Source of the DNA: Basidiobolus ranarum
Taxonomy: Eukaryota
Direction: 5' to 3'
DNA length: 33,789 nucleotides
NCBI GenBank assembly: GCA_040143965.1
Contig: JASJQH010000070.1
Location: forward strand, 1 to 33,789
In this document: positions 1 to 33,789 of the stretch, in pieces
How the letters are laid out: every line of letters begins with the position of its first letter
How positions within the stretch are numbered: the stretch's first letter is position 1
Program-made: the position numbers and the translations under genes
Notes under the pieces: model-generated
What the model was told of the DNA's origin: nothing
The model's database searches: none
What the model saw: only the letters and a program-made list of their open reading frames with translations

Positions 1-2131
1 TTCAGCATAGCTGATGACCGTATGTACAAAGTATTACTCAAAACGGTCAAAGAACCAGTTGTCCGAATCGCTAAGGTTTGTTGTCGTGTGATTAGTCATG
101 TAGAATCCCGACTAGAGCCTAAGAAGTTAGAGTCACCTTCGAAAAGCAATGGATCAAGTACAAATGAGTCCAATCATCGGGAAAATGTAAATATTCCATT
201 GGTAAATAAGCCCGACATTGCCAGTATTATTGAGGAGCTTGAACTTGCCATCAAGGAGTTTGATACTACCGAAGTGCTATGCAGTCGAACCCTGAATGAA
301 ATGGGTTTAGACACAAAGCCACGAGATGAACTATTCATGGTCTTTACATTCTTATTTTGTATGCGAGAGATCGCTCGGAAACTTCTAAAGCTAGTCAGAT
401 ATCAAGAGGAGCTTTGTAAACTTCGAACATCTGCGAAGCGTATTTGGTGGCCATCGGTTGGATTCTTTACTTTGATAAGCTCACCTAGGTATGATGACGC
501 TGTTCATGTACCAGAAAAAGGTTTGTCATCAGCTCAAATTATGATTGAACTGGTTAAATACTGATCAAACTTTCCAGATGACGATCCAATTGAACAAGAC
601 ACTTATAATCCTGCGCACAGCGATAAAGGCCATCAACATTTCAGATACCGTCTATGGTTATTCCTCATGTGGTTCAAGAAACCCGAGTTCAAGTTCAGCA
701 TTAAATTCACACTAGCTCTTTGCCTGGTTACGATTCCAGCTTTTGTTTCGAGTACTTACGATTGGTTCTTGGATGTTCATGGAAATTGGGGTCTAGTTAC
801 AGTAAGTTCTCTCTTTGATATTCACTCTTCCTCTTCAAAATCTAACCTTCCATGGGGAACCGTTTCAAGGTTTGTCTGGTAATGAATCAAACTATCGGAT
901 CCACTGTGAGCGTTGGTATCTATCGTATTATCGGTACCATTTTGGGCGGTCTGTGGGGATACCTTTGCTGGCTTGCAAGTCAGGGAAACCCTTATATTAT
1001 TGCAGTCTTTACTTATATCATTGGTGATTAGGCTATTTAGGATCAATCAATTCTTGGATTTTACCAATAACTTTTTACCGTTTGTAGGAATTCCATGTTG
1101 GTACTTCTTTATCACCAGGCCGTATACTAAAGTGCCTTTGGTATCATTGACTACTTACATGATCGTCCTATTTAGCACCTATAATTCTGTTGTTGTTGAC
1201 AAGCGGGGGTCAAGCACCTCAGCGGGATTATTGGCAGTGCTGAGAACCGTGAATTTGATTATTGCTATTATAATTTCACTTTTGGTGGAGATGGTATTGT
1301 GGCCTTACGTAGCTAGAATTGAGCTACGTAGACATTTGGGTATAACTTTTTATAACTTTGGAGTTCTTTTCTCAGCAACTACCTCGGTTCACCTGATGGA
1401 AAGAAAATCGCCAGCTTGGTTAGAAGCGAGATATGAAGCCAAGAAACTGACCTCTAAATTACAGTCCTCAATTACCAAAGCTACTACTCTGCTAGCACTA
1501 TCAGCTAAAGAGCCGAGACTGAGAGATGATTTTCAAGAACAAACGTATGTCGATATCATATCAAGAGTGCAAAATCTGCTCGATTGGACTGCAACCATGC
1601 GCTCGTCTATAGTTCAGATAGACGAGAAAGTGAAAGTAAAATTAGTATATCCACTAAATAGAAGGCGTAAGGACGTAGTAAGTTGATGTTTCTAGCGTGT
1701 TTGCATAATCACAGAAGCTAAATATTTCATTCTAGATCGCCTCCTTACTTCTACAGTCGTATGTCATTTCGGGTGCATTCAAATCCAAGTCACCCCTGCC
1801 GCCTTATCTTCCATCAGCTAAAACGCCCAGATTACGTCTACTCGGTAAGATGAGAAGATTGGATGCTTTTTCAAATATGTCTAGGGAGACTCTCACTGAC
1901 AAAATAGAAAGTGAATTTTTCTATACGTATTGGTATGCATACGCAGGTAGTCTAATCGAAGTTGTGGAAGAACATGAGGAACTAGGTGATTTGGTCAAAA
2001 AGATTGTAGGTGAAATTAAATTTGTCGCCAATGACTTCAACTCGTACTCGGATAGAACACCAAACGTATCTGTTGATATTGAAAGAATGGCCGATGCTGC
2101 GGGGCTATCGGTTCCAAGAAACTATTCATGA
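1..2131 (+). CDS. FUSC/ArAE-2 (ALMT-like, Bre4-like) multi-pass membrane protein, 5'-partial
   Basis: The frame is open from base 1. GT-AG introns at 521-577, 802-869, 1024-1087 and 1678-1735 join the ORF pieces in frame. The spliced product contains WGLVT|VCLVMNQTIGSTVSVGIYRIIGTILGGLWGY, WPYVARIELR, EPRLR and PLPPYLPSA, typical of fungal aromatic-acid-exporter/FUSC proteins. Stop at 2129-2131. Confidence 0.8.
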
Positions 2132-2378
2132 TTTTATAATTTGTACACACATGACCCTTTGATGCCGTGATTGCTGTCATTTTCCTAAATGCCTCCATGT
2201 ATATTTATTTCTCTTTACTTTATTTTTCATGCCATCGACTTTAAATCGTTTCGTTAGAATGTTCAGGTGATTTATCAAGTTTCGTACTCTGATTAAAAAG
2301 ACGTATTAGGTATATCAAAATTACGCAACATATTGAGGGTATAATTCAGGTTGTGTATTAGGCTTTTGTGATGAGCTC

Positions 2379-3398
2379 TTATGGTCTGTGAAGGATACTT
2401 CTCCGGGTAGGTTTTCCCGGAGTTTCCTTAACTTTCGCGGGCTTAGCTGACATAATAGTAGAGTTTGATGCAGAGCAAGGCTGATCGGTTATTTCGTCAC
2501 CATTGATCTTTATGTCATTGTAACTAGGAAGAACCACTGGAGTGCTCAATTTCAGGTTCCCGGTACTTAATAGAAATTCTAAATCACTCACGCGGTTTGC
2601 CGATTCTGGCCAAATATCATCCATTCTACAGCATAATATTCGCTTTCTAAAGTGGAGGAACCTTTTGAGGAACGTCAGTTCAGTCTGAGCTTTAGTCGGC
2701 TCCGCTCTAACCATCTTAATTATGCTTCTTAAGCTAATACCATCGTCTTTGTCGTAGCCATGTTGCACCGCCGTATCATAAAATATGGATTTTCCCAGAG
2801 GGGAAAGAACCTTGTATGACTCGGCCAGTTTCATGGCCGGTTCAAAATACATCTCATTCGTCACTGCTTCCTGCACCCTTTTAAATTTAGAATCGGTGCA
2901 GGCTACTCGTCTCCAAGCTTCGGGAAATCCACTTAACTTCTTCGGGTCCACTTCCGGACCTCCACACTCTCTGGGATCCGCCAACTCTTTCAGAGGTACA
3001 TAATACGTCTTCAGTTCGCTATTAGGATTGATTTGTAAATATCTATTGATTACAGTAAAGACATCCCCTGTACCTGTAGTAAATCCCACGAGGCCGCAGG
3101 TATATCCTCTAGAGTCGTTGAGATCAACACACGATTCGTAATCGTAAGTAGTAGTGCCATATTCAAATACATTTGTAATAGTGAATATCAATGTATTTAT
3201 AGAGTGGTTGAACGGGATAAAATTTCCAGTAACCGGCATATTGGCATGCTCCTCACAGTTTGTCGATTTTGCTCTATATAAAGGGCATTCTTTATGGTTT
3301 TTGGAGTACTCGCCAACGCAATACTCTAACGCTTCACTTTTTGTCTTTAGTATACCAATACTAGCTATTAGTAATATCCTGAAAAGAATGTTCTTCAT
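2379..3398 (-). CDS. Secreted chitosanase, glycoside hydrolase family 46
   Basis: Intronless 339-aa ORF with an N-terminal signal peptide (MKNILFRILLIASIG). It carries the GH46 signature ITNVFEYG...LNDSRGYTCGLVGFTTGTGD, with the catalytic Glu and Asp in place, plus YFEPA and FYDTAVQHG. Confidence 0.88.
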   Translation of the reverse strand: MKNILFRILLIASIGILKTKSEALEYCVGEYSKNHKECPLYRAKSTNCEEHANMPVTGNFIPFNHSINTLIFTITNVFEYGTTTYDYESCVDLNDSRGYTCGLVGFTTGTGDVFTVINRYLQINPNSELKTYYVPLKELADPRECGGPEVDPKKLSGFPEAWRRVACTDSKFKRVQEAVTNEMYFEPAMKLAESYKVLSPLGKSIFYDTAVQHGYDKDDGISLRSIIKMVRAEPTKAQTELTFLKRFLHFRKRILCCRMDDIWPESANRVSDLEFLLSTGNLKLSTPVVLPSYNDIKINGDEITDQPCSASNSTIMSAKPAKVKETPGKPTRRSILHRP

Positions 3399-4084
3399 AT
3401 CAGGTGTGAAACTTCGAGTGTAGATTCTACTAGCAAATTAAGGAAAAAAGTTTAGAATCTAAACTATTAAGGCTGACCTAAGAATTGAATGTATTATATA
3501 TACAAGTATAGATGTATGCGTCTTAAATATAATGGAAGCATTCATCCTGTTTCAGGGAATTTTACAGCAAAATACCAGTCCAATAATAATGCAGATTTTA
3601 TCAAGGAATTGCCATGAGTAGGAATGTTCAGCACAGGAAAGTTATCTTCCTTGAATATGAATAGAAAAACTCCTTACAAAATGAGTCGCTAGTGGAGAAT
3701 AATAAAGCTTATATTTAACGAAACAAATACACGACCATTGTATTCTCATTTTGATGACAACGCCATGTCCATATCTGGGTGGCTTTGAAATTGATTTCCA
3801 GTGTGGAACATTGATTAAAAGGATCTCGAATTTGTTGACGCCATTCCGCAGACATTGAAAATGCTAGGACAGCTCAGGCTATGGCGATGATAGCTACGGT
3901 GATGATAGTGGAAATGGTAGTGGTATGTTTAATATAATTTTTAGAGTATCCCAACGGTTTGGAATGTACATACTGGTTAAGATAAAGTGTGAATAACCGG
4001 CTCAAATGTAGGGAAAACACCCAAAATAACAAACACATAAAGGTAGTTCATGGTAAAAACTGTGCTTGGAAGTTGCTTTACGAG

Positions 4085-4669
4085 TTATGAATCGTGCGCT
4101 AAATCCACCAAAAACAATCCAGTGGCCAGTAATAAAGATTGCAACATAGGGTCTTTAAGCGCAGAAGGGTGAATATCCAAAGTACCCATGTTCTTCAGCG
4201 CCATAGCTTTCCATTTGTACTCGGCATATTTCACGCCTGTTCTGGGGCAAATACATTCCATGCTTAACGTACCAAAACCTGTTCTCTTCCACTGGTAAGT
4301 CTCTGCATTCCAATTGAACTGATATATAAAGGAAAAAAATTTGACTTTTTTAAGCTCAAACTCCACGCTTTGAAGAAAGCTCTTAAATATAATGCTACTT
4401 TTGATAGCTTTTCTAGAGCCTTGAAACAGGATCTTTTCTGAAGCCCCTTCCAGAAAGGTATAATTTATGTGTGTACCTAGATCCCTTGTAAGGGTGTACG
4501 CAATACGTTCCAGGCTATCTTTGACTAGGATACTTCGTGAAAATGTGCTTTTCCGTGAAAGGAAATATCGCTGCATGGTATGTCCAACATCCGTATAACT
4601 TCGACCCGAATTCTGAAATGAGTATCGAGGATTCTCCAAGTAATTTGGTTCGCTTCTTTCAGACAACAT
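4085..4669 (-). CDS. Hypothetical protein, tubby-C/LURP-one/DUF6593-like
   Basis: Intronless 194-aa ORF. The pattern FNWNAETYQWK...YAEYKWK...GTLDIHP...SLLLATGL (beta strands ending in a hydrophobic helix) resembles fungal DUF6593/tubby-like proteins. The family call is tentative. Confidence 0.5.
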   Translation of the reverse strand: MLSERSEPNYLENPRYSFQNSGRSYTDVGHTMQRYFLSRKSTFSRSILVKDSLERIAYTLTRDLGTHINYTFLEGASEKILFQGSRKAIKSSIIFKSFLQSVEFELKKVKFFSFIYQFNWNAETYQWKRTGFGTLSMECICPRTGVKYAEYKWKAMALKNMGTLDIHPSALKDPMLQSLLLATGLFLVDLAHDS

Positions 4670-5298
4670 GAATAAATTATATAAGGAATAAGAGCAGAGT
4701 AAGTAACTGCTGGATGAGATCGCTAGACTTATGAAAGGAAATCACCATTGGATCGGAATAAATTGGGATTATTTTCCATCAGCGGTTTCATACGACTCTT
4801 GGCGGAATTATTAATATGCTTGGTCTGATTATTTACTTTTTTTTAGCAATATCTGCGCTTATTTACTTAGTGTTTAGCCTGAGATCAGTACAGCCCACCA
4901 TTTAAGATCAGAACAGTCATTGATTCTCGGGTCTGCATCTTAGCTAGGAAAGTGCTATAGATGACAGCTACTTTCTGAAACGTGAGCCTGGTGGCATCAC
5001 ATTAGTTCCAACTTACTCGTGGCTGTGGTTCAGAATGTTGATTATGCAAGTGGGTGCCTAGATGGACTCCAATTAAGATGATCCAATGTTACCCAGCCGC
5101 ATTCATAGACTGGATGAATTATCCGTCTCATAATGTGCAAGATAGTTTGGACAATATGTACAATATCTAAACTATCTTGCATATTATATTTCACAAAGCC
5201 ACCCCTCATAAAAACCGCGTCTCAATATTGTTCTTTTGCTTTCCCGTCTGGTAAAGAAATCCCTCTCCCAAAAACCTTTAATTCTTCTTGTCAAAATA

Positions 5299-5863
5299 AT
5301 GACTATTTCACAACCCACTTCCCCAAACGGCAATTGTACCTACTGCGACATTGCATTGGAAGGTGATCCAGCTTCTGGAGTCGTTTATGAGGTTCAATTA
5401 AACTGGTTTTAGTTCGAGTTCAAATTATGTTTATTTACCGTTTACTCTTCTTAGGATGAAAGAGTCGTTGCCTTCAAAGATCCCAATCCTGCAGCAGAGC
5501 ACCACTTCGTGATAATTCCTCGCAAACACGTAACATCCTACAACGATTTAACTGAAGATGACATCCCGATACGTAAGTTTAACCTTCGTTTTTTGCACTT
5601 TTCTCTTGCTAAATTTATCTGTTATAGTTGAGCACATGAAGAAAGTAGGAAACAACCTAATGTTGAATCAAGTTGGCCCAAAGCAAGAAACTTTATTAGG
5701 CTTTCTCCCCAAAGCACTATCAAGTGTTGGTCATTTGAGCATGCAATGCTTAACTTTACCTTTGACCTGCAGTTGGATGCGTTCTCTAGCTTATAAGCCA
5801 CTTGTTTTCTTTACTGTTGATGATCTGATTGGAGAAGTTAAAGAATCATGCTATAACCTATAG
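5299..5863 (+). CDS. HINT3-like HIT-domain protein with degenerate HIT motif
   Basis: Exons 5299-5391, 5455-5572 and 5628-5863 give MTISQ...CTYCDIA...VVYE|DERVVAFKDPNPAAEHHFVIIPRKHV...LLGFLPKALSSVGHLSMQCL. CxxC, AFxDxxPAAxxHxxxIPRKH and the C-terminal layout match HINT3. The first donor (GTTCAA) is weak. Confidence 0.8.
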
Positions 5864-6542
5864 CTTTCAACATGAATTTTCTCTCTTATCAAACATGAGG
5901 GATTTTGTTACATAAAAACACCCATTCTCGCCAGTAGTTTTTTTTCAATTTCTGTCTTTTCACTCCATAAATAGCATCTTTATTATGCTAGGTACTCTCT
6001 TTTCTCTTACTTTGTTGACCTTATGTTTTATAGTTGTAATAAATCTCTTTTAGAGACAGACATTTACAAATATATCCTATATCTACCAAAACCAAGACAT
6101 ATAACCACAGCTAGAATGTCAAGAATCACTTGAGCGGTTCTTTTATATACTTGCTACTTATCAACAGGTAGTCAAAGGAAGATTATTTTGAAACATCACT
6201 CAACAACTGCTACGACTTGTTACTACCTTTTTTCCTACTCGGGATAAATCATTTGGAAATGAAAAGATTGAATTTGAAATAAAAGCAAAGTCTGGAGAAA
6301 CCGACTAATTCCTGCGACAAATAACCATGAATTTGGTTAAAATAAGTGAAATAAAAAAGAATTAAGATTTTTTTTTCTCTAACACACACTGGAATTTTTT
6401 TTTCTTCAAAATCAAATACTGACGATTCATATACGTCTGCTACTGTCATTGTTGAAGCCCTTGAACTTTCAGCTCGTTACTGCAGTCGACCTCCAAGTTC
6501 CTCGCTAAATAGTTTTCTATTTTTTTTTGAAATTTCGTAATA

Positions 6543-8383
6543 ATGTACCACGAACCTTACGACGAAGAAGATGTTGCCGCTGATGTTGATTTGGTTGCCG
6601 GAGTCTATGCTCAGGGCGACATGACAGCCGATGATGATATTTTAGAAGAAGGTAACCACGAACTACATATATGTGTATAATTAGGCCAAGATGTATGTAC
6701 CCATGTACTGACATTGCTTCATTTTAGAACAAGTATTGATTCAACAACAGCTTGCTCAACAATATGTTGATACCCAAATTCCTGATGTCGTCAAGAACTT
6801 CATTGCTTATTTCCATCGTAGTCTTCGTGAAAATTCGGTTTATGAACTTCATTCCATTTATGAGAATACTTTCAACAAATTGACCGACAGATTTTACGCC
6901 AAGGAGGCTTGGCCCGAGGCTGAGTATATCGCACCTTTAGTCAACGATGGTGAGCATTATTAGAGTTATCATATTTCGTGAAATGATATTTATTCTCGGG
7001 CTTTCCCCATGTAGATCAAATCTTCTTGACCTTGTATCGTGAGTTGTATTACCGTCATATATATCAAAGACTCCAGCCCACCATCGAGCACAGATTCCGC
7101 TCATATGAGAATTACTGCGCTCTATTCAACTACATTTTGAGTAAGCTACATGCTATTTTAAGAAATACCCCCACATGCCCTGGAAATTAATACTTGTCAT
7201 TTTAGACTCTGATGGTCCTGTTAGTCTTGAACTCCCTAACCAGTGGTTATGGGATATCATTGATGAATTCATCTATCAATTCCAATCTTTCTGCAACTTC
7301 AGAAACCGCATCAAGAACAAGACTGAAGAGGAGATTTACTTGTTGAAAGAGAATCCCCAAGTCTGGAGCTGCTACAGTGTTCTCAATGTCTTGTATTCTT
7401 TGATTCAAAAGTCACGCATCACCGAGCAACTACTTGTCAGCAAGAATGGTGGTGATATGGTTGAAGCCGCTGGGGACTATGGCTCTCGTACTTTGTACAA
7501 AATGCTTGGTTACTTCAGCATTGTTGGCTTACTTCGTGTCCACTGTCTTCTTGGAGACTACACAATGGCTTTGAAGATGATGGAGAACATCGAGCTCAGC
7601 AAGAAGGCTTTGTTTGCTCGTGTTACCGCATGCCACGTTACCACCTACTACTATGTTGGTTTTGCTTACATGATGATGAGAAGATATGCCGATGCCATCA
7701 AGGCTTTCTCCCATATTTTGGTGTTCATTACTCGTATCCGTCAAGTTCACTCCAAGTCTTATCAATTCGATCAGATCAACAAGAAGGGAGATCAAATGTA
7801 TGCCCTTCTTGCCATCTGTGTTGCCCTCTCCCCTACTCGTTTGGATGAGAGCATCCACACACACATGCGTGAGAAATACGGAGATCAATTATCTAAAATC
7901 CAACGTGGAGAGGATCCTATCCAAACCATTGAGGATCTGTTCGTGTACGCATGCCCCAAATTCATCTCTCCTATTGCTCCTAGCTACGAAGATTTGGAAA
8001 GCAACCCAGCTGAGCCCAGTGCCCATCAGACCAAGATCTTCATGTCTGAAGTTCGCAAGCAAATCTTGATTCCCACCCTTAGATCCTACCTCAAGCTGTA
8101 CACCACCATGAGCATTGAAAAGTTGGCCACATTCCTTGAAGTCGATGCTGAAGAGCTCCGTACACAATTGATGATCTTCAAGCAGAAGAGTCGCCAAAGA
8201 AAGTGGGTTGAGGGCACATTATTAGACTGTGAAACCATCACCAGCACCGATTTAGACTTTTCAGTTAACATGGACATGATCCACATCGCTGAGAGCAAAG
8301 TAGGACGTCGCTATGGTGATTGGTTTATCCGCAACATCCACAAGTTCGAAGATATCATCTCCAACATGGAGCTTCGTGCTTAA
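6543..8383 (+). CDS. EIF3L: Eukaryotic translation initiation factor 3 subunit L
   Basis: Exons 6543-6651, 6728-6949, 7015-7140 and 7206-8383. Conserved blocks: [61 protein letters not shown] and RRYGDWF. Confidence 0.95.
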
Positions 8384-8583
8384 TTGCGTATTGTACGGTT
8401 TTATTCCACTTGGATCTTTGTTGACCCAGCTGCTTTTTATTTCCTCCCTCCCCTCCCCCCTCCTCACTATACCTCACATACTAAACTTACTCATTAAAAA
8501 AGTCTAAAGCGCTACCTACAATGACAAGTTATATATCAACAGAAGTTTGTTTTGTTCATCTAGTAAATGTAATGTTATGTGGG

Positions 8584-8641
8584 CCTCGAATGAACTCAGT
8601 AATACACATTTACCTCGAATGAACCCAGTAATACACATTTA
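8584..8641. repeat. 29-bp tandem duplication (2 copies, 1 mismatch)
   Basis: cctcgaatgaac(t/c)cagtaatacacattta at 8584-8612 and 8613-8641. Confidence 0.9.
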
Positions 8642-9316
8642 AGCTTAAAAGCTTTCATCCTAAATAATAGTTTGTACGAGCACTTGTGATCTCTATATAT
8701 GTGCATTCGACATTCATTCATGGATTAATTTACGATGAAAATATTCATCACCTTTCACTACTTATCCTTACTACTTATTTCCTCGGTTCTGGTGATCTTG
8801 TTCAACACAAACCCTGATCCTGAATGATCCTAATGCATGTATACCCCACTCCAACTCCCACCTCCCGTCCCCAACTAACCCTAACCCTAGACTTGGACTT
8901 GTCATCTATCTGTTCTGATACACAGTGATTCCACAATGGTTCCATCGAAGAATCGTATCGGTCAATTAAGGTTTTCTCTGAAGCCACATCTGTCCAGGTC
9001 TTAATATCACCGAATACTTGAAGCTTGGTTTGTCGATAACTTGGTTTGTCCATAACGCCGATGAATATGGTTTTTAGAATTATCCAAATGTGGAATTAAT
9101 GAATCAGATGGGATTTTCTATAGTTCTTTCATTCAAATGCCTTCTGGGATTCATCTATCTTTTTCTTTGCATTCAACTCATCTTCAACGAACCAATCATT
9201 GCATTTGGTTGGAGTTCGAAATTTTGGGTGTGTCATTGGGCTAAACCGTCATTCATAAGCAATCTTAACTGATTTCATTCCTCAGTGCGGTTTTCTTATT
9301 CATACTCGTTATCAAC

Positions 9317-11055
9317 ATGCCCCAATACTGGCTCGTTTCAGTTCCTGCCAACGGCAGTAAAGACTCCTCTTTCCAAAGCTTACGCACTTCAGTTAATGAA
9401 GTCGCTGAAGCCAGTGCTCTTGAACTTCCTGAGTTCAAGGTAAGTCGTTTTTGAAGTCTTTCCGCTTCTTTATCTTATATTAAATTATAATCTGTGAAGA
9501 TTGGCACTTTAGATACTTTGGTCGTCTTATCCGATGATATGGTCAAGTATGACCAAGCCTTTGAAGCCACAGTGGTGAAAATGATTGATAATCTTAAAGC
9601 ACTCTTGCGTGGTGACTCTGTACAACTTGAAGAGGCCCTGACTGTTAACGAGAGTAAGTTACCTCAGTAGTTGAAATACTTCAAGAGGGTGTGGTGCTTA
9701 CACAGTCATCATCTTGTCCATTTTAGAGCCTGTTGATCATTTCCTTAAATCCTTCCAGTGGAATGCCATGAAATATCGTTCTGATAAGCCCCTGAAAGAA
9801 ATTGCTGAACTTATTAACCAAGAAAGTATTTTTATGTATGTGTCACCAGCAACCGCAACGTAATACTAATATGTACCTTTTTTTATTACACTAATAGGAA
9901 GGAAGCTCTCTTGATACCGCTATGAAGTCAAAGATGAGTCAATATAACACCGTAAAGAGTAGCTTGACTAATATTGAAAGAAAACAAACGTATGTATCAC
10001 TTTTCTTTTAAATACATTTACCCAATACACTACTAACAGTGTTCAGTGGTAATCTTGCCGTACGCGGTCTTGCCGATATCGTTCAGAAAGGACACTGTGT
10101 TCTTGACTCCGAATATCTTCAAACCCTCTTTGTTGCTGTCCCCAAGTAAGTATATTCTGGTATTTCTAAGAGTTTTGTGCACTTCAATTTACAAATGATT
10201 CAAACTATTTTAGGAACTTGTATAAGGAATGGGAATCTAAGTATGAAACTTTAACTGAGATGGTTGTACCTAGATCATCATTGTAAGTAGCATACAGCAA
10301 TACTTGGAATATCAAACTATTCATATAACTGACATGCACATTCAAAGGAAAATCGCTGAAGATAGTGACTACGGTCTGTTCGCTGTCAATGTTTTCAAGC
10401 GTGTAGTTAATGATTTCAGTCTCAAATGCAGAGAAGAGAAGTAAGTGAACTAAAGGGATGTACTGATGGTAATGTTGTTTGTACTGACGTTGTATCTATC
10501 ATTAGATTCATTGTTAGAGAGTTCGAATACAATGAAGAACAACTCGAAGAAGACAAAAAAGAGTATGAAGAAACCGAAGCATCCGAGAGAGAGCAATGGG
10601 TAACTATACTGGAGTGGATGTTCTAGCATAATGAACCAACGATGTAACCTTATGATAATATTTTAGAAATCTCTCTTACAATGGTGCAAGACCAGCTTCG
10701 GAGAAGTATTCTCAGCCTGGATTCATATTAAAGTTCTTAGGGTTTTTGTTGAATCTGTCTTGAGATATGGTCTACCATTAGATTACAGCGCAGCTATGAT
10801 TAAGGTATGTTTAAATTCTAACCAGACATGATATCATCCCATCCACTCACGAAGAATTCATTTCATTAGCCCAAAGCCAAGGCCGACTCCAAGATCCGTG
10901 ACCTTCTCGTCAAGAAATATGCTAGTCTTGGTGGTTCATTTGGACAAGATGACCAAAACGATCATTTGGATGAATATCAGAGCCTTGTTGACAAGGACTA
11001 CACTCCATTTGTTCTCTTCAACATCCCTTGGACCGTATTTGATAAAGAAAAATGA
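9317..11055 (+). CDS. VMA5: V-type H+-ATPase V1 subunit C
   Basis: Mostly missed by the ORF track. Ten exons read by hand give [10 protein letters not shown]...[17 protein letters not shown]...FQWNAMKY...[12 protein letters not shown]...[12 protein letters not shown]...[12 protein letters not shown]...[23 protein letters not shown], with the TGA ending at 11055. Confidence 0.95.
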
Positions 11056-11894
11056 AGACCTACATAGTTCTAATCAATTGTACCTTCTACGAAACCACTT
11101 CGTAATGACCTAATACCCACCGTTCCATGCATTTTACGCTAGTTTATTTTGGTACCTAATTAAAATTCAATAAAAAAACCATTTCATTTTCAGCTATCAA
11201 TCCAACTCAGCTCTCCACACATAATGAACCCATCATCACGATGGCAGAAATATGAAGTAGGCGCGTGATTGACATTCAAAAAGAAGTTTCTTTCGAAGGG
11301 GAATCCACCACTCTCTACACTCGAATCGATGGACTTTTCCTGGCTAAGTGACCCCAAGATATTAAGGTTCTTAGAAGGGGAGACAGCAGTAACTGTAGTA
11401 TAGTAAATACACGAATAATATTGCCTGTGACACCTTGCCACAGATGGTTTTGTTTAACCTAATAAAGCCTGTAGATGGAACTTCCCTAACGAAGATGTGG
11501 CAGCAGAACTAGGATTTCATTATACTTGAATGTTTGTATTAAGATAGAGATCTGGTCAATATAAAATGGCGTGGATAAAAATGGTGGCTGGACACCCAAA
11601 GAAGAATGGTATTACGTACACATATTTTAAAAAATATTTGCTTAATTTATCTTAATTATATCCACTCAAATTATGTATAAATTAATTAATCTAAACTTGC
11701 AAATAAAGTTGCATGGGTAACCCAAAAGCTAGGGGTCATTTCAGCATAGTAGATAGGGTGGGTAGTGGTAGGTAGATTGGTTTTGGGATCTACTGATTTT
11801 CTTTAATTTCCACTGTCAGTTGGCTTTTCCCCTGACATTCTTAGTCTACTCGACCTTATTCTTTTTAGTTACCATTTTCAACGGCAGTAACAGT

Positions 11895-12792
11895 ATGCAC
11901 CCTTCTCGTTTTTTCAAAGTAGCTGCCATTTTGGCCACCACTTTCCTCGCGACCACCTTTGCTGAAAGTTCGGTTGAGTGCCCAGCTAAAGTAGCCGTTG
12001 TTTTAAACAAACAACAGGTATATTTAGTTATTTTTTGATTGAGTTTTCACGTAACTCCAGTTGGTTAATATGGTTTATTTTTCGGCAGACTTCCGAGTAC
12101 ATTGATTCACCACACTTCTCTCTACACAAGGTAATTATCTACCGTGTTTAACTTTATTTTCGACCCTTCCTTTTTCTGACTTGTTTATTTCATTTTAGCG
12201 TATGGTCGGTCAAGATGTAGCTCATTCCGATAACATCGAACACTTTAAGAGCAATTGTGCCGCTGAACATTTGGACTTTACCGAGGGTAAATTTTCCACC
12301 ACTTACTTTTTAAACGAGATTTTACTTACGTGAAAATTATTTATTTAGTGAACAAGTTGAAAGAAGGAACTTCATATGTCATCAGTGGAGCTGGAGGTAA
12401 TAATAACATATGCATGATATGAACCAGAAGTATTGAACTATTTACCAATGAAAATGATATTGATTTTTTTAGAAGCTCTTGATAAGGCATTAGAGCATAT
12501 TCATAATACCGTTCAAGATTATGTTGTTGTTTTAGAACATCAAGCACACTTACAAAAACGTCAAGAAGTTGTTCCCTCCCCCACTAGTACTAATAATCCA
12601 GGTCCTACCACGAATCCCGGACAAAATCAAACTCGTGCTGAGCAACTTCGTAGTAAATTTTGGACGGTTGGTCTTCTTACCGGTTTATTAACCACGGTGA
12701 TTTTGGTTCTTATCCTTTTGGTCGGTATTTGTTGGTTAGCTAGTATCGAAGGACCTACTAGATTTGAAAATGTTAAACAAAAGAGAAATTGA
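11895..12792 (+). CDS. V-ATPase accessory/assembly protein, VOA1/Ac45 (ATP6AP1/BIG1)-like
   Basis: Exons 11895-12017, 12089-12130, 12199-12286, 12349-12396 and 12473-12792 (206 aa). It has a signal peptide, a luminal region with a KR dibasic site, the C-terminal TM segment FWTVGLLTGLL...GICWLASIEGPTRFE matching the Ac45/Voa1 TM domain, and a KxKxx tail (KQKRN). Confidence 0.75.
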
Positions 12793-13053
12793 TTTTCCTA
12801 AATGAATTATTTCATTCATTTAAATTTTAGTTCTTTTGATTTATTAATATATTTCCTTTTATTTCCACTTCCACTCTCATTCCTTCGAGTCCTCTCCTCT
12901 CTTCTCTCTCCTACTCTACTCTTATCTTAGTCACCAATATAGCATTGAACCTTTTAAATACATGATTCTTTATTTTTTTTTCATTAAAACTCCGTTAAAC
13001 AATCAAGAATAATCGATGAAATATTTCCATCAATCTAATGAATTCCAAGAATT

Positions 13054-16000
13054 TTATAATAATTGATAAATCATCTCCTTATTACGATCTGTGATTAATC
13101 CTTTGATCTTTTCGAATAATTCGAGTACATTAGGATGAACCTCTTCCGAGAATACGATCGATTCTATGGTGACTAAAGATCCGGCGATTTGTTTACGATA
13201 CTACGTTCCAAGTATTAGTTAATTGTTTAAATCAACGGGGGGAGTTAGGTATTAAAGGGTCTTACCAATCTTCCTACTGCGATAAACAATCCAGCTATCC
13301 ATTTGTAAGACCAATCGTTGGTTACTTCAATTCCATTGCTATCACACTCCACAATCTTCTCTGTTAAAACCGTGACGAATTTCTGTAGGAGTGAAATGGA
13401 GAAAGAGGTAGGTGAGTGAATGATGAATTGATAATGAATGTTCTAACCATTTCCTACCTCAAATACCGCCAAGAATACTTCTTTCTGTTCACGATAAACC
13501 ACGCTTAAAGTGGATTCCAAACTACGAATGTGTTCTGGGGTGGCGTCATCTAAATGAAAGGATAACTGAATGAATGGTCTAGTCTTAGATAGATACTGGA
13601 ATTGTCAATACCTTTTTTGGCCGAGTCCACCTTGATTTGAACCAAGTCGACACGGGAGATTACCTTGTTCAAGGTATTTTGAAGAATCTCCAATTTATAA
13701 GCTCTACAAAGGAGGTTTAGTTATTGTGGAATTGTGAAATGAAGTGAGTTCTACAATTTACCTATCTGCAGTTTTACTTAAATCTCCAAATATCCATGCA
13801 ATAATGGATGTAGGATCAACAATACGATAATTGAGTAATTTATCCAACAGAATCCCCAAGAACTGATAGTGGAGGAATTTCATGGTGTTTAGTGATGATC
13901 TCGATGTTGATTTCGTAGTGGTTGTTTCATTACCTGTGTGTTATGTTTCCAACAGGATGCCACAATCTCGATAGCGGTGATTTTATCTTCTGCGGTGGCC
14001 GCGTGCTTTTGAAGAATTGCCAAGTATCTAATGACATGTATATTGTTTAGATGGAATGTATGCTTGTTTACGCAACGCATCTCTAATTCTTACCTTTCTA
14101 TCACATTTAAGGAATGACTGAAACTCTTACTACCAACCATCAAGACGCACTGCATGACAATATCGAATTTCAATGAAGTGGTAGCCTTTTCGTCGAGTTC
14201 TGCGCCATTCATAGGAACATATGCATTTAGAATCTCTTGGATATCGTCAGAGGATGCCTTGGCTCTGATCTTCTGAACTAAAGTGGATACCAAATTATTC
14301 AAGCCTTCATCTGTTATTTTCATTGATAATTCTAGTGAGTTGCAAATTCAATCATGATCAAAATAATCTCTCTTCCGTACCTGGTCCTGGTGTTTGGTAT
14401 TTAAAATCAATCCCCGGAGCAGCTGGTGGGATCATTGGTAAGAAATCTTCGGGAAGAGTTCCCTTGACGCGTTCATAATAAGACAACCTGGCCAAGGTAA
14501 TTTCAGGTTAGATCGTATCAAAATTGTCACACAGCTAAATGTCCAAGTACTTGATAAGTTTCTCAAGGCCTTCACGAATAAACACGTATTTAGGGGATGC
14601 TTTGTCTTCCTCTAACTGAGCAGACCTAAGAGATGGTGTATGGATCAGCATAAATCAAAATCAACCGAACCACGATTCTAGTAGTAAACCTACCAGTCAC
14701 TCCAGTTCCAGATAAATCCGAAATTACTCAGATGCATGGCAAACCAGTCATAAAATCTATGCACGCACTCTACATCCATGGTATTTAACCGATCGTAAAT
14801 TGTCTTGGTGGCTCTACCTAAGTAATACCGAGTCAAGGCCCTTAAACATTGGTTTCTAGTGATTGTTGAGTTCGAAAAAAAAGAACCATGTGGTATAAAA
14901 AGGATATCGAAAGTGGGAATGTATCAGGTGCGGCTTTACAAAGCTCAGCCATTAATGAAGTATAATAGACTTGCTTAAACTGGGGTTCCGGTAGTCGGAA
15001 TATGTAAGCAAAGATTTCCTAGATACCAACAGACACATCTATTGAGTCACATGGGTTAGGGTTAGATAATCGAAACATTTGAATTACCTCAATGATGGCT
15101 TCTTGGAGTCGACACTTCCAAGTTCCATCTTCTTTATCTTCCTCCATCTTATCTCCCTCTGTGGCTGCCTTCTTCTTGTCCTCCTCATCTGGCTTGGGAG
15201 GACTTTGAACAAACACATCATTGTTGAACCCATACTGGACATTCACGAGGTATTTGATACATTCTTTACGATTCACCTCATATATGTGAATAGTCTCGGA
15301 GATGATCTCATGAAGTAAATAACGGGTAATAGGATATGTGTAAGACTTTGCCAGCTACAGGGAAAGATCAAAGGTTAGTCAAATAAATGGAAAAGTATAA
15401 AGGAATAATCCTGAGCTAGTACCTCTGGATAATCTCCATCATAAAGCTGGAAGACAATGCGTGGAAGGGGATAGGTCATGGTTGGGGTTTCTTTGGGTAC
15501 TTCTAACACAGGAAGGTCATGCTAGAGGTAATGGGAATGTCAGTAATGCCAGACATCGAACAGTTGAATCCTCCAATGCATTACCTGTTGAGCTCCACCA
15601 AGGATATTTTCAAAGAAAGTGAAAGGTTGAACCAAAGTATTGATCTAAATAAACCGCGCTATGTAAGTGGCACATTTCAATACAGTAAGAATATACCATG
15701 CTACAAACCTCCCAATCCTGATCTTTGAGAGCACTGATTTGGTCCCAAAGAACAAAAAGCATCTAAGGTGAAATAAGGTAACAAATATTTAGTGGGAAAG
15801 GTAAAAAGAGGCACTAATCAAACAATAAAAGTACCTCTTTTTGCTCATAAGCAGGGTTTTCTTTATACACAGAGATAACCTCTAGGGATGAGAGGTCATA
15901 GGTTTCTTTGCGCTTCTGCATGTACTTGTCGAGAACAGACACAATTCTCATGAAATCGTGAGGATTACGATCACAGATACCGCGAGCAACCTTTGTCAAT

Positions 16001-17036
16001 TTAAATGATACGTTAGCAATTGCCTGAATAAAATAGTATTACACTCGTAGACACATACCCAAGGGAGAGAGGACATCACAATCCACACGTAGCAATCTGC
16101 GCGATCCTAGAGGCAAAATTGCTTACTATATTATCAAGATACGATGGAAGATTTACGAGTAGTCGAAACAAAAGTTACCTGCTTAATGGGACTCTCACTC
16201 AAAACGCTTAACAAGTTATCGTACAGAATGATCAGTGTGGTTGGCAAGATAACATTTGCGTTAACCAATTCACCGAAGAATCGAACCTTTGAAGGTAATA
16301 AAAATGAATGTGAGTATATTTAATTCAAGTATCTACCTGTAGATGAGATAATTACTGTTAATTTGGCTTTAAGCCACTCTCCTTGCTCTAAATATTTGGT
16401 AAGATGTTCAAAGCATGTCTTTACGATAGAACTTCCAATATCGTAATTCTTGGCGTTGAGTAGACCTGAAAGTGCACCATAAATGGCATTCTTCATAGGA
16501 AGCTCGGTGACACTTCATTTTAACAGCAGTTTAAAATTAGTAGTCTTACGTGTATAGATATGTAATTTCTAGCCTACCAAGACATGATTGTCGTCAAGAT
16601 TCCCTCCGAGTGTTTCGAAAAATCTCTCTCTAAAATCCCAGTCAAGGCCTCAAGATTCGCTTGGAGTGTATTGGTAGCCTAGTAAGCATAAATTTAGATC
16701 TATATATTACTAGAGGTGAATGCCTTAAAGAAAACTTACCTTATCTCCGACGCGAACAATCAGGGATCCTAAACGTTTCTCAATGTCTTCTACCTCATCG
16801 AGTCTGGAAGAAGGTGGTGGGCCTCTATTTCTCTTTCGATCGTGATAATCACCTAGTTAAAACGCGAGTGATCACCTTTAGTATCTCGTCTGACTCTAAT
16901 CTATTCTTAACTTGATATACTTTACCCCCTCTAGGCCGTCTACCATGTCCTATTATTATTATTATATTAAGTAAGTTTGAAAGGAAAGGAAAGGAAGGGA
17001 AATACTGGAAAGTAACCTACCTCCTCTATGTTCCAT
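13054..17036 (-). CDS. NCBP1: Nuclear cap-binding protein subunit 1 (CBP80), about 20 exons
   Basis: ATG at 17036. The spliced product contains RLGSLIVRVGDK, CVTELPMK, VRFFGELVNANVI, YYTSLMAELCK, LSYYERVK and VGSKSFSHSLNVIER, with the TAA at 13054-13056. All introns are GT-AG except one AT-AC intron (14822-14907). Confidence 0.92.
14822..14907 (-). other. U12-type (minor spliceosome) AT-AC intron in CBP80
   Basis: 5' end ATATCCTTTT, branch-like GGCCTTGAC with its A about 11 nt from the 3' end, and 3' end TATTAC. Removing it joins PDTFPLS to LGRATKTIYDRL in frame. Confidence 0.9.
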
Positions 17037-17678
17037 TTGTGATAATAAGAAAGCCAAGTAACCTTTTCGAATAGGAACTAGCTAATGTCAAGTAGCTAGG
17101 TATTTTGGACTTATTCCGACGAATCATCCTTGAATTTACATGATTTGTAAGTGATTGCTCCCTAGGATCCCAAGAATACGTGAAAAAATTCCATCTGAAT
17201 AATTTTCAAGTAATTTCCAATCAATCCACTATGTCAAGTAACATGTAGGAAAGTCATCATAGTAGCAGTAAAGACCACACATAGCACATAACATATAGCA
17301 TTTATGAGTGATGATTTCTGAGTGATGATTATTATTAATCAGAGTTGAATAGTCATTCGTTTAAAGTATTGTCTACTTCCATCACTCACTGGATCTTATT
17401 AAGCTTTAGAAGTCAGATCTATGTTTAGTCTTCTTGATATATTAAAATCATTGAGTTGAGAGGTAATCAAGTGTGAATAATAAGTCTGCTTTTCTAGTAT
17501 TGGGAAGCTTTTCATCTAACTTTATACAAATACGGTGGTTGCTTTGAGTTCTAACCTAACTTCTCTGTTTATTGTTGTTTACCTACACACATACACACAC
17601 CCACATCCACACCTATACCTACACACTGACACGCACATTTATACAGTATTATATAATTAATATATAAAATAAGCTCCG

Positions 17679-20600
17679 ATGGCTTATTTAAAACGCGGTG
17701 ACCAGTCTTCGTGGGTAAATGACGCGTCTTTGGAGGCCAACGAAGAGATATCCCCAGAACATCTGATAAAATTTTATGGACTTTCCAATTCGGCCACCAA
17801 ACCCTACTGTCCGAATAAATATTCCCCACGAGTCACAGTGGACAAGAAAACTCGGTGTATTATTTCACGTTGTAAGGAGCTTCCGAATTGTTTGAACCAT
17901 CTAGGTCAAGAATTTTGGGAAAGAGAGGGTGGGTGTCGGGTAAAATGGCAGGGATGTTTAGAAATTTTATGAGATGATAAAGGTTTTGCTAACCGAAGTT
18001 ATTTTCTCTTCTTTTTTTTCGTGGGTGGTTTCTTTTATGAAATAAGACTCTTTTGAACAGTATTGTCAAGTAAAAGAATTGTCTATTAAGCATACGGAGG
18101 TGCGTAATCGCTTGGAAGGAAAGCCTGTTGGTTTGAAGGTATTTCTCTTTTGCATATGTCCTAGTATTTTACAATACCACACTTATCCTTTTCACCTGTT
18201 AGAATCTAGGGGCCACATGTTACGTAAACTCTTTGTTACAGGTAGGTGATAGGATGTTTGGTGAATTTTGCTGTATATTGACATGCAAACCATAACAGGT
18301 CTGGTTTCACAACCTAAATATCAGAAGAGGAATCTACGAGTTTCAACATAGTGAAGTGAAGGTAATCACTAGATTGAACTCCACGTGTGCCATTATTACT
18401 AAGCAACATTTCTATGATGTGAAGAACCCTATATGCTATCAACTTCAAAGGGCCTTTGCCTTCTTAGAATACGGAAATCAAGATACATACGACCCCGTTC
18501 AATTCGTAGAATCACTTGAGTTGGATGCTGACGAGGAACAAGACGTCCAAGAGTATGTGATGGTGTGAATTAAGTAAAGAAAGAGATATTCGTTAACATG
18601 AAGTGATTTCAGATTTTGTAAACTTTTCACTTCACTTCTCAACAGTGTATTTGAAACACAGGAAAGAGAAAACCTCAGGAACCTATTCAAAGATCAGGTA
18701 TTTATCTCAGTAAAGGGCCTTCAATCCATCCAGTGTATTCATGAATTTACCTCAGTTTGAAGGAGAATATGAGTACGGAACCAAATGCTCCAAGTGCAAA
18801 AACATCTCTCAGCGTAGGGAAACCTTCCACGAACTAGAGCTAAACATTAAGGTTCCTTCTAAAAAGTGATTGCATTCATTCTTTCAGCTAATCCATTCTT
18901 TATAGGATAATTCCTCGTTAGAACAGTGCATTGAACGTTTCTTGAAACCAGAGATGATGAGAGGGGATGATCAGTACGTTTCCGTTTTCACTTCTATTTT
19001 CACCCCCCCCTTTTATTCCAATTCATTTTGAGTGTTTACTTGATGTTCGAATATCAGGTACTTTTGTTCCGAATGTGACTCGAAACAAAATGCAACTAGA
19101 ACCACCAGAATTAGTGGATTACCAAACGTAAGTTACTATCCATATGGACAAGAGTATCCGTCGGGTTCTGTTTAAATTCCCCTTTGTGTATCCTTGTAGG
19201 TTTTAAACGTTCAATTGATGCGGTTCGTTTATGACGTTAAGACTTTGACCAAGAAGAAGAACAATGCCCGAATAAGGTTCCCAAGAACTTTGGACGCTCG
19301 TATGCTACTGAATTCATTACAAAAGAAAAGAAAGCCTGCTTCGACAGAGGAAAGTAAAAAGACCTCGCTGGAGCAAAAACGAAAGAGAGGTAATGACGAA
19401 GAGTTAGTGGATGGCAAGTCGGATCGACAAAAAGTCCCACTCAAACCTACCAGAAAGAGTGCAAAAGATGAGAACAATAAACCAGTGACGGAGGTCGAGG
19501 AATTCATAAATGTAACTGACATCGAGGATGCTCTCAGTAGTCATACTTCATCTACTATTGGTGAAAATATTATTGATGTTACGACTCTTGACGAAGATGT
19601 AACTCGTAGCGGTCAATCAGATTCACAAAGCACTTGTACTACTCCCAACAGGCGAGGTAGAAGCAAAGCAAAGAGTTCTTCCAATAATAGCATGGAATCT
19701 GAGGACTCGAAATCATCACCAACTGGTAAGCGTGAATCTATTCGAGTTCAAAAGCAAATCGCAAAGTCCCTCAAAAAATCCGATCAAGACATTGATGTGG
19801 GAGTAGAATCTCATATTAATGATGAGCAACTCACCTCGGAACCTGCCCACGTGACCCCGAAACGACGGAGGCGTAAGAGTACACAAAATCTAGCAAATCA
19901 TATGGAGATTGATCAAGTAGACGCCAAACCAGAACAAGATCAGAGTTTTAAAGAAGAGAGACCCTCCTCTTCTGAGTCTACCGACATATCTAGTCAATGT
20001 CAAGCAAAGAAAAGACCTCGGAAACAACAGAAGATCAACGATACGGAAGCTGAGCTAGTCGCTGATATAAAGACAGAATCCGTGGAGGAAAACGAGGAAG
20101 ATTGCGTTTATGACTTGACAGCCGTACTTACTCATGAAGGACCAAGTGCGTATTCGGGACACTATGCGGCATATGTCTTCGATACTGGTAAACAATGTTG
20201 GTTCAAGTTCGATGATGAAAAGGTGACCAATGAAGGACCTACACTCAATCTTCAAATCCCCACCGAGAGTAAGCCAAGAAAGAAAAAAACTGCAAGTTCA
20301 GAGACGGCTGCAACTGACGAAATGGACGTGGATCAAGCAGAAAGTGAGAGAAATCATTGCTCCTCACGTGACGCATACATGCTCATTTATACCAAGCGAA
20401 TGATGGAGCAGCCACAGGTTGTTCGGCCGATGGAGATAATTATGAAAGAGGTGGAGCAGGCCAATCACCTGGCACACCAAGAGGCTCATGCACAGAACAA
20501 ATCCCTCCTCTCAGCCAAAGAGGAGTTTGACCGCGAGAGGGAGAGTAGACGGGTCATCTACTCGAAATGGAATGTTGTTGAGGAGAACGAATATTCTTAC

Positions 20601-22103
20601 TTCTTTCCAAGATCACTGTTACAGGATTGGGTCAGAGGTGTCTTCAAACAATCGGAAGGGTCCAGTCCGGAATCATCTGCGCACACGGCCCTAGATCTCA
20701 GCTGTGATCATGGTAATCTCGACCCATATCAAATGAAATTGGTCAAAAGAGTGAACAAGGTAAGTTGATTCCATTGCTCTTCATTCGTTCACATGAGTAA
20801 CCCAAGTACTTAGGTTTGTAGTGAGCTTCTCACACAACAACACCCTGAATGGAAGCAGGTATTCAACTCGGATCAATTGTGTCGGGAGTGTGCTCTCGAA
20901 TTCCTCAAAGAAAAGCGATATCAGGCTCAGCACGCTAAAGACATTCAAGAGTTTGAAAAAGCTATGAAGACCAAATCCGAGGAGCAATACCTGATCTCCA
21001 AATCATGGGTAAAAGAATGGTGTAAGAAGACTCCAGGGTTCGATTGGGAGGATATTTCTAGTGATCCATATCCAGAGCACGAATTGTACGGTCTGGATGT
21101 GAGATGCACCCATGGCGGTGTCTCCTTGGATCTTTCCAACTCCAAGCAAATCACCCAGAAGGCCATGGAGTTCTTAGTGAGACTGTTCCCCAACTATCAG
21201 CCACCAAGTGAGTCTACAGCGCAATGTGAGCAGTGCGTCAAGGAGCATGCGAATGGCAAACAACCTTCCGTGGAGATGCTGAAGAAAGCTGAGGATGAGA
21301 GAAATCAATGCAAGCATCTTGTCACACAAAGTCGAAAGGATCTAACGATTCTCTCTGATTCCACTTACTTCATCATCGACAACACCTTCATTCAAGAATG
21401 GAGAAGCTTCGTTCGGAACCCCGAAAGTAAACCACCCCCGGAGAAGTTCAATAACAGCTTTCTCTTCTGTAAACATGATAAACTTCATTATGACTTTTCG
21501 GACCCAATTGATCAGATCGTGTTGAACAAGATCTCCTTCGTTACGGAGCTCGAATGGCGCATATTCAAGTCAAATTACCTCGGTGGCCCTGAAGTCCAAT
21601 TCCAAAAACCTATGGTCGAGGATCAGTTGATATATGAAACCGTACCTGATGTATGCCCCGAATGCTTGGTAAGTAGACGGCTCGACTTTCAAGAGGCTAC
21701 AGTTCATATCTGTCGAAAGGAAGAAAATAATCACTTGGAATCCTCGGATGAAGGGGGGAAGAAGAAGGCGATCAACTCGGTTCGTGGAACTCGTACTCGA
21801 GCCTCTCAAAGGTCCAAATCCAACATTCGAACTCGAATCACGGTCAGAAAAGCGGATACAGTCAAGGATATTAAAGTGAAGATCATGGATAAACTCAACA
21901 TCAGTCCACTATATCAACGTTTGTATTTCCTGGATCAAGAACTTCTGGATAACGATGTTAGTGTTCGTGAACTTGGAGTACTACCCAATAGTCAAATCTA
22001 TCTCACCGAGATTGAGCCTATTGATGACGAAGAGGAATCTTGGGAAGATCAAATATCTAAAGGGGAAGAAACCGGGTTTAAAGGGACCAGCTTATTGGCT
22101 TGA
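17679..22103 (+). CDS. USP48: Ubiquitin-specific protease USP48-like (catalytic domain, DUSP repeats, C-terminal UBL)
   Basis: N-terminal PNCLNHLG, Cys box GLK|NLGATCYVNSLLQ (Cys codon 18218-18220), EQDVQE, LMRFVYD, His box YDLTAVLTHEGPSAYSGHY and WFKFDDEKV. C-terminal features are the CxHG DUSP-type segments, a ubiquitin-like domain and the ETGFKGTSL end. Multiple GT-AG introns. Confidence 0.88.
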
Positions 22104-22436
22104 GTGGGAATCTTCGAATAGAGATATTATAGTTTACTCGTGTTTATTCATGTTTAAATAAAATGTGGTTGAAATAAAAATAAAGATTGCAAAGTAGGGA
22201 ATGGTGGTGGATTTCTGTCTGGGAATTTACTAAGTTAAATACTAGTGTGCGTGATAAGGTCTATGTGGTAAACTCTGAAGGATATTGTGCATTTGCTAAC
22301 TTGAGTTTCTCTCTTCCCTTGCTTGTATGCTGCTACTACTACTTGATCGTATGTTATGAAATGAACTTGAAAAGAAAATTTGCTTCTATCTAATTGGACT
22401 AGCATGTAATGATATTCACAGACAAGAGTTGCTTGT

Positions 22437-23842
22437 CTAGCTTCTTACTCCAAGGGGATTTTTAGAGTAACTTAGGCGTATTCCACCTTTAACAGAATTG
22501 CTCAGAAGATGCCCCTGAAGCTCATGAAGAGTGTACGACGCAAACTGGATGTCGTCAAACTCTACAAAACACATTGGTCCAGCATGAGGTTTCATACGAA
22601 AGCAAAGTCTTTTATATCCGGGCTGAGTCGAGAAAAGTTGACGTAATTCTTCCTCCATAGTATTCATGGGTAAATTGCCGACATAGAGTGTGTTGCAAGG
22701 AGGGTTTTGATCTCCAGAGTTGACCCTGAGCGTAGGTGGCATACATGATGAAATGGAAGTGGGTGAGGGTGAGGGTAATGAAGTTGAGATAGTAGCTTCG
22801 GCTCCTGTGCCCAAGTTGAATGGTGAAAAATCCGAGGTTGGTGAAAGGTTTGTATTACCTCCAAACAAAGTACTATGTTGACCAAGTGAGGTTGAGATGG
22901 AAAATTTGGGAAAGGAGAAAGAATTGTCGATTCCATCAAAGGTCGCAGGAGCTGTCATGGAGCGACTAGGATTGTATCCAACAACTCGCGATGCGGTCGC
23001 TCCTAACATACTCGATATGTTGATATCTTCCTGCATCTCTAGTAACTCGTCGTCATGAGGAGGTGAAGAGGATACAAGGCTAGAGGTTTCATAATCCATG
23101 TTGAATTCGTGAATTGGGGGCTGAGGAGAGGCAAGTAGACCACTTGGAAGAATAGGGCCGCCAGGAAACAAACTATCATATGCTGCGTTGAGAGCCGAAT
23201 TTCCTGGAAATTTCTTCTTACCAAGGCTGAACGCACCATTTGGAGTCAACGCTTGTACGAGATTCATACTGGAATTCATAAATGCTCCTTCAGTAAGCAA
23301 CCCTCTCTTAATCAACAAGTTCTTTTTAGCCATCTCAGCCTTTAATAGACAACAGCGTTCAGTGTCGACCTTCTTGCCGCTCAGAATATCCCGTGCTTGA
23401 AGAGCTTCAAGTCTAGAGCGGAATTTCGCAAATCCGATCTGATATACAAATAAGAATTGATTAGTAAAAGTTTACGAAGGAGCGGTTATTATTAAAGCTT
23501 ACCGTTTGTTTACGGGTACCATCCTCAGTTTCATGGGTTTGAGAGACTTTAAGAGTGGCTGCTTCAAAACCAGGTGAAAAAACGAACATATTTTGGAACT
23601 CTCTCTCTAGCATATCCTCAGGGAAACCGATCACAAAAATTGTGGTAATCTCTTCACTTTGATTCATTTGTTGAGAATTAGAATTGAAAGTAGTGTAGGC
23701 GGGCGGGCGGATAGACGGTCTTTGTAAATGTGACTGCTGTAATTGAAATGATCCAAGCAACGATTCACTCAAGGAGGGTGGGATATGATGAGATACGATG
23801 GAATGGGATATGTTGTGATTTAAAGAAAAGGGAGGGTTCCCC
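22437..23842 (-). CDS. Whi3/Scw1-like two-RRM RNA-binding protein (5' end uncertain)
   Basis: The N-terminal [25 protein letters not shown] splices to IGFAKF. The C-terminal RRM reads [12 protein letters not shown]...GYKRLCFR...GPMCFVEF...[15 protein letters not shown]. The frame extends to an acceptor at 23842, and the first in-frame ATG in that exon is at 23667. No upstream coding exon was resolved. Confidence 0.82.
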
Positions 23843-24902
23843 TATATATAAGAAACTAATGGTGACATGGAGGGAAACCCGACCTCATGGTTTCAACAAG
23901 TAATTACAACAAATGGAAAAAGGAGTACAAAAATACGGTAATTGTAATTGTAATGCTTAAAATAAAAATCACCCAAATTGAAGCTACATGAGCTACACGG
24001 GTATAGGTACGGGGTGAAGTGAGTAAAACCAATTGTTGAAGGTAAGTACATCGAAAGTCAGTCGCGTGACGTTTTGTACCTTGGTTGCATATATCCATGA
24101 ATTCACATATCACGTGGGACACGAGAGAAACAGAGAGATATGGGGATACTGTAGAGGATGTTAGGGCGCAGGAAATATCAACAAAGCAAAGCATATGTGT
24201 ATTGGGGAAATGAGGGGTGGAGTGGGGGATGAGGGGTGAGCAGAAGTTTGAATGCACATGTATCCTTGAAAAGCCCATTAAGCACTTCGGCGATTTTTAC
24301 CTGCTGCAACAATGCATACATCCAAAATACAACTTCAACTCACTCTCGAATGAGCCTATCTAGATCGATTACTGTATATATAAGTTAGCTCGTCACTGCA
24401 AAGCCCTGGAAGCCAGTAAAAATTCATGTGAGCCATTCATCTTATTCCCTAGTGTATGGAGTTAAATAAAGGCCGGTTTTAGGAACTCAGTTCCAGAAAA
24501 TAGCATATAGCCAACTTATTTTTATAATCACTGTATATTATCCATGCTTACATCATATGGTTTATTAATGGCTCCGCTTAGTACGGATGCAATTGGTCGG
24601 CACTAGGACTAGTAGTTGATCTAAGGATGGAATGATCAAACGCTAGATTAATAGTTTCACACTTGATTATATTGTTTCGACTCACTAACAAATATGCTGA
24701 TTGTATTTTATTGTATCTTCTGTTTACATTCGCCACTGTGATTACCAGTAAGTATGAGAATCAATAGGCAGAAAATTATGGTTTAAAGAAACTGGGAAAT
24801 AAAGAAATTATTCAACAGCAGATAATACATAAAGAAGGGAGGGAAAAGTCAATGTGTGAGCAAACTAGATTAAGCCCCGTGAGCAACTACTGTCTGTATG
24901 GC

Positions 24903-27565
<2,663 letters not shown>

Positions 27566-28337
27566 ATTCAAAATCTAAAATTTAATATGAGGAGACTTCG
27601 AAAGGGATAAAATAAGGGTGACTGGAGAAAGAAGAGAGAATTGTTACAGACAAGTCAAGGTTTGGAAAGCACTCTTTAACTGCTGGGCGAAATTGCTTAC
27701 GATATCCAGAATAAACCAATCGAAATGATTCTAGAATTTTGTGGTAGTGATACTTAACACTAGTTGACAGAGATTTCTCTTGAATTATGAAGTGAATTGT
27801 CAGAAAACATCGCAATCTGTTGCGTCATCGAAATGCTCCCTACTTTGTTACGCAGGCCCAAATTACCGCAATTGAGATTGGTCATGATTTAGATCTTATA
27901 AGAAAGAAATAGAAACTCTCTTTTGATTTGGTTAATTTTATGATGGCCTGCGTGACAACCTATATGATGGCTTTAGAGTGAAAGTTGAGTGGATTTTCGC
28001 ATTCAAAAATATTGCCTAGGTTTATCTAGTGGGAATATTTCACAAGTTGTGTATTAACAACGGGTATTTTATAAGCAGAAATATTAGTGATGTTCAGAAA
28101 AAGGGAATCTTCGAAGTTGAAATTGTAGCCGTTCACTATACAACTTTTCTACCTTATTATCAATTACAGGTACGAAATATATATGGGAGGAGCTATGTAA
28201 ATATTAGGCCAAATCTACGGAGTAAGACATGCAGTTGATTTGGTAGTAGTTCCTAACAAGAGTTCCATATAGAGCTAAAGAAGAATCCTTGTCAAAAGAG
28301 GAAGAGAGAATTATCGAGGAATTAAACTAGAATGAGA

Positions 28338-30352
28338 TCAAAAATGAAACCTAGAAACAGACAAGGAAGGTGAAAGAGGAGGGTGTGTTCGTGAGGGAGA
28401 GGATGGCGTAGAAGCTGAGGGCCTCAGAAGTGTTAATTGACTGATGATACGGGGACCGTCGCTTAGCCCAACAGATTCAAGGCTGGAGCGATGGGCTAGT
28501 TTCGAGTTTAATGGAGACTGAGATGCAGCCTCTCTGCGGCTGGACCATTCGTGGAGATGTATTTTCATATTCTCATAGCTTGACATTTGTTGACTTATTT
28601 CTGAATAACGGCGCTGTAGCACTTTTGTTTGGTCAACGTGTCCTCGCTCTTCGTTAAGCCAGTGGTCTCGTTCAATTCTATGAGATGTTTCTATTTCTGA
28701 GAGTTTCTTTCTCAGAAGCTCGGCCGATTGAGTTGACTCTTGGATCTCCTCACGCAACTGTGAGACAGATTCTTCTAATTTTTGTTTGTTCATCAGTAAC
28801 GTTGTTACCAGATTTTCCGAATTGGATAATGCAACTTTAATAGAGTTAAGTTCCTGGTCAAGAGTATCGTTGCGAGAAGACATCAGTTTAATTTGTTCTT
28901 GAAAATTTCGATTTTCTTCAAGCAGTTGATCTCTTTGAGCGGTAGTTTCGGATAGAAGTAACAGTTTCTCATGTTTCTCACTCAATAGGGACTCTTTCGA
29001 GTTAACTTGTTGTCGTAGTCCTTCATTTTCTAGAGTCAGGGATTCCACTGTTTCTTCAAGATTGCTTTTTTCCTCAAGGAGTTGTAATTTTTCGCTCATG
29101 AATTCATCGATTTCACTCATTTTATCTATTAGCTTTTTGCGCATCTCTAAGTTTTCTTGATCAGAGTTAACATAGTTTGAGCGAAGTGATTCCAGCTCAT
29201 GGATGGTGTCTTTCGCTTCTTTAAGCTGTTCTTCTAGAAGCATGCATCGTTTTACGTAGGCTTCTAATTGTCGCGAGTTATTCACGGTCGAAGGCTGGCA
29301 GTATTGGTAGAATTCGAAGATGTTAGTGAGCTATAAATCATTCCAATAAACGCCATTTCATTTTATTCCACTTACCGGGATGCTATTGAGTTGTCTGGTT
29401 AGCCCTTCGGCTATTTGCTTTAGTTTGTCAAGCTCATGACCTGTCTGCGTCGCTGTATCAACGTCATCCTATTATAGCTTAGTAAACCTTCATCAATGTA
29501 GAGCATTGTCGGAAAAATAGTTACTTGGAGTTTCGCTACAATTCCAGGAATCCTTGCTTGGTTTGAGCTGGGGTGTACATCATCTATGGTTTGTCTTGCG
29601 TCTGTCTTGGCCTGCAAAATAATCAATATTAGTACTCAAATCTACATAATTGTAGCAGAAATACGATAATACTTTTCTGATAGTGTCTGGAATCTCGTCC
29701 ATTAACTGACTGCATAGGTGGTTGATAAGTTTAGTGGTTGGTTACTAATTACTTCAAAATAATGGCAACCTGGCTTTACCTGAGTCGAGGTGTTGTCTTA
29801 GTATGGCTTTTTTCGTCTCTCTTGGGGTTCAATAGTGGGTCATGAAGTATCATTACTTTACAGGTAATCTTTTTGTGGTCTTTGATCAACGTTAGCTTAG
29901 GTCATTCCACATCAAAATAGAAATTTACCATTGCTATCTGATTCGACATTAATCCCGAATTCCAAAGTATCACCCGTTTTCAGTTCGAAAGCACTACTTT
30001 CACAAGACTCGGGAGATAGTCTTTCGCCATTCAAATAAGTTCCATTACTTGATTTGAGGTCTTTAATATAAACCTAGAGATTTCGATAGTTTAATATGGA
30101 AAATACATTAAAGTGAAGCAAATATAGGCTTACTTTTCCATTTTCATACCAAACTTCTGCATGAATTCGAGAAAGAACTTGGCTACTAAAATATCCATTC
30201 CGAGACTCTGCCAAGGTTTTTGAAGAAACTTGGCGACCTATCTTTACTCTATCAAACAATTCAAGGTTTTTTCTAGTGAAAGTATCATTCAAAGATTCTA
30301 GTATAAGGGTCGGAGGTAGGTCATTAGCATCAGTGACGCTAAAAGGTCGCAT
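28338..30352 (-). CDS. FHA-domain coiled-coil protein, SLMAP/Vps64/Far10-like (STRIPAK component)
   Basis: The spliced FHA domain KIGRQ...NGYFSSQVLSRIHAEVWYENGK|VYIKDLKSSNGTYLNGERLS...GDTLEFG is followed by short exons and a long heptad-rich exon (about 29294-28338). Confidence 0.8.
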
Positions 30353-31047
30353 ACTTCTCCTAGAAGCTGAATGAAAGTTGGTATGTTCAATATTCTATGC
30401 AAGTTGGAGTGTGGATTAAGCGTAACTCACATTGTCTTCGCACTGGAGCAGCTTCCCCGCTCTTATCACCAAATACTTTGTAAAATGCAACTGTAGACAT
30501 GGTTTATTGTGTGTTATGGTAAGAAAGGTTAGAGTAGAAGTGACTACTTTCACAAGAGAAGGTCGAGTTATTATTATTACTGTAACTTGAAACAGATCAC
30601 TTAATAGAATAAAGCAATTTAATCTACCTGGATACCAAATTAGTAACCATTTGAGGCTTGGATTCCTTAATTCAATCTCTAGAAATACTCCGATTTGAAT
30701 GGATCTTCCGCCTCTTTGTCTGCAGATATTCCGGTATCGTTGCTTAGTAGCGTTACTCACATAACCCACCTGCATATACACCCCTGCTCATTTGTTAGTT
30801 TCTAACTCGTGTCATCAGGACAAGATAATGCTAGTTAACATGTTCCATCCAGCCATCAATAGATAAACAGTGTTGGGTATTGTTCTTAGCTTTGAGTACT
30901 TTGTTGATACACATTATCCTACCATGTTATATACTGTGCCAGTATCCAAAGTTATACCTTTCAGGATATCAGTAATTATTTACTTGGTGGAATATAATGA
31001 TTCTCTCTTCTTGGACCAAGTGATGCCAAATCTCTTATCTTAGAATT

Positions 31048-31293
31048 GTTGAAATCAGCATTGCCTAAACACCTATATAGTCGTATATGTTGAAGTTAGC
31101 ATTGTCTAAACACCTATATAGTCATATATGTTGAAGTTGGCATTGTCTAAACACCTATATAGTCATATATATTGAAGTTAGCATTGTCTAAACACCTATA
31201 TAGTCATATATGTTGAAGTTAGCATTGTCTAAACACCTATATAGTCATATATGTTGAAGTTAGCATTGTCTAAACACCTACATAGTCATATAT
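31048..31293. repeat. Minisatellite, 6 x 41 bp
   Basis: Head-to-tail copies of gttgaagttagcattgtctaaacacctatatagtcatatat starting at 31048, 31089, 31130, 31171, 31212 and 31253, with no spacers. Confidence 0.97.
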
Positions 31294-32326
31294 AGCTTAG
31301 TACTTAAGTATCTTATATTTCACAAAGATGTTACCCATTATTCTCAATTGGAATTTCCATAGAATATTGATACCACCTTAGAAGTTCCCACATATATATA
31401 TATTTTTCAAACTTGTGCCAGAAGCCCCAAACTTTGCACACATGTTTCTGAGACCTTCCTTAACACATTCTATGAATTAGTTTGTTTACATCTTGACAAA
31501 AGTATTAATGTCAACTTTCTACTCAATAAATCAACAAATGAATCACAAATTTCTCTAATTCTCCAAACCACTTCCAACAGGCTCCCAAATATCTTAACAG
31601 TTTTCCTATGAGATTTCTACTTTCATGAGCCCAAGTAATTTTGGGTTGTTGCATAGGCTTAATGGTCCAACACATATTCTGCTCTGCTAGATTGTCACAG
31701 CAATGTTCATATGTATGCTGTGAGATAGATTGAAATCCCTTATGAGAATGGACAGAGAGAGCAGCATGTTGCTATAGCTCAAATACAGCATTCTGAAGGT
31801 CTCGCATCATTGTTGAGTGACTCTCAAACTGATGACTAGTTGCTTCTGAACACTGTATTAATTGCAATATTGTGGCTTTATTGCTTGTCATGGCCTGTAT
31901 AGCAACTTTGTAGTTTTTACTTTTGATCACATACAAATCACTACAGTGTTCTGCCTGAGATTCCCTTATTGTAATTGTTGAAATCAACATTGCCTAAACA
32001 CCTATATAGTCATATATAGCTTAGTACTTAGTTATCTTATATTTCACTAAGATATTATCCATCATTCTCAATCCAAATTTACTTAGAATATTTTTACCAA
32101 CTTAGAAGTTCTCAGATATGTATATTTTTCAAACTTGTGCTAGAAGCCCCAAACTCTGCACACATGTTTCTGAGACCTTACTTAACACATTCTACATGTT
32201 AGTTTGCTTACATCTTGACAAAGCTATAAATGTCAACTTTTCTATTCAATAAATCAATAAGTGAAAACCACCAATTCCTCTAATTCTCCAAACCACCTCC
32301 AACAGGCTCCCAAATACTTTAACAGT
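31253..32326. repeat. Diverged ~350-bp direct repeat (31253-31601 and 31977-32326)
   Basis: Collinear shared blocks such as agcttagtactta, ttttcaaacttgtgc, agaagccccaaact, cacacatgtttctgagacctt and ccaacaggctcccaaata. Confidence 0.92.
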
Positions 32327-33150
32327 AATAATTCTATCCAAATTGTCTACAGAGGGGTGTTCCATAGTTAGCAAAGTAGGCATTTTGGAAGTTGATGGTC
32401 TTGATAGTGTTTCTGTTGAACTTTGCTCAATTATTGATTTACTATGTAATTGGAGGATTGAAATATCTTCACTTGCACTATTGCTAGAAAGGAACACATC
32501 TGGTAAATTGAATAATGCTTCAGCATTGCTTGAGTTAGTTTCTGGCATGTTAATGCCTTACAAAGTGGATAGTGGATAACTAAACTGCTTGTCAATTGAG
32601 CCCTCTGTTATTGCTGATTTCTTCCTTTTGTGCCAGCAGGCTTTTGCTTGGAAGCCAACTTTGATTTAGATTTTGAATGGTTTTTGAATGGCATTGAGAT
32701 TTTCAGATGTTAAACTTGGTGTAATGGAATTACATAGAAACAGCTTATAATAAACCAAAATTGCCATCCATTACTGGAAATATCTTGCAAATCCCCTGAT
32801 GACGCATCTGTGGCACTGTATCAGAATCAGCTGATGTTATTGATTCAATATTGTTAGATAATTAATCCTTATTCAACTTCTTAGTTACCTTTAGTTGTGA
32901 TACATATATCAGAAACAGAAAGCATCATAACTATAGCCCCTATATTCTAAATAGGAATCAATCTATATTTATATAACAAGTATGTCTTATTACCCCCACT
33001 TATCTATTATATCTTAGTACACAAACTCCTGAATATCTCAAACAATTGATTCACTTTTCTACTGTTTAAGTCTTCATATACTCCTAAGAATAAAGTAACT
33101 AAAACACACTTTCATAAGTTGCTTCTAATACACAAAGTTCACCCTCACTA

Positions 33151-33570
33151 TGTCAAGATCCTGCATCAAATATACCTAAAGTACCACCCTTACATAGTAT
33201 GTGTTCTTTTTTCCACAATATCCTTCTCATGCTGCAACAGAAATATAATATACTGAATAGGGAATATACTGTGGCAAGTTCAAGTGTCAGGGTGTTGGGG
33301 ACTACAAGGACCAATACAAAGAGGGATGATGTAAGGATGATCAGATGACCTTCCATGAAAGGTCTTGGCAGAAATACACTATGTGTGGGATGACATGCTT
33401 GGTTAGGTTTCATGGAATGTTCCAAAGAACATGACTTCCATATAAGGTAACCTGGATGAACTAACACAAGATTGCCAGGAAGGGATGGCTCAGCAGATAT
33501 GATGTTGTAATCTAATAATAGAAGAGTTCTATTTGCAGTGGATCAGTATGCTGAGATCAGAATCATGACA
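33151..33570 (-). mobile_element. 3' LTR (420 bp) of a Ty3/Gypsy chromovirus
   Basis: On the minus strand it starts TGTCATGAT right after a polypurine tract (AAAGAAGGGGATAC, 33571-33584). It ends ATCTTGACA at 33151, giving TG...CA termini with a 9-bp imperfect inverted repeat. Confidence 0.8.
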
Positions 33571-33582
33571 GTATCCCCTTCT

Positions 33583-33789
33583 TTAGTGATGGCTTCTAGA
33601 TATCATAGGGCCAGGTTTTTCTGGGTAGGCTTCATGAAACTCCTGGCAAAGTTCCTTGGAATTGGAAAGATTTGTTGCTGGCTCCCATGATTGATCATTT
33701 GTTGAGTATCCCTTCCAGTCCACTAAATATTGCAATTTATGTCAATAAATTCTGGAATCTAGAATTTTGCTAACTTCATATTCAGTGTT
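33583..33789 (-). pseudogene. Integrase C-terminal chromodomain of a chromovirus pol, inactivated and running off the window
   Basis: NTEYEVSKILDSRIY*HKLQYLVDWKGYSTNDQSWEPATNLSNSKELCQEFHEAYPEKPGP, with an in-frame TGA at 33742-33744. Confidence 0.9.

What the first reader, a model, noticed from the sequence alone, without database searches (positions are those of the whole stretch)
14822..14907. U12-type AT-AC minor intron in a fungal CBP80 gene
Seen: an 86-nt interruption (not a multiple of 3) in a conserved helix. It begins with the exact U12 donor ATATCCTTT, has a CCTTGAC branch site about 11 nt from the end, lacks a long pyrimidine tract and ends in AC. Splicing gives ELCKAAPDTFPLS|LGRATKTIYDRLNTMD, and I found no in-frame GT-AG solution. 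Established: the minor spliceosome is lost from Dikarya but kept in some early-diverging fungi, and minor introns are enriched in RNA-processing genes. Inference: this genome encodes U11/U12/U4atac/U6atac, standard gene predictors likely mis-annotate this gene, and cap-binding complex levels may depend on minor splicing.
Basis: partly seen in the sequence, partly recalled or inferred. Interest (0 to 1): 0.8.

Follow-up and report, generated by a model that had tools for sequence, protein, structure and literature searches.

The report
Minor-spliceosome intron in Basidiobolus CBP80
The cap-binding protein gene of the fungus Basidiobolus ranarum contains a textbook rare "minor" (U12-type, AT-AC) intron, but the public gene model already splices it correctly and this genus is already known to be rich in such introns, so the finding is correct and ordinary.

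Summary
On the minus strand, 14907 to 14822, an 86-nt interruption begins ATATCCTTT, carries CCTTGAC with the branch A 11 nt before the 3' junction, and ends AC. The full motif occurs once in the window and in 0 of 100 shuffles. Removing it joins two pieces of Pfam MIF4G_like without a gap. Of 93 in-frame junctions it scores best against a profile of 18 non-Basidiobolus orthologs.

The window is a whole Basidiobolus ranarum contig. The NCBI protein "Nuclear cap-binding protein subunit 1" already uses exactly this junction, so the "mis-annotated" inference fails. "No in-frame GT-AG solution" is also not literally true: 13 exist, all worse.

B. meristosporus is published as the fungus with the highest minor-intron density, with U11, U12 and U6atac genes found. 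Mammalian NCBP1 is a listed U12-intron gene.

Earlier scan notes report known human U12 introns (GATD3A/B, DONSON), none in this gene.

Verdict: a real U12-type intron, a new member of a known kind, of low interest.

The parts
13054..17036 (-). NCBP1/CBP80 gene (CDS with stop codon): 23 coding exons and 22 introns, encoding the 827-aa protein P0001
   Evidence: All 827 residues of the NCBI protein were placed on the minus strand: 826 by exact match, and residue 85 as a split codon. Pfam MIF4G_like and MIF4G_like_2 match the exon pieces. Human CBP80 PDB chains match at E 1.3e-132.
14822..14907 (-). U12-type AT-AC intron, 86 nt, phase 0, intron 13 of 22, between codons S438 and L439
   Evidence: It is the only non-GT-AG intron of the gene and the longest; the other 21 are 58-75 nt.
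14899..14907 (-). 5' splice site ATATCCTTT
   Evidence: Read directly. It matches RTATCCTT.
14832..14838 (-). Branch-point motif CCTTGAC, with the putative branch A at 14833, 11 nt upstream of the 3' junction
   Evidence: Read directly. CCTTRAY sits at intron position -17, and none of the 21 other introns has this motif.
14842..14844 (-). In-frame TAA that would end translation 21 codons into the intron if it were retained
   Evidence: Translation of the unspliced frame and ORF 14842..15018.
14908..15018 (-). Upstream exon (aa 402-438, ends ...DTFPLS)
   Evidence: Pfam PF09088 profile positions 75-106 match residues 2-33 of the piece; its last 4 residues reach position 110.
14694..14821 (-). 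Downstream exon (aa 439-481 plus 2 nt, starts LGRATK...)
   Evidence: Pfam PF09088 profile positions 111-153, E 2.5e-17.

Best explanation
This is a genuine minor-class (U12-dependent) spliceosomal intron of the AT-AC subtype. [quoted passage not shown]

Inferred mechanism, from established knowledge of minor splicing and not shown here:
- The U11/U12 di-snRNP recognises the 5' site ATATCCTTT (U11, later U6atac).
- U12 pairs with the branch motix CCTTGAC, with the A at 14833 bulged as the nucleophile.
- The short 11-nt distance from the branch to the terminal AC defines the 3' site without a pyrimidine tract.
- Excision joins ...TTTCG to TTAGG... and restores the reading frame through a conserved helix of the middle MIF4G-like domain.
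- If the intron is not removed, the frame ends at a TAA 21 codons into it. Full-length CBP80 therefore requires this splice.
For: Shown in the sequence:
- The 5' site is an exact 9/9 ATATCCTTT. CCTTGAC has its A 11 nt from the end. The termini are AT...AC.
- The composite motif occurs once in 33.8 kb, on both strands together, and in 0 of 100 shuffles.
- In the same gene, 21 of 22 introns are GT-AG of 58-75 nt and none has CCTTRAY. This one is 86 nt.

Excision restores the protein:
- Excision joins Pfam MIF4G_like positions ...106(+4) and 111... without a gap.
- It gives a gap-free alignment to human CBP80, E 1.3e-132, and to 12 other fungal orthologs.
- Of 93 in-frame, stop-free GT-AG, GC-AG or AT-AC junctions, 14907..14822 scores highest (140.1 bits) against an HMM built only from 18 non-Basidiobolus orthologs. 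The next best scores 129.9 and the best GT-AG 116.8.

Annotation and literature:
- The deposited NCBI protein and the B. meristosporus ortholog contain the junction peptide.
- The genus has a working minor system according to the literature. B. meristosporus has 249 (0.554%) or 237 minor introns, and U11, U12 and U6atac were found in zoopagomycote species (passages read).
Against:
- The minor snRNA and protein genes of this genome could not be searched, because no genome is held. The 34-kb window has 0 Rfam matches.
- The base before the branch motif is G (GCCTTGAC), not the T of the TTCCTTRAY consensus quoted in PMC8848931.
- The intron is in phase 0, the phase that minor introns tend to avoid according to Larue & Roy.
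- None of 80 metagenomic fungal CBP80 loci has an intron at this site. Most look ascomycete-like, so this says little.
- In B. meristosporus only a putative, divergent U4atac was reported.
Confidence: 0.9

Rival explanations
1. It is an AT-AC intron removed by the major (U2-type) spliceosome, not by the minor one.
For: Major-type AT-AC introns exist (recalled, not from a call). The minor snRNAs of this genome were not checked. Olthof et al. 2024 could find only a putative divergent U4atac in the congener and discuss flexible machinery.
Against: The 5' site is ATATCCTTT, the minor-class consensus. It is not the ATAAGT-like site that I recall for major-type AT-AC introns. A CCTTGAC branch motif sits 11 nt from the 3' end, and none of the 21 GT-AG introns of the gene has one. 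The genus is reported to hold U11, U12 and U6atac and more than 230 minor introns.
Confidence: 0.04
2. Transcripts use other boundaries, such as one of the in-frame GT-AG pairs, and the AT-AC match is a coincidence.
For: 13 GT-AG and 16 GC-AG in-frame, stop-free alternatives exist in the interval. No RNA data were available.
Against: The best GT-AG pair (14886..14804) has a weak donor (GTTCTT). It inserts 7 residues, deletes LGRATK and scores 23 bits lower against the ortholog profile. The composite U12 motif is not expected by chance, with 0 of 100 shuffles matching. Two independent annotations give the AT-AC junction peptide.
Confidence: 0.03
3. The 86 nt are an assembly artefact or an insertion in a decaying gene copy.
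For: The contig is short (33,789 bases) and no reads could be laid on it.
Against: The other 22 exons are intact and give an 827-aa protein that aligns end to end with human CBP80. The insert carries all three minor-intron signals at the right spacing. It has no other copy in the window.
Confidence: 0.02

Closest known systems
Minor (U12-type) introns catalogued in Basidiobolus meristosporus (Larue & Roy 2023, PMC10639083; Olthof et al. 2024, PMC11347168; passages read)
   Same: Same genus and same intron class. The B. meristosporus NCBP1 ortholog (P0002, 87% identical over residues 330-560) has the same junction peptide. Both papers classify introns by 5' site and branch-site motifs, and this intron has both motifs.
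   Different: This is B. ranarum, which I did not see named in the passages read.
U12-type intron of mammalian NCBP1 (Chang et al. 2007, PMC1874599, Table 1; Jacquier et al. 2022, PMC8848931; Olthof et al. 2021, PMC8034651; passages read)
   Same: It is the orthologous gene: human CBP80 aligns at E 1.3e-132 and without a gap across the junction. Both genes carry a minor intron.
   Different: I could not establish the position or subtype of the mammalian intron. A search for 'NCBP1 intron' found 0 papers. The Basidiobolus junction corresponds to about residues 390|391 of human NCBP1 in 1n52_A numbering. Whether that is the mammalian minor-intron site is open.
U12 intron of CBP20/NCBP2, the small cap-binding subunit, in land plants and animals (PMC5932401 abstract and passages; PMC8329584 passage)
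   Same: A minor intron in a gene of the same two-subunit complex. In plants its replacement or removal disturbs correct splicing.
   Different: It is a different gene and protein. No regulatory role has been shown for the Basidiobolus CBP80 intron.
Minor introns of Rhizophagus irregularis (Larue & Roy 2023, passages read)
   Same: An early-diverging fungus with about 205 minor introns, all four minor snRNAs and several U11/U12 proteins.
   Different: It belongs to a different phylum. NCBP is not mentioned in that paper's main text (0 occurrences).

Membership tests
U12-type (minor-spliceosome) intron, AT-AC subtype | 5' splice site matching /RTATCCTT | tested here: met
   ATATCCTTT at 14907-14899 on the minus strand.
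U12-type (minor-spliceosome) intron, AT-AC subtype | Branch-point sequence TCCTTRAY close to the 3' end (about 10-15 nt; the range is recalled) | tested here: met
   GCCTTGAC with the A at -12, 11 nt before the junction. There is one departure from the TTCCTTRAY consensus quoted in PMC8848931: G instead of T before CCTT.
U12-type (minor-spliceosome) intron, AT-AC subtype | Terminal dinucleotides AT-AC (or GT-AG) | tested here: met
   AT at 14907-14906 and AC at 14823-14822.
U12-type (minor-spliceosome) intron, AT-AC subtype | Removal at these boundaries restores the conserved reading frame | tested here: met
   Pfam contiguity. Best of 93 candidate junctions, 140.1 bits. Gap-free alignment to human CBP80 and to fungal orthologs.
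U12-type (minor-spliceosome) intron, AT-AC subtype | Spliced at these boundaries in RNA | not testable with these tools
The only indirect support is that the deposited protein uses the junction.
U12-type (minor-spliceosome) intron, AT-AC subtype | The host genome encodes U11, U12, U4atac and U6atac and the U11/U12-specific proteins | not testable with these tools
   No genome is held and the window has 0 Rfam matches. For the congener only: U11, U12 and U6atac at high confidence, U4atac putative.
U12-type (minor-spliceosome) intron, AT-AC subtype | Splicing depends on the minor spliceosome | not testable with these tools
   This needs an experiment.
[quoted passage not shown] | MIF4G plus MIF4G_like plus MIF4G_like_2 architecture and full-length similarity to CBP80 | tested here: met
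   PF09088 and PF09090 match the exon pieces. PF02854, PF09088 and PF09090 are precomputed for P0001. Human CBP80 chains match at E 1.3e-132 and yeast Sto1 (6n7p_X) at 7.3e-27.
Ancient NCBP1 minor intron shared with mammals (same position) | Same codon position as the mammalian NCBP1 U12-type intron | not tested
   The mammalian position was not found in the texts I could read. No animal or plant genomic DNA can be reached with these tools.

The most novel reading that the evidence does not exclude
The intron is not an inherited relic. It would be one of a set of minor introns gained in the Basidiobolus lineage, which would make the genus a second case of minor-intron proliferation. I recall Physarum as the first; that comes from no call.

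Hints:
- Larue & Roy note that the reconstructed ancestral minor-intron density of Zoopagomycota is low, while B. meristosporus has the highest density known in fungi.
- None of 80 other fungal CBP80 loci has any intron at this site.
- The intron is in phase 0, which is atypical for old minor introns.

Against:
- Most of the 80 loci look ascomycete-like, and that group has lost many introns.
- The intron has no second copy in the window.
- Mammalian NCBP1 also has a minor intron, whose position I could not compare.
Probability: 0.25. Interest if true: 0.45.

Novelty: new member of a known kind. Interest (0 to 1): 0.15.

Why it matters
It matters little beyond bookkeeping. It is a clean, high-confidence example of a minor intron in a second Basidiobolus species, in a gene (NCBP1) that is also a minor-intron gene in mammals. 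The partner gene, NCBP2/CBP20, carries one in plants and animals.

If the position proves the same as in mammals, it is one more minor intron preserved since the common ancestor of fungi and animals. If it differs, it bears on whether Basidiobolus gained minor introns.

It also shows that this record's annotation handled a non-canonical intron correctly.

Tried and rejected
1. Whole-genome search for U12 (RF00007). I did not try the other three snRNA families there.

2. Rfam scan of the window: 0 matches. This is uninformative for a 34-kb piece.

Table 1 of that paper is not in the held text. Supplements that I could not see may list the orthologous intron. These include the figshare data of Larue & Roy, Supplementary Tables S4 and S7 of Olthof 2024, and MIDB.

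5. Literature searches for the NCBP1 intron position:
- 'NCBP1 intron': 0 papers.
- 'U12' + 'cap binding' + 'Rhizopus' + 'Phytophthora': 0 papers.
- 'CBP80' + 'U12': 49 papers, 20 listed, none on a CBP80 minor intron judging by title or abstract.

6. Metagenome scan for CBP80 loci.
- 166 confirmed matches, of which the best 80 were kept.
- 80 of 80 read straight through residues 430-447 with no gap or stop.
- Only 2 U12-like motif pairs occur on the plus strand of all 80 loci, both outside the CBP80 match.
- Most loci carry ...APSLGRAIR..., like the ascomycete proteins P0007 and P0009. The set is therefore a weak test of ancestry.

7. Search for short ORF fragments that would reveal the same exon boundary in other organisms: no hit.

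8. Other RTATCCTT sites in the window (10 against 3.03 expected): none of the other 9 has a branch motif plus AC or AG within a locally typical intron length. Two long candidates (416-443 nt) lie where long open frames with Pfam matches run on the plus strand. I rejected these as chance.

9. AT-AG variant 14907..14818 (90 nt): it is 4 nt longer than the frame-restoring 86, so it would break the frame.

10. Introner-like origin: no second copy of the intron in the window or in the 80 loci.

Full report
**What is there**

Read 5'->3' on that strand, an 86-nt stretch (14907 down to 14822) has these features:
- It begins ATATCCTTT.
- It contains CCTTGAC at 14838-14832, with the A at 14833. That A is 11 nt upstream of the 3' junction.
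- It ends AC.

The composite pattern (ATATCCTT, 40-70 nt, CCTTRAC, 8-14 nt, AC) matches once in the 33,789-base window on both strands together, at this site. It matched in none of 100 dinucleotide-preserving shuffles.

The octamer RTATCCTT alone occurs 10 times against 3.03 expected. A scan of all such sites found a branch motif and a terminal AC at short range only here.

**The gene**

The exon pieces match Pfam MIF4G_like (PF09088) and MIF4G_like_2 (PF09090).
- The piece upstream of the interruption covers profile positions 75-106 with four more residues.
- The piece downstream starts at profile position 111.
- Removing the 86 nt therefore makes the domain contiguous.

A homology search showed that the window is a complete 33,789-base contig of Basidiobolus ranarum. 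NCBI holds an 827-aa protein from it, named "Nuclear cap-binding protein subunit 1" (P0001). Basidiobolus meristosporus CBS 931.73 has an 826-aa ortholog (P0002).

I mapped P0001 back onto the window. All 827 residues were placed: 826 by exact match, and residue 85 as a split codon. This gives 23 coding exons and 22 introns.
- 21 introns are GT-AG and 58-75 nt long.
- The thirteenth is the AT-AC intron. It is the longest at 86 nt and lies in phase 0 between S438 and L439.
- None of the other 21 introns contains CCTTRAY.

**Are these the right boundaries?**

I enumerated every GT-AG, GC-AG and AT-AC pair between 15018 and 14696 that keeps the frame open. There are 93: 13 GT-AG, 16 GC-AG and 64 AT-AC. 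I scored each product against an HMM built only from 18 non-Basidiobolus fungal orthologs, P0003-P0020.
- The junction 14907..14822 is the best, at 140.1 bits.
- The next best scores 129.9 bits.
- The best GT-AG pair (14886..14804) scores 116.8 bits and has a weak GTTCTT donor.

Further support for the junction:
- Human CBP80 chains in the PDB align to P0001 at E 1.3e-132, with no gap across the junction.
- The alignment with 12 other fungal proteins also has no gap there.
- An AlphaFold2 model (mean pLDDT 81.3, pTM 0.78) puts the junction inside predicted helix 435-448. This agrees with "in a conserved helix".

If the intron stayed in the mRNA, the frame would stop at a TAA (14844-14842) 21 codons into it.

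**Mechanism**

The three signals define U12-type introns: /ATATCCTT, a TCCTTRAY-like branch site, and a short branch-to-3' distance. The consensus TTCCTTRAY is quoted in PMC8848931. The distance range and the snRNA pairings are from my own knowledge.

I therefore read this as an intron recognised by the U11/U12 di-snRNP and removed by the minor spliceosome. That step is inferred, not shown.
- No genome is held for a search of snRNA genes.
- The window itself has no Rfam match.

Small departures from the ideal are a G instead of T before CCTT, and phase 0. Larue & Roy describe phase 0 as the disfavoured phase for minor introns.

The pyrimidine content of the 3' end (0.55) is not unusual for this gene, whose GT-AG introns range from 0.36 to 0.86.

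**What is already known**

From Larue & Roy 2023 (PMC10639083, passages read):
- Their criterion for presence includes at least two minor snRNAs.
- They find no convincing minor introns in Ascomycota or Basidiomycota.

From Olthof et al. 2024 (PMC11347168, passages read):
- They report 237 minor introns in B. meristosporus.
- They report high-confidence U11, U12 and U6atac in several mucoromycote and zoopagomycote species.
- They found a putative divergent U4atac in B. meristosporus only at a lowered threshold.

On the gene in other organisms:
- Mammalian NCBP1 is itself a listed minor-intron gene. See Chang et al. 2007, PMC1874599, Table 1; Jacquier et al. 2022, PMC8848931; and Olthof et al. 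2021, PMC8034651.
- The partner gene CBP20/NCBP2 has a well-studied U12 intron in plants and animals (PMC5932401, abstract and passages; PMC8329584, passage).

I found no paper that names a minor intron in a fungal CBP80. However, the catalogues for B. meristosporus probably contain the ortholog. I could not open supplements.

Earlier notes of this scan report U12 introns in human GATD3A/B and DONSON as known. There are none for this gene or genome.

**Comparison with other loci**

A metagenome scan with a 13-protein CBP80 alignment returned 166 confirmed matches. The tool kept the best 80.
- In 80 of 80 loci, one tblastn segment runs through residues 430-447 with no gap or stop. None has an intron at this site.
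- Only 2 U12-like motif pairs occur on the plus strand of all 80 loci (449,254 bases). Both lie outside the CBP80 match.

Most of these loci carry ...APSLGRAIR..., like the ascomycete proteins P0007 and P0009. The set is dominated by fungi that lack minor splicing, so it says little about ancestry.

Two further checks added nothing:
- A search for short ORF fragments that might reveal the same exon boundary elsewhere found nothing.
- The intron has no second copy in the window or in the loci.

I could not determine whether the site coincides with the mammalian NCBP1 minor intron. By the PDB alignment, the Basidiobolus junction corresponds to about residues 390|391 of human NCBP1.

**Verdict**

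The surrounding inferences are refuted, untested or speculative:
- Mis-annotation is refuted.
- The four snRNAs in this genome are untested here, and published only in part for the congener.
- Dosage control of the cap-binding complex is speculative.

Minor introns are published as abundant in this genus, the same gene is a minor-intron gene in mammals, and the public annotation already splices this intron. The finding is therefore a new member of a known kind, of low interest.

The boldest reading still open is that the intron was gained within Basidiobolus as part of a lineage-specific expansion. Testing it needs gene structures from outgroups.

Noticed in passing
window 2382-3437 (-): An uninterrupted 352-aa open frame matches Glyco_hydro_46 (chitosanase), E 1.3e-42. 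The neighbouring CBP80 gene has an intron about every 180 nt. I recall GH46 as a mainly bacterial family, and bacterial gene transfer into Basidiobolus is the subject of PMC7466969 (title and abstract listing only). It is a candidate horizontally acquired gene.
   Followed up: no
window, both strands: RTATCCTT occurs 10 times against 3.03 expected, and none of 100 shuffles reached 10. Only one site is a minor-intron 5' site. One other site (15607-15600, minus strand) is coding sequence of the CBP80 exon (...NILGGAQQ). The excess is unexplained and may reflect codon or dipeptide usage.
   Followed up: partly
window 7145-8380 (+); 12418-12789 (+); 19200-22100 (+); 22440-23471 (-); 24906-27540 (-): The neighbouring genes, by Pfam on stop-to-stop frames, are: Paf67/eIF3L, with a 412-aa frame without stops; Ac45/VOA1 transmembrane domain; a ubiquitin hydrolase with UCH, DUSP and ubiquitin-like domains; an RRM protein; and a CDC48-like double AAA ATPase. 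None is a recognisable minor-spliceosome component.
   Followed up: no
L001-L080 (metagenome CBP80 loci): All 80 fungal CBP80 loci read straight through the position of the Basidiobolus minor intron. Only L030 (41% identity over residues 32-822) looks like a closer, intron-containing relative.
   Followed up: partly
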